Shown one piece after another: positions 1 through 64,000 of a stretch of DNA of 64,000 bases (its first letter is position 1; each line of letters starts with the position of its first letter). The stretch covers positions 1,125 to 65,124 of the forward strand of contig JANXBA010000022.1 of the NCBI GenBank assembly GCA_025062075.1. The letters are read 5' to 3'. The notes under the pieces are model-generated. The model was not told the origin of the DNA and did no database searches. It saw only the letters and a list, made by a program, of their open reading frames with translations. This stretch comes from Aquificaceae bacterium (lineage in GTDB: Bacteria; Aquificota; Aquificia; Aquificales; Aquificaceae). The position numbers were made by a program, and so were the translations under genes.

Positions 1-469
1 CAGTACCACCTGCAAGGGTAAAGTAGGGGTCATAGGGACAAGAGCTACCATCTCCAGCGGTGTGTATCAGAGGCTTTTACAGGAGCGTGGCGTAGAGGTC
101 TTTCCCAAGGCTTGCCCTCTCTTCGTCCCCATGGTAGAGGAGGGCATTCTAAGTGGGGGCATAGCCAGAGAGGTGGTTGCCTACTACCTGCAGGAGCTAA
201 AAGACAAGGACATAGACACGCTCATACTTGGGTGCACCCACTACCCTCTCCTCAGACCTCTCATAGAGGAGTTCATGGGGGAAGGGGTGAAGGTGGTGGA
301 CTCTGCGGAGAGTTTGGCGGTGCAGATAGAGCCCTTCGTAAAAAAGGGTGGGTCTTCAAGGCTTGAGCTCTTTTTCACCGACAGGTCTCCCTCCCTTGAA
401 TTCTTGGTGGAGCTCCTTCTGGGTAAACTGGTGGACTACAAGCTCCTCACTCTGTCTTGCAAGGTTTAG
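1..469 (+). CDS. murI: glutamate racemase (5'-truncated by window edge)
   Basis: Open frame from position 2: KVGVIGTRATI...CPLFVPMVEEG...TLILGCTHYPLL, the MurI C-terminal catalytic motif. Confidence 0.95.
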   Translation, partial: STTCKGKVGVIGTRATISSGVYQRLLQERGVEVFPKACPLFVPMVEEGILSGGIAREVVAYYLQELKDKDIDTLILGCTHYPLLRPLIEEFMGEGVKVVDSAESLAVQIEPFVKKGGSSRLELFFTDRSPSLEFLVELLLGKLVDYKLLTLSCKV

Positions 470-958
470 GTCTCTGAGGAAGTCCTCCCGCACTCTCTGG
501 AAGAACTCCCTTACTCTCCTGTCCCTGTAGTCGCCGTATGTCCAGTAGAGAGGCCTGAAAGAGCCGTGGACGAAAAGGTACTCTATCTCCGCATAGACGC
601 CCTGACCCAAGTAGAGCCTTCCTCCTCTTCTTTTGGAGGAGGCAAGCACCAAGTGGCTCTCCTCCACCAGCCCTGGGTCTATGTTGAGCCTACGCCTACC
701 CTCCTGAGAAAAGTCTCTCTCTTTTTCCATCGCCCAGAGCTTGTACTCTTTGAGCTTTTCCCTTTGCATGAGACCTTGCAGGGATGCAAAGACTTTGTAG
801 AGCCCTGCACCCATCTCCCGTCCGTAGTACTTTTGTAGGCCCTCAAAGTAGAAGGGCTCGGACAGGCGTTCTACGGGTAGGTCTTGGAGGAAGGCCTGCA
901 GGACCCGCTCTTCCCGGTAGAGTATGGCCATTACGGGCTTTGCCATCATCTGCATCAT
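356..958 (-). CDS. DUF4416-family protein
   Basis: EMG..L.K.F, RRLNIDPG, LVLASSK, YLGQGVYAE, WTYGDY pattern recalled for DUF4416; 3' end overlaps murI. Confidence 0.75.
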   Translation of the reverse strand: MMQMMAKPVMAILYREERVLQAFLQDLPVERLSEPFYFEGLQKYYGREMGAGLYKVFASLQGLMQREKLKEYKLWAMEKERDFSQEGRRRLNIDPGLVEESHLVLASSKRRGGRLYLGQGVYAEIEYLFVHGSFRPLYWTYGDYRDRRVREFFQRVREDFLRDLNLARQSEELVVHQFTQKELHQEFKGGRPVGEKELKP

Positions 959-3195
959 CCGGCCTCTTTTACGAGCTCTACGAGCTCTCTCTTGGTTAGA
1001 CGGAAGGCATCAGGACCGAGAGAGAAAAGACCAAAGGCCAGAAGAATGCGGTCGTCCACCAGATAACCCCTTGCGTTGCCGTGTATGACCTTCTGTATCT
1101 TTAGGAGCTCTTCCTTTGCCTTCTCGGGGGAGAGTTCCCTGTAAAGAGTGAGCCTGTGCATGAGAGGTTCTTGGAGCTCTGAAAGAATTTCTAAGAGACT
1201 CTCGGTGGGCGTGCACAGGCTTGGGGCGGGGAGGCCTGCCTCCATGAGGCTCTCCTTGAGAAGGTTTGCCCTTATGTGTCCTATACCCTTTATGCCTGCG
1301 AGGGCAGCGTAGGCCGGGCTTACGCCGTACTTAACAGAGTGGGCAATCTGTAAAATCTCCATAGAGGTGAACCTGTAGAAGCCCCTTTTTTGCACCTCCA
1401 TAAGAGTTCTCACCAAGTGCAGGGCATCCGTCCCCAAGTAGGAGAACTCTCCCGGAGGGTGCTTGAGGTTTGAGTATCTGGCGGTAAAGCCCTCTACGTA
1501 GAAGATAAACTGCTCCGTGTTGTCCTCTTGACACCGCCTACCGCAGGGGAGGAGCATACCCCTGACTATCTCCTTGTCTTCCGAGAACCTCTCTTTTCGC
1601 CTGAGAAACTCAAAGAGTCCTTCAAACTTTTTCATGTGCAGGAGAGGTCTGACGGTTATCATAGTTTCAAATCCCATCTTCTTTCTTGCTAAGAACTCCT
1701 CAAAGCGCGTGGGGGGTATGCCGGTCTTTATGCAGAAAAGCCCCTTCTCCGTAAGTTTGTAGTCCCGTAGGTAGCCATGACTTTTTAAGAAGCTCCCCAC
1801 CTCTTGCACCTTCTTCTTGCTGATTTTGCGGAAGGAAAAGGTGCTCTCAAGGTAGCGCAGGTAGTTGGCTCCCTCGTGCATGTGGGCCAAAAGCAGGAAA
1901 AAGCTAAGAGTGTCCACGCCTCCTTCTTCTTCCATCACTGCGGTGCGCAGGGCACCTCCTAAGGAGGTCTCCACTTCTTTCTGGAGCTCTTTCTCGCTAC
2001 CGCCGTAGAGCAGTAGGTTTGAGTAGCCCACCTCCTTAATGCCCAGTCTGCCCGCCCTGCCCTCCATCTGCAGAAGGTCAAGGCTGTCGGGTATGACCCT
2101 CGTCTTCCCTCCTCTTCGGAGGAACCTGACTAAGACCACTACCCTGTCCGCAGGCAGATTGACGCCGTAGGCCAGCGTCTGGGTGGCGATAAGAGTCTCC
2201 AACTTCCCTTCTCGGAAGGCTTTTTCTATCTCTTCTCTCTCTTCCTTCGGCACGTCTGCGTTGTGAAAGGCCATCTCCGGCTCTCTCTCCTCCCGAAGGT
2301 CGAAGGGCACCGTCTGGTTCATTATGCCGATTCTCTCTTCCTTTGCCAACTCCAGGATTTTCCAGCCCAGACTTTTTTTAGGGACGAAGAGGATGAGCTT
2401 CTCCCTCGGTTTTTTCAAGGAGAAAAGGGCGTTCAGTAGCCTGCTTGCCACCAGCTCCTCCTGAGTGTCCTCAGAGCCGTTCCTAAGCGGGGGAAACTCC
2501 ACCAGCCTTCTCACCTCGCGGTGCAGTGGGACCGGTCGCCAAGCACTCTCTATGAGGAGCTCTGCCTCTATCCACTCCGCCATTTCCTCCACGCCGGGCA
2601 AGGTGGCAGAAAGACACAGCATGGGAAGGTTTTTTCTCTTGCAAGCGGTTATCACCTCTTCCAGTATCCACCTTTTGCCCACTTGGTGGACCTCGTCTAT
2701 GACTACCGCCTCCAGCTCCTCTACCCATCCCGCTGCATTTCTGAGGGCGTAGGCCAGGTGCTCGTAAGTGCTCACTATCACCTTTGCCCTAGGGTTTTTA
2801 AAGTTTTCTATGAAGCTCTCACCTGTCCTGAGTTCTACGTCTTTGGGATAGTAGCGCCTGAGCTCTACCGCCTTTTCTTTCACCAAAGAGCGCGTAGGTG
2901 CGGCGTAGACCAGCCTACCCCTGAAGTTCTTCATGAAAAGATAAGCCAGAAGACTTTTACCAGAGGAGGTAGGCGAGGAGACCAGGGCACTGCCTCCCGA
3001 GTAGAGTCGGTAAAAGATGGTCTGCAGGGGGTTTAGAAGAGGGTAAGGTATGAGGGGGTCTACGCATGCAGAAGGAATAAGTGGCTCTTCCTGGATACCA
3101 CTTGAACGGTTCGTAGTGTAGAGCACCCTGCCCTGAGGAGGGTCCAGAAGGTAAGAGCTCTCCTTCAGAAGGTGAGCTCTCAGAGCCTCTCCCAT
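955..3195 (-). CDS. Ski2/Hel308-like SF2 DEAH-box helicase
   Basis: SPTSSGKS (I), DEVH (II), SAT (III), FHNA, ATQTLAYGVNLPA (V), QMEGRAGR (VI); C-terminal HhH-like GIKGIG; exact start uncertain. Confidence 0.9.
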   Translation of the reverse strand: MGEALRAHLLKESSYLLDPPQGRVLYTTNRSSGIQEEPLIPSACVDPLIPYPLLNPLQTIFYRLYSGGSALVSSPTSSGKSLLAYLFMKNFRGRLVYAAPTRSLVKEKAVELRRYYPKDVELRTGESFIENFKNPRAKVIVSTYEHLAYALRNAAGWVEELEAVVIDEVHQVGKRWILEEVITACKRKNLPMLCLSATLPGVEEMAEWIEAELLIESAWRPVPLHREVRRLVEFPPLRNGSEDTQEELVASRLLNALFSLKKPREKLILFVPKKSLGWKILELAKEERIGIMNQTVPFDLREEREPEMAFHNADVPKEEREEIEKAFREGKLETLIATQTLAYGVNLPADRVVVLVRFLRRGGKTRVIPDSLDLLQMEGRAGRLGIKEVGYSNLLLYGGSEKELQKEVETSLGGALRTAVMEEEGGVDTLSFFLLLAHMHEGANYLRYLESTFSFRKISKKKVQEVGSFLKSHGYLRDYKLTEKGLFCIKTGIPPTRFEEFLARKKMGFETMITVRPLLHMKKFEGLFEFLRRKERFSEDKEIVRGMLLPCGRRCQEDNTEQFIFYVEGFTARYSNLKHPPGEFSYLGTDALHLVRTLMEVQKRGFYRFTSMEILQIAHSVKYGVSPAYAALAGIKGIGHIRANLLKESLMEAGLPAPSLCTPTESLLEILSELQEPLMHRLTLYRELSPEKAKEELLKIQKVIHGNARGYLVDDRILLAFGLFSLGPDAFRLTKRELVELVKEAG

Positions 3196-3503
3196 ATCCT
3201 CTCCATTCTCTTAAGCTCTCTGTCAAAGACAAAGTGCAATTCTGGCAACCTTTTTGTGCGGAGACTTCTGGAAAGAAGACTTCTGATGTAGGGTTTGGCT
3301 TGCTCTAAGGCTTTACCTGCCTCTTGCTCTCTGCCTTCAGTTAGCGTGGTAAAGTACACCTTCGCATTCCAAAGGTCCGGAGAAAGTTCCACGTGAGTTA
3401 TAACCACCCCCTCCAGCCTTGGGTCTTGGAGAGCTCTAAGCACAAGCTCTGCTATCTCCTGCATGAGGAGTTTTTCAAGTCTTGCCTTTTTTACCTCCAG
3501 CAT
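3180..3503 (-). CDS. rbfA: ribosome-binding factor A
   Basis: DPRL..V.IT.V.LSPDL..AKVY...PELHFVFD. Confidence 0.95.
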   Translation of the reverse strand: MLEVKKARLEKLLMQEIAELVLRALQDPRLEGVVITHVELSPDLWNAKVYFTTLTEGREQEAGKALEQAKPYIRSLLSRSLRTKRLPELHFVFDRELKRMERIWERL

Positions 3504-3520
3504 GGTATATTAAATTATTA

Positions 3521-3566
3521 CCTCGTTCCTGCACAGACAGTGGCAGGGACCACATAGCCCAGGAGG
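3521..3566 (+). promoter_or_regulatory. probable S6:S18 ribosomal-protein leader RNA
   Basis: Stem GTTCCTGC(3525-3532)/GCAGGGAC(3543-3550), a CCC in the 3' loop, and CCTC able to pair with the SD AGGAGG (3561-3566), directly upstream of rpsF. Confidence 0.6.
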
Positions 3567-3572
3567 TAAGGA

Positions 3573-3908
3573 ATGGCCAGAAGATACGTAAAGACCAACC
3601 GCCACTACGAGAGCGTGGTAGTCTTCAAACCCACTCTCACGGAGGAGGAGCTGAGCAAAAAGCTCCAAGAGATAAAGGACTTTGTCCAGAAAAAAGGTGG
3701 TCAGGTGCTGGAGGCCACAGACTGGGGAACCAAGACCCTGGCCTACCCCATACAGGGCTTTAACCATGGCAGGTACTACATCCTCCAGGTGAGCTCAGAC
3801 AGGTCTGAGCTCCCCAACGAGCTGGACTTCTACTACAAGATAAGCGAGGACGTAATCCGCTGGCTCAACATACAAGTAAAAACTTACGGAGGGAACAAAG
3901 GTGCTTAA
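3573..3908 (+). CDS. rpsF: 30S ribosomal protein S6
   Basis: YESVVVFKP...WG.K.LAYPI...G.YY; rpsF-ssb-rpsR-rplI order. Confidence 0.97.
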   Translation: MARRYVKTNRHYESVVVFKPTLTEEELSKKLQEIKDFVQKKGGQVLEATDWGTKTLAYPIQGFNHGRYYILQVSSDRSELPNELDFYYKISEDVIRWLNIQVKTYGGNKGA

Positions 3909-4299
3909 CAAGGTCATAATCATAGGCAGGCTCACCGACGACCCAAAAACAAGGCATGTCTCCGACAACCCCGACAGTGGCACGATAGTGGAGTTCAGCA
4001 TAGCTTACAACCGGCGCTACCCAGTAGGAGAAGAGTGGAAAGAAGAGAGCCACTTTTTTGACGTGAAGGCCTTTGGCAGGCTGGCTCAGAGCCTTGGGGA
4101 ACGTCTATTAAAGGGCTACTTAGTGGTCTTAGAAGGCAGGCTCGTGCAAGAAAAGTGGACGGACAGGGAAGGCAAGCACCAAACCAAGGTGCGCATAGTG
4201 GCGGAGAGCGTAAAGATAATAAGCAAGCCGAAAGGGGAGAGCGTTCAGGAAGAGGATACAACAGACGGGCCTTTCGGTGATGAAGGATTGAACTTCTAA
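3901..4299 (+). CDS. ssb: single-stranded DNA-binding protein
   Basis: MLNKVIIIGRLT.DP, OB-fold, acidic tail ending in F. Confidence 0.95.
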   Translation: MLNKVIIIGRLTDDPKTRHVSDNPDSGTIVEFSIAYNRRYPVGEEWKEESHFFDVKAFGRLAQSLGERLLKGYLVVLEGRLVQEKWTDREGKHQTKVRIVAESVKIISKPKGESVQEEDTTDGPFGDEGLNF

Positions 4300-4310
4300 G
4301 GAGGTAGAGG

Positions 4311-4532
4311 ATGGACACAGTGAAGAAGTCTGCGAAAAAAAGCTGTCCTTTCTGCGAGGCCAAAAGGGACCCTAGCTACAAAAACTACGAAGAGCTCCGA
4401 CGCTTCATGACAGAGCGGGGCAAGATACTGAGCAGAAGGCAGACGGGAGTGTGCGCCAAGCATCAGAGGATGCTCGCCAGAGAGATAAAGAGGGCCCGAC
4501 AACTGGGACTGCTCCCCTATCTTGTAGCCTGA
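4311..4532 (+). CDS. rpsR: 30S ribosomal protein S18 (zinc-binding type)
   Basis: CPFC...YKN...L.RF.TERGKI..RR.TG.CAKHQR.LA..IKRAR.LGLLPY. Confidence 0.98.
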
Positions 4533-4543
4533 GGAGGTAGGAC

Positions 4544-4990
4544 ATGAAGGTGGTGCTGTTGAAGGAGCTGGAAGGCTACGGCTCTATGGGAGATGTGATA
4601 AACGTCAAAGACGGCTTTGCCCGCAACTATCTCATACCCAGAGGTATAGCTTTGCCCGCCACTGAGGCAAACTTAAGGCACATGCAGAGTATCCTCTCAC
4701 AGAGGGCTCGAAAGCTCCAAAAGGAGAAAGAAAAGGCCCAAGAGCTGGCCCGCAGACTGGAAGGTCTTCTGTTAGAGCTCCGTAGAAAAGTAGGAGAGAA
4801 GGGTAAGCTCTTTGGCTCCGTGACCTCTCAGGAGATAGCCCAAGCTCTAAAAGAGAAAGGCTTTGAGTTGGACAGGAAAAAGGTGTACATAAAACACCCC
4901 ATAAAAGACGTAGGTATGTATACGGTGACGCTGAAGCTCCATCCCGAGGTGAGCGTGGACATAAAAGTGGAAGTAAAAGCCGGCGATTAG
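4544..4990 (+). CDS. rplI: 50S ribosomal protein L9
   Basis: MKVVLL...G..GD.I.VK.GFARNYLIP; GKLFGSVT. Confidence 0.98.
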   Translation: MKVVLLKELEGYGSMGDVINVKDGFARNYLIPRGIALPATEANLRHMQSILSQRARKLQKEKEKAQELARRLEGLLLELRRKVGEKGKLFGSVTSQEIAQALKEKGFELDRKKVYIKHPIKDVGMYTVTLKLHPEVSVDIKVEVKAGD

Positions 4991-5005
4991 CCTATATTTA
5001 AAAGC

Positions 5006-5923
5006 ATGAGAGAAGTGCTACTCCAGGAGAAAACGGGACGCCTTCACGGTTTCATACCTTGGCTCTTTGTTGCTCTGATGGGCGCGGGCTTAGGTTTTCT
5101 GAAGATAGACAACACCTTTTGGTACAAGTCTGCCACGCTTGCCTACCTGCTGGCCTCTGTCCTTTATCTGAGCACCCTGTTTATTAGAGACAAAAACCTT
5201 CAATCTCTCTCCTCTCTGGTGCTGTCTCTCGGCTTGGTGCTCAACCTGGCGGGTATGGCGAGACGAACCATACAGACCTACGAGCTGGGCGTTCCTCATC
5301 CCCCCTGGAGCAACCTCTTTGAGGCCCTAACCTTCTGGAGCTTCGTGGTGGGTGCCGTGTATCTCCTTCTGGAGAGGAAGTACGGCGTAAAGCTCTTGGG
5401 TGCGGTGGTGGTGCCAGTAGTCTTTGGTCTGTCTGCCTTCGCAGTCTTTTACGCCTCCACGGAGATAGTGCCCCTTGTGCCAGCCCTTAGGAGCTACTGG
5501 TTGTACGTGCACGTGGTGACCGCCTTCGTGGGCTACGCGGGCTTTACCGTGGGCTTTGGTGGTGCAGTGCTGTACCTGCTGAAGGAGAAGTTTCCCAACT
5601 CGCCCATTCCTTCTCAGGAGGTCTTAGACGAGATTACCTACAAGTCCATCGTCATAGTCTTCCCCATATGGACCGCTTCTATCATACTGGGTGCGGCCTG
5701 GGCAAACGAGGCATGGGGAGGATACTGGAGCTGGGACCCTAAAGAAGTATGGTCTCTCATCGTGTGGCTCTTTTTTGGAGCCTACCTCCACGCCAGACAG
5801 ATGCTCGGCTGGAGAGGTAAAAGGACCGCCTGGATGGTGGTCTTTGGGTTTGTGACCGTTCTCATATGCTTTTTTGCAGTCAACCTCTTCTTCCCGGGTC
5901 TACACAGCTACGCCACTGACTAA
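5006..5923 (+). CDS. ccsB: cytochrome c biogenesis protein (system II CcsB/ResC, WWD domain)
   Basis: Multi-TM; WANEAWGGYWSWDPKEVW WWD motif; conserved His residues. Confidence 0.93.
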   Translation: MREVLLQEKTGRLHGFIPWLFVALMGAGLGFLKIDNTFWYKSATLAYLLASVLYLSTLFIRDKNLQSLSSLVLSLGLVLNLAGMARRTIQTYELGVPHPPWSNLFEALTFWSFVVGAVYLLLERKYGVKLLGAVVVPVVFGLSAFAVFYASTEIVPLVPALRSYWLYVHVVTAFVGYAGFTVGFGGAVLYLLKEKFPNSPIPSQEVLDEITYKSIVIVFPIWTASIILGAAWANEAWGGYWSWDPKEVWSLIVWLFFGAYLHARQMLGWRGKRTAWMVVFGFVTVLICFFAVNLFFPGLHSYATD

Positions 5924-7134
5924 CCTACCAGCTTCATAGAGCCTCTCTTTGCTCCCCAGAGTATGTTTTTGACCTTCTGAGGGTCCGTGTTCATGACTAT
6001 TGCCACGTTTTTTATCGTCTCCTCGTCCTCCCTGTCTTCCAACAGGTCTACGATGGAGAGTATAAACCCTAAGGTGCTACGACGATTTTCGTAAGCTTCC
6101 ACTATGTCCCTGTCTAAGGCCAACGTTCTGGCCAGCTCTGAAGGCTGTTGACCCAGTATCTCCTTTGAAGTGGAAAACAGACCCATAAGGTAGGCTTTGT
6201 CCTTTAGGTCAGGTGCGTACAACTCCGACAACCCTTCCCCAAGACTTGCTCTGAAAAGGGCTCTTCTCCACAGCTCTTCCTCTTCCTGCTCGATAAACAT
6301 CTCCGATAGGGCCAGCACGACGGTGAACTTAGCTATGTTTTCCAGACCAAGGTGCATAACCGCCTCTTCTATCGTGCCCACCTCCTTCACCCTTGAAGAG
6401 TTTGTAGAGTTTACGAACTTTAGTAGCTTGTAGGCTACGCCCACGTCTCTTTCAATGACTTCTACCACATTTTTTATGTTTTTTGACTTTATGGCGTTGT
6501 AGATGTCCAGTATGGTGGACTTTAGAAAAGATATGGTTTTGGTGTTTCTGACTATGGAGGGTCTTGATAGGTAAATCCCTTGGAAGTATTCAAACCCCAA
6601 CTTGTATGCCAATTCGTACTCTTCTTTTGTCTCTATGTTCTTGACTATTATTCCCTTTTTAAGGCTTTTGAGAATGCTTATGACCTCTCTCAGCTCTTCT
6701 TGATTGTAAGGGTTCTTTTTTATGTTTATCTTCACGTAGTGGCACTTGTTAAGGAGGGGTATGTAGTCTATTTTCTCAAAGCCGAAGTCGTCTATGCAAA
6801 ATTTGAAGCCTTTTCTTATAAGCTCTTCTATAGCAGTAAAGAGCCTGTTAGAGAGCCTCTTGTTTTCCACCAGCTCTATTCCCACGTACTGTGGGGGGAG
6901 AAGCTCGAACATGGAGGCTTCCAGAAATATGGCAGGCACGTTTACGAAGACAAGCTTGCCGTTGCCTACCCGTTGCGAGCTTATCTCCGTAAGCACATCT
7001 ATGGAGATGCTGGTGGCCTTTAGAGGGTCAAAGTCCTGCGGATAGACGCCCCTTCTCCTATCTTGCAAAAGGATTTCATAAAAGGCCACCTTGCCTTCTC
7101 TGTTGTATATGGCCTGTTTGCAGATAACGTTCAT
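5920..7134 (-). CDS. EAL + HDOD domain protein (YuxH/CdgJ-like)
   Basis: KQAIY...YEILL, FVN, IEL.E, IDDFG, EYFQG.Y.SRP followed by HDOD (D..VAYKLLKFVNS...A...LG); AT-rich. Confidence 0.85.
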   Translation of the reverse strand: MNVICKQAIYNREGKVAFYEILLQDRRRGVYPQDFDPLKATSISIDVLTEISSQRVGNGKLVFVNVPAIFLEASMFELLPPQYVGIELVENKRLSNRLFTAIEELIRKGFKFCIDDFGFEKIDYIPLLNKCHYVKINIKKNPYNQEELREVISILKSLKKGIIVKNIETKEEYELAYKLGFEYFQGIYLSRPSIVRNTKTISFLKSTILDIYNAIKSKNIKNVVEVIERDVGVAYKLLKFVNSTNSSRVKEVGTIEEAVMHLGLENIAKFTVVLALSEMFIEQEEEELWRRALFRASLGEGLSELYAPDLKDKAYLMGLFSTSKEILGQQPSELARTLALDRDIVEAYENRRSTLGFILSIVDLLEDREDEETIKNVAIVMNTDPQKVKNILWGAKRGSMKLVG

Positions 7135-7754
7135 AGGCCTATATTATAAATACCCTCAAGCTTTCTCTGTAAGGGCACGCCTTGAAGCCTTTGTAGGTAG
7201 TTGACCACGTACTTGCCTATTATGTCCACTTCCACGTTAACTAAGTGACCAGCCTTTCTCAGCTTTAGGTTGGTGCTTTCGTAGGTGTGGGGGATTATGT
7301 TGATGTAGATAAGACCTTCCTCCACCTTGTTTATGGTAAGGCTTATGCCGTCTATGCCCACGGAGCCCTTTTCCACGAAGTAGGGTTCGTAGCCTTCCCG
7401 TATTCTCACCACGAGAGACCAGTGCTTTCCCACCTGCGTAAGCTGGACTATGGGTGCGGTAAAGTCCACGTGTCCCTGAAGAATGTGTCCACCCAGCCTG
7501 TCTCCCACCTTGAGAGCCCTCTCTAAGTTCACCAAGTCTCCAGGCCTTAGGGTTTTCAGGTTGCTCCTCTGTAAGGTTTCCTGGGAGAGGTCAAACTCTA
7601 CCAGCCCTGCCTCCACCTTCACCGCAGTGAGACATACGCCGTTTACCGCCAAGCTGTCCCCTACCTTTATCTCTTCAAGTGTGCACTTAAGGCGTAGTCT
7701 TCCAACCCTGAGGTCTTCAACCCTACCTAAGGCCTCCACTAGTCCAGTAAACAT
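7131..7754 (-). CDS. ribE: riboflavin synthase alpha chain
   Basis: Starts MFTGLVE at ATG 7754; GDS.AVNGVCLT, VNLERAL, GGH.LQGHVD, KGS.GIDGISLT. Confidence 0.96.
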   Translation of the reverse strand: MFTGLVEALGRVEDLRVGRLRLKCTLEEIKVGDSLAVNGVCLTAVKVEAGLVEFDLSQETLQRSNLKTLRPGDLVNLERALKVGDRLGGHILQGHVDFTAPIVQLTQVGKHWSLVVRIREGYEPYFVEKGSVGIDGISLTINKVEEGLIYINIIPHTYESTNLKLRKAGHLVNVEVDIIGKYVVNYLQRLQGVPLQRKLEGIYNIGL

Positions 7755-8500
7755 CAGAAGAGCACCTCCTCTGCGGGTAAGACCGGGCCTTCGTAGCAGA
7801 CCCTTTTGTAGCCATGCGTGGTCTGAACCACACAGCCCAAGCATACCCCCCACCCGCAGGCCATCCTGCTCTCCAAGGAAAAGAACATCCTGTGGCCTGT
7901 CTTTAGGCTCTTGAGAGCTCTCAGCATGCCCTTAGGTCCGCAGGCATGGACCACCCAGGAAGTGTCAAAGTCTCGTAGCGCCTCTGTAAGAAGACCGCCT
8001 CTGCCCCTACTGCCGTCCTCTGTGTAGAGGAGGTATTCAAAGCCCTCCTCCTTTAGCCAGTATTCCATGCCCAAGTACTCTTTGGACCTGCCACCGTAGA
8101 CAAAGACCACCTTTTTGCCCTCTGCTCGGAGTTCCTTACCCAGAAGGGTCAGGCCCGCCAGACCTATACCACCTCCCAGGAGAAGGTGCTTTTGCCCTTC
8201 CTTGGGAAAAAGCCCTTTACCTAAGGGACCGAGAGTGTAAAGTGGGTCTCCCTCCCTTAGCTTGGACAAAAGTAGCGTGCCTTTACCTACCACCTGGTAA
8301 AAGAGAAGCAAAACCTCCTCTCCTGTGTCAGCCACCGCAAAGGCCCTCCTGCCCAGAGGTTCCAGGCTTTGAGAAACCTTTAACATCACGAACTGTCCTG
8401 CTTTTACCTGCCGTGCCAGCTCTGGGGAGTGGAGCTTGAGCACGTAGAGCTCTCCAGACAGCGGTCTGTTTTCTAAAACAGTGCAGATGTAGTCCCTCAC
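7754..8500 (-). CDS. pyrK: dihydroorotate dehydrogenase electron transfer subunit
   Basis: GQFVML, GGGIG, ACGP, SLE.RMACG.G.C.GC...C..GPV [2Fe-2S] motif. Confidence 0.9.
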   Translation of the reverse strand: MRDYICTVLENRPLSGELYVLKLHSPELARQVKAGQFVMLKVSQSLEPLGRRAFAVADTGEEVLLLFYQVVGKGTLLLSKLREGDPLYTLGPLGKGLFPKEGQKHLLLGGGIGLAGLTLLGKELRAEGKKVVFVYGGRSKEYLGMEYWLKEEGFEYLLYTEDGSRGRGGLLTEALRDFDTSWVVHACGPKGMLRALKSLKTGHRMFFSLESRMACGWGVCLGCVVQTTHGYKRVCYEGPVLPAEEVLF

Positions 8501-9474
8501 CGATTTTCCCCTTCCAAGAGCCTGTCTCCTAAGAGGTTAAAGGCTATGACCAGAAGGAACAAGGCCACGCCGGGCGAGAGTATCCAAGGGTGAGAGGAGA
8601 TTAGGTTTACGTTGCGGGCGTCCGAGAGCATGTTGCCCCAGCTGGGGAAGGGCTCTTGCACGCCAAGACCCAAAAAGCTCAAAGAGGCCTCCGCCAACAC
8701 GTAGCCCGGGAAGGAAAGCGTAGCGGAGACCACCAGATAGTAGTAAGTGTTGGGAAGTATGTGCACCCTGAGAATCCTGAGAGGTTTGGCTCCGTAAGTT
8801 TTGGCGGACTGGACGAAGTCCTTCTCCCTTATGGAGAGCACCATGCCCCTCACCACCCGGGCAAGCCCCGCCCACCCCAGAAAAGAAACGATGAAAATAA
8901 CCATCAGAAAGACCTGAGAGCTCTCCATAGTAAGCGGAAAGACCGACCTCAGAGACAGCATAAGGTAAAAGGTGGGGATGGCCAGAAGCACCTCCACCAC
9001 CCTCATCGTCACCGTATCCACCCTTCCCCCAAAGTATCCAGAAAGACCTCCTACCAAACTACCCAGCAGAAAGGTAACACCTACTCCTACCAGTCCCACG
9101 GTCAGAGACACCCTTGAGCCGTAGATAAGCCTGCTCAGAATGTCCCTACCCAGCTTGTCCGTGCCCAGCAGGTAGAGCTTGCAGGGCTCTTGCACCGAAA
9201 GAAGCTTGATGCCGTGCTCCGTCTTAGCCAGAAGTCTGAGCCCGCAGGCAACACTTTTGTCCTCCTCGTACACCTTGAAGAGTGGGTCTTTCATCCTGTA
9301 AGGGTGCACGTAAGGCAGTGTGATTCTGCCCTCCTTGAAAAGGTGTATGCGTGTGGGTGGGTGGAAGGGAGCTCTTCTGTTTTGCAGGTCGTATGGATAG
9401 GGGGCTATAAAGTCCGCCAGAAGGGCAAGCACCACAAAAAAGCCCACTATGGTGAGAGGAAAGACCAACTTCAC
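8497..9474 (-). CDS. oligopeptide/dipeptide ABC transporter permease (OppC/DppC)
   Basis: LGTD.LGRD..SRL.YG.RVSL; EAA-like FVQSAKTYGA; EASLSFLGLG....SWG.ML. Confidence 0.92.
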   Translation of the reverse strand: MKLVFPLTIVGFFVVLALLADFIAPYPYDLQNRRAPFHPPTRIHLFKEGRITLPYVHPYRMKDPLFKVYEEDKSVACGLRLLAKTEHGIKLLSVQEPCKLYLLGTDKLGRDILSRLIYGSRVSLTVGLVGVGVTFLLGSLVGGLSGYFGGRVDTVTMRVVEVLLAIPTFYLMLSLRSVFPLTMESSQVFLMVIFIVSFLGWAGLARVVRGMVLSIREKDFVQSAKTYGAKPLRILRVHILPNTYYYLVVSATLSFPGYVLAEASLSFLGLGVQEPFPSWGNMLSDARNVNLISSHPWILSPGVALFLLVIAFNLLGDRLLEGENR

Positions 9475-9501
9475 CGCCTAATAGTATAAAATACTACCAC
9501 C

Positions 9502-9822
9502 ATGAGCTTTCTTGTCTTTGTGAGTATGACGCCCATAGGAAAGGGAGAGAGCGTGAGCGAGTATGTGGCCCGGGTGGTGGACATAGTGGACAGGTCTGGT
9601 CTTGACTACATGCTTACTCCCATGGGCACTATCGTGGAAGGTGAAAGCTGGGAACAGGTCATGTCGGTGCTAAAGGAAGGTTTCGAAAGCCTGAAAAAAG
9701 ACTGCCCGCGCGTATCTATAACCATGAAGATAGACTACCGGGAAGGTAAAGAGGGCAGGTTGAAAGCCAAGGTGCGCTCTGTGGAAGAGAAGATAGGCAG
9801 GGAGATAAAGAAGGCAACTTGA
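9502..9822 (+). CDS. MTH1187/YqgV-family thiamine-binding protein
   Basis: S.TP.G...SVS.YVA......SGL.Y.LTPMGT..EG. Confidence 0.88.
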   Translation: MSFLVFVSMTPIGKGESVSEYVARVVDIVDRSGLDYMLTPMGTIVEGESWEQVMSVLKEGFESLKKDCPRVSITMKIDYREGKEGRLKAKVRSVEEKIGREIKKAT

Positions 9823-9837
9823 CCTTATAATTTTGTA

Positions 9838-10074
9838 ATGCAAGGAAGGCCTCTTTTGCCCAACGAACTGGAACTCTTTAAAAAGGCCTTGGGCATAGGA
9901 CCTCACAACTTTTGGAGGTGGTCCTCAAGGACCAGAAACTTTAAGCTCCTCACCGACGGTAAAGTGGTTTGGGTGGAAGGCACGGAAGGGAACATTGGCA
10001 AGACCATGCCCGTACACGAGGCTACTTGGTGGAGCTGGGACTTCCTGAGGGAAAAGCTCAGAGAGCTAAGCTAA
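9838..10074 (+). CDS. small hypothetical protein (78 aa)
   Basis: Fills the gap, host-like codons, TATAAT (9826-9831) 6 nt before ATG. Confidence 0.7.
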   Translation: MQGRPLLPNELELFKKALGIGPHNFWRWSSRTRNFKLLTDGKVVWVEGTEGNIGKTMPVHEATWWSWDFLREKLRELS

Positions 10075-10086
10075 AATAGAGAACCC

Positions 10087-11016
10087 ATGGGAAAGCTGGC
10101 TTACATCTTCCCCGGACAGGGCTCTCAGTACGTGGGCATGGGCTACGACTTTTACAGGGAGTTTCCTGAGTCCGCAGACGTCTTCCACAGCGCAGAGACT
10201 GCCCTGAGATACAGCTTAACCGACATAATCTTCAGAGGACCCGAAGAGGAGCTCAACAAGACGGTAAACACCCAGCCTGCCCTTCTTACCACGAGTTTGG
10301 CCATATACGCAGTGCTGAGGAAAAAAGGCTTCCCTCAGCCAGACTTCGTAGCGGGACACTCTTTGGGTGAATACACCGCTCTGACGGTGGCTGGGGGGGT
10401 GGAGCTCTTTGAGGCGGTCAGGCTTGCCCACCTTCGGGGCAAGTACATGCAGGAAGCAGTGCCTGAAGGCAAGGGAAGCATGCTGGCGGTCCTCAAGCTA
10501 CCTCCAGAAAAGGTGGAAGAGGCCTGCAGGCTTGCCCAGAGCGTGGGCGTGGTAGAACCTGCCAACTACAACTCTCCCGAGCAGACGGTCATATCGGGAG
10601 AAAAGTCTGCGGTAGACAGAGCGGGCGAGATAGCCAAGGAGATGGGCGGTAGGGTAGTTCCCCTCAAGGTCTCCGTCCCTTCCCACTGCTCTCTCATGAA
10701 GCCCGCCGCAGACGCCTTCCGCCTCAAGCTGGCCCAGACGCCCATAAAAAACCTCTCCCTCCCCTTGGTGCAAAACTACACTGCCAGCCCACAAACCATG
10801 GCACACAGCATCAGGGAGAACCTGTACTGCCAGATATTCTCTCCTGTCAGATGGTTTCAGAGTCTTCTTTACATGGTGGAGCAGGGCGTGGACACCTTCG
10901 TGGAGGTAGGTCCCAAAAATGTGCTCTCCAAGCTGGTGCAACAGACCGCACCGCAGGTAAGGGTCTTCAACGTGGAAAAGGTGGAAGATGTGGAAAAAGT
11001 CCTAAGAGCCCTTTAA
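10087..11016 (+). CDS. fabD: malonyl-CoA-ACP transacylase
   Basis: [32 protein letters not shown]. Confidence 0.97.
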
Positions 11017-11026
11017 AATAGACCCT

Positions 11027-11407
11027 ATGGAGAAAAAATACGGAGAAGTAGCCATAGAAGAGGCAAAGCTCGAACCCTGGGAAAACCCTACTCCGGAGAG
11101 AAACTACATGATTGAGATAACCTTTCCCGAGTTTTCCTGTCTGTGTCCGCGCTCGGGCTATCCTGACTATGCCACCATAAGGATAAGATACATACCCGAC
11201 AAGCACATAGTGGAGCTCAGGTCTCTTAAGCTGTGGCTCAACAAGTTCAGGAATCAGTACGTCTCACACGAGGAAGCCACCAACCGCATATACTCAGCCC
11301 TGCAGGCACTTCTCAAACCACGCTTTCTTGAAGTGGTGGGCGACTTCAACCCTCGGGGCAACGTGCATACGGTCGTAAGGGTCAGGAGCGACGAGCACTA
11401 CGGATAG
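11027..11407 (+). CDS. queF: preQ0 reductase (7-cyano-7-deazaguanine reductase)
   Basis: [28 protein letters not shown]. Confidence 0.95.
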
Positions 11408-13307
11408 ACTCTTTTAACAGCCTAAGGGCCCGGTAGCCTTCCCTCACCTCGTCGGGGTACACTCTGTAGGGCGAGTACTTGTGTCTCTGGTAAAGGGACA
11501 GGATGAACTTGACCAGCGGGTAGTAGGTCCTGCCCTTGCAGGCGGAGAGCACCTCCTCCGGCAAGGCTCCTCTTTCCACAACTCCTTCCCTGCTGAGCAG
11601 GTCCACTGTGCGCAGGTAGAGGTTTTCTGGCGTCTTTCTTAGCTTGAAGAGAGAGTAGACAAGTAAATACAGGGTTACGCCCACCAGAAGCCATTGGAAG
11701 ACCTGCAAAAATCGCTTCTGTAGGTTCTTCACCTTCAGCTCCGCTCTTATGCCCTTTCCTATGCTCTTGAAGAGCTTTACTTGCTTTTCAGAGGAGTAGC
11801 CCACTATGTAAGAGTGCCAGAAGGTCACAAAGGCATCCCTCAGAAGGGCAAAGGTGGATATCTTCCTGACTGCCGGAGCCACGTAGGGAGGTGTTGTGTC
11901 CACGCGCACCCACCTGCCCTCCACATAGGCCTCCACCCAAACGTGAGCCATGGAGTTGGTCACTATGTGATAACCGCCGTAGGCGTTCCAGAGAGCTCCT
12001 CTGTAGCCTCCCACCAGTCTGGCGGGGACGCCCATGAGCCTGAGAATGAGGGCGGTGGCACTGGCGTAGTACTCGCAGTTGCCCTTCTTGGAGACGAAGA
12101 GAAAGTAGTCCAGAGGGTCTCCCTCGTACTTTTCCAGCTTGAGGCTGTACTGGTATCCCTCTGAGAAGTGAGCTACTACTCGCTCTACTTTTTCCATCTC
12201 GGTGCGGGCACCTTGGGACAGTTTGTTGGCCAACTTTACTATGTTAGAGCTTACGTCCTTAGGGACCTGCAGGTAGGGTTCTGGGTCTTCCACCAAAGGG
12301 AGCTTGTCAGAGGAGCTCACCACCACCCTCACCGCCCTGTCTATGTTCCTGTCCAGCCTGAGAGTGTTGCCCGTCGCCATGTAGGCCTGGGCCTTTATGC
12401 CCTCCACCCCCAGGACGCTGTAGGGGTAGTCCAAGGCGGGAAGGATTCTTTCAAAGGTGGGCGTCACCACCAGCGTGTAAGTGATGCTCCCCTCCCCCTT
12501 CGGGAGAGGGATTCTTTCCTCCTTTACCTTCAGCCATGTGCCACGGGAGTAGGTGTCAAAGACCACCGCCCTCCAGTAGGGTTCTCTTAAGGTGCTTGGC
12601 AGGCCGTAGGCTCTTAACACCACCGTGTTGTCCTCCTGTATCTCTCCCACCTTGCCCAGCACCACGCTCTCCGCAAGCCCCGTCTTCAAGTCACCGCCTC
12701 TTGAAATCAGGTCAAAAAGAGGGGTCTGCGTTCTCGGCAGGAAGAAGAAAAAGGGCAGTGTAAAAAGGGCAACAGAGAAGAAAAGAGCAAGACTGGTCAG
12801 GGCGTACCTCCTGTAGTCCTCCCAGCTGAGGCTTTTGCTACCAACCTTTCTGTAGAGGTTAAGGAAGACCAAGGCGGTAACTCCCAAAAGGCTGTGCAGG
12901 ACAAAGACCAGAAGAAAGCTCAGGCTGAGGTTGTAGGCGGTGGATATGGAAACTGCAAAGAGGCTCAGCAGCAGGAGCTGGTAAAGGTCTCTGGGCTTTT
13001 TGTCTTCCAAGCTTTTTATGGCTAGAAGCAGGAGCACCACGTGGGAGAAGGGTCTAAGAAGGTCCTCAAGGCTCAGAAAGTAGAGAAAGTAAAAAGTAAG
13101 ACTAACGCCCAGAAAGTTGAGAAAGAACCTCCGCACAGGGTGCACGCCCTTGAAGTCCAAGTAGATGCCTATCAGATAAACCAGAAGAAACAGAAAAAAG
13201 TATGTGGTCTCGGCCACGTTCCAGAGAGACAGCACTCCCACAAGAGAGGTCAGGTGGACCAGCAGGTAGGTCACAGCTCTGGCGCTATAAGGATATCTGG
13301 CGAGCAT
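11382..13307 (-). CDS. membrane transglutaminase-like protein (TgpA/DUF3488 family)
   Basis: N-terminal TMs, [30 protein letters not shown]...DTTP (C-H-D triad). Confidence 0.9.
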
Positions 13308-14394
13308 ACTCTCTTATCTCCTCCTTGTACCTTGGGTGGGCGTAAACCCTGTGAAACTCTATGTCCCTGAGGGAGGAGACCAGCCTGGAGACCTCCATCA
13401 GACTTAGGAACCTACGACCGTCCCAGAGAAGGATGTCCTCGTCCAGCACGCGCTTGCTAACGCTGTCAAACCTCAGGTGCTCCTTCTGGTACTTTTCCAA
13501 AAGTCTTGCCCTTACGAACTCAAAGACCTCTCGGGAAGAGGTGGAAAAGACCATTCTGTAGTGCTCTCGCCCCAGCACCCTTCTGACCAGCTCTTCCTTG
13601 TGTCTTTCCAACATCAGGGAGAGAACCTTGGCGTCGGTGCTTCGGTGGAAGCTCTCGGGGTCCAAAAGACCCTGCTCCATAAAGGACTGCACCAGCTCTT
13701 TCAGGTGCACATTTAGGATGCGCACCACCTTGTGGAAGTAGACCTGCGAGTACATAAAGTACCTGCCCACGATAAAGCTCTCCAAAGACCTTACGGCGCT
13801 GGTGTGGACGCACTTTTTGCCCTCCACCATGAAGATGTTCTCCAAAAGCCGGGTGTAGTCAAAAAAGCCGTAGGAGGTCCCGCAGAAGTAGGCGTCCCGT
13901 CGCAGGTAGTCCATCCTGTCCGCACCAAACTCCCCGGTAATTACCTTGGGAAAGCTCCCCTCCTTTCCAAAGGCAAGGCTTACCAGGAGCTCTATCTCCT
14001 CCTGCGTAAAACCGCAGTCCACCAACAGGTCCGCTATGCCCTCTTCAAAGAGCACCCTCTCCCCTATGAGCTCGTGACTTCTGTCTCCCAGGAGTATCTC
14101 CGTGGTGTGGGAAAAGGGCGTGTGCCCTATGTCGTGAAGAAGCCCCGCAAGACGGACGATTCTGTAGAGCCTCTCATCCCGAAGTCCCAAACGGTCAAAA
14201 ATCCTGCCCGCCAGCTCCATGGTGCCCAGGGAGTGTTCAAACCTGCTGTGCTGTGCGGAGGGGAAGACCATGTAGGCTATACCCAGCTGGCTTATGAACC
14301 TAAGCCTTTGGAAAGGGAAGCTGTTTATGACCTTGGTCTCGCAGGGGTCAGCCTTTATGAGTTGATGGATAGGGTCCGAGAACTCCTTGAACAT
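13285..14394 (-). CDS. HD-domain phosphohydrolase (SAMHD1/YwfO-like dNTPase family)
   Basis: DPIH, FQRLR.I.QLG, HSRFEHSLG, LLHDIGH.PFSH, ADRMDYL.RD. Confidence 0.92.
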   Translation of the reverse strand: MFKEFSDPIHQLIKADPCETKVINSFPFQRLRFISQLGIAYMVFPSAQHSRFEHSLGTMELAGRIFDRLGLRDERLYRIVRLAGLLHDIGHTPFSHTTEILLGDRSHELIGERVLFEEGIADLLVDCGFTQEEIELLVSLAFGKEGSFPKVITGEFGADRMDYLRRDAYFCGTSYGFFDYTRLLENIFMVEGKKCVHTSAVRSLESFIVGRYFMYSQVYFHKVVRILNVHLKELVQSFMEQGLLDPESFHRSTDAKVLSLMLERHKEELVRRVLGREHYRMVFSTSSREVFEFVRARLLEKYQKEHLRFDSVSKRVLDEDILLWDGRRFLSLMEVSRLVSSLRDIEFHRVYAHPRYKEEIREYARQISL

Positions 14395-15239
14395 GAAACT
14401 CCCTCAAAGGAGTAGCTGGTACTTTCCTCGTCCTCCTGCCACAGTCTACGGAGGAGACTTTTTACCTTTTTCAGAAATCTCCTGAGCCAGCCCTCTCCTC
14501 TTATCTTCTGGTTGATGAACTCCACCTTAAGAGCCTCAGGGCTCTTGCCCTTTTCCACTCTCCCCAAGAGGTACTCCACGTCCCTTCTCAGCTTGAGAAT
14601 GTTGATGCCGTAATAAACAGGGCTTAGCTTTTCCAGCTGGCGCAGTGCACTCCAGAGCTCCTGGGAAGGCCTTTGCTCCTCCGGTGCGTACACGTTGGAC
14701 AGTCTTCGCAAAGCTCCAAAGTAGAGGCTCTCTGCGGGATACCTCTCGGCGCAAAGCTCGCAGTAGCCCTTGAGCTCCTCGTAAAGACCCTCGTTGAACA
14801 TAAGCGTGGCAACGGTTAGCGCATCTTGGGCACTTATGTGCCTTCTGTAGACCATCACCCTGCTCAGGATGTTCCAAAGTTTTACCGCTTTGTAGCTTAT
14901 GCTTTCAAGGAGCGGAAGACACTCCCTACGCAGGCTTATAAGGTAGAGCTCCCCTTCTCCCACCTTGTAGATGTCCTTGCCCGTGTAGACATTGCCGTAG
15001 AGGTCAGACACCACAAAAAGGTTCATCTCCACCAAAACATCCTTCCAATGATGGCGGGCGTTTTTGAAGTTTCTGTAGGCACAGGAGAGAAACCTGTCCA
15101 GCTCCACATGAGAGCTCCCCTCCCTCCTTACCAGCTGAGAGTAGCACAGCAGGTAGAAGAGCACCTCCTTCTTGGAAGGGTCGTCTAAAACCTCTAACAC
15201 CAGACTGCTAAAAGGGTTTCTCTCCCTTATCTGGAGCAT
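14355..15239 (-). CDS. hypothetical protein with DUF309-like C-terminal region
   Basis: LMFNEGLYEE and LSPVYYGINILKL resemble DUF309; the HExxE motif is absent. Confidence 0.6.
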   Translation of the reverse strand: MLQIRERNPFSSLVLEVLDDPSKKEVLFYLLCYSQLVRREGSSHVELDRFLSCAYRNFKNARHHWKDVLVEMNLFVVSDLYGNVYTGKDIYKVGEGELYLISLRRECLPLLESISYKAVKLWNILSRVMVYRRHISAQDALTVATLMFNEGLYEELKGYCELCAERYPAESLYFGALRRLSNVYAPEEQRPSQELWSALRQLEKLSPVYYGINILKLRRDVEYLLGRVEKGKSPEALKVEFINQKIRGEGWLRRFLKKVKSLLRRLWQEDEESTSYSFEGVSCSRSSRTLSINS

Positions 15240-15582
15240 ACATATAATATAGGCCAGCCACTGGCCCAGGGGTTGGGCTATAACTTATGCCAGATGAACG
15301 GGGAAAAAGCAAATCTTCTGGCGGAGAAGGTAGACCCTTTTTGTACAGCGAGAGGGTTAGTCTCCCAGCTCAGCTGGTACAGGCATGTAAAAGATACTGT
15401 CAGAGCTATCTGAGACTCTTCGTATCAAAGGTGGTCCCAAGAGCGCATTACAAGGCGCCGTTAGGTCGTCCTAAGCCTGTAGAAGGCTTCTACCTGTGAT
15501 ATCTTTGACCTTTCGATAAACCGGCCCCATAGAAGGCTTTTTACGACAGGCTTCTAAGAGCTCTGAATTTCTCACCCAACGT

Positions 15583-15651
15583 ATGCCCAACCCCGTCAAC
15601 GAGTATGGCAGGAGCAAGCTTGTCGGAGAGCTTATATTAAGTGAATTATGA
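15583..15651 (+). pseudogene. fragment of dTDP-4-dehydrorhamnose reductase (RmlD/RfbD-like)
   Basis: Translates MPNPVNEYGRSKLVGELILSEL*, matching the RmlD PNP.N.YG.SKL.GE motif (YxxxK); no rest of gene. Confidence 0.65.
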
Positions 15652-15684
15652 ATAGAGTTTTAGTGGCTCGGGTCGGGTCCTGCT

Positions 15685-16152
15685 GGTCTGCTGGAGAGGG
15701 ATGCCAGTCTTAGGCTTTCACTTTATGTGAAAAACCCTGGAAAGAGAGAGCAGGCTTAGGGTTTTGGTGAGGCAGTTCACGAGCTCTTTTGTGCTTATTT
15801 TGATGGTGGCGGGGTTTGTGGCGCTTTTTCTTGGGAACCCTACGGCGTGCTGCTGGTAAAGGGTTTGCTCGGCTTCTATCAGTTTTGAAGAAGGGAAAGG
15901 AAAAAGAAATACAAGCCTCAGAGCTCGTCCCCGGCGAGGACATAAGGCTTATTGAAAGCGCTGGACTGCTCGTGGACGAATCCATGCTGACGGGGAGTCC
16001 GTGCCAAGGAAGCGGAGGGAGTGCTACGTAAGGACACTCCTCTTCATGCAAGGACCAATTGTCTCCACATGGGGACTGTGGTTGTCCGCAGGAGGGCCAT
16101 GGGTCTTGTCTTCGCAACGTGGTGGCATACAGGGCTTTTGATGGCCATTTAG
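15685..16152 (+). pseudogene. decayed P-type (type II, Ca2+-like) cation-transporting ATPase, N-terminal part
   Basis: Across frameshifts: GLLERDA.LRL.LY.KN / RQFTSSFVLILMVAG / LLGFYQ / GKEKEIQASELVPGED / VDESMLTGES / RTNCLHMGTVVV...GLVFAT. Confidence 0.85.
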
Positions 16153-16218
16153 CCATGCCCCTTCTGACCTTCTTGGGTATGGAGCTCAGAAAGTGGTTGT
16201 TTACGCTATAATTGCTCC

Positions 16219-17421
16219 ATGGCGAAGAGGGTCGTTCTTGCCTACTCGGGAGGTCTTGACACCTCCGTCATAGTTCGTTGGCTCACCGAGAGAGGCTACG
16301 AAGTCATAACCTACACCGCAGACGTAGGTCAAGGGGAGGAGCTCTCCGAGATACCTCAGAAGGCCAGAGTCTCGGGCGCAGTGGAGGCAGTTGTGGAGGA
16401 CCTAAAGGAGGAGTTTGCCCGCAACTACTGTCTTCCTACTCTGAGAGCTCTTGCCCTCTACGAGGGTAAGTATCCTCTTACCGCAAGCCTTTCAAGACCT
16501 CTGATAGCCAAGAGACTGGTAGAGCAGGCTCAGAGGGTGGGCGCTGACTTTGTGGCCCACGGCTCTACGGGAAAGGGGAACGACCAGGTGAGGTTTGAGC
16601 TCTCCGTATGGGCACTAAACCCTAACATAGAGGTGTTGGCACCTGTAAGGGAGTGGGAGTTCCGCTCTAGAGAGGAGGAGGTGGAGTACGCGCTCAGGCA
16701 CAGCATTCCTGTTAAGGCAACCAAGGAAAAACCCTACTCGGTGGACAAAAACCTCTGGGGCGTGTCCGTGGAGTGCGGACCCTTAGAAGACCTGTGGGAG
16801 GAGCCTCCGGAGGACGCCTTCGAGTGGACAAAAGACCCGCGCCACGCACCGGAAGAGCCCGCTTATGTGGAGGTGGAGTTTGAAGAGGGCACGCCCGTAG
16901 CACTAAACGGGAAAAGATACGCACTGCTTAGCCAACTCCTTCTGGACCTGAACGCTTTGGCGGGAGCTCACGGGGTGGGCAGGATAGACATGGTGGAGAA
17001 CAGGCTGGTAGGCATAAAGAGCAGGGAAGTTTACGAGGCACCGGGTGCTACCGTCCTCTACGAGGCCTACAGAGACCTTCTCTCTCTCGTGCTTGACCGC
17101 TTTAGCTTTCACTACTTTTTGAGCCACATTTCCCACCAGTATGCAAAGGTGGTCTACGAGGGGCTCTGGTTTTCACCTCTTAGGGAGGCCCTTGATGCCT
17201 TTACCTCAAGCTTGGCCCGGTACGTGAACGGAAAAGTAAGGCTTAAGCTCTACAAGGGTCACCTGCAGGTGGTGGGCAGGAGCTCACCCAACAGCCTCTA
17301 CGTGGAAGACCTAGCCACCTACTCTGAAAGGGACGCTTTTGACCACAGGGCTGGTGCCAGCTTTACCAAGGTCTTTGGCCTCCCCCTCAAGGTGCTGGGA
17401 AGGGTGAGAGAAAAATGCTAA
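16219..17421 (+). CDS. argG: argininosuccinate synthase
   Basis: LAYSGGLDTS, HGSTGKGNDQVRF, GRIDMVENRLVGIKSREVYEAP. Confidence 0.98.
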   Translation: MAKRVVLAYSGGLDTSVIVRWLTERGYEVITYTADVGQGEELSEIPQKARVSGAVEAVVEDLKEEFARNYCLPTLRALALYEGKYPLTASLSRPLIAKRLVEQAQRVGADFVAHGSTGKGNDQVRFELSVWALNPNIEVLAPVREWEFRSREEEVEYALRHSIPVKATKEKPYSVDKNLWGVSVECGPLEDLWEEPPEDAFEWTKDPRHAPEEPAYVEVEFEEGTPVALNGKRYALLSQLLLDLNALAGAHGVGRIDMVENRLVGIKSREVYEAPGATVLYEAYRDLLSLVLDRFSFHYFLSHISHQYAKVVYEGLWFSPLREALDAFTSSLARYVNGKVRLKLYKGHLQVVGRSSPNSLYVEDLATYSERDAFDHRAGASFTKVFGLPLKVLGRVREKC

Positions 17422-18071
17422 TCGCAGTTCCTCTCTCGGACAAAGACTTGGAAAAAAACCTGCGCCTGTGCAAGGAAAAGGGGGCGGACTTGGTGGAGCT
17501 CCGAGTTGACCTTTTTGAAAACAGAGACTCTCACTTTGTCCTGCGGTGCGTGGACATGGCCCATCAGCTCGGCCTTATGACCATACTCACCGTCAGGAGC
17601 GAGAAAGAAGGTGGTTCTCTGGTGGAAAACAGGGCGGAGGTTTTCAGAGTCTGCTCGCCCCACAGCGATTACACGGACATAGAGCTCTCCTCCCAAAGCC
17701 TCCTGCCAGAGGTGAAGGAGATAGTAAAAGGCTCGGGCAAAAAGCTCATAGTTTCATACCATCACTTTGAGCTGACGCCCCCAAACTGGATACTCAAGGA
17801 GGTCTTCAGAGAGGCAAAAAGGTGGGGTGCGGACGTGGTGAAGGTGGCGGTAAAGGCCAACTCCTACGAAGACACCGCAAGGCTTCTGTGCTTGGGAAAG
17901 GAGCAGGAGGGCGAGAAGATACTCGTAGCCATGGGAGAGTACGGGAAGGCCTCAAGGGTGGCGGGCTTTGTGTTTGGCTCTGTGATTACCTACGCCTACG
18001 TGGGTTCCGCGGTGGCACCGGGACAGCTCAGCCTGGAGGAGGCGTTAGCTCTGAGGAAGTTGCTCTTTTAA
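17415..18071 (+). CDS. aroD: type I 3-dehydroquinate dehydratase
   Basis: DLVELRVD, T.R...EGG, DIE, SYH.F..TP, VKVAV, AMG..G..SRV, APGQ. Confidence 0.93.
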   Translation: MLIAVPLSDKDLEKNLRLCKEKGADLVELRVDLFENRDSHFVLRCVDMAHQLGLMTILTVRSEKEGGSLVENRAEVFRVCSPHSDYTDIELSSQSLLPEVKEIVKGSGKKLIVSYHHFELTPPNWILKEVFREAKRWGADVVKVAVKANSYEDTARLLCLGKEQEGEKILVAMGEYGKASRVAGFVFGSVITYAYVGSAVAPGQLSLEEALALRKLLF

Positions 18072-18074
18072 GGT

Positions 18075-18800
18075 TTACAGATTTAGGTAGTTTCTAAGGG
18101 CCTTGGCACCTTCCCTGCTGGTCTTTAGAGTCTCGTTTATGTCCTTAAACACCACCACGTACTTGCTCTGCTCTACACTCTTGAGTTCCTTGACTTTGTT
18201 TAGGTTGACCAAATAGGACCTGTGGACTCTGAAGAAGTTGTAAGGTCTTAACTGCTCTTCCACCTCGTAGAGTTTTTTTCCTAAGGGGAGTAGACCGTCC
18301 TTCGTTCTCACGCTGACCTCTCCTATCTCTGCCTGCACGTAGTAAATCTCGTCAGGGCTTAGAAAAAGCACCTTGTTGCCTATACGGGCAGGGATGATAG
18401 GCCGTTCGCTCTTTATGAAGTTTATAACCTGAGGTGCGTTGCTCTTTTTTTCAAACACTTTGTCCAATGCTCTTTTCAGGTCTTCCTCCGCAAAGGGCTT
18501 GAGCAGGTAGTCCACCGCAGAGAGCCTGAAGGCTTCAAGGGCATACTCGCCGTAGGCAGTGGTAAAAATCATGTAAGGTTTGAGCCCTAGGGAGAGCACT
18601 TCCTTGGCAAGGTCTACTCCGCTACCGTCGGGAAGCCTGATGTCCAAAAATATCAGGTCTGGCTTTAGCTCCTGTACGGACTCAACTGCCTCTTGGTAGG
18701 TGCCCACCTCTCCTACTATTTCCACCCTCCCGTCCTGCAGGAGCATTCTCCTGAGTCTTTGCACTGCAAAGGGCTCGTCTTCCACTATGAGAGTTCTCAT
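18075..18800 (-). CDS. LytTR-family response regulator
   Basis: REC (VEDE, FLDI.LP, FTTAY..YALEAF, DYLLKP) + LytTR (FFRVHRSYLVNL). Confidence 0.95.
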   Translation of the reverse strand: MRTLIVEDEPFAVQRLRRMLLQDGRVEIVGEVGTYQEAVESVQELKPDLIFLDIRLPDGSGVDLAKEVLSLGLKPYMIFTTAYGEYALEAFRLSAVDYLLKPFAEEDLKRALDKVFEKKSNAPQVINFIKSERPIIPARIGNKVLFLSPDEIYYVQAEIGEVSVRTKDGLLPLGKKLYEVEEQLRPYNFFRVHRSYLVNLNKVKELKSVEQSKYVVVFKDINETLKTSREGAKALRNYLNL

Positions 18801-18867
18801 GAGATTATGGTCCTCTTTATCCTTTTCTGTTTGTGGCGGTTTTTTTACGCTTCATTAGGGAGAAAGG

Positions 18868-18883
18868 CTCCCCCGAAGGGGAG
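18868..18883 (-). terminator. hairpin downstream of TonB receptor gene
   Basis: Minus strand CTCCCC-TTCG-GGGGAG followed by CCTTTCT, 5 nt after the stop codon. Confidence 0.55.
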
Positions 18884-18887
18884 GAGT

Positions 18888-20915
18888 TTAAAACTGGTAA
18901 GTGGCGCTCAGGTAGAAACTCCTGCCGGGCTCTGGCACGCGAGCACCCCTGAAGGGATGGCGGATGTAAGAGAAGTGTTCAAAGTATTGCTTGTCCAAGA
19001 GGTTCTCCACGCCGGCGTTCAGAGTAAGGTTTTTGTGGTTTATGCCCGCTTTCAGGTTCACCGTTCCCCAGCCCGAGGTCCTCTGCTCGCCCAGGTCGGA
19101 GTCCACTCTGCTCTGGGTGGCAGTGGCCACAGTTTCAACCTCCAAAAACCAGAGACCTGTGTCGTATCTCAGACCCAGCCTACCCTTGAGAGGTGGGACT
19201 TCCGCCACGTCCCTGTCGTTGATGTTTATGGCAGGTTTTTTACTCTTGGTCCCCTCCGTGTAGCTCAGACCACTTAGCAAAAAGAAGTTATCCGCCACGT
19301 TGTAGGTGGAGCTGAGCTCCAGACCAAAGAAGCGAGCGTTGGTGTTGGCGTAAGTGGTAGCGTTTGCTCTGCGGTTGACCGTTATGTAGTCTTGCACTAA
19401 GCTATAGAAGACCGTGGCCTTGCTTAGCGACCTCTTGGTCTGATGCTTTAGACCTACGTCCAGCTCCGTGTTGCGGGAAGGTTTCAGGTTCGGGTTTCCT
19501 ACCCAGGGTTGTGGACCTCCCGGTAGGAAGGTATACCTCTCCTGAGGGTCTGGCACTCTCACCGCATGACCTATGCCTGTAAAGAGCTCCAGCTCCGGCG
19601 TCAGGCTGTAATAGACCTGCAGGTTTCCAGAGGGGTAAGTGTCCTTCTTTGAGGTGCTTCTCGTGCCGTGGATTGAGTTGTAGAGGTTAGTGTTGAACTG
19701 AGGCGAGGCACTCCCGTCTTGGGCGCCAACCTTGCTCTCGGTGGTGTCCAGTCTGAGCCCAGCCACCAGACGGTAGTTGGGGCTTAGCTGTCTTTTGTAC
19801 TCTGCGTACACGCCCAGGTTGGTTATGTCCACGTCTGGCACCATGTGGACGGGTAGGTAGGGGTTGCCCGGAAGGTAGCCTGCCCTGTAGTTTATCGCAT
19901 CCCAGTTTCTCCTGTAGAAGTCCGCCCCTACGGTGAGGTCTCCCACCTTGCCTTCCACCCGAGCACCGTAGGTCTTGGTCTCTGCGTATGTTCTCATGGA
20001 GAAGGGTCTGGGCATGTTGGTGGAAGAGACCCGGTACTGGTCCGTCATGTCGTGCTTAACCTGCGTAAAGTAAAACTGAAGCCTGAGCCTGTCCTTTATG
20101 CTGTAGGTGAGGTTTAGTCTGTCCGTGTCGTCAAATATGGCGTCCATTCTCAGCGCAGGGTAGAGCACGTGGTCCGCTTCCTGACGAGTGTAGGACAGCT
20201 CAAACTCGTGGTCCTTGTAGGGGAAAAGGCCAAACTTGGCCCAGTAGGTGTTTATGTCAAAGGCCTTAGGGTCGAGCTTGTTGGCTCTGTAAGCCGAGTT
20301 GGGTGGCGTAGGGTGTAGGGCTGCGTATTCGGTCACTCTCCTGCCCTTTCCGTCCTTGTAGGGCTTTGAATACCTGTGAGAGTATCCTACTAGTCCGTAG
20401 AAGCTCTGGTCTCTGTAGGAGATGACGGGAGAAAAGTTTCTGTAGCTGAAAGAGCCCAAAGCAGCGTTCAGCGTCAGCCTGTAGCCTGCCTGCGGCTTTT
20501 TAGTCAGGATGTTTACCAGTCCACCCAGCGACCCTTGATGTCTGACGTCAAAGGGTCCCTTTATGACTTCAATTCTTTCTACTTCTGAAAAGTCCACGTG
20601 GAAAGCGGGCGGGTCCATCCTGTTGGGGCAAGCTCCGTGCACCTCCGTGCCGTCAATGAGGACGTTGATGTTGTCCCGTTGGAAGGCCCTTATGGTGATG
20701 TCGTTGGCTATACCGCCCTTCCTTACCTTGTGAATTCCATCTAACTTCTGCAAGGCCTCACCCACATCCTTCGCAAAGGATTCTCTGACCTCTCTGACCT
20801 CCAAACTCTCTTTGAAGACCTCTCTCTTTGCCCTGATTTGCACCTCTTTGAGTAGCAACTCCTGAGAGAAGGCAGGAAGACCAAGCAAGGCAGTCATCAA
20901 CACCAGCTTTCTCAT
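18888..20915 (-). CDS. TonB-dependent receptor, OprC/NosA-like copper receptor
   Basis: Signal peptide; plug motif GACPNRMDPP (OprC-type CxxxM); C-terminal aromatic YQF; SD GGAGG. Confidence 0.85.
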   Translation of the reverse strand: MRKLVLMTALLGLPAFSQELLLKEVQIRAKREVFKESLEVREVRESFAKDVGEALQKLDGIHKVRKGGIANDITIRAFQRDNINVLIDGTEVHGACPNRMDPPAFHVDFSEVERIEVIKGPFDVRHQGSLGGLVNILTKKPQAGYRLTLNAALGSFSYRNFSPVISYRDQSFYGLVGYSHRYSKPYKDGKGRRVTEYAALHPTPPNSAYRANKLDPKAFDINTYWAKFGLFPYKDHEFELSYTRQEADHVLYPALRMDAIFDDTDRLNLTYSIKDRLRLQFYFTQVKHDMTDQYRVSSTNMPRPFSMRTYAETKTYGARVEGKVGDLTVGADFYRRNWDAINYRAGYLPGNPYLPVHMVPDVDITNLGVYAEYKRQLSPNYRLVAGLRLDTTESKVGAQDGSASPQFNTNLYNSIHGTRSTSKKDTYPSGNLQVYYSLTPELELFTGIGHAVRVPDPQERYTFLPGGPQPWVGNPNLKPSRNTELDVGLKHQTKRSLSKATVFYSLVQDYITVNRRANATTYANTNARFFGLELSSTYNVADNFFLLSGLSYTEGTKSKKPAININDRDVAEVPPLKGRLGLRYDTGLWFLEVETVATATQSRVDSDLGEQRTSGWGTVNLKAGINHKNLTLNAGVENLLDKQYFEHFSYIRHPFRGARVPEPGRSFYLSATYQF

Positions 20916-20940
20916 CCGTTTACCTCCGTAGTACTGTTAG

Positions 20941-20957
20941 ATTAACGGTTAATTATA
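20941..20957 (-). promoter_or_regulatory. extended -10 promoter overlapped by palindrome (candidate operator)
   Basis: TGT-TATAAT on minus strand (20952-20957); palindrome ATTAAC-G-GTTAAT at 20941-20953. Confidence 0.55.
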
Positions 20958-20993
20958 ACAAACTTTATCCGGAGTTTAAAGCCCAGTAGCTGT

Positions 20994-21620
20994 CTAAACC
21001 CTCAGAGGTAGGTCGCCCAGCCTCCTGTAGGGGCCTTCCCTCAAGAGCTTGAGGAGTAGGAGTGCGGTCATGTAGGCGTCCTCCAAAGCGTTGTGAAAGG
21101 TGGAAAGGGGTAATCTGTGGCTTTTTAGGAGCTCCTCCAGAGTAGGAATTCTTTCCCTCCTTTCCACCATGTCCAACAGGTCAAGGGTGTAGGGGTAGAA
21201 GGGGGCTCCGCATTCCTCTTTCACGAGCCTTCTTACCATGCTCATATCTATGCGGAGGAAGTATCCTGACAGGATACAGCCCCGTGCGTAGTCAAGGAAG
21301 GCTTTACAGGCTTCCTTTTTGCTTTTTGCCCCTTCCAGCTCCCGGGGCGTGATGCCGTGAATTTTAACAGAGTCCCTCACGGGCTTGTCCGGTCTGACCA
21401 GCACGTAAAAGCTGGTGGAGAGGTCAATTCTAAGCTCCTGAATTTTTACCGCCCCTATGCTCAGGACTTCGTCACTGCTCAGGTCAAGCCCCGTCGTCTC
21501 CGTATCAAAAACCACGAAGCAGGCCCGGTCAACGAACTGTTTTTTTTCTACCTCCCAGTTGTGCTCCCCCCAGGCGGTGGGGTTTAGCTTTTTTGACAGC
21601 CACCTTCGCAGGCTCGTCAT
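20994..21620 (-). CDS. DEDDh 3'-5' exonuclease (DnaQ-like)
   Basis: FDTETTGLD (ExoI), SIGAV.I, HGIT, HNALEDAYMTA (ExoIII). Confidence 0.9.
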   Translation of the reverse strand: MTSLRRWLSKKLNPTAWGEHNWEVEKKQFVDRACFVVFDTETTGLDLSSDEVLSIGAVKIQELRIDLSTSFYVLVRPDKPVRDSVKIHGITPRELEGAKSKKEACKAFLDYARGCILSGYFLRIDMSMVRRLVKEECGAPFYPYTLDLLDMVERRERIPTLEELLKSHRLPLSTFHNALEDAYMTALLLLKLLREGPYRRLGDLPLRV

Positions 21621-23458
21621 TCAAAGAACCTCAGGTTGTACCTCTGGTAGAGAAATTCCTGAAACTCCTTTATGACCCTGAAAACGTCCTTTAGGGTGCT
21701 CTTCTCCGCTCTGGAGAGTAGGGTGGGGTTTATGTAGTTGTCTGGCTCTTTCCCCTCCTTTATCTTCTGGGCCTGCCACCTGAAGCGCAAACCCAGGAGA
21801 AAACGGTAAGACTCCTTCAGGTCTTTGGCATACTCTTCGGAGAAGACTCCCCTCTTTTTGAGCTCTTCTATTCTTTCAAAAGTGTTCTGCTGGCTTATGC
21901 CCTTTTCAAGGGCAAGGGTGCGCACGCCCTGCACAATGGGGAATATGCCACCTTTCTTTATGTCTATCTCTCCCTTGTGCTCTCCGGTCTTTTCCACGAC
22001 GAAGTCTCTGAAAAAGCCTATGGGCGGTCTGAAACGCACTGCCTCCGTAGCCAGAAAAGGCAAGAAGCCTGGGTTTTTTCTCACCTTTTCCAGTATGAAG
22101 CTCCACAGCCCCTCTGTTAGGGTCTGGTCTCCGAAGACATTTCTAAAGTCGAAGAAAATGGACACATTTAGCAGGTGCTCGGGTTTGGGTCTTTCTACCC
22201 AGTCCTCCACCGCCCTGCACCACTCCGCCATGGACCTTCTCCAGAAGGGGTTGGAGACCATCACCTTACCGGGGCAGGGTGGAAACCCTATCTCCGTCAG
22301 GGTCTGTATGTAAACCTGGGAGAACCTCTCAAAGTACTCCTTTGGCTCAAAATCCAAGAGGGGATACTCTTGGTAGAGTAGGGCGTTGTCTTGGTCAGTC
22401 TTGAGGCTCTGCTCTCGCCTCCCTTCGCTCCCAAGCACCATGAGGCTGAAGGGGACCAAGGGCTCCTCGCCTAACCTGTTTATAGCTACGTAGACCGCCC
22501 TTTTCATGAGGCGGTCGTTGAGCTCTGAAAGTTGCTCTCCGAGCCTTTCTGGGTCTGTGCCCTGAAAGACCAGCTCCAACACCTGCTCTCTTACCAACTG
22601 GTAAAGGTAGCGGAGCTCCGCCACACTCTTGGCCTTGTCTATTTCCTTCACCAGAAGAACCGCGTTCTTGCTCTCGTAGGCTATGAGGTCTCTGTCCTCC
22701 AACACGCCCACGGGCTTTCCCTCTTTGGTGACCAACAGCCTTCTTATGCCGTGCCGTGCCATGAGTACCATGGCGTCGTAGAGAGTCCTCTTGCTCTCTA
22801 CGGAAACCACGGGAAAGGTGGCCACCTGAGAGAGTTCTACCTCCTTGGGGTTGAGACCTTTGGCAAGCACCCTGCGTAGCACATCCCGCTCTGTGAGTAT
22901 GCCCAGACCTTCCTTGAGCTTGACCAAAACAAAAGTGCTGTCCCTGGAGACCATCTCCTTGATGGCCTCCTCAACGCTACTGCGCTCTTCTAACAGGAGC
23001 AAGGGCCTTAGGTTGAGGTTTTCTACGAACACCTCTCGAGGTCTTTCTGTGGCGTCTCTGCCTTTCCGCACTCTTTTGGCCACCTTCAGAGCAAAGTACT
23101 CTCCAAAGGGCTGACTCTTCTCAAGAAGCTGGCTGAAGAGCTCTTTGCTAAGGAGAAAAAGAACACTGTCTTCCACAGCCCTAGCGCTGGTGGTAGGCGG
23201 GTTAGAGCTCATCAAAGAAGCGTGTCCAAAGCTCTCCCCCTCGTGCAGGTATTCCACCGGCTCGCCTTCTTTCTCTAAGAGCACTCCGCCGCTTCTTAGG
23301 ATGTAGAGAAACTCTAAAGGTTTAGAACCCTCTTTAAAGATGACCTCTCCTTTTTTGTAGTACTCGACGAGGAGGTGGTGGACCACTTCTTGGAGGTCCC
23401 TCTCGCTGAGCTGGTCAAAGGGTTCTACCTCCGAGAGAAACCTCTCCGCATCCAACAT
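21617..23458 (-). CDS. cNMP-binding + CBS-pair + DUF294 putative nucleotidyltransferase
   Basis: True start MLDAERF at 23458; cNMP domain (GESFG), CBS pair (GILTERD), GSEGRREQ..KTDQDNAL NTase motif, DLKKGG-like DIKKGG. Confidence 0.9.
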   Translation of the reverse strand: MLDAERFLSEVEPFDQLSERDLQEVVHHLLVEYYKKGEVIFKEGSKPLEFLYILRSGGVLLEKEGEPVEYLHEGESFGHASLMSSNPPTTSARAVEDSVLFLLSKELFSQLLEKSQPFGEYFALKVAKRVRKGRDATERPREVFVENLNLRPLLLLEERSSVEEAIKEMVSRDSTFVLVKLKEGLGILTERDVLRRVLAKGLNPKEVELSQVATFPVVSVESKRTLYDAMVLMARHGIRRLLVTKEGKPVGVLEDRDLIAYESKNAVLLVKEIDKAKSVAELRYLYQLVREQVLELVFQGTDPERLGEQLSELNDRLMKRAVYVAINRLGEEPLVPFSLMVLGSEGRREQSLKTDQDNALLYQEYPLLDFEPKEYFERFSQVYIQTLTEIGFPPCPGKVMVSNPFWRRSMAEWCRAVEDWVERPKPEHLLNVSIFFDFRNVFGDQTLTEGLWSFILEKVRKNPGFLPFLATEAVRFRPPIGFFRDFVVEKTGEHKGEIDIKKGGIFPIVQGVRTLALEKGISQQNTFERIEELKKRGVFSEEYAKDLKESYRFLLGLRFRWQAQKIKEGKEPDNYINPTLLSRAEKSTLKDVFRVIKEFQEFLYQRYNLRFFE

Positions 23459-23685
23459 CACAAGAGCTTTACGACCGCATACCTGAGAAGAAGCAGTGTG
23501 AGCACTATGGCCGGCGTGTGACAACAGGGAAGAAAGCTCCTGTAGAGCCTGTAGGCAGGTTCTGTGGGCACGTACAGGGTGTTGTAGAAAAAGTTCCCTC
23601 TGTCGGTGGTAAAGAGGGAAAGGGTGGCCCGCCCGAGGACGAGCCACATGTAGAAGGCAAGGGTGTAGTTAAGAACAGTCTCCAT
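23458..23685 (-). CDS. small membrane protein, YggT-like (75 aa)
   Basis: METVLNYTLAFYMWLVLGRA...TEPAYRL...; start and stop coupled to both neighbours (overlap at 23685 and 23458). Confidence 0.7.
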   Translation of the reverse strand: METVLNYTLAFYMWLVLGRATLSLFTTDRGNFFYNTLYVPTEPAYRLYRSFLPCCHTPAIVLTLLLLRYAVVKLL

Positions 23686-25685
23686 CACTCCTGCGCACCT
23701 GCCCTTACCGCACCCTTGGGGTAGCGTATGCTGTCCACGAAAGCCTGTAGCTTCTCCGGAGGTGGGGGAGTGAGCCTGGAGACCAAGAGAGCCACCAAAA
23801 AGTTCATGGGCATGCCGAAGATGCCCGAGGCTATGGGCTTTATGCCGAAGAGCTCTATACCCTTGAACCTGCTCAGGTAGAGGTAGACGATGGTCACGGT
23901 AAGGCCTACCACCATACCCGCTATGGCCCCGTGTTTGTTCATCCTCTTGTCCCATATGCCGAGCACCAAGGCAGGGAAGAGAGAGGCCGCCGCCAGTGAG
24001 AAGGCCCAGGCCACCAGCTCCACTATGATGGCGAGCTTGAACTTGGCCACGTAGGCGCCGAGCACTGCCACCACCAGCAGGAGAGCTTTACCTATCTTGA
24101 CCCGAGCGGAGGGCGAAAGGTTGGGGTTAATCATCTTGTAGTAAAGGTCGTGGGATATGGCGTTGGAGATGGTTATCAGTAGCCCGTCTGCGGTGGAAAG
24201 GGCTGCCGCAAGACCACCTGCCGCCACAAAACCCGCTATCACGTAGGGCAGGCCCGCTATCTCAGGAGTTGCCAGCACCACCATGTCTGGGTGTATGGAT
24301 ATCTCCGCAAACTGCACTATGCCGTCGCCGTTTAGGTCTTTCACCGTTATGAGGTTCACCTTTGCCCACTTTTGGACCCACTCGGGCATCTCGCTAAAAG
24401 CTTTGCCCACCAGGTTGAGCATCTCGTACCTTCCAAAGGCTGCGTATGCAGGGGCGGTAAGATACAGAAGCATTATGAAAAACAGAGCCCAGCCCGCGGA
24501 GGTTCTGGCTTCTCTGACGGTGGGCGTGGTGTAAAAGCGCATGATAACATGGGGAAGCCCCGCAGTGCCCAACATGAGCATGAGCATGAGAGCCAGAAAG
24601 TTAACCATGCCTTTGGCGTCCGCAGGTGGTGCAGTGTAAGACCTGGGCGGTTTGGAGGCGTCTTGGGCCCTCTTCATGGCTTCGGTCCACTTGGCCTTTG
24701 CCTCCTCTGGAGACTTGGGGTAGTCTTTTAGCTGTTTCTCTACTTCCGCCCTCTTTGGGTCGTTTGCAGGCAGGGCCTTTAGCTTGTTCTCAAGCTCCTT
24801 CTTGCCCTGCTCCCAGCTCTGGGGCAGGTTGGCGATTTTTGCCTTTAGCTCCTCGGCGCGCTTTTTGTGTATTTCCCTTACCTCTTTTTCCTTGGGGTCG
24901 TCCTTTAGCTGTGCCAACTTTTGCTCCACGCCCTGCAGGGCAAAGCCGTAGGAGATTTGGGACACAGGGTTGCCCGTGTACTTATAAGAGAGCACCGTCA
25001 CCGGTATGAGGTAGGCAATAATGAGCACTATGTACTGGGCCACTTGGGTCCAGGTTACCGCCTTCATACCACCCAAGAAGGAGCAGACCAGTATGCCCGC
25101 AAGACCCACAAAGACTCCCACCTCGTAGGGCAGTCCCAGTAGTCTGCTGGCGATGATGCCCACGCCCGTTATCTGGGCCACCAAGTAGGTAAAGGAGACG
25201 ATAAGAGTAGCCACTATGCCCACGAACCTGGGGAGCTTTCCGCCGTACCTTGCGTCCAAAAAGTCGGGTATGGTGTAGGCACCGAACTTTCTCAGGTAAG
25301 GGGCTATGAGCACACCGAGTAGCACGTAACCTCCCGTCCAGCCCATGATGAAGGCAAGGCCGTTGTAGCCCTGCAGGGCAAGAACGCCCGCCATACCTAT
25401 GAAAGAGGCGGCGGACATCCAGTCTGCGGCGGTTGCCATACCGTTGAAGACGGAGGGGACTCTTCTGCCTGCCACGTAGTACTCCGCCACCTGACCGGTT
25501 CTGGATATGATGCCTATGGCTGCGTAAACCGCGATGGTGCCAAAGAGAAACACGTAGCCTATGAAGCTGGGAGACAGCCCTAAGACCTTCTCGCCCAAGT
25601 ATAGGAGTACAAGAATGGCGATGAGACCGCCTGTGTAAATAGAGTAGACCTTCTTCAGCCTGTCCACAAAGTCCCTGTCCACCAT
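23685..25685 (-). CDS. sodium:solute symporter, ActP-like (VC_2705 subfamily)
   Basis: YYVAGR, NGMATAADWMSAASF, GTAGLPHV.MRFYT, AAALSTA.GLL; large soluble insertion. Confidence 0.92.
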   Translation of the reverse strand: MVDRDFVDRLKKVYSIYTGGLIAILVLLYLGEKVLGLSPSFIGYVFLFGTIAVYAAIGIISRTGQVAEYYVAGRRVPSVFNGMATAADWMSAASFIGMAGVLALQGYNGLAFIMGWTGGYVLLGVLIAPYLRKFGAYTIPDFLDARYGGKLPRFVGIVATLIVSFTYLVAQITGVGIIASRLLGLPYEVGVFVGLAGILVCSFLGGMKAVTWTQVAQYIVLIIAYLIPVTVLSYKYTGNPVSQISYGFALQGVEQKLAQLKDDPKEKEVREIHKKRAEELKAKIANLPQSWEQGKKELENKLKALPANDPKRAEVEKQLKDYPKSPEEAKAKWTEAMKRAQDASKPPRSYTAPPADAKGMVNFLALMLMLMLGTAGLPHVIMRFYTTPTVREARTSAGWALFFIMLLYLTAPAYAAFGRYEMLNLVGKAFSEMPEWVQKWAKVNLITVKDLNGDGIVQFAEISIHPDMVVLATPEIAGLPYVIAGFVAAGGLAAALSTADGLLITISNAISHDLYYKMINPNLSPSARVKIGKALLLVVAVLGAYVAKFKLAIIVELVAWAFSLAAASLFPALVLGIWDKRMNKHGAIAGMVVGLTVTIVYLYLSRFKGIELFGIKPIASGIFGMPMNFLVALLVSRLTPPPPEKLQAFVDSIRYPKGAVRAGAQE

Positions 25686-25686
25686 C

Positions 25687-25944
25687 TCAGTCCTCCTCTA
25701 CTCTGTACTTTCTGTCCGTCTCGTCCATCCTCTTTGCGTAGAACACGATAAGTAGCAAGAAGACCAAAAGAGCTCCCTGTGCACCCATGTAGTAGCCCAG
25801 CGGGAAGCCTAGCAACACTATCCTGTTGAGCCATCCAGATATGAGCGCAGCTCCGTAGGAGACAAGAGCCCACACGACTAGCACAATCCACATAAGTTTT
25901 CTGTTCTCCCGCCAGTAGCCTTCCAGTTCCTCCTTTGACAGCAT
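25687..25944 (-). CDS. DUF4212 small subunit of solute:sodium symporter
   Basis: YW..N..L....L.VW, GFPLGYYM.AQG, M...D..Y.V.E; SD GGAGG. Confidence 0.88.
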   Translation of the reverse strand: MLSKEELEGYWRENRKLMWIVLVVWALVSYGAALISGWLNRIVLLGFPLGYYMGAQGALLVFLLLIVFYAKRMDETDRKYRVEED

Positions 25945-26114
25945 GTTTTACCTCCTGGAGTTTTTTCTATTTTTTTAGAACTTTTCGTCTTCATGTCAAC
26001 GATATGAGATTTTCAGAATGTCAGCATATAATTAAAAAATATCTCATAACAAACCAAAGTCTCTACGCATAACTTATACTATACTTAAACTAAAACCAAG
26101 AAAGGAGGCCAAAC

Positions 26115-28007
26115 ATGGAACCGAGGGAAGAGGTCCATCTAAAGGTGGAAGAGAAGTACCAACCGCCTGCCCACATCGTGGAAAGCTCTTGGATAAAGGA
26201 CTACGAAAGTCTATACCGGGAATCTCTCAAAGACAGGGAGGCCTTCTGGGCAAAGGTGGCGGAAGAGCTCCACTGGTTTAAAAGGTGGGACAAGGTCTTA
26301 GAGTGGAACTATCCCTACGCCAAGTGGTTCATCAACGCCAAAACCAACATTACATACAACTGCCTGGACAGGCATGTGCAGGCAGGAAAACGCAACAAGG
26401 TGGCCTACATATTCGTAGACGAGGACAACAGGGAGAGAAAGGTCACCTACGGTGAGCTCTTAGAGCTGGTAAACCGCATCGCCAACGGTCTTAAGTCCTT
26501 GGGCGTAGAGAAAGGGGACAGGGTTTCCATATACATGCCTAACACTGTAGAAGCAATCGCCTGCATGTTAGCCTGCGCCAGGATAGGGGCGATTCACAGC
26601 GTGGTCTTTGCAGGCTTTAGCGAGGGGGCCCTAAGGCTAAGGATAGAGGACGCCAAGGCCAAGGTGCTCCTTACCTCCACCTACACCAAGAGAAGGGGTA
26701 AGAAGATAGACCTGCTGACCACTGCCCAGAGGGCGGTGGAAGGGCTCAGCTTCGTGGAGAAGGTGGTGGTCTGGGACAGGGACGGGGACGTACTGAAGGG
26801 CTCTGAAGGGTTCTTGGTGAACTTTGAGGAGCTCCTCAGAGGGAGCTCGCCCGAGTGTGAGCCCACGCCCATGGACGCGGAAGACCCGCTTTTTATCCTC
26901 TACACCTCTGGCACGACGGGCAAGCCCAAGGGTGTGCTCCACACCACCGGCGGCTACATAGTGGGCACCTACTTTACCACTAAGATAACCTTTGACCTGC
27001 ACGAGGAGGACATCTACTGGTGCACCGCGGACATAGGGTGGATAACGGGACACAGCTACATAGTCTACGGACCGCTTGCCTGCGGTGCCACTTCCGTGAT
27101 AACCGAGGGCGCACCAGATTATCCTGACCCGGGAAGGTGGTGGAGCTACGTAGAGCGCTACAGAGTAAATGTCTTCTACACCGCTCCTACCGCGGTGAGG
27201 ATGTTTATGAGACACGGGGAGCAGTGGCCCGCCAAGTACGACCTTTCCTCCCTGAGAATCTTGGGCTCGGTGGGTGAACCCATAAACCCCGAAGCCTGGC
27301 ACTGGTACTACAAGCACATAGGAAGGGAAAAGTGCGTCATCGTGGACACGTGGTGGCAAACAGAAACTGGCATGCACATGATAACCACCATACCCTCTTA
27401 TCCTGCCAAGCCCGGCAAGGCAGGAAAGCCTTACTTCGGCATAGAGGTGGCGGTGGTGGACAACTCCGGAAAGGAGCTCCCGCCGAACACGGTAGGAAAC
27501 CTGGTGGTAAAAACGCCCTGGCCCTCCATGCTGAGAACCTGCTGGGGCGAGCCGGAGAGGTACGAAAAGTACTGGAACACCATACCTGGATACTACCTGA
27601 CCGGTGACCTGGCCACCTACGACGAGGAGGGGTACGTGATGATTCTCGGCCGTGCGGACGATGTGCTGAACGTGGCAGGACATCGCATAGGCACCATGGA
27701 GGTGGAGAGCGCACTGGTGGACCACCCTGCGGTGGCCGAAGCTGCGGTCATAGGCAAGCCTCACGAGATAAAGGGCGAGTCCATAAAGGCCTTCGTGATC
27801 CTAAAAAAGGGCGTAGAGCCCTCGGACAACCTCAAGGAGGAGATAAAAGAGCACGTGAGACGCATGCTGGGTGCCATAGCGGTGCCCGAGGAGGTAGAGT
27901 TTGTGGAAAAACTGCCCAAGACCAGAAGCGGTAAGATAATGAGAAGGGTGCTAAAGGCTCAGGAGCTGGGACTGCCGGTAGGCGATGTCTCAACCCTCGA
28001 AGACTGA
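26115..28007 (+). CDS. acs: acetyl-CoA synthetase (acetate--CoA ligase)
   Basis: YTSGTTGKPKGV, WCTADIGWITGH, DTWWQTETG, PKTRSGKIMRR (acetylatable Lys). Confidence 0.97.
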   Translation: MEPREEVHLKVEEKYQPPAHIVESSWIKDYESLYRESLKDREAFWAKVAEELHWFKRWDKVLEWNYPYAKWFINAKTNITYNCLDRHVQAGKRNKVAYIFVDEDNRERKVTYGELLELVNRIANGLKSLGVEKGDRVSIYMPNTVEAIACMLACARIGAIHSVVFAGFSEGALRLRIEDAKAKVLLTSTYTKRRGKKIDLLTTAQRAVEGLSFVEKVVVWDRDGDVLKGSEGFLVNFEELLRGSSPECEPTPMDAEDPLFILYTSGTTGKPKGVLHTTGGYIVGTYFTTKITFDLHEEDIYWCTADIGWITGHSYIVYGPLACGATSVITEGAPDYPDPGRWWSYVERYRVNVFYTAPTAVRMFMRHGEQWPAKYDLSSLRILGSVGEPINPEAWHWYYKHIGREKCVIVDTWWQTETGMHMITTIPSYPAKPGKAGKPYFGIEVAVVDNSGKELPPNTVGNLVVKTPWPSMLRTCWGEPERYEKYWNTIPGYYLTGDLATYDEEGYVMILGRADDVLNVAGHRIGTMEVESALVDHPAVAEAAVIGKPHEIKGESIKAFVILKKGVEPSDNLKEEIKEHVRRMLGAIAVPEEVEFVEKLPKTRSGKIMRRVLKAQELGLPVGDVSTLED

Positions 28008-28014
28008 ACCTGCT

Positions 28015-28034
28015 GGGGTCCGCCCGGCCCCTTT
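28015..28034 (+). terminator. probable intrinsic terminator of acs
   Basis: GGGGTC-CGCCC-GGCCCC followed by TTT, 8 nt after stop. Confidence 0.45.
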
Positions 28035-28337
28035 ACAGAACACCTACCGTTGTAGACTGCCCCTTTCTCAACTTGAAGGGCCTCCCCCGTGATGTCGCCT
28101 TCCACCCGAAAGCTCCACCTCTCTTGCCACTATGCTCCCCTTGATGAGCCCATATACCGCAAGGCGCTCCACGCTGGCTTTGCCCGTCACGTCGCCCCTC
28201 ACCGAGCCGTCAAGCCTTACCAAGCCACCGCTTAGCTTTAGGTTGCCCTCAAACTTGCTACCCTCGCCCAGAATCGCCTGGAGCTCTCCACTGGCGTCCG
28301 CTCCTTCCTGCTTTGAAAAAGGAAAATAGCCTGTCAA
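28025..28337 (-). pseudogene. frameshifted bactofilin (polymer-forming cytoskeletal protein)
   Basis: ILGEGSKFEGNL...LDGSVRGDV...V.G.IKGSIVAREVEL, then a second frame continues RVEGDITGEALQVEKGAVYNGRCSVKG. Confidence 0.8.
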
Positions 28338-28407
28338 GTGTGGGATACGTGTTCAAGGTTAGTTAGTAGCTAAGCGTTGGCATACCAAAAAATCAAGCTA
28401 ACTGCGA

Positions 28408-30501
28408 CTAACCCATAAGTCTTTGAAGTCTCTCCACCCCCTCCAAGCTCTGGAGGGACTCCTTTACCCTTAAAAACTTCTGGTAGTTTTCCACCTGAAG
28501 GGTGAAGTCCATGAGGGCCTCTCCTGAGGGCAGGCTCTTGGTCTTGGCCTCGGTGATGTTTGCCCCGGTCCGGGATATGGCTGAGGTGACCTCCGCCAAC
28601 ATGCCTACTCTGTCCTTTACCACCAGCCTTATGCGAACCGGATGTAGCCCCTTGGACCTGTCCCAGAGGACCTTTACGACCTTCTCCGGCGAGATTTGTC
28701 TTACGTGGTTGAGGTTAGGACACTCCTTCGAGTGTATGACTAGGCCCTTGCCCTTGGTAATGACGCCGTAGACTTCCTCTCCGGGAAGGGGGTTACAGCA
28801 GCCGGCTAGCGTATGGAGCACGCTTCCAAGCCCGTCAATCTGGAGCGTGTCCTCCACCTTCTCCTGAGGCTTTTCCCTGTGGCTTTTCTTGAAAAGGGAG
28901 TAAACCCTCTCCAAAGAGAGCCTTCCGCTACCCAGCAGGAGCAGGAGTTCCTCCTCCGTCTTCGCCTTTGTGTCTTCCAAGAGCTTTTCCAGAAGAGCCT
29001 CCCTGCTTAGGTTCAGCCTGTGCAGGAGCTTTTCCAGCCTTTCACGCCCCAGCTGGAGGTACCTATTCTTTTCTAGCTCCTTGAGCACCGCTTTTATCCT
29101 GCTTTTTGCCTTGGAGGTGACCACGAAGTTGAGCCACTCGGGGTTGGGCTTTTTGTTTGGGTGGGTCAGTATTTCCACCTGGTCGCCGTTTTGGAGGCGG
29201 TAGTAGAGGGGCACTATCTTGCCGTTTACCTTGGCACCTGCGCAGTGGTTGCCCACCTCCGTGTGTATGTGGTAGGCAAAGTCCACCGGCGTGGCACCCT
29301 TGGGGAGCACCACCAGGTCGCCCCTCGGGGTGAAGACGAAGACCTCCTCCGAGAAAAGCTCCAGACGGAGGTTTTCCAAGAGCTCTTCGGAGTTTTTGCT
29401 CCCTTGCACGCTCTCCACGAGGCTCTTAAGCCAAGAGTACACGCCGCTGTCCTGCAGGTTTTTGCCCTCCTTGTAGGCCCAGTGGGCGGCTATGCCTTTC
29501 TCCGCCCTCTCGTGCATCTCCCAGGTCCTTATCTGCACCTCCACCATCTTACCTTCAGGTCCTATGACCGTAGTGTGAAGAGACTGGTAGAGGTTGGGCT
29601 TTGGCAGGGATATGTAGTCGTCAAACTTGCCCGGCACGGGCTTGAAGGCACTGTGCACTACGCCCAGCACCAAGTAGCACTCTTGGACCATGTTGACTAT
29701 GACCCTGACGCCCAGAAGGTCGTGAACATCCTCCAACCTTATGCCCTTGCGTATGGTCTTCTGCCATATGCTGTAGAGGTGCTTGGGTCTGTAAGTGATG
29801 TGGGCTTCAAGGCCCGCCTTCTGGAGCTCTCTTCTTAGGGAAGGTATGAAAACTTCTTTTAGGTAGCTCTCCAGCTCCTCCCTGGTCTTGCCTACGAAGC
29901 TCTTTACCTCCTCGTACTCCTTGGGGTAGAGGTACATAAAGCAGAGGTCCTCCAGCTCGGTCTTTATCCTCCAAAGACCTAGCCTGTTGGCTATGGGCAC
30001 GAAGAGCTCCAGCGTCTCCCGCGCTATCCTTACCTGCTTTTCCCTGCTAAAGCAGTGCAGTGTTTTCATGTTGTGCCAGCGGTCCGCCAGCTTTACGAAT
30101 ATGACCCTCAAGTCCTTGGAAAAGGCTAAAATGAGCTTGCGGTAGTTCTCCGCCTTCTGAGTCTGCAGGTCTTTGAAGGGTATCTTCCCCAACTTGGTCA
30201 CGCCTTCCACTATCTCCGCCACCTCTTCTCCGAAGTGCTCTTTTAGCTCCTCGTAGGTGGTGGCAGTGTCTTCAAGCACGTCGTGAAGTAGGCCCGCTAC
30301 GATGGTGCTTCTGTCCATGCCGAGCTGTGCAAGGTAGAGGGCCACCTCCAACGGGTGCAACACGTAAGGCTCGCCCGTCTTCCTGTACTGCCCTGCGTGT
30401 CTCTCTTCGATAAACTCTATGGCCTTCTTCACCAGCTCCTTCCCTGCCTCTACCAGCTTCAGGAGCCTCTCCTCCTGCTCTTTTCGTGCCACAACCTGCA
30501 T
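28408..30501 (-). CDS. long RelA/SpoT homolog, bifunctional (p)ppGpp synthetase/hydrolase
   Basis: HD (EPYVLHP, LLHD), synthetase (DYISLPKPNLYQSLHT, EVQIRT), TGS, CC zinc finger, ACT. Confidence 0.97.
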   Translation of the reverse strand: MQVVARKEQEERLLKLVEAGKELVKKAIEFIEERHAGQYRKTGEPYVLHPLEVALYLAQLGMDRSTIVAGLLHDVLEDTATTYEELKEHFGEEVAEIVEGVTKLGKIPFKDLQTQKAENYRKLILAFSKDLRVIFVKLADRWHNMKTLHCFSREKQVRIARETLELFVPIANRLGLWRIKTELEDLCFMYLYPKEYEEVKSFVGKTREELESYLKEVFIPSLRRELQKAGLEAHITYRPKHLYSIWQKTIRKGIRLEDVHDLLGVRVIVNMVQECYLVLGVVHSAFKPVPGKFDDYISLPKPNLYQSLHTTVIGPEGKMVEVQIRTWEMHERAEKGIAAHWAYKEGKNLQDSGVYSWLKSLVESVQGSKNSEELLENLRLELFSEEVFVFTPRGDLVVLPKGATPVDFAYHIHTEVGNHCAGAKVNGKIVPLYYRLQNGDQVEILTHPNKKPNPEWLNFVVTSKAKSRIKAVLKELEKNRYLQLGRERLEKLLHRLNLSREALLEKLLEDTKAKTEEELLLLLGSGRLSLERVYSLFKKSHREKPQEKVEDTLQIDGLGSVLHTLAGCCNPLPGEEVYGVITKGKGLVIHSKECPNLNHVRQISPEKVVKVLWDRSKGLHPVRIRLVVKDRVGMLAEVTSAISRTGANITEAKTKSLPSGEALMDFTLQVENYQKFLRVKESLQSLEGVERLQRLMG

Positions 30502-30574
30502 AGGTTATAATATTGCCCCGCCCCTGAGTTCTGCAGGTGTGTTAAAATATATGCTTTAGCCTAAGGAGGAGCAG

Positions 30575-30934
30575 ATGCGCGTAAAGGGTCCCTCTTCGAG
30601 GAAGTTCAAGAAGAAGGTGCTTAAGCTGGCCAAAGGCTTCAGAGGTCAGCGCAAGAACGTCTATAGAAGGGCCAAGGAGTACGTCTTTAGAGCTCTGCAG
30701 TACAGCTACAGAGACAGAAGGCAGAGAAAAAGGCTCTTCAGGAGGCTGTGGATTGCTCGCATAAACGCGGCGGTCAGGCCCCACGGGCTCTCCTACAGCA
30801 AGTTCATAAACGGGCTCAACAGGGCGGGCATAAACCTCAACAGAAAGGTGCTGGCGGACATGGCAGTCAGAGACCCAGAGGGCTTTGCCCAGATAGTCAA
30901 ACGGGTCAAGGAAGCCCTCCTACAGCCCGCATGA
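30575..30934 (+). CDS. rplT: 50S ribosomal protein L20
   Basis: MRVK...LKLAKGFRG...[21 protein letters not shown]. Confidence 0.98.
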
Positions 30935-31947
30935 TAGACCTGAGCCAGGTAGAAGAGGAGCTGGAAAGAGAGCTAAAGAGAGTCCGCTCTCTCCAAGAGC
31001 TCCAGCAACTGAAGGCGAAATACCTGGGCAAAAGCGGGCTCATAACTCAGGCCATCTCTAACATAAGAGACCTCCCGCCCGAAGAGAGAAAGTCTTACGG
31101 ACAGAAGGTCAACCAGATCAAGAACAGGGCGGAGGAGCTCCTCAAGGGGAAGGAGGAGGAGATAAAAAGGGCGGAGCTCCAGAGAAGGCTCTCGGAGGAG
31201 TGGCTTGACCTCTCGGTGCCACTACAGCGCGCGGTGGGCAGTCTTCACCCCATTACCCAGACCCTCAGGAGGGTGAAAAGCATCTTCCTCAGCATGGGGT
31301 TTAGGGTGATGGAGGGTCCTGAAGTGGAGCGGGAGGACTACAACTTTGACCTTCTGAACATCCCAAAGGAGCACCCAGCCCGGGACATGCAGGATACCTT
31401 CTACGTAAACAGGGAGGGCTACCTTCTGAGGACCCACACTTCTCCCGTGCAGATAAGGACCATGCTTGCCCATAGGCCTCCCATATACATGGTGGCACCC
31501 GGCAGAGTCTACAGAAGGGACGACGACCCCACCCACTCCCCCATGTTCCATCAGGTAGAGGGTCTGGTGGTGGACCAGGAGCTCTCCTTTGGGCACATGA
31601 AGTACACCATAGAGGTCTTTCTCAGGGAGTTTTTCGAAGCTGACGTGCCGGTTCGCTTCAGAGCCTCCTACTTTCCCTTTACCGAGCCCTCCGCGGAGGT
31701 GGACATAGGTTGCGTCATATGCGGAGGCGTGGGCTGTAAGGTCTGTAAGCAGTCCGGTTGGCTGGAGGTGATGGGCTGCGGCATGGTGCACCCCAAGGTG
31801 TTAGAAAACTGCGGGCTTGACCCGGAGAGCTACCAAGGCTTTGCCTTCGGCATGGGCGTAGAAAGGCTTGCCATGCTCTACTTTCGCATAGACAACATAA
31901 AGCTCTTCTTCGAAAACGACCTGAGGTTTTTAAGACAGTTTCTCTGA
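30931..31947 (+). CDS. pheS: phenylalanine--tRNA ligase alpha subunit
   Basis: Start MIDL at 30931; [50 protein letters not shown]. Confidence 0.98.
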
Positions 31948-33131
31948 TGCTAAAGGGCTTCACGCCTCAGGAAAGGAGGGTGGTTCTCAGCATAACCTTT
32001 GCGGTTGTGGTGCGCATGTTAGGTCTTTTCCTGCTCCTGCCCGTGCTCTCGCCTTACCTGAAGACCTTGGAGGGAGCCACGCCCACTCTCATAGGCTTGG
32101 CAGTAGGCGTTTACGGACTCGCTCAGGCACTGCTACAGATACCTTTTGGCTATCTTTCGGACAAGCACGGCAGGAAGCCGGTGATTCTCGTGGGCATGCT
32201 CACCTACGCCTTAGGTAGTCTGATGGCGGGCTTGGTGGGCAACATATGGAGCATGGTGGTCGCCCGCTTCGTGCAGGGGTTTGGGGCGGTCTCCTCGGTG
32301 ATGATTGCCCTCTCTGCGGACCTCACCCGAGAGGAGGTAAGAACGAGAGCCTTCGCCCAAGTGGGAGCTTCCATAGGTCTCACCTTTGCCCTGAGCTTGG
32401 TCTTGGCTCCCCTGCTGGCAGGAGCCTTCGGAGTGCCCTTTCTCTTCTTCCTTACCGCCTTTCTGAGCCTGCTTGCCACCTACGTCCTTATGACCCAAGT
32501 GCCAGAGCCTGTGGAGAACTCCAGAGACAGGGAGATAGAGCCCTCCCTCACCAACTTGGCCCTTCTTTTGAGGAGCTCTGACCAGCTATTTCTGAACTTC
32601 TCTGTCGGCTTTCTCCACGCCTGCATGGTGGTGCTCTTCACCGTAGTGCCCTACGAGCTGGTCTACAGCTACCACATGCCCAAGCTGACACACTGGAAGA
32701 TATACCTACCCGCCATACTTCTTGCTTTGGCCGTGATGGTGCCTGCCATTCTTCTGGCGGAGAAAAAGGGTAAGCTGAGAGAGGTCTTCCTGTCCGGGGT
32801 TTTTCTGGTAGGTCTTTCCTTTCTCAGCTTTGAACTGGTGCGGAGCTTCTGGGGCTTGGTTTTTATGGTCTTTCTGTTCTTTCTCGGCTTTAACCTGCTG
32901 GAGGCCCTCATTCCCTCCCTTCTTACGAAGCTGACCCACAGAGACCTGAGAGGTCTCTCCTTGGGCCTTTTCAACACGGTGCAGTTCCTCGGAGCCTTTG
33001 CGGGCGGTCTGTGGGGCGGTCTTGCCCTGAAGCAGGGAAGCCACCTTATGACCCTTACCGCAACTGCTCTTTGTTTTTTCTGGCTACTTGTGAGCCTCCT
33101 GTGGTTTAAAAGGTTAAAGGTGCGGGCTTAA
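31947..33131 (+). CDS. MFS transporter (YajR-like)
   Basis: 12 TM, RMLGLF..LPV, G.LSD..GRK motif A. Confidence 0.9.
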
Positions 33132-33703
33132 ACTGTCGTGCAGTTCTCCATTATGGCTTTCAGGCTTCTGGGGTCTATGAGCTTTACGCCCACCTTGTCC
33201 GCCCAGCTCCTGAGGCCTTCGTCTCCCGAGACCAAAACTCCGTCCAGCTCGTAGGCCAGCAGGAGCGCATCCAAGTCCTCCTTGCTGTCTATTATGCCCG
33301 TCCTGAGGGCTTCCCTGTACTTTTCCCTGAGCCTGCCTACCAGTTTGCCTACCTCCTCTGGGAGCTTGCCTGCCTCCTTCGTGTGCTCCTCCGCTATGCG
33401 AAGCCCCTTGTTTATCCTGTGCCTTAGCTCTTCCACAAAGTCGTAGAGGAACTCCGCAGGCACGGTAAGGCTGTACCTTCTGGGCGAGCGAACCCTCACC
33501 AGCGTCTCAAACTTGGGCCTGAGGCTTCCAAGCTCCACCATTTTGTTGAGCTCTTCGTAGACGGAGGTGGGCATGTAGAACCGCACCGTGCTACGGGAGG
33601 CAAGGGACAGAAAACTCTCTATGGCACCCTTTTGGTCTTTTTCAAACTGGGTGTAAACGTCGGGGTTGGTAAAGACGCTGGTGTCCAACACGAACAGGTC
33701 CAT
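33128..33703 (-). CDS. protein-only RNase P (HARP, Aq_880 homolog; PIN-like)
   Basis: Start [14 protein letters not shown] at 33703; [37 protein letters not shown]...D.GL..WA. Confidence 0.95.
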
Positions 33704-33749
33704 GTTATATACAGTATAGACTGTTATAGTATGCTCGGAGGAGGCCAAG

Positions 33750-34109
33750 ATGGAGGACTGCATCTTTTGCAAAATCGTAAGGAAGGAGATACCCTCAAGG
33801 GGCGTCTACGAGGACGAGCTGGTCTATGTCTTCCACGACATTAACCCGGTAGCCCCTACGCATCTTCTCGTAGTGCCAAAAAGGCACATAGTGGGCGTCC
33901 AGAGCCTTGAGCCAGAGGACAGGGAAGTGGTGGGACACATGTTCTACGTGGCAAGAAAGTTGGGGGAGGAGCTGGGCTATGCTCCCAACGAGGAGCTCGC
34001 AGGGGGTTACCGGCTGGTCTTTAATGTGGGCAAAGACGCAGGTCAGAGCGTCTTTCACCTGCACCTTCACTTCATAGCAGGTCGCACCATGGGCTGGCCT
34101 CCCGGATGA
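33750..34109 (+). CDS. HIT-family (Hint-like) nucleotide-binding protein
   Basis: [25 protein letters not shown]. Confidence 0.95.
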
Positions 34110-35053
34110 TAAGCTTCAGGGACTGGATGGCCCAAAACGTAAAGAAGTACTACCGCTCTGACTTCAGGAAGGACTTTTTCACCGCACCGGAGCTGGACAG
34201 GGCTTTTGGCTACGCCCTTGCCCACCACTTGGCTGAGCTGGTGGAAGGCTACGAAAGACCCGCTCTCTTAGAGCTGGGTGGGGGGAGCGGAGCTCTGGCC
34301 TACGATGTGCTCAGCTACCTCAGAAAACACAGGGCGGACCTCTACTCGCGCCTTGTCTACTACATATTGGACTTCAGCCCAAAGCTGGTGGAACTCCAGC
34401 GCAGAAGGCTGGGAGAGTTTCAGGGAAAGGTGTTCTGGGTGGAGTCTTTGGTACCCGTGCAGGGCGTGGTTTTCTCCAACGAGTTTTTTGACTGCCTGCC
34501 GGTGCACGTGCTGAGGGAGGGCAAGGAGCTCTTTCTGGAAAACGGCAAGCAGGTGTGGCGGGAGTTTTCCACCCCGCGCCTTGGAGAGGTGCTCAGAAGG
34601 ATGGGCTACGAGGGGCTAAGTCAGACGGTAGAGCTCTGTCTGGACTGCATAGACTTTCTCCAGAGGGTGGCGGAGCACCTACTGAAGGGCTACCACTTGG
34701 TGGTGGACTACGGATACAAAGCGCAGGAGATAAAAAGGTTTCCCGAGGGCACGGTGGTGGGCTACCGCCTTCACCGCCTTCACACTAAGGTGCAGGAGGG
34801 CATGGACCTAACCGCCCACGTGAACTTCTCCCTGCTTGAGGAGTACGGCAGGGACTTTGGCCTGGAGACCCTCAGCCTGAAGAGCCTGCGGGACTTTCTA
34901 CTTTCCGCCCCCCCTTTCGTGGAGGAGCTGGAGCTCCTGAGCAGGTCGGAGACCCCGGAGGGGGTTGAAAGGCTTTCAAGGCTCAAGACCATGCTGGTGA
35001 GCATGGGAGACAGGTTTAAGGTCCTCCTGCAGAGGAAGCTACAGGACTCTTAG
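34106..35053 (+). CDS. SAM-dependent methyltransferase, NDUFAF7/MidA family
   Basis: DFFTAPE, LELGGGSG.LA, SNEFFDCLP, DYGY, DLTAHVNF. Confidence 0.88.
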   Translation: MISFRDWMAQNVKKYYRSDFRKDFFTAPELDRAFGYALAHHLAELVEGYERPALLELGGGSGALAYDVLSYLRKHRADLYSRLVYYILDFSPKLVELQRRRLGEFQGKVFWVESLVPVQGVVFSNEFFDCLPVHVLREGKELFLENGKQVWREFSTPRLGEVLRRMGYEGLSQTVELCLDCIDFLQRVAEHLLKGYHLVVDYGYKAQEIKRFPEGTVVGYRLHRLHTKVQEGMDLTAHVNFSLLEEYGRDFGLETLSLKSLRDFLLSAPPFVEELELLSRSETPEGVERLSRLKTMLVSMGDRFKVLLQRKLQDS

Positions 35054-36538
35054 CTCCAGTTCGTAGACCTCTCCCCTACTCTGGAGAGTTAGCATACCAG
35101 TCCTGCCCGTGAGGACCAGTATCCTGCCCTCCTTTGTGGAGAGCACTACCTGCACTGCCTCTTCAAAGTTGGACCCTCTCAGAGGTCTCAGAAAAAACAC
35201 ACCCCGACGCCTCTCTCCCAGCAGGAAGAGCTCTCCTCTGTTGTATTTGACTATGTCCAAAAACCTCTGCACCGTCCCTGCGTGGTTTTTTACCACGAAG
35301 GCCAGATTAAAGCCTAAGAACTTCACTTGAGCCCCCCTCGGGTTGAAGACTAGGTTCACCTTTCCTTGGTCCGTGAGCACCTCCGCCAGCGCGTAGGAGC
35401 CTCCAAACCCCTCCTCCGTGGAGAAGACCTCTGAGTCACCTCTGAACACTCTGACCCTTCCTGAAGTGTCGGTAAAGAGCAGGTACTCCCCGAAGGTAAA
35501 GGCGCTGTCTATCCTAAAGCCACGGGGGGCGAGAAAGGCACCCACCTCCCTTATCCTCTCTCCCTCAAGGGAAAGTCTGACTGTCGGACCAAACCTGTCT
35601 CTCAGGTTAAACCGCTGTCCTACGAAGCTGTCCCTTGCTTTCTCCTTGTTAAGAACGCCCATAAGATAAGGCACGTTCTTTACCACCGCCGTCAGGCTGT
35701 CTCCCACCGCCCTTAACACCATAGAGCGGGGGGAGTCTCCCGAAATCATGTTTACCAGCACCAGGTCCTGACCACCCCCGTCTATCTTCCCGCACTGAAG
35801 CCCTACCGCAACACCGCTGGGTAGGGAGTAGTCAAACCTTCTCACCAGCTCGTCTCTGAGAAGCTCGTAAACCTCCAACCTACCGCTGTAGAGAACAACC
35901 AGAAACTCCTTGCCCGTGCCGGTAAGGTCGCATAGGTCCGCAGACACAGGCACTCCAGGAAGCGCGCGCAGAAGCCTGGCCCTCGCCAGAAGGTTTACGT
36001 CCTCCGAAAGGACCCTGTCGGGAGAAGCACTCGGGGAAGAGAACAAAGCAACGGGACTTCCCCTGAACTCCACTCCTATGCCTTCCTTGACCTCTCTCAG
36101 GTCGTAGGTGCAACCTTTGCCCCTTCTGAGCTCGGGAAGAGCAGTCCTTAGCCTGAAAAGGAGCTCCTCAGAACCTTCAAAGCAGACCCCCTCCAGCCTG
36201 AGCCTTACCTTTTCCCCCTCTCTGGCTATGCCCTCCACCAGTCTGGCGTAGGAAAAGCCCTCCTGGACCTCCTCTACTCTTATCCTACCCACTTTTTGTC
36301 TTTCTCTGCCCAAGACCTGTCGGGTGACGGGATGGACTACCTCCCTGCCCTCCCTTATCACGTCAAACTCCTCACCCACGAAGGCTCTGCCCCTGCCCAA
36401 GTCCACCAGCACCCTGTCCCCCTCCACCTTTACCACGTAGCCCTCTCTCTGGAAAAAGCCCCTTACCCTCTCCGAGAGCTCCTGGGCACCAGCCCCGGAG
36501 AGTAAAGCCAAGAGCGCTAAAAGAACGCCTAACGCCAT
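35039..36538 (-). CDS. secreted protein with FlgT-C-like N-terminal domain and FG-GAP/VCBS-like repeats
   Basis: Signal peptide; V..V.GD.V.VDLG...HPVT...LG; DLTGTGK/DGGGQD repeat-like motifs. Confidence 0.7.
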   Translation of the reverse strand: MALGVLLALLALLSGAGAQELSERVRGFFQREGYVVKVEGDRVLVDLGRGRAFVGEEFDVIREGREVVHPVTRQVLGRERQKVGRIRVEEVQEGFSYARLVEGIAREGEKVRLRLEGVCFEGSEELLFRLRTALPELRRGKGCTYDLREVKEGIGVEFRGSPVALFSSPSASPDRVLSEDVNLLARARLLRALPGVPVSADLCDLTGTGKEFLVVLYSGRLEVYELLRDELVRRFDYSLPSGVAVGLQCGKIDGGGQDLVLVNMISGDSPRSMVLRAVGDSLTAVVKNVPYLMGVLNKEKARDSFVGQRFNLRDRFGPTVRLSLEGERIREVGAFLAPRGFRIDSAFTFGEYLLFTDTSGRVRVFRGDSEVFSTEEGFGGSYALAEVLTDQGKVNLVFNPRGAQVKFLGFNLAFVVKNHAGTVQRFLDIVKYNRGELFLLGERRRGVFFLRPLRGSNFEEAVQVVLSTKEGRILVLTGRTGMLTLQSRGEVYELELRVL

Positions 36539-37614
36539 AGCTCCTCCAGTGCCCTTATAACTTCTCTCGCCATGCCCTCCGTGCCCACGAGAGCACAGCC
36601 TGGACTTTGTATGTCGGGAGTCCTGTAGCCCCTCTCAAGCACCAGCTCCACAGCCCTCTCCACTAAGTCCGCCTCTCGGTGCATGTTAAAGGAGTGCCTG
36701 AGCATCATAGCACCAGAGAGAATAGTAGCCAATGGGTTTGCCACGCCATTGCCCGCTATGTCGGGTGCTGAGCCGTGCACGGGCTCGTAAAGGGCATACC
36801 TGTCCCCCAGACTTGCGGAGGGTAGCATGCCCAGACTGCCGGAGATGACCGCCGCCTCGTCTGAAAGGATGTCCCCAAAAAGGTTACCGGTCACTATCAC
36901 GTCAAAGGAGGAGGGTCTTCTCACCATTTGCATGGCACAGTTGTCCACGTAGAGGTGCTCCACCTCCACCTCAGGGTAGTTTTGAGCCTCTTCCTGCACC
37001 ACCTGTCTCCAGAGCCCGCTCACCTCCAACACGTTGGACTTGTCCACGCTGGCGAGCTTTCTCCTCCTTTGGAGCGCCAGCTCAAAGGCCCTTCTGACCA
37101 CCCTCCTTATCTCCTCCTCCGTGTATCTCATGGTGTTTATGCCCACCCTTTTGCCCCCCTCTAAGAAGACCCCCCTTGGCTCTCCGTAGTAGGCGTCTCC
37201 GGTGAGCTCTCTCACCACGATAAAGTCTGTGCCACGGGCCACCTCCTCCTTCAGAGGTGAGGAGGAAATAAGTGGCTCGTAAACCTTAACAGGTCTTAGG
37301 TTGGCGTAGAGGTCCAAGGCCTTTCTTATGCCTAGGAGACCCTTCTCCGGTCTTTTCTCCGTAGGAAGGTGGTCCCACTTGGGTCCTCCCACCGCACCCA
37401 GAAGGACCGCATGAGACTCCAAGCACAGTCTGAGCGTCTCCTGGGGCAGGGGCGTGCCCCTCTGGTCTATGGCGGAACCGCCTATAAGCCCTCTTTCGAA
37501 GACTAGCTCTACCCCAGAGAGTTCTGACACTTTCTCCAGCACCTTTAGGGTAGCTCCTATCACCTCCGGTCCTATGCCGTCTCCTTCCAGCACCGCCACC
37601 TTGAAAGTAGGCAT
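36529..37614 (-). CDS. leuB: 3-isopropylmalate dehydrogenase
   Basis: Start MPTFKVAVLEGDGIGPEV at 37614; LLGAVGGPKW, N.FGDILSDEA, EPVHGSAPDIAG. Confidence 0.98.
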   Translation of the reverse strand: MPTFKVAVLEGDGIGPEVIGATLKVLEKVSELSGVELVFERGLIGGSAIDQRGTPLPQETLRLCLESHAVLLGAVGGPKWDHLPTEKRPEKGLLGIRKALDLYANLRPVKVYEPLISSSPLKEEVARGTDFIVVRELTGDAYYGEPRGVFLEGGKRVGINTMRYTEEEIRRVVRRAFELALQRRRKLASVDKSNVLEVSGLWRQVVQEEAQNYPEVEVEHLYVDNCAMQMVRRPSSFDVIVTGNLFGDILSDEAAVISGSLGMLPSASLGDRYALYEPVHGSAPDIAGNGVANPLATILSGAMMLRHSFNMHREADLVERAVELVLERGYRTPDIQSPGCALVGTEGMAREVIRALEELWR

Positions 37615-37636
37615 AGGCTGTATTATACTAAAGCCT

Positions 37637-38956
37637 ATGTTAGAATTCCTCTCAGAAAAGCTCGGGAGAGCTCTGGGAAGGGTAAAAGATGCCAGAAAGC
37701 TCACCGAAAAGCAGGTAAACGACACCTTGAGAGAGGTAAGAACCGCCCTCATAGAGGCGGACGTGGACTACGAGGTGGTAAAGACCTTCGTAAAAAGAGT
37801 CAGAGAAAGAGCCCTCCAAGAGGACCTAAGGCAGAGCCCATCCCCCCAAGACAGCTTTCTGATTACCATATACGAGGAGCTGGTTCAGACCTTAGGTGGA
37901 CAAAAAGAAGACCTAAAAAAGGGTGTGGTGCTTCTCGTGGGTCTTCAGGGCACGGGAAAGACCACCAGCGTGGCCAAGCTTGCCTACTACCTGAAAGAGC
38001 AGGGTCTGAAAGTGGCGGTGAGCTCCACAGATATAAGGCGTCCCGCCGCCATGCTTCAGCTCCAGAAGCTGGCCGAGAAGATAGGAGTGCCCTACTACAG
38101 CTTTGAAGAGGGGCTTACCGCCTCGGAGATAGCGCGGAGAGCTCTGGAGATGGCCAGGAAAGAGGGCGTGGACTACCTGCTCCTTGACACTGCAGGAAGG
38201 CTTCACATAGACCAGGAGCTCATGGAAGAGCTCAGGAGCCTGAAAGAGACGGTCAAACCCTCGGAGGTGCTGTACGTGGCGGACGCCATGCAAGGTCAGT
38301 CCGCCCTAGGTGCTGCCAAGACCTTTCACGAGTTTTTGGGTCTTACGGGGGTGCTACTTACCAAGATGGACGGGGACGCCAGAGGTGGCGTAGCCCTCTC
38401 CGTCAAAGAGGCTCTGGGCGTCTCGGTAAAGTTCATGGGCGTGGGCGAGAGGGTGGAGGACTTAGAGCCCTTCTACCCCGACAGGGTTGCCCAGCGCATC
38501 CTCGGACTTGGAGACATTCAAACCCTCGTAGAAAAGGCTCAAAAGGCCATACCTGAGGACGAGGCTCAGACGCTTGCACTGAAGGTGCTAAAAGGTGAGT
38601 TTGACTTGGAAGACCTGCTCAAGCAGATAAGGTTCATAAAGAACATGGGACCGCTGGACAAGCTGTTAGGCATGCTCCCCGGCATAGGCTCTCAGCTCAA
38701 GGGCTTGAAAATAGAGGAGAAAAAGTTCAAGAAAACCGAAGCAATCATACTCTCCATGACCAAGCAGGAGAGGAGAAACCCCAAAATAATCAACATGAGC
38801 AGGAAGCAGAGAATAGCAAAAGGTAGCGGGACCACCGTGTCGGAGGTAAACAGAGTGCTAAAAGAGTACGAAGAGATGAAGAAGATGATAAAGAAGCTAA
38901 AGGGTATGAAGGGCGTGCCCCAGCTACCAAGGTTCCCCTTCCCCTTCAAGGGATGA
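37637..38956 (+). CDS. ffh: signal recognition particle protein
   Basis: Start MLEFLSEKL at 37637; GLQG.GKTT, DTAGR, TKMDGDARGG, M-domain. Confidence 0.97.
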   Translation: MLEFLSEKLGRALGRVKDARKLTEKQVNDTLREVRTALIEADVDYEVVKTFVKRVRERALQEDLRQSPSPQDSFLITIYEELVQTLGGQKEDLKKGVVLLVGLQGTGKTTSVAKLAYYLKEQGLKVAVSSTDIRRPAAMLQLQKLAEKIGVPYYSFEEGLTASEIARRALEMARKEGVDYLLLDTAGRLHIDQELMEELRSLKETVKPSEVLYVADAMQGQSALGAAKTFHEFLGLTGVLLTKMDGDARGGVALSVKEALGVSVKFMGVGERVEDLEPFYPDRVAQRILGLGDIQTLVEKAQKAIPEDEAQTLALKVLKGEFDLEDLLKQIRFIKNMGPLDKLLGMLPGIGSQLKGLKIEEKKFKKTEAIILSMTKQERRNPKIINMSRKQRIAKGSGTTVSEVNRVLKEYEEMKKMIKKLKGMKGVPQLPRFPFPFKG

Positions 38957-39403
38957 ACAGTCTAAGTTTCTATTCGCTATCAGTCTCTCCACCTCCCGCA
39001 GGTTTTGTGTGTATTCCACTCTCTGCCTCTTTTTGAGAGCCTCCTCTAAGAGCTCCAAGGCTTGGCAGTATTGCCCTCTTTCTTTCAAGACGAAGGCCAA
39101 GTTGTTCAGCAGGTCTGGGTCTCTCTCTATACGCAGAGCTCTCTGGTAGAGCTCCTGTGCTTTTTGCATGTCTCCCCGCCTTGCGTAGACGTTGCCTAAA
39201 TTGTAGTAGGCCAGCCAGCTTCTCCTGTCTTTTCTTATGGCCTTGGCGTACTCTTTTTTCGCCAACTCGAGCTTTCCTTCCTTCTCGTAGAGGTATCCCA
39301 GGTCAATGCGCTCCTGTGCACTAAGCGGGTCTTTCAAGACCACCACCGAGACGCAGGAAGCAGAGGACATGACCGCCAGCACCGCAAGTAGCACACCTTT
39401 CAT
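38924..39403 (-). CDS. TPR-repeat probable lipoprotein
   Basis: Start MKGVLLAV...SASC at 39403; TPR motifs LG..Y, AYYNLGNVY, LLNNLA. Confidence 0.8.
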   Translation of the reverse strand: MKGVLLAVLAVMSSASCVSVVVLKDPLSAQERIDLGYLYEKEGKLELAKKEYAKAIRKDRRSWLAYYNLGNVYARRGDMQKAQELYQRALRIERDPDLLNNLAFVLKERGQYCQALELLEEALKKRQRVEYTQNLREVERLIANRNLDCSSLEGEGEPW

Positions 39404-39449
39404 AGGGCGTATTATAACTGCCGTGATATAATATGTCAGGAGGTCCAAG

Positions 39450-39731
39450 ATGAGTGTAGTAGTTAGAATACCCACGCCCCTGAGAAGGGTGACCAACGGC
39501 CAGGGTGAGGTGCAGGTGCAGGCCAGCACGGTGAGAGAGGCCATAGAGAAGCTAGAAGAGAATTTCCCGGGTATTAAAGAGAGGATAATAGACGAGCAGG
39601 GCGAAGTCAGAAAGTTCGTCAACCTTTACGTAAACGACGAGGACATAAGGTTTCTCAGAGGCTTGGATACGGAGCTGAAGTCAGGTGACCTCCTCTCCAT
39701 AGTCCCCGCCATCGCAGGCGGTCAGAGGTAG
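39450..39731 (+). CDS. MoaD/ThiS/CysO-family ubiquitin-like sulfur carrier
   Basis: V.IPT.LR..T.G, VNLYVN.EDIR...L.T.L..GD.....PAIAGG followed by QR. Confidence 0.92.
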   Translation: MSVVVRIPTPLRRVTNGQGEVQVQASTVREAIEKLEENFPGIKERIIDEQGEVRKFVNLYVNDEDIRFLRGLDTELKSGDLLSIVPAIAGGQR

Positions 39732-39976
39732 GCCTTTTCAAGCTGAAGCATGAGCTCATCAAAGAGCTGCTTTGCCATGACTTCAGAGGGGAGCTCTATA
39801 ACCAATTTATCCATGCTACCTGTGAGGATTGAAACCTTTTTGTCTCTGAGTTCTATGCTCTGTATGTGGCGGTAGGGTACGAGTACCATCCTGTCTTTGT
39901 TCTTTGTGGTGTATAGTATGTACTTGCCTTCAAGGCTTACGCCCAGAGACCTTAAGTCTTCCCTGATGCTTCTCAT
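39722..39976 (-). CDS. hypothetical protein (84 aa)
   Basis: ATGA-coupled to upstream methyltransferase; host-like composition. Confidence 0.7.
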   Translation of the reverse strand: MRSIREDLRSLGVSLEGKYILYTTKNKDRMVLVPYRHIQSIELRDKKVSILTGSMDKLVIELPSEVMAKQLFDELMLQLEKAYL

Positions 39977-40602
39977 AGTAGGCCCGGAGGCACTCTTATA
40001 GGGCTGTGAAACCTTTTGGGCTCTTCCTTGACCACCACTGCGTAAGCACCAAAGCAGTACCTGCCCACTTCCACCATCCTACCCACTTTGAGACCTGCCT
40101 CTTCCAACATAAGGCCCACTTCCCACTCGGAGTAAACCTCCTCAGGTGGCGGTCCCTTGTCCCTCTCTTCCTTTTTCCAGTCTATTATACCCACATAGGC
40201 CAACGGTTTGCATACCCTTTTAACTTCTTGCAAGAAGGACACTGGGTCTTCAAGCTCGTGAAAAACGAAGACCATGGATACAAAGTCCACTGTATCGTCA
40301 GGTAGGGGAATCTCGCACTCCTTGGACAGGAGCACCTCCACGTTGGAGAGGTTTAAACTGTCTGCCTTCTTTCTTGCGTACTCCACAGCCAGAGGCTGTA
40401 CGTCTATGCCGTAAACCTTTCCCTCCTGACTTACGAGCTCAGACAGAAAGGGTAGGTAAAAGCCCGCCCCCGTGCCCACGTCCAGCACCTTCATACCCCT
40501 TTTAAGGCCGAAGTCTTTAAAGACCTTGCGAGGGTCAAAAAGCTCCAGCCGGGCCGGGTCGTCTAACTTTTGAAGCTTTGCTGGGTCAAACTTGTGGGCC
40601 AT
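39973..40602 (-). CDS. class I SAM-dependent methyltransferase
   Basis: Start MAHKFDP at 40602; VLDVGTGAGF, FVFHEL.D, IDWKK...GPP. Confidence 0.9.
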   Translation of the reverse strand: MAHKFDPAKLQKLDDPARLELFDPRKVFKDFGLKRGMKVLDVGTGAGFYLPFLSELVSQEGKVYGIDVQPLAVEYARKKADSLNLSNVEVLLSKECEIPLPDDTVDFVSMVFVFHELEDPVSFLQEVKRVCKPLAYVGIIDWKKEERDKGPPPEEVYSEWEVGLMLEEAGLKVGRMVEVGRYCFGAYAVVVKEEPKRFHSPIRVPPGLL

Positions 40603-40663
40603 AAAGGTAAATATATACTGCAGTGGTGGTATAATGCTTGGCAAACCCTTGCGGAGGTACAGG

Positions 40664-41959
40664 ATGAACCTTTACGAGCACGAGGCCTACGAGAAAGTCT
40701 TTAGAAAGTACGAGATACCCACGCCCAGGTTTGTCTTCAGCGACCACCTGAGCGACGATGTGGTGAACTTCATCCAACAGCTGGGCGAGTGCGTGATAAA
40801 GTCTCAGGTGCTCGTCGGAAAGAGGGGAAAGGCTGGAGCGGTAAAACTCTGCAAAAGTCCTGAGGAGGCGATTGAAACCTTTAACGCCCTACTTAACTAC
40901 CCAGTCTACGGGGAGATGCCCGTAGGTCTTATGGTAACCGAGAAGGCAAACATCCTGAAAGAGCTCTACGCCTCCATTACCTACTCGACAGAGACAAGGT
41001 CTCCCGTGCTTACTCTCAGCTTAGAGGGTGGCATGGACATAGAGGAGGTCCCCCCGGAGAAAGTAAAGAGCTGGACCATAGACCCACTGAAAGGACTCTA
41101 CCCTCACATGGTGAGAAACTACCTGCTCGAGCTTGGCCTTCCTACGGAGTACATAGGCGTCCTGAGAGAGCTCTCAGAGGTTGTGGCCAACATGTGGAAT
41201 GCCTTCTGGTCTGTGGAGGCCAGGCTCTTGGAGATAAACCCCCTTGCCATCTGCGAGGTGGGGGGCAAGCAGAGGGTGCTGGCCTTGGATGCGGTGGTGA
41301 CCATTGACGACGATGCCAGCGTGCCACCTGCCAAAATTTACGGCGTCAGGAGTGCCATGAAAAGACCTCCTACCGAGAGGGAGATACAGGCCTCTCTCAT
41401 AGACAGGGACGACCACAGGGGTAAGGCGGGCTCTTACGTAGAAGTGGAAGGGGACATCGCCATGATGACCTTTGGAGGAGGTGGTTCTACGGTCACCATC
41501 GAAACTACCTACGCAGTTGGCCTAAAGCCTGCCAACTTCACCGACATAGGTGGAAACCCACCTGCGGAGAAGATGTACAAGATAACTCGCATAATCCTGT
41601 CCAAGCCCGGCATAAGAGGGGTGCTGGTTTGCGGAGGAACCGCCAACAACACTCGCATAGACGTGACCCTTGGAGAGGGTGTGGCAAACGCCATAAGAGA
41701 CCTCCACAAGGAGGGCAAGCTCGACCCCAACTGGATATGGATAGTGCGCCGTAACGGACCTGAGGCGGAGAAGGGTCTGAAGATGCTCTACGAAGCCCTA
41801 AAAGAGTGCGGCGTCAAAGGGGAGATATACGACTCCTCGCTACCCCTCACGGAGGCACCCATAAGGCTGAAAGAGCTCTTGGACCGCTGTGAAACTCTGA
41901 GGAGCTCCCAAGAGGACAGGCATCTTACGGAAGAGCAGGCAAGGGACTTGGGGATTTAG
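40664..41959 (+). CDS. ccsA: citryl-CoA synthetase large subunit (SucC paralog, reductive TCA)
   Basis: Start MNLYEHEAY at 40664 with SD; KSQVLVGKRGKAG, EINPL, ANF.DIGGNP; closely resembles my recollection of Hydrogenobacter CcsA. Confidence 0.85.
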   Translation: MNLYEHEAYEKVFRKYEIPTPRFVFSDHLSDDVVNFIQQLGECVIKSQVLVGKRGKAGAVKLCKSPEEAIETFNALLNYPVYGEMPVGLMVTEKANILKELYASITYSTETRSPVLTLSLEGGMDIEEVPPEKVKSWTIDPLKGLYPHMVRNYLLELGLPTEYIGVLRELSEVVANMWNAFWSVEARLLEINPLAICEVGGKQRVLALDAVVTIDDDASVPPAKIYGVRSAMKRPPTEREIQASLIDRDDHRGKAGSYVEVEGDIAMMTFGGGGSTVTIETTYAVGLKPANFTDIGGNPPAEKMYKITRIILSKPGIRGVLVCGGTANNTRIDVTLGEGVANAIRDLHKEGKLDPNWIWIVRRNGPEAEKGLKMLYEALKECGVKGEIYDSSLPLTEAPIRLKELLDRCETLRSSQEDRHLTEEQARDLGI

Positions 41960-41962
41960 CTT

Positions 41963-42307
41963 TGGTGGAGGCGGCGGGAATCGAACCCGCGTCCGAGAAC
42001 CTTCAGAACCCGGGGCCTCTACAGGCTTAGCCAGTGCTCCTCTTTAGCCTCGGGGCGTCCACTGGCAAACCCCCTCAAGGCGAGCAAGACTGACGTTTCG
42101 GTCTCAAGCCGGTCCTGCACGGCCTGAAACCTACACCTCCGTTTCTGAACCCTTCCCACCACCCAGAGGCCAAGCGGTGGGAGAGCCGCTACCTCAGTTT
42201 AGGCAGCGAGAGCCAGTTCCCTTTCGGGAAGTGTTTGCTTTGGCTGTTGAGGTTGCCACCCTGCCTGCAACCCCGTCCTACAGCTCCCGTCGAGCCCATT
42301 CGCCCCC
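41963..42307 (-). ncRNA. ssrA: tmRNA (transfer-messenger RNA)
   Basis: 5' GGGGGCG, 3' GGTTCGATTCCCGCCGCCTCCACCA; tag frame 42231-42199 = LPERELALAA*. Confidence 0.97.
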
Positions 42308-42337
42308 TCAGGAGGCAAAGCTTATAATATAGCAAGT

Positions 42338-43474
42338 ATGCCTCGCCTGTCAAGCTCAAGACTCAGAGCCCTGAGAAGACGTCTAAGACTCAAAAAAAGA
42401 AGAGAAAAAACCCTCTTGGAAGTGTATCAGACAAAGCTCGTAGAGTCCCTGAGGGAGCTGAGGATACCTCTTCTGCTCCTCCACTTTTCTCTGAGTGTGG
42501 GCACGCTGGGATACATGTTCCTGTCGGGGGGCAACTTCATAGACTCCCTCTACATGACCGTCATAACCATAGGCACCATAGGGTTTGGAGAGATAGCCGA
42601 AGGGTCGGAGACGCCCCAAGGTAGGATATTTACTACTTTTCTGTCTCTTATGGGCATAGGTGTCTTTACCACCTCTGTTACGGTGGTCATAAGGGTCTTT
42701 CTGGTAGGCGATGTGGTAAATCTTATAAGATATATAAGAATGCTCTCCCAAATAGAGAAGCTGAAAGACCATGCCATAGTCTGTGGCTACAACAAAACCT
42801 CCGCCTGGCTGGTGGAGGCCCTGCGCAAGAGGAAGATAGACTTCGTGGTCGTAGACGCCCGAGAAGGAGCTCTCAAGTATGTGCAACTGCATAACATAAA
42901 GTACTTCGTCAGCGAGGAGCCTTACAAAAAGACTGCGTTGCTCTCCGCAGGCATAAAAAGGGCAAAGTATCTCGTCGCCAACATGGAGCAGGAGGCGGAG
43001 AACATAGCGGTGATTGTCACCGCCAGACTTTTGGAGCCAGACCGGGAAAAACTTTACATCTACTCCACTGCGCCTACCGACGGGAGCGCCCAGAAGCTGG
43101 AAGAGCTGGGTGCCAACAAGGTTATCGTCCCCGACAAGCTCATAGCCAACAGGATATTCTCCTACATGCTCCACGAGGCTGGGGGTTTTGTCTCGGACCT
43201 TTTTGACCGCATAGCCTACGGAGAGGAGGCGGAGCTGGAGATAGTGGAGATAAAGGTCTCCGAGAGGAGCGCGCTGGCGGGGAAGAAGCTCAAAGACATA
43301 GACCTAAGGAGGGTTTACGGTGTTACGGTCATAGGCATAAGGAGGTCTGACGGCAGCCTGGAGCTGACCGTCTCAGGAGACACGCAGATAGAAGAGGGGG
43401 ACGTCCTTCTACTGCTGGGCAGGCCTGTTAACGTGAAGAAGGCCATGAACTTCTACAGAGAGGTGCTGACATGA
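42338..43474 (+). CDS. potassium channel with RCK (TrkA-N/TrkA-C) domains
   Basis: DSLYMTVITIGTIGFG pore, H.IVCGY, TrkA-C (GKKL..IDLR...GV.VIGI.R). Confidence 0.9.
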   Translation: MPRLSSSRLRALRRRLRLKKRREKTLLEVYQTKLVESLRELRIPLLLLHFSLSVGTLGYMFLSGGNFIDSLYMTVITIGTIGFGEIAEGSETPQGRIFTTFLSLMGIGVFTTSVTVVIRVFLVGDVVNLIRYIRMLSQIEKLKDHAIVCGYNKTSAWLVEALRKRKIDFVVVDAREGALKYVQLHNIKYFVSEEPYKKTALLSAGIKRAKYLVANMEQEAENIAVIVTARLLEPDREKLYIYSTAPTDGSAQKLEELGANKVIVPDKLIANRIFSYMLHEAGGFVSDLFDRIAYGEEAELEIVEIKVSERSALAGKKLKDIDLRRVYGVTVIGIRRSDGSLELTVSGDTQIEEGDVLLLLGRPVNVKKAMNFYREVLT

Positions 43475-43809
43475 GGCTCAAGAAGATAATGACTGACTTT
43501 TTTCTCCTTATGGCTCTTACCACGAACTTGAGCTTCCTCTTTGGACCCAACCCCTACGAGCTGGTGATAACGGTGATTGCCAACCTTACCGCCACCATTT
43601 TAAAGCTGGGAGAGGGCAAGATTTTAGCCACGGAGATGACCGCAGCCAGTCTGGTGGCAGACCTTCATCTCATCCCTGCGGCTTTTGTATACTTTCTGGG
43701 CAACATCCCCGAGGCGGTCAGTCTTGCGGTGGGAGCTCTGGCCGCCAACATAATCTCGGTTCTTCTTTCCATCATAGAGGCCATCTTCGGGTATCTGTCA
43801 GAGGAGTAG
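43471..43809 (+). CDS. small membrane protein (DUF6394-like)
   Basis: FF.LM.LTT, AS.LVADLHLIPA, A.GAL.AN; ATGA-coupled to channel. Confidence 0.7.
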   Translation: MRLKKIMTDFFLLMALTTNLSFLFGPNPYELVITVIANLTATILKLGEGKILATEMTAASLVADLHLIPAAFVYFLGNIPEAVSLAVGALAANIISVLLSIIEAIFGYLSEE

Positions 43810-46248
43810 GCTGTCCATGAGTTTTAGCTTTTCCCTCTCTATGGCTTGACCTAACTCTTTGCCCCTGAGACCCTGGAACTGCCCTGCGTCCACCTTGACC
43901 TGACGGAGCTTTTCCATGTAAAGCCGGACCTTGTCCCTGTGGTGGAGCATCAGCAAAAGTAGGAGGGCAACCGGCTTACCCTTCAGGACGGTGTACACCT
44001 CGGAGTTTTTCTCGGCCCTCTGTAGGGCGGAAAGGAGCTCGTGGAACTTCTCTTTTATCAGAGCGTAAGTTTCCACCACCCAGCCGGGCGCACTCATCTC
44101 CCGGAGGAACTCTTCCCCCTTTTGCACGTCCTTTAAAAGTAGGAGCAGGAAGACCCAGCCGTAGTCTAAGCTCTCCTGGGGGAACTCTATTCTGTGCCAG
44201 CTCAGAACTTCTCTGAGTTTTTCCAGCTGGGCATCCAGCTTCGGGCTGAAGGTAAAGCCCTCTATAACCTGCTCCAGGACGTTGTACTTTTTGTATAGCT
44301 CTATTATGTCTGTGAGCTTCTCCTCCCGCAAGGAGAGCCTGAGCTCGTTGAGGAGCCTACCTCTTGGTGCCTGCTTGAGGAGCTGGAGTTCCACTGCCTT
44401 CCTGAGGAGTTTCTCCGTGTTCTTGGAGAGCCTAAAGCCGAACCTGCCTGCAAACCTAAGCGCCCGCAGGATTCTGACCGGGTCCTCTACGAAGCTCATG
44501 GGATGGAGCACTCTCAAAAGGCCCTCTTTTAGGTCCTTCAGACCGCCAAAGTAGTCTATGAGCGTGCCGAAGTCCTCGGGGTTTATGGAAAGAGCCATGG
44601 CGTTTATGGTAAAGTCCCGTCTGAGCAGGTCCTCTTTGAGGCTGGCCCGTTCCACTACAGGATAGGCACCGGGATGAGGGTAGGTTTCTCTTCGGGTGGT
44701 TGCCAGCTCTAACTTGGTGTTTTGCACCTTCAGGTGGGCGGTGCCAAAGTCCTCAAAGGCGTGCACCTCCACGCCGAAGAGCTCGGAAAGCCTACGGGCA
44801 AGGGCCAAGGCATCACCCTCCACCACCAAGTCCAGGTCCCAGATGCTCTTTCTCATAAGAAGGTCCCTTACCACGCCGCCCACCAGATGGACCCGGTAGC
44901 CCATGGAGCTGGCCTGTTTGCCTATCAGCTCAAGAAGACCTCTCATGGAGAGCGGGACGTCTATCCTCTTCTCAGAGGCCTTGAGCTCTCGTAGGTGCTC
45001 TCTGTAGGTCTGCATAAGGTCCAGGCGGGTGATTACCCCCACGGGACGACCCTGTTCTACCACTGGTATGAGCTTCTCTCCGTATCGGGAGAGCACTTCC
45101 TCAGCCTTCCAGATAAACTCTTCAGGCTCAAGCGCGTGAAACTCCTCCAGCATAAAGTCCCTTACCTTGCCCTCTACGCGGTGCTTCTGGGCCCTCAGAA
45201 GGCTCTTTTTGTAAACCACGCCCACGAGCCTTCTCTCCGCATCCACCACCGGAGCTCCCGCAAAGCCTCTACTGGAGAGTTCCAGAAGGGCGCTCTGCGC
45301 TTCCATGTCCTGAGGGAGCACGAAGGGAGGATGGCTCATCACTTCCCGCACCCTCAGTGGTACCCTCTCACCCCTGAGCATGAGCTTCAACATCTCTTTT
45401 AGCCTATCTCCAGACACGCTCTCTAACTTGACCGCACCTGCATACTCGTGCCCCCCTCCGCCAAACTCCTGAAGCACCCGCCCCACGTCCATCTCTCCCT
45501 TCGTAGAGCGCCCAAAAAGGTAGGTCTTTCCGCTTGCCTCCACTATTGCAAAGAAGGCACAAGCTCCTCTTATTTCTTTTAGCTGGTAGAGGAGGCTAAG
45601 AAGGTCCGGTCTGTACTCTTCAGACTTTAGCACTGCGATGCTTACTCGCTTGCCCTCCACGAAGAGGTTCTCTAAGCTGGTCATCTGCTTGGATAGCAGG
45701 TCTATGTCCTCTTTTTCTATGTCCTCTCCCAAGAGCCTGCGCAAAGTTTCCAGCTGTAGGCCTCTTTGCAGGAGCCAGACCACCGCCTGGGCGTCCCTGT
45801 AGGTGGTGCCCTCGTAGGTAAGCATGCCCGTATCTTCGTATATGCCCAGCGCAAGCAAGGTGGCAGACTCTGGGTCCACTTCCACGCCCTGTCTTGTGAG
45901 CTCTTCCACCAGCAGTGTGGTACAGCTCCCTACAGGCTCCACCTTGCCCTTAAAACCCTGAGGTGCCCCAGGGTGATGGTCGTAGATGTACACTTCTTTT
46001 ATCCTGTCTCCCCAGTTTTGGAGATACCGCTCGTAGTTGTGGCTGTCCACCAGAACGAGCTCAAAGGTCTCCGGCGGCTCTTCTACGAGACGGAAGCGGT
46101 GGCGGAAGTTAGAAAAGGCTTTACTGGCTCTGTGGGACAGGTGGTGAGGTCTGAGCAGGTAGGCATCTTCGTAGAGAAGCAGGACACCGTAGGCGGAGGA
46201 GAGGGCATCCAAGTCCGCACCCTCCTCCAGGAAGACCAGCTTCGCCAT
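43798..46248 (-). CDS. A-adding tRNA nucleotidyltransferase with N-terminal DHH/DHHA1 and CBS domains
   Basis: D.DA, DHH, DTG, GGGH; CBS pair; VGGVVRD..WDLDL, RRDFTINAM, EDPVRILR; flexible loop RRETYPHPGAYP retained. Confidence 0.9.
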   Translation of the reverse strand: MAKLVFLEEGADLDALSSAYGVLLLYEDAYLLRPHHLSHRASKAFSNFRHRFRLVEEPPETFELVLVDSHNYERYLQNWGDRIKEVYIYDHHPGAPQGFKGKVEPVGSCTTLLVEELTRQGVEVDPESATLLALGIYEDTGMLTYEGTTYRDAQAVVWLLQRGLQLETLRRLLGEDIEKEDIDLLSKQMTSLENLFVEGKRVSIAVLKSEEYRPDLLSLLYQLKEIRGACAFFAIVEASGKTYLFGRSTKGEMDVGRVLQEFGGGGHEYAGAVKLESVSGDRLKEMLKLMLRGERVPLRVREVMSHPPFVLPQDMEAQSALLELSSRGFAGAPVVDAERRLVGVVYKKSLLRAQKHRVEGKVRDFMLEEFHALEPEEFIWKAEEVLSRYGEKLIPVVEQGRPVGVITRLDLMQTYREHLRELKASEKRIDVPLSMRGLLELIGKQASSMGYRVHLVGGVVRDLLMRKSIWDLDLVVEGDALALARRLSELFGVEVHAFEDFGTAHLKVQNTKLELATTRRETYPHPGAYPVVERASLKEDLLRRDFTINAMALSINPEDFGTLIDYFGGLKDLKEGLLRVLHPMSFVEDPVRILRALRFAGRFGFRLSKNTEKLLRKAVELQLLKQAPRGRLLNELRLSLREEKLTDIIELYKKYNVLEQVIEGFTFSPKLDAQLEKLREVLSWHRIEFPQESLDYGWVFLLLLLKDVQKGEEFLREMSAPGWVVETYALIKEKFHELLSALQRAEKNSEVYTVLKGKPVALLLLLMLHHRDKVRLYMEKLRQVKVDAGQFQGLRGKELGQAIEREKLKLMDSLLL

Positions 46249-46265
46249 GAAGTTAAAATTATAGT

Positions 46266-46529
46266 GTGCTGAACCTTCTTATCACCGCACTGGTAGGGTT
46301 CCTACTGGGACTTGGCTTTGTGGAGCTAACCTACAGGTTGGCAGGTAGCTCGCTGTACCTTTTGAGCCTGCCTTTTAAGCTTACCCTGTGGGCCACTTCT
46401 CTTGCTTACTGCCAGATAGAGTTTGGACTGTATGGACTTTTCTCCTGCCTGTTGGGCTTTCTGACGGGGTTTTTCCTCCTGCTCACCTTGAGGGCGTTCG
46501 TAGGCAATGGAAGAGCTCAAAATTCTTGA
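46266..46529 (+). CDS. hypothetical membrane protein (87 aa)
   Basis: Three hydrophobic segments; TAAAAT 6 nt before GTG. Confidence 0.65.
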   Translation: MLNLLITALVGFLLGLGFVELTYRLAGSSLYLLSLPFKLTLWATSLAYCQIEFGLYGLFSCLLGFLTGFFLLLTLRAFVGNGRAQNS

Positions 46530-46884
46530 ACCCCTCTTTCGGGACGCTCTGTTCCAGTTTTTTCTCTACATGGCCCTTATTCAGGTTCTGTCTCAAGTGT
46601 TCTTAGACAGGCGCATAGCCTTCTGGGTATCCTCTCTTAGCACTACAATACTGTGGCTTAGGTCCTTTGACCCGGTCACGCCCCTCAAAGCTTGGGGAAT
46701 AATACTGCTTGTCTTTGCCCTCTACTTGGTGCCCGAGTTTTTTTTCCAACTTAACCTGTTTCTGTATCTGAAGGGAAAAAAGAGATGCCCGCAGTGCTAC
46801 TGTGAAGCTCACTGGAGAGCTAAGGTCTGCCCCTTCTGCGGTTACCTCTTCAAAGATGTAGAAAAGAGAAGCCGGGAGGTCTAA
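46507..46884 (+). CDS. membrane protein with C-terminal zinc ribbon
   Basis: TM segments then CPQC...AKVCPFCGY. Confidence 0.75.
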   Translation: MEELKILEPLFRDALFQFFLYMALIQVLSQVFLDRRIAFWVSSLSTTILWLRSFDPVTPLKAWGIILLVFALYLVPEFFFQLNLFLYLKGKKRCPQCYCEAHWRAKVCPFCGYLFKDVEKRSREV

Positions 46885-46915
46885 ATTACTCTCTACAACC
46901 CTGAGGAGGTAAGGC

Positions 46916-47053
46916 ATGGCTACGGTAGACCTGTACAGGGCACTTATGAAAAGGGCTTTTACGGTGCTCATGCAGGAGAAAGAGAGAAAGAAAAGCGCCC
47001 TCAGTCTAAGGCTCAAAATGCAAAAAACCTTATCCAAAACTTCCCAGCAGTAA
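46916..47053 (+). CDS. small basic protein (45 aa), below ORF-track cutoff
   Basis: SD GAGGAGGT 5 nt before ATG; MATVDLYRALMKRAFTVLMQEKERKKSALSLRLKMQKTLSKTSQQ*. Confidence 0.55.
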   Translation: MATVDLYRALMKRAFTVLMQEKERKKSALSLRLKMQKTLSKTSQQ

Positions 47054-47060
47054 AGGGCTC

Positions 47061-47741
47061 TCAGGTGGCTTCCATCAGCTGCATGAGCTCTCTGATGAGA
47101 GTGGCGGGTTCCACCTCCTTGGGACATGCCAGATTGCACTTGTTGCAGGAAAGGCAGTGGTATAGCCTTCCCTCCAGCACCGCCTGTCTGGTCCTGAGCT
47201 CTTTTCTGTCCTCTCTGGGGTCTTCGTAGAGTCTGTAGAGCTTGGCAAACAGCAGCGGACCTGCGTAGTTTTCCTCCAGTACCTGTGGACAGTAAGACTG
47301 GCAGGCGAAGCACAGAATGCAGTCTGCGGCGCTCTCTATACGTCTGCTGAGGTCCGGGGGTATGCGAGGGTTTTCAGCCTTCTCCCTTATCCACAGGCTC
47401 ATGCTCTTTGCCTTTTTTATGAGGCTTTCGCTGTCCACCACCAGGTCTTTGATTACTTGAAAGTTTTTCAGAGGTTCTATCAGCAGCTCGTCGCCGAAGA
47501 GGGCGTAGGGTAGCACCTGTTCCTTGCAGGCGAGCTTGGGAAAGCCGTTCACCATTACGGTGCAGGTCCCACATATGCCCGCCCTACAGAAGTGCCTGAA
47601 GCTGAGGCTTGGATCTTGACTTTCCTTTATCTTCTGGAGGGCGGTCAGTAAGGTCATGCCCTCCTCGTAGGGAACTTCAAAGGTCTGGTAGTAGGGCTCT
47701 TGGTGTTCTTTGTGTCTTTTTATTCTCAGTCTTAGAAGCAT
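47061..47741 (-). CDS. succinate dehydrogenase/fumarate reductase iron-sulfur subunit
   Basis: Start MLLRL at 47741; CRAGICGTC..NG..KLAC, CILCFACQSYCP, CLSCNKCNLACPK. Confidence 0.93.
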   Translation of the reverse strand: MLLRLRIKRHKEHQEPYYQTFEVPYEEGMTLLTALQKIKESQDPSLSFRHFCRAGICGTCTVMVNGFPKLACKEQVLPYALFGDELLIEPLKNFQVIKDLVVDSESLIKKAKSMSLWIREKAENPRIPPDLSRRIESAADCILCFACQSYCPQVLEENYAGPLLFAKLYRLYEDPREDRKELRTRQAVLEGRLYHCLSCNKCNLACPKEVEPATLIRELMQLMEAT

Positions 47742-47766
47742 GCCTAAATAATGTATCCTATTGTGT

Positions 47767-48951
47767 ATGCTGGTCAAGCACTTTGAGAGCAGGGAGGCCT
47801 TCTACCGATTTCTCAAGGAGAGGGTGGGTGTTTTTTTTAAAGAGGCTTACGAGAGGAGCCCTGAGGGCCTTTTTTACGTTTTACACCTAAAAGGTCAAGA
47901 CCTACCGCCGGAGGTTTTCTTTAGTTTGAGCAGGCAAGCTTGCCTGCACGCCTTCCATGGTGAAGGTGGCTTCGTGCTGTGTGGCTCTGAGTCAAAAATC
48001 AGAGACTTTTGCAGACTTCTTGTAAAGGAAAACAGGCCCTTGGCCATGAAAATCCTTGAGGCACTTATGGCTTATCGCAGAAGGTCCTTCAAGCTCCAGT
48101 ACGGAGGCAAGATACTACCTCTAGGGTTGAAGACCGCCATAATGGGCGTTCTGAACGTGACGCCCGACTCCTTCTCGGACGGAGGGTTGTATTTAGAACC
48201 TTCTCGGGCAGTAAAGAGGGCGGTAGAGATGGTGGAGCAGGGGGCGGACATAGTGGACATAGGCGGAGAGTCCACTCGGCCGGGCTCGCAGAGAATCAGC
48301 GCAGAGGAGGAGCTCCGCAGGGTCCTTCCCGTGCTGAGGGAGGTGAGAAAAGAACTCCCAAAGGTCTGGATTTCCGTGGACACCTACAAGGCCCAGGTGG
48401 CAAGGGTTTGCCTGGAGGAGGGGGCGGACATGGTCAACGACGTAAGCGGTGGCACCTTTGACCCCCAGATGCGGGAGGTGGTGAGCCAGTATAACTGCCC
48501 CTACGTGCTTACCCACGTAAAGGGCAGGCCTGAAACCTGGAGGGAGTCCCCGCCCACCTACGAGGAGATGGTGGAGGAGATTAACCTTTGGTTTGAGGAG
48601 AGACTCAGAGCTCTCAAGACCGCAGGCTACACAGGACAGGCCATCTTGGACCCGGGCATAGGCTTTGGGAAACTGCCAGAGCACAACGTGGAGATACTCA
48701 AAAGGTTTGAGGAGTTCCGAGTCTTCGGACTGCCTCTGCTGGTCGGCGTCTCCAGAAAGTCCTTCATAGGTCTGGTTTTGGAAGGGCTTTTGAAGAAAAA
48801 GACCGAGCCACAGGAACGCCTGTATGGAAGTCTGGGCGCACTGGCACCTGCGGTGCTCAAGGGCGCCCACATAGTGAGAGTTCACGATGTAGAGCAGACG
48901 CGCCAGTTTCTTGCCCTCTTGGACACGGTAAAAACCTATGGCGAGTATTAG
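47767..48951 (+). CDS. folP: dihydropteroate synthase with ~120-aa N-terminal extension
   Basis: MGVLNVTPDSFSDGG, DIGGESTRPG, SVDTYK, DPGIGFGK, SRKSF, VRVHDV. Confidence 0.96.
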   Translation: MLVKHFESREAFYRFLKERVGVFFKEAYERSPEGLFYVLHLKGQDLPPEVFFSLSRQACLHAFHGEGGFVLCGSESKIRDFCRLLVKENRPLAMKILEALMAYRRRSFKLQYGGKILPLGLKTAIMGVLNVTPDSFSDGGLYLEPSRAVKRAVEMVEQGADIVDIGGESTRPGSQRISAEEELRRVLPVLREVRKELPKVWISVDTYKAQVARVCLEEGADMVNDVSGGTFDPQMREVVSQYNCPYVLTHVKGRPETWRESPPTYEEMVEEINLWFEERLRALKTAGYTGQAILDPGIGFGKLPEHNVEILKRFEEFRVFGLPLLVGVSRKSFIGLVLEGLLKKKTEPQERLYGSLGALAPAVLKGAHIVRVHDVEQTRQFLALLDTVKTYGEY

Positions 48952-49708
48952 CTGGGAATTTCTCAGGCTTTTTTCTTGGAGGGACCTTCTTGACATACTC
49001 TCCGTCTCTCTTCTCATATACGGTGCGCTCTACTTTCTGCGCATCACCCGTGGGCTTCAGATACTCAAGGGGCTCATGCTACTGGGAGGCTTCTGGCTTT
49101 TGGCGGAGCTCTTCCAGCTTAGAACCCTCTCCTGGGTCTTTGAAAAGCTCTGGACTGTAGGGCTTTTCTCTTTAGTGGTTATCTTCCAGCCGGAGATAAG
49201 AAAGACGCTGAGCAGGCTAGGGCAGAAGGCGGGCGTGTCCGTCATAAAGCCAGTGGAAGAGAGGGTGGTGGACCGCGTGGTCAGGGTCTGCTCTTTTCTT
49301 TCAGACAGACAAATGGGAGGGCTTATAGTTATTGAGCGAGGTCAGAGCGTGGAGGGTATGGTGGAAGGATGCGTGCTGGTGGACAGCTTTGTGTCCATAG
49401 AGCTCCTTATTACCATCTTCAACCCCCTCTCGCCCCTGCACGATGGTGCGGTGGTCATAAGAGGAGACAGGGTGCTCTATGCCTCCTGCATTCTGCCCCT
49501 CTCCAAGTCGGCGGAGCTCCCCCAGAAGTACGGCACGCGACACCGCGCAGCCTTAGGCATTTCTGAGGAGAGCGACGCCCTTTGCGTGGTAGTGTCAGAA
49601 GAGACAGGGGAGATATCTCTGGCGGTAGGTGGAAAGCTCCACAGGAATCTTGACCCCGAAATGCTCCGAGCCCTACTTTTGAAAGAGCTCAGAGTGGAAA
49701 ATGTTTAG
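48938..49708 (+). CDS. cdaA: diadenylate cyclase (CdaA/DacA, membrane-bound)
   Basis: Three N-terminal TMs, FQPEIR, SPLHDGAV, GTRHRAA.GISE. Confidence 0.95.
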   Translation: MASISWEFLRLFSWRDLLDILSVSLLIYGALYFLRITRGLQILKGLMLLGGFWLLAELFQLRTLSWVFEKLWTVGLFSLVVIFQPEIRKTLSRLGQKAGVSVIKPVEERVVDRVVRVCSFLSDRQMGGLIVIERGQSVEGMVEGCVLVDSFVSIELLITIFNPLSPLHDGAVVIRGDRVLYASCILPLSKSAELPQKYGTRHRAALGISEESDALCVVVSEETGEISLAVGGKLHRNLDPEMLRALLLKELRVENV

Positions 49709-50087
49709 AGGAATTCTCCTGCAGGACTGGCAGTACAAACTTTTGTCCCTTTTTGTAGGCACTGCCCTGTGGCTGGCACTGGGCTTCGGGGAGAGAGTGA
49801 CCGTGAGCCTGGAAAGAACCATAGAACTGGTAAACCGAGAACCAGACTACACATACAAGTTGGAAAGGACAAGGGTGAAAGCAAGACTGAGGGTCGTGGA
49901 GCGTCTCGTGTCCCAGGACGCACTGGAAGAGGCTACCGCCTACGTAGACGTAGGCGGGTTGAAAGAGGGTGAGTATCTGCTTAAGGTGAGAGTGAGAGAC
50001 CTACCGAGGTTTTTGGTAAGTGTTGAAAAAATAGAGCCTCCGCAGGTCAGGGTAAAGGTTATGAAAGCCCCCCAACGGGGGCAGTAG
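49701..50087 (+). CDS. cdaR: CdaR/YbbR-family protein (single domain)
   Basis: K.LSL..G..LW anchor, A.VD..GL.EG.Y...V, I.P..V.V; follows cdaA. Confidence 0.75.
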   Translation: MFRGILLQDWQYKLLSLFVGTALWLALGFGERVTVSLERTIELVNREPDYTYKLERTRVKARLRVVERLVSQDALEEATAYVDVGGLKEGEYLLKVRVRDLPRFLVSVEKIEPPQVRVKVMKAPQRGQ

Positions 50088-50089
50088 GT

Positions 50090-50434
50090 TCATCCGCAGG
50101 AGAAGGAGCTTCCGCAACCGCAGGAGCCGGTCACGTTGGGGTTTCTTATAGTAAAACCACCGCCCATGAAGTCCATCACGTAGTCAAGCTCCGCATTGTT
50201 TACGTAGGGCATGGAGAACTGGTCTATGGCTATCTTCAGACCTCCGAACTCAAAGACGTTGTCGCCTTCTTCCACATTGTCGTCAAAACCCATGGCGTAC
50301 TGAAAACCGGAGCAACCGCCAGGAACAACTCTTATCCTGAGCACAGGCTCAGTGATGTTGTTTTCCTGAGCTATTCTGAGAACTTCTTGGACCGCCTTCT
50401 CGGTGGCATAGAAGTTAAAGGCAACTTTCTGCAT
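50090..50434 (-). CDS. A-type Fe-S carrier (IscA/ErpA/HesB)
   Basis: GGCSGFQY, LDYV, F.I.NPN...SCGCGSSF. Confidence 0.95.
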   Translation of the reverse strand: MQKVAFNFYATEKAVQEVLRIAQENNITEPVLRIRVVPGGCSGFQYAMGFDDNVEEGDNVFEFGGLKIAIDQFSMPYVNNAELDYVMDFMGGGFTIRNPNVTGSCGCGSSFSCG

Positions 50435-50490
50435 AACGCTACCTCCTTGCAGAGTTTTGTTAGATTATGATAGGCGGGTGTAGAGTATTT

Positions 50491-51495
50491 TCAAGGGGCC
50501 AGTCTATGACGCCGCTCATGGGGGTTTTCCACCCGCGAGCAGAGCCTTTCGCCTATTGTTTCGCAGAGTTTGAGAGCTCTGAGAGAAGGTCCTATCTGTG
50601 CCACGCCCCTCCAGGCTATGTCGTAGGCCACACCGTGGTCGGGAGAAGTTCTTACGAAAGGAAGACCCAGTGTCAGGTTAACGCCCTCGCTGAAGGCAAG
50701 GAGCTTAAAGGGTATGAGCCCCTGGTCGTGATACATGCACAGATACAGGTCAAGACCCTCTCTGAGAAAGGCGCTATCAGGAGATAGGGGACCCTCCACC
50801 GCGTAGCCCTCCTCCTTCAGGGCTTCTACCGCCGGTAGAATTTCTTCCATGTCCTCTTGTCCTATCGCCCCCATGTCTCCCGCATGTGGGTTAAGCCCGA
50901 GAACGCCTACAGAAGGCTCCACACCAAACAGTTTGGCGTACTCCCTTACCACCAGCTTAACCTTTTTGACGATTTCTTCCTTTTTTACTCTCTGGGGCAC
51001 TTCTCTGAGGGGTATGTGCGTGGTAAAGGGCACCACCTTTATCTTCTCCGAATACATGAGCATGGCGTAGTCTCTGCAGTTGCAAGCCTTAGCCAAAAAC
51101 TCCGTCTGGCCCTGGTAGGAAAAGCCCGCCCGACTCGCCCAGAACTTGTGCAGGGGCATGGTAAGAATACCGTGAAGCCTTCCGCAGATTGCGTCCGCCA
51201 CCGCCCTGCCTAAGTAGGCTACCGCCACCTTGCCGGAGGTGACAGAAGGCTCTGGCCTTTCTCTGTCGCATACATTCAGGTCCACCAGATACAGACCAGG
51301 TTCTTCTACCTCTTGCACGTTTTGCACCTCCTGTGCAGGAAAGTCCATACCCAGCTCTTTCTGAACCGCCCGCATGACCTTTTTCTCGCCGTAAACTACA
51401 TAGACTTTCTCAGGGTCAAGGTATGGAAGCAGACGCAGTATGAGCTCAGGGCCCACACCCGCAGGGTCTCCTATGGTTATGCCTATCTTAATCAT
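50491..51495 (-). CDS. pdxA: 4-hydroxythreonine-4-phosphate dehydrogenase
   Basis: GDPAGVGPE, T.H.PL, GLNPHAG, MYHDQGLIP.K, GLPFVRTSPDHG. Confidence 0.96.
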   Translation of the reverse strand: MIKIGITIGDPAGVGPELILRLLPYLDPEKVYVVYGEKKVMRAVQKELGMDFPAQEVQNVQEVEEPGLYLVDLNVCDRERPEPSVTSGKVAVAYLGRAVADAICGRLHGILTMPLHKFWASRAGFSYQGQTEFLAKACNCRDYAMLMYSEKIKVVPFTTHIPLREVPQRVKKEEIVKKVKLVVREYAKLFGVEPSVGVLGLNPHAGDMGAIGQEDMEEILPAVEALKEEGYAVEGPLSPDSAFLREGLDLYLCMYHDQGLIPFKLLAFSEGVNLTLGLPFVRTSPDHGVAYDIAWRGVAQIGPSLRALKLCETIGERLCSRVENPHERRHRLAP

Positions 51496-51525
51496 GGTGG
51501 TAAAATGGGATTATATACGCTTACC

Positions 51526-52044
51526 ATGAAGTTTTTCATGCTTTCCCTGTTCGGCAAGGACAGGCCGGGCATAGTGGCCAGGGTCTCTAAAGTTCTATAC
51601 GAGATGGGTCTGAACTTGGAAGAGTCTTCCATGACCCGACTCAGGGACGAGTTTACCATAATGCTAATAGTCAGCTCCTGCAGAGACATAAGCTCGGAGG
51701 AGCTCCTGGCAAACCTTCGGGAGGTCTCTCAGGAGTTGGGGCTTTTCTTGATGTGTAAAGAGGTGGAAGAGAGGGAGTGTCCCAGAATGGGTGCACTCTA
51801 CAGGCTGGTGGTCTTCGGTTCAGACAAGCCCGGCATAGTCTACGCGGTGAGCTCAAAGTTGGCAAGCTTGGGCTTTAACATAAGCGACCTGAGAACGGAG
51901 AAGGCAGGAGGGCTTTACGTGATGGTTCTGCAGGCGGAGGGCAGGGAAGAGATGGAGCAGGTCCTGAGAGAGGGCCTAGAGGAGATAAAGCACTCGGTAG
52001 GGGTGGACATAAGCCTTGAAAGGGAAGAGGAGGAAAGGCTATGA
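51526..52044 (+). CDS. tandem ACT-domain protein (GcvR-like)
   Basis: Start MKFFML at 51526; G.DRPGIV and G.DKPGIV repeats. Confidence 0.88.
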   Translation: MKFFMLSLFGKDRPGIVARVSKVLYEMGLNLEESSMTRLRDEFTIMLIVSSCRDISSEELLANLREVSQELGLFLMCKEVEERECPRMGALYRLVVFGSDKPGIVYAVSSKLASLGFNISDLRTEKAGGLYVMVLQAEGREEMEQVLREGLEEIKHSVGVDISLEREEEERL

Positions 52045-52550
52045 GAAAACTTCAAGTGCTGACCTATCCAGACCAGAGGCTCAAGCTCCCTTCGGTGGAA
52101 GTGGTGCACTTTGACAGAGAGCTGGAGGAGTTCGTCCAGAGCCTAATCTTTACCATGAAGAGCTCTCCCGGCTGCGTAGGTATCGCCTCCCCTCAGGTGG
52201 GCGTCCACAGGCGGATTGTGGTGATAGATACCTCCGGCTCAAAGCACAGAGAGAACAGAGTAAGTCACGGACTCACCGTGTTGATAAACCCTACCATAGT
52301 GAGCGCAGAGGGGGAGTTTACCGTAAGGGAAGGCTGTCTCAGCGTCCCGGACTACACGGGCAACGTAAAAAGGAGCTACTGGATAAGGGTTCACGCCTTT
52401 GACCTGAAGGGAAACCCTTTAGAGCTTGAGACGGAGGGGTTTGAGGCGGTGGTCATCCAACACGAGATAGACCACTTAGAAGGCAAGCTCTTTATTGAGA
52501 GACTCCTGTCGCCCAGGGACCTTTTCAAGAGGAAAGTTTACAGAAGTTAG
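52041..52550 (+). CDS. def: peptide deformylase
   Basis: GIASPQVG, EGCLS, QHEIDHL. Confidence 0.97.
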   Translation: MRKLQVLTYPDQRLKLPSVEVVHFDRELEEFVQSLIFTMKSSPGCVGIASPQVGVHRRIVVIDTSGSKHRENRVSHGLTVLINPTIVSAEGEFTVREGCLSVPDYTGNVKRSYWIRVHAFDLKGNPLELETEGFEAVVIQHEIDHLEGKLFIERLLSPRDLFKRKVYRS

Positions 52551-52562
52551 GTCTTGCCTGCT

Positions 52563-53543
52563 ATGGAGTTTGCGCTTCTTGGCGGAGGAAGGTGGGGCTG
52601 TGCCCTTGCCCGTCACTTGAGCTCTTTGGGGCACAGGGTGCTCCTCTTTGACAAGAACCCTCAGGTGGTGGAGGCACTGAACGGGGGAAGACATCCTTAC
52701 ATGGAAGGTATGGAGATAAAGGGCGTCCGTGCCACGCTGGAGCTTGAGGAGGTCTTGGACTCTTCTCCTTACCTTTTTCTTGCCCTACCTGTGCAGGTCA
52801 TAAGGGAGGTCCTCCAAGGTAAAAACCTGCGGGGCAAGTGTATTGTATCCGCCTCCAAGGGGTTGGAGGTAGGCACACAGAAAAGAGTCTCTCAGGTGCT
52901 TTTAGAGATTGAGCCCTCGGCGGAGGTCTTTTGCCTTTCTGGGCCTTCCTTTGCCAGTGAAGTTTCAAAAGGCCTACCTACCGCTCTGGTTCTGGCAGGG
53001 GACAGGCTGGAGGAAATGGAAAGGATAAGAAGCTGGATAAGCTCCGAAAACTTCAGGGTTTACCTCTCTACCGACATGGTGGGCGTGGAGCTGGGCGGAG
53101 CTCTCAAGAACGTTATAGCCTTAGCCTGCGGTATATCAGACGGCCTCGGGTTTGGAGAGAGTGCGAGGGCTTCTCTGATTACCCGCGGTTTTGCGGAGAT
53201 GGTAAGGTTGGGCGTGGCACTAGGGGCAAAGAGGGAGACCTTCTACGGTCTGTCTGGCATGGGAGACCTGTTTCTTACCGCCAGCTCTCCGCAGTCAAGG
53301 AACAGGAGCTTAGGCTACATGCTGGGGCAGGGCCTGTCCTTGCAGGAGGCACTTCGCAGGCTAAGCCAGACAGTAGAGGGCGTGCATACTGTCCGTGCTG
53401 TCTACGAACTTTCCAAGGAGCTTCGACTGCACATGCCCGTCAGCCACGGAGTGTATCAGGTGGTGGTGGAGGGTCTTCCCCCTCGGGAGGTGGCCCTTGA
53501 GCTTCTGAAAAGACCTCCCCAGAACCACTTTGAGAGCACATAA
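52563..53543 (+). CDS. gpsA: NAD(P)H-dependent glycerol-3-phosphate dehydrogenase
   Basis: GGG.WG.AL, SKGLE, SGPSFA.EV, GGALKNVIA, G.GDL..T...SRNR. Confidence 0.96.
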   Translation: MEFALLGGGRWGCALARHLSSLGHRVLLFDKNPQVVEALNGGRHPYMEGMEIKGVRATLELEEVLDSSPYLFLALPVQVIREVLQGKNLRGKCIVSASKGLEVGTQKRVSQVLLEIEPSAEVFCLSGPSFASEVSKGLPTALVLAGDRLEEMERIRSWISSENFRVYLSTDMVGVELGGALKNVIALACGISDGLGFGESARASLITRGFAEMVRLGVALGAKRETFYGLSGMGDLFLTASSPQSRNRSLGYMLGQGLSLQEALRRLSQTVEGVHTVRAVYELSKELRLHMPVSHGVYQVVVEGLPPREVALELLKRPPQNHFEST

Positions 53544-53649
53544 TCTCACCATAGAAGTAGTACTCGCCACAGCTCTCGCAGCGGTAGAGGCCACCTCCAC
53601 AGCACTCTACGACCTCCAAAAGGACGCCGCACTTTGGACAGCATTCCAT
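53440..53649 (-). CDS. small Cys-rich zinc-ribbon protein
   Basis: CPKCG...CESCG; fills the 53544-53649 gap; tail overlaps gpsA antisense. Confidence 0.6.
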   Translation of the reverse strand: MECCPKCGVLLEVVECCGGGLYRCESCGEYYFYGEIMCSQSGSGEVFSEAQGPPPEGEDPPPPPDTLRG

Positions 53650-53667
53650 AAGCTTATAATTTAGCCC

Positions 53668-54756
53668 GTGCGGGAAAAAGTTTTCCTCTACTTTCTCCTG
53701 TCCCTGACGGGCTTTTTTGTTGCTCTTGCCTTTTTGATGCTCTCTCCCTTTCTAAAGCCCATACTCTGGGCCATAATTTTCTCTCTGATTCTGTATCCTG
53801 TCCATCTTATGTTCTCCCGCAAGCTGGGCAACACCCTGTCCGCACTCCTGCTTACTCTCGGAGTGCTCTTGCTGGTGGTCTTGCCCTTTAGCCTGGTGTT
53901 TGCCCTGGCGGTGAGACAGTCCGTGGACCTTTTTCAGCTGGCCTTGAGGTTCACTCAGGAGGGGGTTCGCGCAGAATTTCTCCAGCAACTGCCCAACAAC
54001 CCGCTCCTTAGGCGGTTTTTCACTGAAGAGGATATTCGTGGCTTTTTGGCCTACCTACAGTCAGAAGAGTTTAAAAACTTGGTGCTTTCAGGTCTGAGAG
54101 ACTTGGCTCAGAGAGGGCTCAACTTGGTTGCCTCCCTACTGCCGGCGGTAGGCCTTTTTTTCTTCAAGACCTTCATCTTCCTGTTAACGCTCTTTTTCAT
54201 ACTGCGGGACGGCAAGAGATTTTTGAATTTTGGCAGGCGTTTCCTGCCCATGCACGGCGAGGACGTAGAGCAGGTCTTTCTAACCATATACAAGACGGTG
54301 ATAGCCACCGTCTATGGCTCCATAGGCGTGGGGGTGGTGCAGGGACTTGTAGGTTTCGTGGGCTACAAGCTCGCTGGGATGAACTACGCAGTGCTTTTGG
54401 GTACGGCTACCTTCTTAGCCTCCTTCGTGCCACCCTTCGGAGCCAGTTTCGTGTGGGTTCCCGTGGCCCTTTACGTGCTTGCCACCAAGGGCACCTACAA
54501 GGGCGCTTTTATGTTCCTCTACGGCATGCTCGTGATTTCTACCATAGACAACTTGGTTCGGCCCATCATAATGAAGATGGGCATCAGAGTTCCCTACATA
54601 GTGCTCTTTTTTTCCATCGTGGGCGGTCTTCTCACCTTTGGGTTCGTGGGCATATTTCTTGGACCGATTATTTTCACCACCCTGTTTACCTTGGCACTCA
54701 TCTACGAGAGGAGAATCCTAAAAGAGGAAGACCTCACTCAAGACCGTGCATCTTAA
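53668..54756 (+). CDS. AI-2E family transporter
   Basis: PF..P..WA, FF.LRDG, P..G...VW.P, DN..RP, GG...FG..G.FLGP. Confidence 0.92.
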   Translation: MREKVFLYFLLSLTGFFVALAFLMLSPFLKPILWAIIFSLILYPVHLMFSRKLGNTLSALLLTLGVLLLVVLPFSLVFALAVRQSVDLFQLALRFTQEGVRAEFLQQLPNNPLLRRFFTEEDIRGFLAYLQSEEFKNLVLSGLRDLAQRGLNLVASLLPAVGLFFFKTFIFLLTLFFILRDGKRFLNFGRRFLPMHGEDVEQVFLTIYKTVIATVYGSIGVGVVQGLVGFVGYKLAGMNYAVLLGTATFLASFVPPFGASFVWVPVALYVLATKGTYKGAFMFLYGMLVISTIDNLVRPIIMKMGIRVPYIVLFFSIVGGLLTFGFVGIFLGPIIFTTLFTLALIYERRILKEEDLTQDRAS

Positions 54757-55369
54757 GGTTCTCCTTTATGCGACGAAGGAGCTCCACCGGGCTGTGGACA
54801 GGGTAGTCTATCTCCTGTAGGACCTCTGCGGCGGTTCTACCCCTTATGTAAAGACCTTCCAACTTGCCCTGCAAGCTCTGGTGGGACTCCAAGGGAAAGT
54901 CCTCCTCCTTGAGTCTTCTCAGGAGTAGGTAGGCCCAAGGCACGTCCAGAGCCTGGGCGACTTTCTCGCACTGCTGGAGGAAAAGGCCAGATTCCTGACC
55001 TTCTTTCACCAGCCTGTAGGCAAAAAGGGCGAGGGCCCCTGCGGTGTGCACTCTGAGTTCTCTCTTCTCCTCTTCTATAAATTCCTCTATCCTCTGGAGT
55101 CTGTCCAAAACTTCCGCCACTTCTCCCCTGAGCGTGTTTTTAACCGTCTGGACGGTGATGCCTAGATACTGGGCTATCTCTTCCTCTCCTTTGAAAAACT
55201 CCTCTTTTAGCACTACGCAGTAGACCGCTCTTGCCAGAGACGCAAGCCATGGGAGAGTTCTGTGCTCTACCAGCTTGGAAAGCCCTCCCAGGAGCTCTAC
55301 GGACTTGAGAAAGACCTTCGTGGATAGGACCTCCAGCTCGCTCTCAGAAAAGCTCCTCGTCAAAAGCAT
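54734..55369 (-). CDS. KaiC-associated regulatory-domain protein (HTH; archaeal-type)
   Basis: KVF.K..ELLGG..KL....L.W..SL, EEIAQ.LG.T.QTV.N.L HTH, H.AG.LA..AY; family recalled from memory. Confidence 0.65.
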   Translation of the reverse strand: MLLTRSFSESELEVLSTKVFLKSVELLGGLSKLVEHRTLPWLASLARAVYCVVLKEEFFKGEEEIAQYLGITVQTVKNTLRGEVAEVLDRLQRIEEFIEEEKRELRVHTAGALALFAYRLVKEGQESGLFLQQCEKVAQALDVPWAYLLLRRLKEEDFPLESHQSLQGKLEGLYIRGRTAAEVLQEIDYPVHSPVELLRRIKENLKMHGLE

Positions 55370-55379
55370 GGGTTCCTCC

Positions 55380-56051
55380 CTACGGTATTCTCCATAATAG
55401 CACTACCTCACCCTTTATCTCCTCTTTTTGCTGGAGCTCTTGTAGCACCTCCGATAGCTTGCCCCTTACGTACTCTTCGTGGAGTTTTGTGAGCTCTCTG
55501 GCCACGCACAAGAGCACATCACCGCCGTATACCTTTTCCATAGCCTGCAGGCTCTTAAGGAGCCTGTTGTTGGCCTCAAAGGCTATCAGGGTGTCCTCCC
55601 TGTAGGTTTTGAGCTCTTCAAAGAACTTCTCCAGACCTTTTCTGGGAAGAAAACCCAGAAAGGTAAACCTGTCCGTGGGAAGACCTGACCCTACCAGTGC
55701 GGTCAGCACAGAGCTGGGACCTGGGACTACCTCCACGGGGATGCCTTTTTCTATGCAACCTCTTATTAGCTTATAACCCGGGTCGGATATGGCGGGCGTT
55801 CCCGCATCGCTAACCAGGGCTACGTCCTCTTTTTCCAAGAGCTTTAGCACCTTAGGCACCTGCACGCTCTCTTTCGGCTCGTAGTAAGAGATGAGCTTTT
55901 TGTCCTGTATTTTGTAGTGGTTGAGGAGTATGAGGGTTCTTCTGGTGTCCTCGCAGGCGATGAAGTTGACGCTTTGCAAAACTTCAAGGGCCCTCAAGGT
56001 TATGTCCTTAAGGTTGCCTATGGGAGTGGCCACTACGTAGAGCTTTCCCAT
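55380..56051 (-). CDS. rsmI: 16S rRNA (cytidine1402-2'-O)-methyltransferase
   Basis: LYVVATPIGNL.DIT.RA, ACEDTR, VSDAGTP.ISDPG, ARELTK.HEE. Confidence 0.96.
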   Translation of the reverse strand: MGKLYVVATPIGNLKDITLRALEVLQSVNFIACEDTRRTLILLNHYKIQDKKLISYYEPKESVQVPKVLKLLEKEDVALVSDAGTPAISDPGYKLIRGCIEKGIPVEVVPGPSSVLTALVGSGLPTDRFTFLGFLPRKGLEKFFEELKTYREDTLIAFEANNRLLKSLQAMEKVYGGDVLLCVARELTKLHEEYVRGKLSEVLQELQQKEEIKGEVVLLWRIP

Positions 56052-56052
56052 G

Positions 56053-56847
56053 CTACTTTACCAGAAGTAGGGGAATGTGTATGTGATGCATGACCACGCT
56101 GGTCACGCTACCCAGGAAGAGCTCTTTTAGCCTTCCCTTGGAGTAAGCACCCATCACCAGCAGGTCCACCTCCTTTTCCTTGCAGTGCTCTACTATTCTC
56201 TCCTCGGGCATTCCCCGCTCTACGCTTAGGGGAACATCTGGGGGTGCCTCTGGCGGCCTGTCGCCTACGTAAAGGGCGTGCAGGTCTCCGCCGTAGAGCT
56301 CCGCAACTTTTATGCCCAACGAAAGGGCTCTTTTGGAGAGTTCACTGCCCTCGTAAGCAACGCAGACCTTTTTCACAGCCCTTTTCTCCTCCGGCACGAG
56401 CAGGACCGGCGCCTTGCTTCTCCGAGATACCACCTCTGCGGTGGAGCTTAGGAAGAGACCCTTTACGGGTCTGTTTCCTCGCCTGCCTATAATTAGAAGG
56501 TCGTCAGGGTCTGCCTGATGGACCAGCTCCTGGTAGGGTATGCCCACTGTTTGGAAGGAGGAAACCTTCAAACCCTTGCCCCTGCCCTCAGAGAGAAACT
56601 CTTCTATCAAGGCGCTTGCCTGCTCTTCAAAAAAATCCCTCACCTTCTGAGAGATGCCCAAGTGGTGAGTGAGTCCCAAGATGCCTACCAGGTCTTCCAA
56701 GAAGCTCTCTTCTATGAGCCTGCTGTCCATTATGTGAACTCCCAGCACGGGCACGGAGAGCTTCTCCCCGAGCTCAAAGGCGTAGTCTTTGGCGGTCCAG
56801 CCAGCCTTTGAGCCGTCTATGCCTACCACTATTCTTTTAAACGTCAA
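56053..56847 (-). CDS. tandem universal stress protein
   Basis: I.VG.DGS, D.LIIG.RG, V...GS; second domain DLLVMGAY...LGSVT..V. Confidence 0.93.
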   Translation of the reverse strand: MTFKRIVVGIDGSKAGWTAKDYAFELGEKLSVPVLGVHIMDSRLIEESFLEDLVGILGLTHHLGISQKVRDFFEEQASALIEEFLSEGRGKGLKVSSFQTVGIPYQELVHQADPDDLLIIGRRGNRPVKGLFLSSTAEVVSRRSKAPVLLVPEEKRAVKKVCVAYEGSELSKRALSLGIKVAELYGGDLHALYVGDRPPEAPPDVPLSVERGMPEERIVEHCKEKEVDLLVMGAYSKGRLKELFLGSVTSVVMHHIHIPLLLVK

Positions 56848-59218
56848 GGTTTCGCACCTCCCGAGCGTAGGTCTCTATGAACTCCCTTCTGGGTTCTACG
56901 TCCTCTCCCATGAGGATGGAGAATATCCTGTCCGCCTCCGCCGCGTCCTCTATGGTTACCCTGAGGAGTCGGCGCGTGGCAGGGTTCATGGTGGTCTCCC
57001 AAAGCTGGTCCGGGTTCATCTCCCCCAAACCCTTGTACCTTTGCACTTCAAAGGACTCTTTGGCGAGCTCCAGAGCCTTTGAGTAGAGCTCTTGGAGCTC
57101 TTCCACTTGCACCTGTCTCTTGTCGTTGCCTATGCTCACGGGAAAGCAAAGAGGGAAAGCCTCCACCAAAGAGCGGTAGGTGAGGGAAGACAGGAAGTTT
57201 ATGTCCACGATTACTTTCCTGCCGGTCAGGTTGTCCTTCAGAAGAAGCTCGTAGGCGTCCTCCTGCTGGTCGTAGCGAGCCTCCGCTTGCAGGTGAGAGA
57301 GCCTTTTTTCTAATTCCTGCAGTTTTTCCTTTAGTCTGTCGGGCTCTCTCAGGTCCTGCTCGCTAAGAGTAACTTCGAGCAGGGCACTAAGCACGTCCTC
57401 ACCGGTGCGCTTGCAAAGAGCTCGGTAGCCCTCCTGTATATCCCTTGCCCTTTTAAGAAGTTGAAGGAGCTCTTCTCCCGCGTACTCTCTCCCCTTGCAG
57501 TCGCGCAGGGTGGCCTCCTCCTGAAGGGTTTTGAGAAGCAGGCTTTCCAGTTCCCTGTCGTCTTTTACGTATTGCACCTTCTTGCCCTTCTTTACCCTAT
57601 ACAGAGGAGGCTGAGCTATGTATAGATGTCCTGTCTCTATGAGCTTGGGCATGTAGCGGTAGAAGAAGGTAAGGAGAAGCGTCCTTATATGGGAGCCGTC
57701 CACGTCAGCGTCAGTCATCAGAATCACTCGGTGGTAGCGCAGTTTGGACAGGTCCGTGTCCTCCCCTATGCCACAGCCGAGGGAGCTCACTATGGTCTTT
57801 ACCTCTTCGTTGGCAAAGACCTTGTCAAGCCTTGCCTTTTCTACGTTGAGTATCTTACCTCGCAAGGGTAGGACTGCCTGAGTCCTTCTGTCCCTTCCCT
57901 GCTTTGCGGAGCCCCCTGCGGACTCACCTTCTACGATGAATATCTCGCAAAGGCTGGGGTCTTTCTCCGAGCAGTCCGCCAGCTTGCCGGGAAGGCTCGT
58001 ATCTTCCAGGGGAGACTTTCTCCTTACCAGCTCCTTTGCCTTTCTTGCGGCCTCTCTTGCTAGGGCGGACTCCACTGCCTTCTCCACTATGAGCCTGAAA
58101 AGGTCCCTGTTGTTGTCAAAGTACTCAGAGAGGAACTCGTAGGTTAGGGATTCTACGATGTTTTTCACATTCTGGTTGCCTAACTTGGTCTTGGTCTGTC
58201 CCTCAAACTGAGGCTCTGGGACTTTGCAGGATATTACCGCCACGAGCCCCTCTCTCAGGTCCTCCCCCGTTATGGTCTCTTTTAGCTCCTTCTGGAGCTT
58301 TATGTTGGGAAGGACTCTCATGACCGCCTTAGTAAGGCCAGACCTAAAGCCCGTCAGGTGAGTGCCTCCCTCCAGAGTCTTTATGTTGTTGACGAAGGTT
58401 TCCACCGACTCCCTGTAGTCCCTGGTGTAGCTAAAGGCGATGTCCACCAGCACCTCTTCCCTCTCCCCTTTTATGCGAATCACTTTCTCAAAGAGTGGCT
58501 CCTTGCCCGCACAGAGAAAGCTCACCAGCTCCTCTATGCCCCGTTCAAACTTGTAGGTGAGCCTTTTGTCGCTCCTCTCGTCTATTAGCGTAAAGGTGCA
58601 ATCGGGGTTAAGGTAGGCCAGCTCTCTCACCCTTCTTTCTACAATGTCAAACTTTATCTTGGTGGTTTCAAAAATCTCAGGGTCTGGCTTGAAAACCACC
58701 TTGGTGCCGCGCCGTGTGGTGTTTCCTACCACCTTCAGCTCGTAGAGGGGCTCGCCCCTCCTGTACTCCTGCTTGTATATTTTGCCCTCTCTGTAGACTT
58801 CCACCATAAGCCACTCGGAGAGGGCGTTCACCACGGAGGCACCCACGCCGTGCAGTCCGCCGGAGTACTTGTAGACCTTTTTGTCAAACTTGCCTCCCGC
58901 TCCGAGCATGGTGAAGACCATCTGCACTGCAGGAATGCCGGTTTCTGGGTGGATGCCCACCGGAATGCCCCTTCCGTCGTCCTCCACGCTCACCGACCCG
59001 TCCACATGCACGAGCACCGATATGTGGCGGGCGTATCCGGCCATGTGCTCGTCCACCGCATTGTCAAGAATTTCCCAGATAAGGTGGTGCAGACCCCTTT
59101 CCCCTATGTCGCCTATGTACATGGAAGGTCTCAGCCTCACGTGCTGAAGACCGGTGACCGCTCTTATGTCGGTCTCGGCGTATGCAGGAGCTTCCTGATG
59201 GTAGGTTTTCCCATCCAT
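56837..59218 (-). CDS. gyrB: type IIA topoisomerase B subunit (DNA gyrase B)
   Basis: EILDNAVDE, DDGRGIP, GGLHGVGASV, EGESAGG, PLRGKILN, DADVDG, YKGLGEMN; long TOPRIM insertion. Confidence 0.96.
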   Translation of the reverse strand: MDGKTYHQEAPAYAETDIRAVTGLQHVRLRPSMYIGDIGERGLHHLIWEILDNAVDEHMAGYARHISVLVHVDGSVSVEDDGRGIPVGIHPETGIPAVQMVFTMLGAGGKFDKKVYKYSGGLHGVGASVVNALSEWLMVEVYREGKIYKQEYRRGEPLYELKVVGNTTRRGTKVVFKPDPEIFETTKIKFDIVERRVRELAYLNPDCTFTLIDERSDKRLTYKFERGIEELVSFLCAGKEPLFEKVIRIKGEREEVLVDIAFSYTRDYRESVETFVNNIKTLEGGTHLTGFRSGLTKAVMRVLPNIKLQKELKETITGEDLREGLVAVISCKVPEPQFEGQTKTKLGNQNVKNIVESLTYEFLSEYFDNNRDLFRLIVEKAVESALAREAARKAKELVRRKSPLEDTSLPGKLADCSEKDPSLCEIFIVEGESAGGSAKQGRDRRTQAVLPLRGKILNVEKARLDKVFANEEVKTIVSSLGCGIGEDTDLSKLRYHRVILMTDADVDGSHIRTLLLTFFYRYMPKLIETGHLYIAQPPLYRVKKGKKVQYVKDDRELESLLLKTLQEEATLRDCKGREYAGEELLQLLKRARDIQEGYRALCKRTGEDVLSALLEVTLSEQDLREPDRLKEKLQELEKRLSHLQAEARYDQQEDAYELLLKDNLTGRKVIVDINFLSSLTYRSLVEAFPLCFPVSIGNDKRQVQVEELQELYSKALELAKESFEVQRYKGLGEMNPDQLWETTMNPATRRLLRVTIEDAAEADRIFSILMGEDVEPRREFIETYAREVRNLDV

Positions 59219-59228
59219 TTTTCAAAAA

Positions 59229-59304
59229 CACCCCCAGCGGGATTCGAACCCGCGCTCTCCGCCTTGAAAGGGCGGTGTCCTGGACCTGGCTAGACGATGG
59301 GGGC
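59229..59304 (-). tRNA. tRNA-Glu(TTC), CCA not encoded
   Basis: GCCCCCA acceptor with TGGGGGT, anticodon arm CCGCC-CTTTCAA-GGCGG, T-arm GCGGG-TTCGAAT-CCCGC, followed by TTTTT. Confidence 0.96.
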
Positions 59305-59317
59305 TAAACTCTTATAG

Positions 59318-59346
59318 ATTATATCACGCATAGTCTTTACAGTCAA
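59318..59346 (-). promoter_or_regulatory. sigma70 promoter of tRNA-Glu(-gyrB)
   Basis: TTGACT-17 nt-TATAAT with TGn extension. Confidence 0.85.
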
Positions 59347-59349
59347 GAG

Positions 59350-59573
59350 TATCCCTCAGCATGGACATTTGTTCCATGCCTCGGGTTTAGGGACTATGAC
59401 TGAAGCTTTTAGCCTTCAGTCAGTAAGCCCCACGCCCTACCCCAGGGGCGCTAATACCGCTCACTACTTAGGAAAATCCCAGGCAATGAGGGCTTGCCTA
59501 ACGTGGTCTCATTGCATCCCCCCACCTAACACGGTTAGGCAGGTTTCTGGATGCAACTTGAACCACACAGGCT
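59350..59573 (-). ncRNA. unidentified highly structured non-coding RNA candidate (~220 nt)
   Basis: Dedicated promoter upstream; at least 7 stems of 5-9 bp; G-U pairs valid only on minus strand; no credible ORF. Confidence 0.65.
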
Positions 59574-59579
59574 ATGGAT

Positions 59580-59608
59580 AGTTTACAACAAAAGGTCGTG
59601 TTTGTCAA
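59580..59608 (-). promoter_or_regulatory. sigma70 promoter driving the ncRNA candidate
   Basis: TTGACA (59608-59603)-17 nt-TAAACT (59585-59580). Confidence 0.8.
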
Positions 59609-59634
59609 GAGATTGAATAATTAGTCGCTAAGAC

Positions 59635-59856
59635 CTACCTTCTCAGCACTGAAAACGCAAGGGTCAGAATAAGGGACAGAAGGAGGCTCAGCAGGAGAGA
59701 GGTCCCCAGAGGAAGGTAGAGAGTAAGGCCATCTCTCCTTACTGTTATGTCGCCGGGTAGCCTTCCAAAGGGCAACTTGTCGGAGAAGGTAAGCAGGAGC
59801 CCTCCTACGACGAGTAAAGTGCCTATCAGTATAAGAGTCTTGCCCAGCTCGCCCAT
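59635..59856 (-). CDS. DUF2905 small membrane protein
   Basis: Start MGELGK at 59856; GRLPGDI.......Y.P..TS.LLS.LLS. Confidence 0.85.
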   Translation of the reverse strand: MGELGKTLILIGTLLVVGGLLLTFSDKLPFGRLPGDITVRRDGLTLYLPLGTSLLLSLLLSLILTLAFSVLRR

Positions 59857-59863
59857 GGGAGCT

Positions 59864-60979
59864 CTAATCCTCAAGGGTAGGGTCGGGTCTTTTGCCGGTG
59901 AGCATCTCAATGAGCTCCTTGACGCTTACTATGCCCTGCTTTTTTAGGAGGTGGCCGTTTGCACCGCTTATGAAGATGCCCTCCTCGTAGTTACCCAGCC
60001 AGGCGTAGCCAAGCCTGTCCGCTATACAGAAACCCACCTTGCGAGCCTCTTCTCCCTTGTTGCAGGGAGTTACGCAGTGGGAGACACACCCGTTCCAGCC
60101 GTCGTACCCCGCCAGCAGTCTCTCCACGAAGGGCGTCTTAACCACTCGAAGAGGGTAGCCCACCGGCGACTTAAACAGGATTATGTCCTCCTCTTCTGCC
60201 ATGAGGACGGTTTGCTTGTATATGGGCGGGGCGTCGCACTCGTGGGTGGCTATAAAGCGCGTCGCCATCTGAACTCCGCTGGCGCCTCTTTGTATGTAGT
60301 CAAAAATGTCCCTGTAGCTCCACACGCCACCTGCCACTATCACCGGAATGTTGCCCCACTTTTGGGCCTCTTGAAGGACCGAAGGGAAAAGGTTTTCCAG
60401 CTGATACTCAGGCATGAAACACTCTTCGTATTTAAAGCCCTGATGTCCTCCAGACTTTGGACCTTCCAGCACCACCGCATCGGGCAGTCTCTTGTACTTT
60501 TTCTCCCAGTTCCTGCATATGAGGTTCAAGGCCCTCGCAGAGGAAACTATGGGAATCAGCGCCACGTCCGCGTCTTCCACATACTCGGGAAGTCTCATAG
60601 GAAGCCCCGCCCCTGAAATAATCGCGTCAGCGCCCGCCTCTACCGCATCTGCGGCTACCCTTCCGTAGTCGGTGATGGCGCAGAGAATGTTAACCCCTAT
60701 CGCTCCCCTGCCTTCTGAGATTTTCTTGGCCTGCTGGACCATCAGAGTCAGGGCCTCTTTGCTGTGAGTGTGGGCCGAGCCTATGGGCCTTCCAAACTTG
60801 TCTCTTTTGACCAGCTCGGGGTATCTGTAGCCGGTGCCCACGGCGGATATGACGCCCATCGCTCCCTCGCGGGCAACCGCACCTGCCAACCTCTCCCAAG
60901 ATATGCCCACTCCCATGCCACCTTGAATTATGGGCACTTGGATTACTTTGTTTCTGAGCCGTAGAGGCGGTAAGGACAT
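59864..60979 (-). CDS. nitronate monooxygenase/FabK-like FMN oxidoreductase
   Basis: Start MSLPPL at 60979 with SD AGGAGG; PIIQGGMGVGIS, GAGLP, EGP..GGH, GVQMATRF. Confidence 0.9.
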   Translation of the reverse strand: MSLPPLRLRNKVIQVPIIQGGMGVGISWERLAGAVAREGAMGVISAVGTGYRYPELVKRDKFGRPIGSAHTHSKEALTLMVQQAKKISEGRGAIGVNILCAITDYGRVAADAVEAGADAIISGAGLPMRLPEYVEDADVALIPIVSSARALNLICRNWEKKYKRLPDAVVLEGPKSGGHQGFKYEECFMPEYQLENLFPSVLQEAQKWGNIPVIVAGGVWSYRDIFDYIQRGASGVQMATRFIATHECDAPPIYKQTVLMAEEEDIILFKSPVGYPLRVVKTPFVERLLAGYDGWNGCVSHCVTPCNKGEEARKVGFCIADRLGYAWLGNYEEGIFISGANGHLLKKQGIVSVKELIEMLTGKRPDPTLED

Positions 60980-61009
60980 AGTGTACCTCCTAAGTGTGGG
61001 AATTAAATA

Positions 61010-61280
61010 TAGCTTTCTGGGTGGAAAGAGCAAGCTCAAACTTTTAGTCGTCCCCGGCCTTTGGCTCGCCCCGGGCTTGGCACACGAAGACCACGGAGAC
61101 TACACGAAAGCGTGGGTCTCTATTCGGCTCTGAATAGACGCCCAACAACCGCCTTATGTTTGCATCCAGTATGGCCTCTTCTACCTTCTCGCCCACCTGC
61201 ACATAATCGCCAGGAAGGGCGAGAACCAAGCCCTTGAATCTGTCCTCCCGTCATAGCGGAGGGGTTTCAGGTTTTCTCAT
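61010..61280 (-). pseudogene. eroded NUDIX hydrolase
   Basis: MRKPETPPL*...LALPGDYVQVGEKVEEAIL[Nudix RE..EETG missing]...LLGVYSEPNRDPRFRVVSVVF..GEPKAGDD*. Confidence 0.8.
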
Positions 61281-62095
61281 GTGCTTTGCAGGTATTCTAA
61301 GACCGCCTCTCTTACCACCTCATAGGGAACCTCCAGCCCCGTCCACAGCCTGAAGCTCTCCATGCCTTGGTAGAGGAGCATGTCTAAGCCGTTTTGACAG
61401 GGACAGCCCAACGACTTTGCAAACTTGAGCAGGGGAGTGTCCCAGTAGATGAGGTCCATCACCTTGTGCTGGGGCGAGAGAAGCTGGTAGTCAAAGAGGG
61501 GCGGGTCCTGCTCCTTTAGGCCCGAGGAGGTGGTGTTTACCATCAGCTCCACTTCCCGCAAGACCTCCTGAGGGCTGGATACCTTTTCACAGCCCAGCTC
61601 CTTACAGAGCCTGTCCGCCTTCTCAGGGGTGCGATTCCACAGGTAAACTTCAGAGCCCTGCCCTCTCAGGGCGTAGACCACCGCACGAGCAGAGCCTCCC
61701 GCTCCTAACACCAAGGTTTTCACTCCCTTGAGCTCGGGCATTAGCTTGTGCACCGCACGGAGAAAACCTATCCAGTCAGTGTTGTAGGCGTGCACGCCCT
61801 CTGGAGTAAAGCTCAAAGTGTTGGCGGAGCCTATGGCTTTTGCGTGAGGGTCGGAAAAGTCCGCCAGCTCAAGAGCTCTTTCCTTGTGGGGTAGAGTGAC
61901 ATTCACGCCTTTCACGCCCAGAGCCTTGAGGCCCAGGAAGGCCTTCTCAAAGTCTTCAGGTTTTACCTCAAAAGGTACATACAGGGCGTTGATGGAAAAG
62001 TGTTGGAAGGCCTTGTTTTGAAAAACTGGGGACAGGGAGTGGCTCACCGGGTAGCCTACGAGCCCGTAGACCTGCGTCTTCCCGTCAAGGGTCAT
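61277..62095 (-). CDS. aroE: shikimate dehydrogenase
   Basis: Start MTLDGKT at 62095; G.PVSHSLSP..QN, NVTLPHKE, NTDWIG, GAGGSARA, ML.YQG. Confidence 0.96.
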   Translation of the reverse strand: MTLDGKTQVYGLVGYPVSHSLSPVFQNKAFQHFSINALYVPFEVKPEDFEKAFLGLKALGVKGVNVTLPHKERALELADFSDPHAKAIGSANTLSFTPEGVHAYNTDWIGFLRAVHKLMPELKGVKTLVLGAGGSARAVVYALRGQGSEVYLWNRTPEKADRLCKELGCEKVSSPQEVLREVELMVNTTSSGLKEQDPPLFDYQLLSPQHKVMDLIYWDTPLLKFAKSLGCPCQNGLDMLLYQGMESFRLWTGLEVPYEVVREAVLEYLQST

Positions 62096-62343
62096 ACTAT
62101 AGGGTACTTCGGCTGAAGTATCTCCACCTTCTTGACCCAGCGTAGGTTGCCCTTGATGGCAATGTCTACTACGCTTTTGAGGCTTACGTCCGTTATGGGA
62201 CACTCCCTACATCCTCCCTCAAACTGGAGATACACCTCGCCCTCCTTTATATCTACAACTTTCAGGTCCCCGTGGTGCTCCCTGAGGGCAGGTCTTATTC
62301 TCTCCAGTATGGACTCTACCTCTTTTAGCTCTCTCTCTTCCAT
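62092..62343 (-). CDS. NifU/Nfu-domain Fe-S protein
   Basis: IRP.L..H.GD..V.......V.L...GGC..CP. Confidence 0.9.
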   Translation of the reverse strand: MEERELKEVESILERIRPALREHHGDLKVVDIKEGEVYLQFEGGCRECPITDVSLKSVVDIAIKGNLRWVKKVEILQPKYPIV

Positions 62344-62582
62344 TTTTTCTCCTCCAGTTCTCTATAAATATGTTGAACCTTTTGCCACAAATTTCCCTGA
62401 GCTTTGTCATCTAAGTCCATCAACCTACAAAAGCCCCTTATGGTGAGCTTGTCTACCACCACCTGTTCTATGTCCTCCTCCTCAAACCTCTGGTAGCCGT
62501 AATTGAGGAGCACTTCCCTAACCTCTGGCAGGAGTTCCAAGAGCTCCGAGAGCTTGGTGTCAAGAGTAATGCGCTCTTTCAC
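62325..62582 (-). CDS. small DUF1858-like protein (85 aa)
   Basis: GTG start overlapping tusA stop (GTGA); ITLDTK.SELL...PE..EVL...G. Confidence 0.65.
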   Translation of the reverse strand: MKERITLDTKLSELLELLPEVREVLLNYGYQRFEEEDIEQVVVDKLTIRGFCRLMDLDDKAQGNLWQKVQHIYRELEEKKWKRES

Positions 62583-62830
62583 AGTTCTCTGACCTTTTTC
62601 ACAAAAAGGTGGTATTCGCCCTCCTCTTCGTAGAGGCCTATAAACTCCTGTCCCGTAGCTTTGCACCAGGCAGGTATGTCTTCCACTACGCCAGGGTCGT
62701 CTGCGATGAGCTCTAGCACCTGTCCCACCTGCATCTCCTTTATGACCTTGGCGGTCTCCGCCACCGGCACTGGGCAGAATGTGCCCACCACATCGTGGAC
62801 CACATCTGGTTTTACGTTTTCCAGCTCCAT
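62579..62830 (-). CDS. TusA-family sulfur carrier
   Basis: D..G..CP.PV, GQVL....DDPG...DIPAWC...G; SD AGGAGGAGG. Confidence 0.92.
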   Translation of the reverse strand: MELENVKPDVVHDVVGTFCPVPVAETAKVIKEMQVGQVLELIADDPGVVEDIPAWCKATGQEFIGLYEEEGEYHLFVKKVREL

Positions 62831-62848
62831 GCCTCCTCCTTGGCACAG

Positions 62849-62951
62849 GGGCCGTTGCTTTCAAAGCACAAACTCAGAAGTTGCGACCCTTCTTTTCTCC
62901 AGAAGGTGGGCCGCTCTACCAAAGCCCAACCCCCAAAAGATGCAACGGCCC
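62849..62951 (-). other. long intergenic hairpin between iscU and tusA
   Basis: Perfect 10-bp IR GGGCCGTTGC(62849-62858)/GCAACGGCCC(62942-62951) enclosing an 11-bp bulged inner stem. Confidence 0.6.
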
Positions 62952-62957
62952 TTACTC

Positions 62958-63419
62958 TCATGTGGAGAGAAACTCAAACTCTCTGTTCTCTTCCTCTTCC
63001 TCCTCGTAGCAGTCAGGTATGCGCATGGCCTCTTCCACCCTACCTTGCTTGAGAAGGTAGTCCTTTATGGCCACATGTAGCGTCTCAAGACCCAGGTTGG
63101 TGCAGTGTATCTTCTGGGGTGGAAGCCCGCCCAGCTCGTCAAAGATGTCCTTGTAGGTCAGGTTCAGGGCGTAGCTTATGGGTTTGCCCTTTATCATCTC
63201 CGTAAGCTGGGAAGATACCGCAATGGCAGAGCCACACCCAAAGGTCTTAAAGCGCACATCCTCTATAATATCCCTCTCGGGGTCTATCTTGAGAGTAAAG
63301 AGCATGGCATCTCCACAGGCAGGGTTACCACACTGCCCTATTGCGTTGGCCTCCTCCAAGACGCCCACGTTACGTGGGTTTAGAAAGTGGTCTAACACCT
63401 TCTCACTGTATTCAAACAT
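62958..63419 (-). CDS. iscU: Fe-S cluster scaffold IscU/NifU-N
   Basis: YS.KV.DHF.NPRN.G, GNPACGD.M, F.TFGCGSAIA, LPP.KIHC. Confidence 0.95.
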   Translation of the reverse strand: MFEYSEKVLDHFLNPRNVGVLEEANAIGQCGNPACGDAMLFTLKIDPERDIIEDVRFKTFGCGSAIAVSSQLTEMIKGKPISYALNLTYKDIFDELGGLPPQKIHCTNLGLETLHVAIKDYLLKQGRVEEAMRIPDCYEEEEEENREFEFLST

Positions 63420-63486
63420 CTTAACACCTCCTTAACACTGATAGCCTATAATATGGCACATTTACCCACGCATGCCATGACCTTTG

Positions 63487-64000
63487 TCAAATACTTAAGT
63501 ATGTGTCCACCAGAGAGGTAAAGGTCCTGCTCAGGCGATGGTCGTCTTGGAGCTCTAGGAAGGTTTTTACCTTTACATGACTGCTGAAGAGCCTTGAGTG
63601 TTCTACGGGCACCATGCTGTCCTGCAGGCCGTGGAAGATGTGTATCTCCTGGGGGACTTCCCGAGGAAAGCACACCTTCCCTTCGGAGATAATCTCGTAG
63701 CCCTTCTCCAGTATGTCCTTGGCAAAGTCTTTGTTTATGGTGAGCTCTAAGCCTGTCTCACACTCGGTGAACTTAAGCTCCTCTTTTCCTTCCAGCCAGT
63801 TTCCGCATCGGTCCTGTCCTACCTCCTGCAGTGTCAGGGACAAGGTGGCGTAAGAGGGAGCAAAGAGAAAGAGCTTGCTAACCGCCTGAGGTGCGTAAAA
63901 CTTAATGTAGTTAAGAGCTACGTAACCGCCGTGTGAACTGCCCGAGAGCCACAGCTCTTCGAACTTCTGGGAAAAGCCCCTTACCAAGGCATCTAACACC
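63487..64000 (-). CDS. YqiA/YcfP-like alpha/beta hydrolase (5'-truncated)
   Basis: GSSHGG nucleophile elbow, LFAP, I.HG..D..VP, DDHRL. Confidence 0.8.
   Translation of the reverse strand, partial: VLDALVRGFSQKFEELWLSGSSHGGYVALNYIKFYAPQAVSKLFLFAPSYATLSLTLQEVGQDRCGNWLEGKEELKFTECETGLELTINKDFAKDILEKGYEIISEGKVCFPREVPQEIHIFHGLQDSMVPVEHSRLFSSHVKVKTFLELQDDHRLSRTFTSLVDTYLSI

Follow-up and report, generated by a model that had tools for sequence, protein, structure and literature searches.

A 285-bp segment at positions 59345-59629 (minus strand) of the window very probably derives from a tnpB-only (IS1341-type) insertion sequence (IS) of the IS200/IS605 family, as a non-autonomous element that encodes no protein and is similar in kind to PATEs and MITEs. 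By the window we mean the whole stretch of DNA that was analysed, 64,000 nucleotides from a hot-spring Aquificaceae MAG lineage. Elements of this kind are already known, and the segment illustrates them clearly; it is not a new RNA class. It forms a TnpB-less mini-transposon made up of a left end, a promoter, an omegaRNA scaffold and a right end, as judged from an empty-site contig and from copies of the same architecture elsewhere. Its boundaries are good to within 4 nt only, owing to an ambiguity over the sequence TCTT.

Organization of the mini-element

The upstream neighbour of the element is a DUF2905 small membrane protein gene at 59635-59856 on the minus strand (PF11146, 2.1e-20; an alternative ORF reaches 59910). 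The TAG stop codon of this gene abuts the motif GTCTT (59630-59634, minus strand), which stands directly 5' of the left end and is the likely target or transposon-adjacent motif (TAM). The left end (LE; 59576-59629, minus strand) includes the tnpB promoter and was recognized by its match to the left end on contig C4 of the same genome. The promoter itself, of sigma-70 type (TTGACA-17-TAAACT; 59580-59608, minus strand), scored 10/12 matches in a promoter scan and has its predicted transcription start at about 59573, roughly 7 nt upstream of the first scaffold helix. As the retained 3' part of the IS opens with the 5' arm of that helix, the start sits a few nucleotides before the scaffold. The omegaRNA scaffold (59345-59567, minus strand), delimited by its fold and by comparative data, finishes at its 3' end with GGGAUACUCUU. 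According to the position rule for TnpB omegaRNAs (PMC10691335, PMC10055086), the predicted guide segment is GACTGTAAAGACTATGCGTG (59325-59344, minus strand), the flank that immediately follows the right end.

The downstream neighbours are tRNA-Glu (anticodon TTC; 59229-59304, minus strand) and, beyond it, gyrB (59218-56837, minus strand). The tRNA-Glu promoter (TTGACT-17-TATAAT with an extended TG, TGnTATAAT; 59318-59346, minus strand) scored 11/12 in the promoter scan, which returned three sites over 1.2 kb against 0.9 expected. No plausible gene is present in the 330 nt from 59305 to 59634, where the only ORFs are chance frames of 36-70 aa. A preliminary description of this region, made from the sequence alone, had placed a minus-strand promoter TTGACA-17-TAAACT in front of a gene-free stretch, and the scan found it at 59608-59580; the same description let the RNA end where the -35 of the tRNA begins, which is exact to the base.

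The scaffold overlaps the 3' end of tnpB

Copies were searched for with nhmmer in the genome that carries the window and with BLAST in its relatives. The former contains exactly two omegaRNA copies, the second of which lies on contig C50 (G000:C50) and is 72% identical over 209 nt covering the omegaRNA and the right end (RE). Among the relatives, the DNA search gave matches in 16 of 61 genomes, with up to 15 copies per genome, many of them no more than a few hundred bases away from the end of a contig. The homologous stretch in these relatives overlaps the last ~70 codons of TnpB ORFs of 484-501 aa. The coding sequence preceding most copies ends ...CSNCGYVDKENRKSRSEFECKCCGKKLHADVNASRNLL, and the ORFs end ...CSNCGY..HADVNASRNL. 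They match PF07282 (Cas12f1-like_TNB; 1.8e-18, 2.2e-20) and PF01385 (OrfB_IS605), as well as Cas12f/TnpB PDB chains over the RuvC/zinc-ribbon part. The motifs ALDFG, VVEDL and HADVNA are legible in the translation and can be read, by their position, as the D, E and D of RuvC.

The tnpB ORF traverses the whole homologous stretch and stops ~10 nt short of a common terminus, ...GGGATACTCT(T), beyond which the copies diverge; about 70 tnpB codons thus have a dual use, in the protein and in a structured RNA. In full-length copies (for example, L004:1501-1716), the TnpB ORF extends across the entire omegaRNA scaffold. Overlap with the 3' end of tnpB and a finish at the right end of the transposon are the defining position of a TnpB omegaRNA (PMC10055086, PMC10691335). 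Since its homologues overlap the 3' ends of TnpB genes, we infer that the stretch in the window is a TnpB omegaRNA scaffold within a TnpB-less mini IS.

The genome that carries the window also contains a full-length copy, divided between the ends of two contigs. The end of C4 shows GTCTTGGAAACTAATCATTCAATCTATTGACAATTTTGGGCTTTTCTTGTAATCTATCCCGAG-ATG and the first 30 tnpB codons, and that of C50 shows the last 92 tnpB codons together with the omegaRNA and right end; tnpB is visible in this genome as these two contig-end fragments only. Window positions 59634-59576 are 78% identical over 59 nt to the left end on C4, the -35 and -10 included, and full-length and mini copies alike have the promoter at the same place in the LE. 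The mini-element therefore reads as an LE with the tnpB promoter, followed, after the internal deletion of nearly all of tnpB, by the last ~215 nt. This retained 3' part starts at a remnant of the HADVN codons; in the omegaRNA, the remnant serves as the 5' arm of P0, the outermost helix. The mini-element in the window has also lost the apex of helix P3; in full-length copies, the apex that mini-elements drop codes for part of the TnpB tail.

Two relatives (L007, in G002:C56, and L013, in G012:C70) have KLHPAVNAS in place of KLHADVNAS in tnpB, ~240 nt before the right end. Judged from the translation, the RuvC-III aspartate is replaced in these TnpB proteins, which may be nuclease-dead. The 6-nt HPAVNA change exactly complements a variant 3' arm of P0, GCAGGAUGG, that other copies have (L020 and L030), and mismatched combinations of the two arms occur.

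Structure and covariation of the RNA

The minus strand of 59347-59575 (229 nt) folds with a minimum free energy (MFE) of -113.6 kcal/mol, compared with -75.3 +/- 4.6 for shuffled sequences (z -8.3; 0 of 200 shuffles as good), whereas the plus strand reaches only -84.4 kcal/mol (z -4.0). A highly structured RNA of ~220 nt had been proposed, and its strand had been called from the direction of the promoter; the fold agrees on the first point, and the far greater stability of the minus-strand fold shows the strand call to be right. The RNA had also been described as lacking the hallmark motifs of SRP, 6S, RNase P, tmRNA and the common riboswitches, and no Rfam family model matches the stretch: Rfam 15 gave no credible match there at the gathering threshold or at E<=10, and otherwise only tRNAs, the tmRNA and chance hits (bxd_1, GlsR14). 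A match to a curated model is not strictly defining for an omegaRNA, as omegaRNAs are very diverse. The tmRNA of the window (41963-42307, minus strand; RF00023, 132.5 bits; tag peptide AKANTSRKGTGSRCLN by ARAGORN) looks ordinary.

All helices described here are on the minus strand. P0 pairs 59566-59561 with 59508-59503 (GUGGUU/GACCAC in the window), P1 pairs 59557-59549 with 59520-59512 (UUGCAUCC/GGAUGCAA), and P2 spans 59539-59525 (CCUAAC/GUUAGG). The consensus structure further comprises P3 (59493-59457), P4 (59451-59446/59437-59432) and P5 (59431-59426/59395-59390, with an inner hairpin at 59422-59397). A right-end hairpin (GCAUGGA/UCCAUGC) is present at 59385-59353; no clear or convincing left-end hairpin was seen.

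Covariation was assessed on an alignment (A1) of 21 copies, with a consensus of 55 pairs. Compensatory double changes are found at 33 of these 55 pairs, and 97.4% of cells are paired, against 30-47% in controls with the partners displaced by 1-3 columns. On each of five measures, all of 500 shuffles fell short of the observed value. P0, for example, covaries among CUUCACGCUG/CGGCGUGAAG, CUCCAUGCGG/CCGUAUGGAG, GCCAAUGCUG/CAGCAUUGGC and the GUGGUU/GACCAC of the window. In an alignment of five mini-elements alone, 16 of 74 pairs are compensated, which indicates that the fold has been kept after the loss of tnpB. On this comparative evidence, the RNA structure is under selection.

The comparative data sort the eight stems of the preliminary description. 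They uphold P0, P1, P2, the GACUGAAG/CUUCAGUC hairpin (variable, and located in P5) and GCAUGGA/UCCAUGC, and leave two unsupported. The stem AGUGAGC/GCUUACU loses 2 of its 7 pairs in 12 of the 21 copies, with no compensatory change, and the loop of GGGAUU/AGUCCC is found in mini-elements only, the consensus having GGGGCU/AGUCCC instead; both were rejected. The remaining stem, CCCUCA/UGAGGG, is pairable in 90.5% of cells, with covariation that is not significant (not above shuffles). It might be a pseudoknot like those of TnpB omegaRNAs; one is known in the omegaRNA of ISDra2 (PMC10097598).

Copies elsewhere and the empty site

The same mini-architecture occurs in five copies with different flanks, in two genomes. 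Besides the copy in the window, four are found in the sister genome G014 (on C208, C2, C26 and C110), at unrelated loci. Each has an LE after GT(C/T)TT, followed by the promoter, a scaffold that starts at P0 and has its P3 apex shortened in the same way, and the RE. All five have both deletions in common, and the G014 copies are 69-82% identical to the window element. Independent mini-elements that join an LE promoter to the scaffold are present in G004 and G010. Directly before the left end, GTCTT, GTCTC, GTATT or GTTTT was found in all copies compared, and the sequence farther upstream differs.

A 1,623-nt contig from metagenome run X2, from a hot spring, joins 59344 to 59630 and represents the empty site. 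It is ~98.5% identical to the flanks in the window and has a flank-like depth of 36. Exactly 285 nt are missing from it; the joint is ambiguous over the 4 nt TCTT and shows no duplication, and the GTCTT is kept. The occupied form is seen in run X1 at a depth of ~10. Seamless presence or absence beside a short conserved motif is behaviour of the IS200/IS605 type (PMC10055086). Over window positions 59229-59637 and L004:150-1760, the depths of the IS family in X1 and X2 add up to values between thousands and tens of thousands, compared with 10-36 in the unique flanks, and many internal-deletion joints are seen within the family. The summed depths in the thousands, over both the element interior and tnpB, indicate that this TnpB family and its deletion derivatives are very abundant in these hot-spring communities.

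The empty site was taken from metagenome contigs because the adjacency that a species-level empty site requires is missing: in a synteny test of 40 relatives, tRNA-Glu lies beside the DUF2905 gene in no other species. The preliminary description had tied the RNA to the tRNA-Glu/gyrB locus. This specificity is lost, as the element is absent from the locus in a closely related population and the adjacency is missing in other species of the genus; from the empty site and the missing adjacency it follows that the sequence is not conserved upstream of tRNA-Glu/gyrB, but it is conserved and covaries elsewhere, attached to tnpB. Nor is it an undescribed RNA system, the stretch being a multi-copy mobile sequence whose homologues overlap the 3' ends of TnpB genes. 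A new free-standing class of cellular RNA, unrelated to mobile elements, would suit a strong fold with its own promoter and no Rfam match. Such a class is contradicted, however, by homology to full-length IS copies, both at their left end and where tnpB runs into the right end, and by the multiple copies, the empty site and the lack of conservation at the locus; we consider it refuted.

No Y1 TnpA (PF01797) was found in the genome that carries the window. Within the genus, 2 of 25 genomes have one, beside other tnpB types without these LE and RE ends, and no cognate transposase with matching ends was found among the 25 genomes. In the complete genome G016, the sole Y1 tnpA (L094, G016:C1:747500-756500, at ~2771-4460) is in two pieces ~1.28 kb apart, which correspond to PF01797 positions 1-91 and 87-121, separated by an oppositely oriented ORF of 418 aa; an ORF of 435 aa comes next. 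This arrangement resembles a nested insertion or an IS605 element of unusual layout.

A genome without a Y1 transposase and with tnpB in fragments only is what one might expect if the element were an inert wreck, that is, an internally deleted, decaying IS copy in which the promoter and folds are leftovers and any RNA is idle. Decay does occur: the G011 mini-elements (L003 and L019) are more damaged and have lost the 5' half of the scaffold. We nevertheless judge this explanation unlikely. The architecture is precise at five loci, where the promoter abuts P0 and the whole scaffold is kept, with only a helix apex trimmed, and the mini design arose independently in at least two more lineages. 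Moreover, the five mini-elements, at 69-82% identity, keep their helices, through the 16 compensated pairs, and also their promoter hexamers.

The exact omegaRNA core motif is also present in four MAG records (L068, L069, L074 and L079; JAWCEU010000055, JAUQPD010000034, RFFP01000022 and RFFP01000001) that bear the labels Aenigmatarchaeota, Thermodesulfobacteriota and Acidobacteria. Two 'Acidobacteria' MAG contigs, with lengths of 182269 and 24034, agree in length and in match positions with contigs of G018, a genome of the window's genus. Mislabelling or mis-binning is likelier here than transfer.

Insertion into the tRNA-Glu promoter

The element has inserted within the -35 hexamer of the tRNA-Glu promoter (TT|GACT), and TTGACT is read at the empty junction (GTCTT|GACT) as well as at the occupied one (CTCTT|GACT). 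The right-end terminus, CTCTT, differs little from the putative TAM, GTCTT. The final one or two T's of the element are the opening T's of the -35 TTGACT. Since the right end finishes in the TT of the target motif, TTGACT is regenerated and the insertion leaves the tRNA-Glu promoter intact. TCTT is common to the right-end terminus (region 59341-59350) and the target motif (59630-59634). Through this common TCTT, TTGACT is re-formed and the occupied site comes to bear a TAM-like motif beside a perfect guide match: at the occupied locus, the right-end TCTT is immediately 5' of a perfect match to the guide that spans the tRNA-Glu promoter. A terminator was looked for between the right end of the element and tRNA-Glu, and none was seen.

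This arrangement could suggest that the element has been domesticated as a regulator of tRNA-Glu/gyrB, either as a portable upstream promoter or as the source of an RNA guiding a (possibly nuclease-dead) TnpB to the tRNA-Glu promoter, in the manner of TldR. The guide region is exactly the spacer of that promoter, transcription from the element to the tRNA would meet no terminator, and some relatives' copies of tnpB have HPAVNA for HADVNA; the TAM-like TCTT beside the guide region is supplied by the right end. We regard such a role as very unlikely, however, as a closely related population does not have the element at this site and other species show no synteny for it. Its flanks differ for every copy, which fits a transposon rather than a fixed regulator, and the tRNA has its own near-consensus promoter. 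We likewise give very little weight to a scheme in which the omegaRNA would bring TnpB, or one of the relatives' variants without the aspartate, to the tRNA-Glu/gyrB promoter in a form of self-targeting, with the guide length arising through tRNA 5' processing, as an early and still-mobile TldR-like domestication.

Proposed mechanism of retention

For a non-autonomous tnpB derivative, which is the reading we prefer, the following mechanism can be proposed. The left-end promoter would transcribe the scaffold and read through the right end into the flank; read-through is plausible because there is no terminator between the right end and the flank. The resulting omegaRNA would carry the guide GACTGTAAAG..., the spacer of the tRNA-Glu promoter, and its predicted target sequence is the flank at the insertion site (GACTGTAAAGACTATG). 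A TnpB supplied in trans would load the RNA of the mini-element. It would come from the full-length copy, which is split over C4/C50 in the same genome and very abundant in the community. The omegaRNA of the window is assumed, from shared structure, to be compatible with this TnpB despite being 72% identical to the copy on C50.

Excision of the mini-element would recreate the donor joint, GTCTT followed by the guide. TnpB-omegaRNA would then cut the recreated joint, and homologous repair from the sister chromosome would restore the element. Re-cutting of the vacated site would amount to a homing or retention mechanism, as shown for IS605 TnpB, and by analogy the likely role of the RNA is that of a trans-used guide that lets TnpB re-cut this site.

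A second target of the guide in the same genome, with <=3 mismatches in 16 nt next to TCTT, was looked for, and none was found. The result is consistent with a selfish role and speaks against regulation of some other locus; a guide with no further target would also be in keeping with an inert wreck. In two runs guessed to be RNA, low-depth contigs lie over the element (59257-59617 and 59346-59499) and none lie over the neighbouring genes. They hint at expression of the element, or at DNA carry-over; the contig 59257-59617 starts upstream of the predicted start site at ~59573. An expression signal made up of low-depth contigs in such runs is likewise compatible with an idle, decaying copy.

Comparison with known systems

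Stand-alone omegaRNAs that function in trans are known, and Aquificae are especially rich in TnpB (PMC10691335). These omegaRNAs (Altae-Tran et al. 2021, via PMC10691335) resemble the window element in being a mobilised locus without effector and transposase, with an effector-containing copy in the same genome, and the RNA in the window would be expected, by analogy with them, to act in trans with a compatible TnpB. The family in the window differs in belonging to Aquificaceae and having a large TnpB (484-501 aa), and the window element differs in having the sigma-70 consensus promoter of its left end fused directly to the first scaffold helix.

The PATEs of the Geobacillus stearothermophilus ISGst families (Meers et al., PMC10055086) also have a left and a right end and no ORF. 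Often they encode an omegaRNA that can serve only in trans, and their excision and insertion beside a short motif are seamless, like the presence or absence of the window element. By contrast with these PATEs, no cognate Y1 TnpA with matching ends was found in the genus of the window, and a left-end hairpin is not evident. ISGst elements have clade-specific TAM and TEM motifs (PMC10055086); in the window element, the putative TAM GTCTT is nearly identical to the right-end CTCTT.

The RNA of the window family resembles the omegaRNA of ISDra2 TnpB (PMC10097598) in overlapping the 3' end of tnpB, in having a multi-helix scaffold that runs to the right end and in its predicted guide, which would come from the flank. 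The proteins of the window family have, like that of ISDra2, a RuvC/TNB C-terminal domain. Unlike the ISDra2 omegaRNA, the scaffold in the window is longer (~220 nt, helices P0-P7), and its pseudoknot is only a candidate. With the guide RNAs of TldR, a nuclease-dead TnpB (PMC10705468), the window RNA has in common a TnpB-type guide, here a predicted one, that is complementary to a promoter. Unlike in TldR systems, the promoter match is here the insertion flank of a mobile, polymorphic element, and no dead TnpB gene is fixed at the locus.

These results remove a false candidate for a new RNA class and give the region its proper annotation; current understanding of OMEGA systems is unchanged by them. 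They show cleanly, in a bacterium, how small a natural cassette for omegaRNA expression can be, with presence/absence evidence. The dispensable P3 apex, the scaffold boundaries and the candidate TAM GTCTT could be useful for characterising the TnpB lineage of thermophilic Aquificaceae.
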